Of a stretch of DNA of 47,445 nucleotides, positions 1 through 47,445 are shown piece by piece. Numbering within the stretch: position 1 is the first letter of the stretch; each line of letters starts with the position of its first letter. The DNA is taken from positions 1 through 47,445 of the forward strand of contig CATOCA020000029.1 of the NCBI GenBank assembly GCA_951406725.2, read 5' to 3'. The position numbers and the translations under genes are program-made. This DNA is from Octopus vulgaris. Lineage: Eukaryota. The notes under the pieces were generated by a model that worked only from the letters and a program-made list of their open reading frames with translations, did not search any database and was not told where the DNA came from.

Positions 1-44224: not shown

Positions 44225-44240
44225 CTGCGAGCCTGAGATG
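41352..44240 (-). mobile_element. LINE family A, copy A7 (longest; 3' end lost in the gap)
   Basis: Uninterrupted EN+RT frame; the 5' end abuts (TA)n. Confidence 0.96.
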
Positions 44241-45479
<1,239 letters not shown>

Positions 45480-46177
45480 TCGGATCCGACAGGGAGAGTC
45501 GTGTATCGCCTTTGCTCTGTTTAAAAGGCAGAAAGTGTGCATAAATCGGTGAAATAATCTACTGAAAGTCACAAATTCAACTCATAAAGTCCACTACAAT
45601 ACTTCGGCTACAAATATATTAATGAAAAACGTAATATATTTTGCCTGAAGCCAAATACAGTAATAACTTTTCTTTTCACCGAAAACGCACATGGTGGAAA
45701 AAATCCACTGTAGAAGGAAAAAGAAACATCTCCTGGAAAATAACCACGAAAAAAAACCCACGAAAAATCCAGACCACATCGTTGGATTAAGTATCACTTT
45801 CATCTTCTATTTCATACTTTGTTTATTATCCTATTTTATATAACTTAAGCCCACATCTCCGTTAAAGTTTACGATCGCCATTTTTTTGTTTGTTTACATT
45901 TCAATAACTGTCTCGAAGGTAGAAATTGGCTTCAAAATTAAATAACCCTTTCTTCACACTTTAAAATATATATATATTTTAATATATTTTCACTCATTTT
46001 CTTTCTTTCTTTTTTTTTTCCACCTTCCTTCTCTCCCCGTCTGTGTATATGTGTATGTGTGTGCACGTGTATGTATGTGTGTGTGCGTGTATGTATATAT
46101 GTATGCGTATATATGCATGGACGTGAACTTTCACGAACTTTATATAGATAACTAATCTTTCCCCTCTTTCTTACCTC

Positions 46178-46852
46178 TTTCAGATACTCCATCTTCTAAT
46201 TAGCCTTAAGATTAAATAACGTTTAATGCTGTTTATTGTTAATAATTTTTCAGATACTCTATCTTCTAATTAGCCTTAAGAATAAACAACGTTTATTACC
46301 CACACTTTAACATCTAATTTTTTACCCACACTCTAATATCTTTCTAATTAGCCTTTTTACCCACATTTTAAATATTTGTTAATATATTTTCAGATACTCT
46401 ATCCTCTAATTAGCCTTAAGATTAAATAACGTTTTTACCCACACTTTAACTTTTTCACCCACACTTTAATATATTTTTGAATACTCTACCTTCTAATTAG
46501 CCTCAAGATTAAATAACGATTATTACCCACACTTTAATATAATTGTAATATTGTTAACATATTTTCAGATACTCTATCCTCTAATTAGCCTTAAGATTAA
46601 ATAACGTTTTTACCCACACTTTAACTCTTTCACCCACACTTTAATATATTTTTGAATACTCTACCTTCTAATTAGCCCCAAGATTAAATAACGATTATTA
46701 CCCACACTTTAATATAATTGTAATATTGTTAACATATTTTCAGATACTCTATCTCCTAATTAGCCTAAGATTAAATAATGGTTTTACCCACAAACTTTAA
46801 TATTGTTAATATTAATAATACTCTATCCCATAATTAGCCTTAAGATTAAATA
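46178..46852. repeat. Minisatellite: nine ~60-88-bp units with a 175-bp higher-order period
   Basis: Core ATACTCTATC(T/C)TCTAATTAGCCTTAAGATTAAATAACG...TTACCCACACTTTAA. CAGATACTCT occurs at 46391, 46566 and 46741. Confidence 0.92.
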
Positions 46853-46911
46853 TCTTCTTGTCTTCTCTCGAACATAGTTAAATAGATAAACAAATAGACA
46901 GATCATCCAGC

Positions 46912-47445
46912 ATGTCCAGAGCATGGATTCCTGACGAGCTGGATTTATTCGTACAAGCATGGGGGTGCGCCGGCGGAGATAGCCCTAGCGAGGTGATTGC
47001 GGCTGCGCTGAAGAGCAGAGGCTACAAGAGGACAGCGGCTCAGATGGAGCGAAAGAGACGGGAATTCGTGCGCTCATATGCGCTTGTACGGTCGCACATT
47101 GGCGCACTTGATGCCATCTTTGAGAACGAGCGGGGCAAAGATGACAAGAATGGAGACGATGAAAGAAGTCACCCCCACCTGGTGGATGCCCGGGAGGAGG
47201 TTTTGAATGAGAAACCTGCCCGGGAAGTGAACCCAGGTGCAAGTTCTCCAACCGGCAGCAAAGGCCATGGAGACGGAGAACCCGGTGAAGAGGTAGAGGG
47301 AGGAGGAAGAACTAAAAGAAGGGCTGGTAGAGCTAAAGGAAAAGCTCAAGCAGGACCAAAGGGTGAAAAAACCAGGAATAGAAGTGGAACCGCAAAAGAT
47401 GGAAACGGACAGCGCACACGGGTGTGTAGGTTCTACCTGAGAGGT
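46912..47445 (+). CDS. Myb/SANT(trihelix)-like domain protein with the start of a probable CCCH zinc finger; open at the window end; candidate LINE ORF1
   Basis: My translation: MSRAWIPDELDLFVQAWGCAGGDSPSEVIAAALKSRGYKRTAAQMERKRREFVRSYALVRSHIGALDAIF...G/K/E-rich linker...RVCRFYLRG. No stop in 178 codons; absent from the ORF track. Confidence 0.75.
   Translation, partial: MSRAWIPDELDLFVQAWGCAGGDSPSEVIAAALKSRGYKRTAAQMERKRREFVRSYALVRSHIGALDAIFENERGKDDKNGDDERSHPHLVDAREEVLNEKPAREVNPGASSPTGSKGHGDGEPGEEVEGGGRTKRRAGRAKGKAQAGPKGEKTRNRSGTAKDGNGQRTRVCRFYLRG

Follow-up and report, generated by a model that had tools for sequence, protein, structure and literature searches.

A young LINE family residing in (TA)n microsatellites of Octopus vulgaris, with an ORF1 protein predicted to carry a Myb/SANT-like domain and a CCCH finger

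Results and Discussion

The open reading frame that runs off the end of an Octopus vulgaris contig was confirmed to be real, and it comprises the first 178 of the 302 ORF1 codons of a LINE of ~5.3 kb. We consider it probable that this frame, beginning at position 46912, is the start of ORF1 in a young, (TA)n-dwelling APE-RT LINE, and that its Myb-like plus CCCH protein is a predicted RNA binder and possibly an aid at (TA)n, with the nick being made by the endonuclease (EN) of the element.

The reading frame at the contig end and the element to which it belongs

The window analyzed here is the entire contig CATOCA020000029.1 (47,445 nt). The frame (46912..47445, plus strand) starts with an ATG and continues for 178 amino acids up to the last base, and it has no stop in the window because the contig ends there. 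Counting genomic copies, as the initial annotation of this DNA had suggested, revealed at least 40 occurrences of the 596 nt covering the ORF1 start, with 95-100% identity (40 of 824 first-look candidates were scored), and because of this recurrence the frame is more than a product of chance. Among the 134 ORF1 matches that were scored when the genome was searched with the protein, 125 were free of internal stops. The same annotation had described a characteristic residue spacing in the frame, and all residues that it named were found (W5, D8-E9, L12-F13, A16-W17, I29-A30, L33, R36-G37-Y38, R40-T41, Q44, K48, F52, and S55-Y56), as was a charged linker followed at the window edge by VCRFYLRG, the last eight residues (aa 171-178). 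The distance of ~1.4 kb that it gave to a (TA)n boundary agrees with the end of the array at 45479/45480, 1,432 nt upstream of the ATG. Its proposal that the frame marks the 5' end of a full-length LINE stands as far as the LINE ORF1 is concerned, but not as regards the full length of the contig-edge copy, as the contig ends inside ORF1. The features of this copy are listed in Table 1.

Table 1. Features of the contig-edge LINE copy and the array that precedes it.
Feature	Position	Strand	Basis or remark
(TA)n-rich microsatellite array hosting the element	44236..45480	.	sequence reading; repeat-coded ORFs
LINE 5' UTR, 1,431 nt	45481..46911	+	matches of 28 copies; alignment to full copies L013, L014
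5' UTR tandem repeats, 87/175 nt, just upstream of ORF1	46371..46803	+	Tandem Repeats Finder
ORF1 codons 1-82, Myb/SANT-like (Myb_DNA-bind_4-like) helical domain, predicted	46912..47157	+	AlphaFold2, VIA-align, hhalign
ORF1 codons 83-166, charged G/K/R/E-rich linker, predicted disordered	47158..47409	+	pLDDT, composition
ORF1 codons 167-178, CCCH finger start	47410..47445	+	first ligand, C172; remaining three ligands past the contig end

Full copies consist of a 1.4-kb 5' UTR, ORF1 (302 aa), ORF2 (996 aa), a short 3' UTR, and a repeat tail, and ORF1 is itself made up of four parts, namely an N-terminal domain, a basic linker, one CCCH finger, and a C-terminal helix. In sister copies, ORF2 lies in the -1 frame relative to ORF1 and overlaps it by 49 nt. 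Since the ORF2 of a sister copy (L012) matches Exo_endo_phos_2 (E 3.6e-12, 46.6 bits vs. a cut-off of 27.4) and RVT_1 (E 1.3e-31, 110.4 bits vs. a cut-off of 29.6), the element is an APE-type LINE; Pfam returned no RNase H match in this ORF2. An APE-RT ORF2 is what the initial annotation had expected downstream, as opposed to a DDE transposase or a spliced single-copy gene, and it is the arrangement seen in the sister copies. Relatives at E <= 1e-20 number 4,493, without clade names. A tail of AAAATC/AAATC/AATC units is present in all 30 + 19 3' ends examined, grading in one copy into other microsatellites, and the 3' UTR does not fold clearly better than its shuffles (z -1.8).

The (TA)n array separates the ORF1-bearing copy from another family member, which is 5'-truncated and lies in inverted orientation (41352-44235, minus strand). 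Besides the contig-edge copy, the window holds seven family copies, all of them 5'-truncated, and perfect (TA)>=6 accounts for 28.7% of its length. The first stretch common to all copies having a 5' end is CGGATCCGACAGGG at 45481; matches of 28 copies begin at query bases 2-8 of window:45478-45640, and two more copies are truncated. The bases preceding CGGATCCGACAGGG (GTATATT in the contig-edge copy, usually ACGTATTTY) may be part of the element too. The 5' end is TA-rich, with ACGTATTTY preceded by TA runs even where the flanks are otherwise unique. Within the 5' UTR, Tandem Repeats Finder reports 2.4 copies of a 175-nt period (96% matches) and 4.9 copies of an 87-nt period, and the repeat number differs between copies, as seen in multiple offset BLAST hits.

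Abundance and relatives

The LINE family is young and present in high copy number. The 5' end yielded 116 first-look candidates, the ORF1 start 824, and the 3' UTR 1,004, so that their number rises from 5' to 3'; identity among the 40 candidates scored for each is 78-100%, 95-100%, and 97-100%, respectively. Half of the copies found by their 3' UTR (15/30) are truncated within the 1.5 kb examined, and both ORFs are open in 4 of the 22 copies inspected. Together with a second family described below, it probably ranks with the repeats of most recent activity in the octopus genome, in a group of animals where transposable element activity is under discussion (as in the sections of PMC9115989 and PMC13282606 drawn on here).

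A HMMER search of 1.84 billion representative proteins with ORF1 returned 33 proteins at E <= 1e-3. When 10 of these were queried, six were named Octopus vulgaris or O. sinensis (as was cluster member P0036), and the closest named proteins come from these octopuses; the rest were one unrelated CCCH-repeat protein and three unnamed entries. In a word-indexed protein search, ORF1 alone gave no match at E <= 1e-3, and the ORF1 family alignment, which contains three conserved modules, gave two proteins, one of them already known.

Insertion in (TA)n and a second family with the same ORF1 layout

Copies of the family lie in (TA)n at both junctions, far above background. When the 20 nt adjoining each junction were inspected, (TA)4 was present downstream of the tail in 19 of 30 copies, upstream of the truncation point in 9 of 15 copies lacking their 5' part, and upstream of the element in 20 of 28 copies with a complete 5' end, compared with 4.4% of the 20-nt windows in twenty arbitrary 10-kb stretches of the genome (200 kb total). 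This enrichment (p about 1e-9 to 1e-21) was gauged against these arbitrary stretches, and the sampled copies may include segmental duplicates (L076/L077; L084/L085). The first two flank bases after the tail are TA in 24/30 copies, and for the in-window copies every readable flank is (TA)n. Thus, the AT-rich target guessed at in the initial annotation proved to be a (TA)n microsatellite, with both junctions above background.

Enrichment is maximal at the junction (18-20/30) and falls with distance, (TA)4 being still present in 5-9 of 30 windows at 200-1000 nt, or ~20% at 800-1000 nt. Part of the signal is therefore regional, because the insertions sit in TA-rich neighborhoods, and the association may also arise from a general AT preference of LINEs. 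We ruled out (TA)n as the element's own tail, since the tail is (AAATC)n and (TA)n flanks truncated copies on both sides. Target-site duplications would be invisible inside (TA)n, and none were convincing by eye in the copies with unique flanks. Perfect (TA)n makes up about 3% of the sampled genome. Four of six loose ends before 5' truncation points, on contigs of one large run, were TA-rich, an observation that is anecdotal.

A second LINE family, whose ORF2 is 34% identical to that of the first, shares both ORF1 layout and target. Its ORF1 has a Myb_DNA-bind_4-like domain (25.4 bits vs. a cut-off of 27; hhalign probability of 89.6% to the first family) and two CCCH fingers. Here, (TA)n follows 29/30 copies, again with the highest value at the junction, the flank begins with TA in 30/30 copies, and (TA)n lies on the 5' side in 8/13 5'-truncated copies. 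The common ORF1 type and target of the two families may reflect shared ancestry. When the ORF2s of both were compared by tblastn with the twenty arbitrary stretches, three old fragments were all that was found. A search for L1-type ORF1 (PF02994) gave no match, either in the octopus or in control genomes.

The domains of the ORF1 protein

Profile-profile comparison supports the homology of aa 1-82 to Myb_DNA-bind_4 domains (PF13837). Direct matches of ORF1 reach 17.9-18.2 bits, below the gathering cut-off of 27, and a match at E <= 0.1 (best 0.0017) is limited to 6 of 24 family members. In hhalign comparisons with five over-threshold PF13837 domains from the same genome, the N-terminal block scored a probability of 95.1% (E 3.4e-8, ~57 columns) and the whole alignment 91.7%, whereas the control values were 0.2% and 0.3% for the respective reversed profiles and at most 1.3% for 30 column shuffles. 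A three-helix Myb/SANT fold is predicted for the same residues, at moderate Z. The AlphaFold2 model built from a 25-sequence alignment (pLDDT 86.5) has helices at aa 7-19, 25-35, 42-60, and 63-81, and VIA-align ranks it closest to LUX (Z 7.5, rmsd 2.0 over 55 residues), RAD (Z 7.3), and GT-1 (Z 7.3), with rmsd values of 2.0-2.9 over 55-58 residues and with Z below 8, a range that the tool calls common for small helical folds. Judged by their titles, ~30 of the 50 VIA-align rows are Myb/SANT-type domains. Myb_DNA-bind_4/3 and MADF clusters ranked first in the ESM Atlas, where scores of 0.80-0.86 are leads only. Foldseek found no match in the PDB at E <= 1e-3 (best E about 0.5-0.9), a profile search of PDB sequences gave none for the N-terminal domain, and a single-sequence AlphaFold model of ORF1 (pLDDT 46.8) was too poor for use. 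The Myb/SANT (trihelix-type) reading that had been proposed for aa 1-70 therefore holds by profile-profile comparison and predicted fold. A basic pI (8.8-10.9) characterizes the three-helix block in 17 of 18 members and, judging from a dN/dS of 0.256/1.381 (about 0.19) between two lineages, the N-terminal domain is under purifying selection.

The linker (pI 9.5; 17 K+R, 14 D+E) is poorly conserved across the family alignment and has a pLDDT <50 in the single-sequence model. In full copies it leads into a finger, CRFYLRGSCWHGKEGAGCRFAH, with C-x7-C-x8-C-x3-H spacing, all four ligands of which are retained in 7 of the 8 family members covering the region. Full copies thus contain the whole of the CCCH finger that had been surmised from its C-x-F/Y-x-x-G opening, and the family conserves it. 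Matches to zf-CCCH (PF00642; 16.7 bits vs. a cut-off of 20.5, E 0.007) and Torus (23 bits vs. a cut-off of 29) fall below threshold, and the MBNL1 finger is a weak match (E 0.02), with only weak MBNL fingers appearing in the profile search of PDB sequences. CCCH fingers usually bind RNA. Nucleic-acid binding is predicted for both the Myb-like domain and the finger, and the C-terminal helix presumably mediates multimerization.

What chooses the target

Our preferred model assigns separate tasks to the two proteins. For the ORF1 protein, we predict binding of the element's RNA and perhaps a part in keeping the particle at (TA)n DNA. Nicking of the (TA)n repeat would fall to the ORF2 endonuclease, which precedent makes the likelier determinant of the site, and the nick would be followed by reverse transcription primed from the (AAATC)n tail. 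Several narrower scenarios for the choice of target can be set beside this model.

1. The ORF2 APE endonuclease may read (TA)n alone. The Myb-like domain would then serve otherwise, for example in RNA binding or chaperoning, in nuclear import, or in SANT-like contacts with chromatin or proteins, and we place this scenario just short of an even chance. The sharp junction, with TA opening the flank in 24/30 and 30/30 copies of the two families, is what a defined nick would give. Likewise, as reported in the part of PMC7265360 used here, the target of the telomere-specific APE LINEs SART1 and TRAS1 follows a swapped endonuclease domain, and its authors regard EN domains as the primary determinants, although EN specificity alone did not explain the telomere restriction of these elements. 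In the octopus, two families with ORF2s of 34% identity have the target and the ORF1 layout in common, so that the endonuclease is not the sole shared candidate, and the three-helix block is basic in nearly all members, like DNA-binding Myb domains.

2. The Myb-like domain of ORF1 might bind the (TA)n duplex and be the main factor steering the RNP to the microsatellite. We regard this scenario as possible but doubtful. It would be in keeping with the homology and predicted fold, which match DNA-binding Myb/GT-1-type domains, with the basic character and low dN/dS of the domain, and with the co-occurrence of this ORF1 type and the (TA)n target in two distant families; for R2 elements, binding of target DNA by an N-terminal zinc finger and Myb domain is described in the pages of PMC12503042 consulted. 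However, the co-occurrence may stem from shared ancestry, SANT-type relatives bind proteins rather than DNA, and the ORF1 proteins characterized so far are RNA binders or chaperones, according to the portions of PMC4120745 and PMC13343379 available to us. A bolder version, in which an octopus CR1-like clade swapped an RNA-chaperone ORF1 for a Myb/SANT-like plus CCCH reader of the (TA)n duplex, attaining harmless, R2-like protein-guided targeting, appears unlikely. Under it, LINE and microsatellite would amplify each other, because the elements have TA-rich ends and land in (TA)n.

3. Annealing between RNA and DNA could select the site. Read-through transcripts ending in (UA)n would pair with nicked (TA)n and so prime reverse transcription, a scenario to which we give a rather slim chance. 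With (TA)n after nearly every copy, read-through RNA would carry the repeat, and (TA)n copied from RNA would be indistinguishable from (TA)n of the target. In SART1, the 3' UTR is proposed to anneal with target sequence (in the same part of PMC7265360). Annealing at the 3' end alone nevertheless leaves unexplained the (TA)n found 5' of truncated copies in both families (9/15 and 8/13).

4. The association could be passive, reflecting TA-rich, gene-poor regions, or the elements could seed (TA)n that later expands. Either is improbable in our estimation. The excess of (TA)4 at 800-1000 nt (~20% of windows vs. 4.4% genome-wide), the TA-rich 5' end of the element, and the one tail that grades into other microsatellites all fit such an origin, but enrichment peaks at the junction (18-20/30 and, in the second family, 29/30) and decays with distance, randomly truncated 5' ends adjoin (TA)n, and TA comes directly after the tail.

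Harbinger elements encode a Myb/SANT/trihelix-like accessory protein, yet the last alternative entertained in the initial annotation, a Myb-like gene of PIF/Harbinger type or one of the host, is refuted by sister copies that run into an APE-RT ORF2, with 5' truncations, a LINE-type tail, and copies in the hundreds or more, and it retains virtually no probability.

Comparison with known elements

Known LINE ORF1 types are few (RRM/CCHC, L1-like, PHD, esterase, and 'unclassified'). In the literature searched, outside which lie most subscription journals and the Repbase reports, neither a LINE ORF1 with a Myb-like domain nor a (TA)n-specific LINE is described. Here, two distant LINE families, both very successful and both landing in the same microsatellite, have an ORF1 with a domain from a superfamily of DNA binders, and hence it becomes testable whether an APE-type LINE can find its target by ORF1 and not by the endonuclease only. 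(TA)n also joins the short list of microsatellites targeted by LINEs. If true, target restriction combined with an ORF1 that reads DNA in a modular way would make such a LINE of interest for retrotransposon-based insertion tools, and co-amplification of LINE and microsatellite would help to explain the ~3% of perfect (TA)n in the sampled genome.

We infer that the octopus LINE belongs to the CR1 group, with CR1-type 3' repeats. LINEs of the CR1/L2 group (Jockey superfamily, ORF1 types I-V) are likewise bicistronic with APE and RT in ORF2, and their 3' ends consist of short tandem repeats instead of poly(A), as in the octopus element. The sister families present in the window terminate in repeats of 8 nt (TATCAAAG and TTCTAAGT), which recall the 8-nt repeats of chicken CR1. 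Among CR1-group elements, poly(A) is unique to Zenon, and 5' UTR subunit arrays have been described as well (both in the portion of PMC13343379 cited above). The ORF1 domains of the Jockey superfamily surveyed in PMC4120745, as far as its accessible text goes, include CCHC knuckles, RRM, PHD, coiled coil, esterase, Transposase_22, and zf/leucine zipper, and a word search of that text finds no occurrence of Myb, SANT, or CCCH.

R2 also encodes a zinc finger plus Myb module, which binds target DNA upstream of the nick (PMC12503042, same pages). It differs in having a single ORF, a restriction-like endonuclease, its fingers on the RT polypeptide, and a 28S rDNA target, whereas the octopus module lies in the separate ORF1 of an APE-type LINE, with a CCCH finger and a domain of the Myb_DNA-bind_4/GT-1 kind. 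Myb_DNA-bind_4/plant GT-1 trihelix domains have the same three helices plus a fourth and a conserved W...W/I...F/W-type hydrophobic spacing; in the octopus ORF1, the third aromatic is F52 rather than W, the score is below Pfam gathering, and the setting is a retrotransposon ORF1. Similarly, CRFYLRGSC...GCRFAH aligns with the first finger of Muscleblind (MBNL1 ZnF1), but the octopus protein has a single finger with its own spacing, and the match alone is not significant.

Insertion into simple repeats with a fixed junction phase is likewise known for Waldo (ACAY)n, Mino (AC)n, Kibi (TC)n, Koshi (TTC)n, and Dong (TAA)n, which belong to the R1, Tx1, and R4 clades. None of the microsatellite-specific LINEs reviewed in the passages of PMC3812793 drawn on is (TA)n-specific, the sole (TA)n-specific element named there being the rice MITE Micron. 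RTE-2_OV, which is reported to be expressed in octopus brain and encodes a C2H2 finger within a single 1,109-aa ORF (RTE clade; PMC9115989, sections as above), is an octopus LINE too, but a different element.

A LINE family at the contig end

The frame at the end of the window contains every residue of the Myb/SANT-type spacing named in the initial annotation; the VCRFYLRG read at the window edge is its C-terminal end, and the (TA)n boundary placed ~1.4 kb before it corresponds to an array that ends 1,432 nt upstream. Because the window is the entire contig C59 of a 2.8-Gb genome, the 178-aa frame is truncated by the contig end. The copy count proposed there shows that the 596 nt around the ORF1 start are a repeat, with at least 40 genomic matches at 95-100% identity (824 first-look candidates, 40 of them scored).

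Sister copies were examined in 10-kb stretches at four near-identical copies and 7.5-kb stretches at 18 more. Intact copies encode a 302-aa ORF1 and a 996-aa ORF2, in the -1 frame and starting 49 nt ahead of the ORF1 stop, in which Pfam finds Exo_endo_phos_2 and RVT_1 and nothing beyond them. The frame in the window is thus the 5' part of a LINE ORF1, and the predicted downstream APE-RT ORF2 is present in the sister copies. This family (family 1) is an APE-RT LINE, and therefore a PIF/Harbinger Myb-like gene and a host gene, raised earlier as alternatives, are both excluded. Both ORFs are open in 4 of the 22 copies.

The element begins with CGGATCCGACAGGG, at window base 45481. Its 3' end is ...GCTGAAACTGG plus a tail built from AAAATC/AAATC/AATC units, or in one subfamily ...ACTAG(AATC)n; the copy in stretch L013 is 5,327 nt long. 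Tandem repeats of 87/175 nt in the 5' UTR vary in number from copy to copy. First-look candidates number 116 for the 5' end and 1,004 for the 3' UTR, an increase expected of 5'-truncated LINE copies. We place family 1 in the CR1 group provisionally, from its non-poly(A) repeat tail and other features of that group.

LINE features in the window and a full family-2 copy elsewhere in the genome
Feature	Position	Strand	Details
Family-1 ORF1, 5' portion	window 46912-47445	+	ATG to last window base, open, 178 aa
Family-1 copy, 5'-truncated	window 4274-5486	+	
Family-1 copy, 5'-truncated	window 6054-6706	+	
Family-1 copy, 5'-truncated	window 8457-11020	+	
Family-1 copy, 5'-truncated	window 12841-13746	+	
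Family-1 copy, 5'-truncated	window 27712-28190	+	
Family-1 copy, 5'-truncated	window 36606-36996	+	
Family-1 copy, 5'-truncated	window 41352-44235	-	head-to-head with studied copy, 1.2 kb (TA)n between
Diverged ORF1 N-terminal fragment	window 1619-1813	+	residues 24-89, 50% identity; no family-1 ORF2 adjoining
Family-2 LINE	window 15273-18323	+	ORF2 34% identical to family 1; tail (TATCAAAG)1-3
Third related LINE, fragment	window 38440-40027	-	ORF2 41% identical to family 1; tail (TTCTAAGT)2, then (TA)n
Family-2 full copy	L163:2438-6674		ORF1 374 aa, ORF2 1,079 aa

Architecture of ORF1

A word-indexed protein search with ORF1 returned zero relatives, and an exhaustive HMMER search of 1.84 billion representatives returned 33 proteins at E <= 1e-3. 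Among the ten of these that were looked up, six bear the name Octopus vulgaris or O. sinensis, as does a further cluster member (P0036), and one is a dinoflagellate CCCH-repeat protein aligned to the finger only. The family alignment contains three conserved modules: an N-terminal block of ~75 residues, a CCCH finger joined to it by a charged, poorly conserved linker, and a C-terminal helix (…EQ.SFL.MAQ.IV.QLTWLH). The finger guessed from its opening residues proves to be a full C-x7-C-x8-C-x3-H, and 7 of the 8 members that span the region retain every one of its four ligands. It is similar to MBNL1 ZnF1 (E 0.02). Against Pfam, ORF1 scores below threshold for Myb_DNA-bind_4 (17.9 bits, cut-off 27), zf-CCCH (16.7, cut-off 20.5) and Torus (23, cut-off 29).

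The Myb/SANT reading of the N-terminus was borne out by profile comparison with an alignment of five over-cut-off PF13837 domains from a search of the same genome. Here hhalign assigned the entire ORF1 alignment a probability of 91.7% (E 7.7e-7) and the N-terminal block one of 95.1% (E 3.4e-8), compared with 0.3% and 0.2% for the respective reversed profiles and at most 1.3% for 30 column shuffles. AlphaFold2 models residues 1-90 from a 25-sequence alignment with pLDDT 86.5 and predicted helices at 7-19, 25-35, 42-60 and 63-81. Foldseek found no significant match to this model, its best-probability rows being TEAD4, PHR1-MYB and RAD-MYB. VIA-align against 48,161 chains placed LUX (Z 7.5, rmsd 2.0, 55 residues), RAD (7.3) and GT-1 (7.3) first, and, judging from titles, Myb/SANT-type domains account for about 30 of the 50 rows; every Z is below 8, a range that by the tool's own warning may reflect a common arrangement. 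Of 18 family members, 17 have a basic three-helix block, and the block's dN of 0.256 against a dS of 1.381 between two family-1 lineages indicates purifying selection. The domain is a divergent one of the Myb_DNA-bind_4/trihelix kind, below the Pfam cut-off when scored alone.

Insertion into (TA)n

The single (TA)n boundary behind the earlier guess of an AT-rich target generalises across the family. Of 28 5'-complete copies, 20 have (TA)4 in the 20 nt preceding the last 7 bases, and of 30 copies found via the 3' UTR, 19 have it within 20 nt past the tail (24 of the 30 3' flanks open with TA); sampled copies may include duplicated loci. In twenty arbitrary 10-kb stretches (L093-L112), a small baseline sample of genomic DNA, 4.4% of 20-nt windows hold (TA)4. 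Within the DNA examined, (TA)4 also occurs in the 20 nt ahead of 9 of 15 truncation points, which indicates that the element inserts at the repeat rather than carrying it. The signal peaks at the junction and falls to ~20% at 800-1000 nt, so copies lie in TA-rich neighbourhoods, yet the junction itself is enriched. No target-site duplications were visible by eye at family-1 copies with unique flanks. Judged from these flanks, a (TA)n target preference of family 1 is supported.

All readable flanks of the seven truncated copies in the window are (TA)n; runs of N adjoin three family-1 copies there, leaving the flanks on those sides unreadable. Perfect (TA)>=6 makes up ~3.0% of bases in the arbitrary stretches, a high load for an animal genome, and contig C59 is an extreme case at 28.7% perfect (TA)n.

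Related families with the same target

Family 2 follows the same ORF1 plan, with a Myb_DNA-bind_4-like domain (25.4 bits, cut-off 27; hhalign against family 1 89.6%, E 1.9e-6), a Q-rich linker and two CCCH fingers spaced C-x8-C-x4-C-x3-H. Of 30 copies, 29 have (TA)4 after the tail, and the repeat also stands ahead of 8 of 13 truncated ones. With 40,257 first-look candidates, and 99-100% amino-acid identity in all 140 scored, family 2 is extremely abundant and young, and probably among the most recently active repeats of the Octopus vulgaris genome. The third relative has a 3' UTR similar to that of family 2. Therefore this ORF1 type and the (TA)n target go together across distant families, a co-occurrence that fits a causal link and shared ancestry equally well.

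Possible routes to the target

In the mechanism we favour, a nick within the (TA)n repeat would start target-primed reverse transcription, priming from the (AAATC)n tail. ORF1p would coat the RNA by means of its CCCH finger and basic linker, and might multimerise through its C-terminal helix. That the APE domain alone reads (TA)n has somewhat under an even chance, since EN swaps in SART1/TRAS1 are reported to carry specificity across (PMC7265360). We hypothesize that ORF1 may steer the element to (TA)n; for its Myb-like domain as the main guide, the zinc finger plus Myb of R2 offers a precedent (PMC12503042), and we consider this role rather unlikely. Annealing of read-through (UA)n RNA to the target is improbable, and passive accumulation, or seeding of (TA)n by the element, more so still.

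Comparison with known LINEs

The available portion of a Jockey-superfamily survey lists ORF1 types with CCHC, RRM, PHD, coiled coil, esterase, Transposase_22 and zf/leucine zipper (PMC4120745); the words Myb, SANT and CCCH are absent from it, as from the available portions of two further papers, a CR1-group survey from 2026 and a study of gastropod non-LTR elements. Microsatellite targets of LINEs given in the accessible part of a review are ACAY, AC, TC, TTC and TAA, the rice MITE Micron being the sole element named there for (TA)n (PMC3812793). Our search, which covered mainly openly accessible papers, found neither a description of a Myb-like plus CCCH ORF1 type nor a (TA)n-specific LINE. 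The evidence supports family 1 as an APE-type LINE that prefers (TA)n as its target and whose ORF1 architecture is undescribed within the literature searched. The brain-expressed octopus LINE RTE-2_OV, in contrast to the two-ORF family 1, is described as a single-ORF RTE element (PMC9115989). A 2026 O. vulgaris repeat annotation, as far as available, reports 13 recently active CR1 families without ORF analysis (PMC13282606); therefore families 1 and 2 are probably in repeat libraries already.

Mosaic evolution and structural variation

Comparison of the copy in L012 with those in L125 and L126 reveals unrelated 5' UTRs and a dS of 1.38 for the Myb-like domain and 0.77 for the linker, against only 0.05-0.15 for the CCCH finger, C-terminus and ORF2. 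From this sequence contrast, recombination between diverged lineages seems to have swapped the 5' module, which reaches to about ORF1 codon 166.

Upstream of some full-length copies (L014:560-645 and the L053 5' flank), the element's 5' terminal bases (…GATATACGTATYT) are tandemly repeated several times. The tail of one copy (L012:5980-6260) passes gradually from (AATC)n to (ATC)n and on into a long (ATT)n, which suggests that family-1 tails are able to grow into other microsatellites. ORF1 matches on two other contigs, at G000:C15:63108273 and G000:C2:183993764, lie within open frames of 1,237 and 1,380 aa, in which ORF1 and ORF2 could be fused in a single frame.
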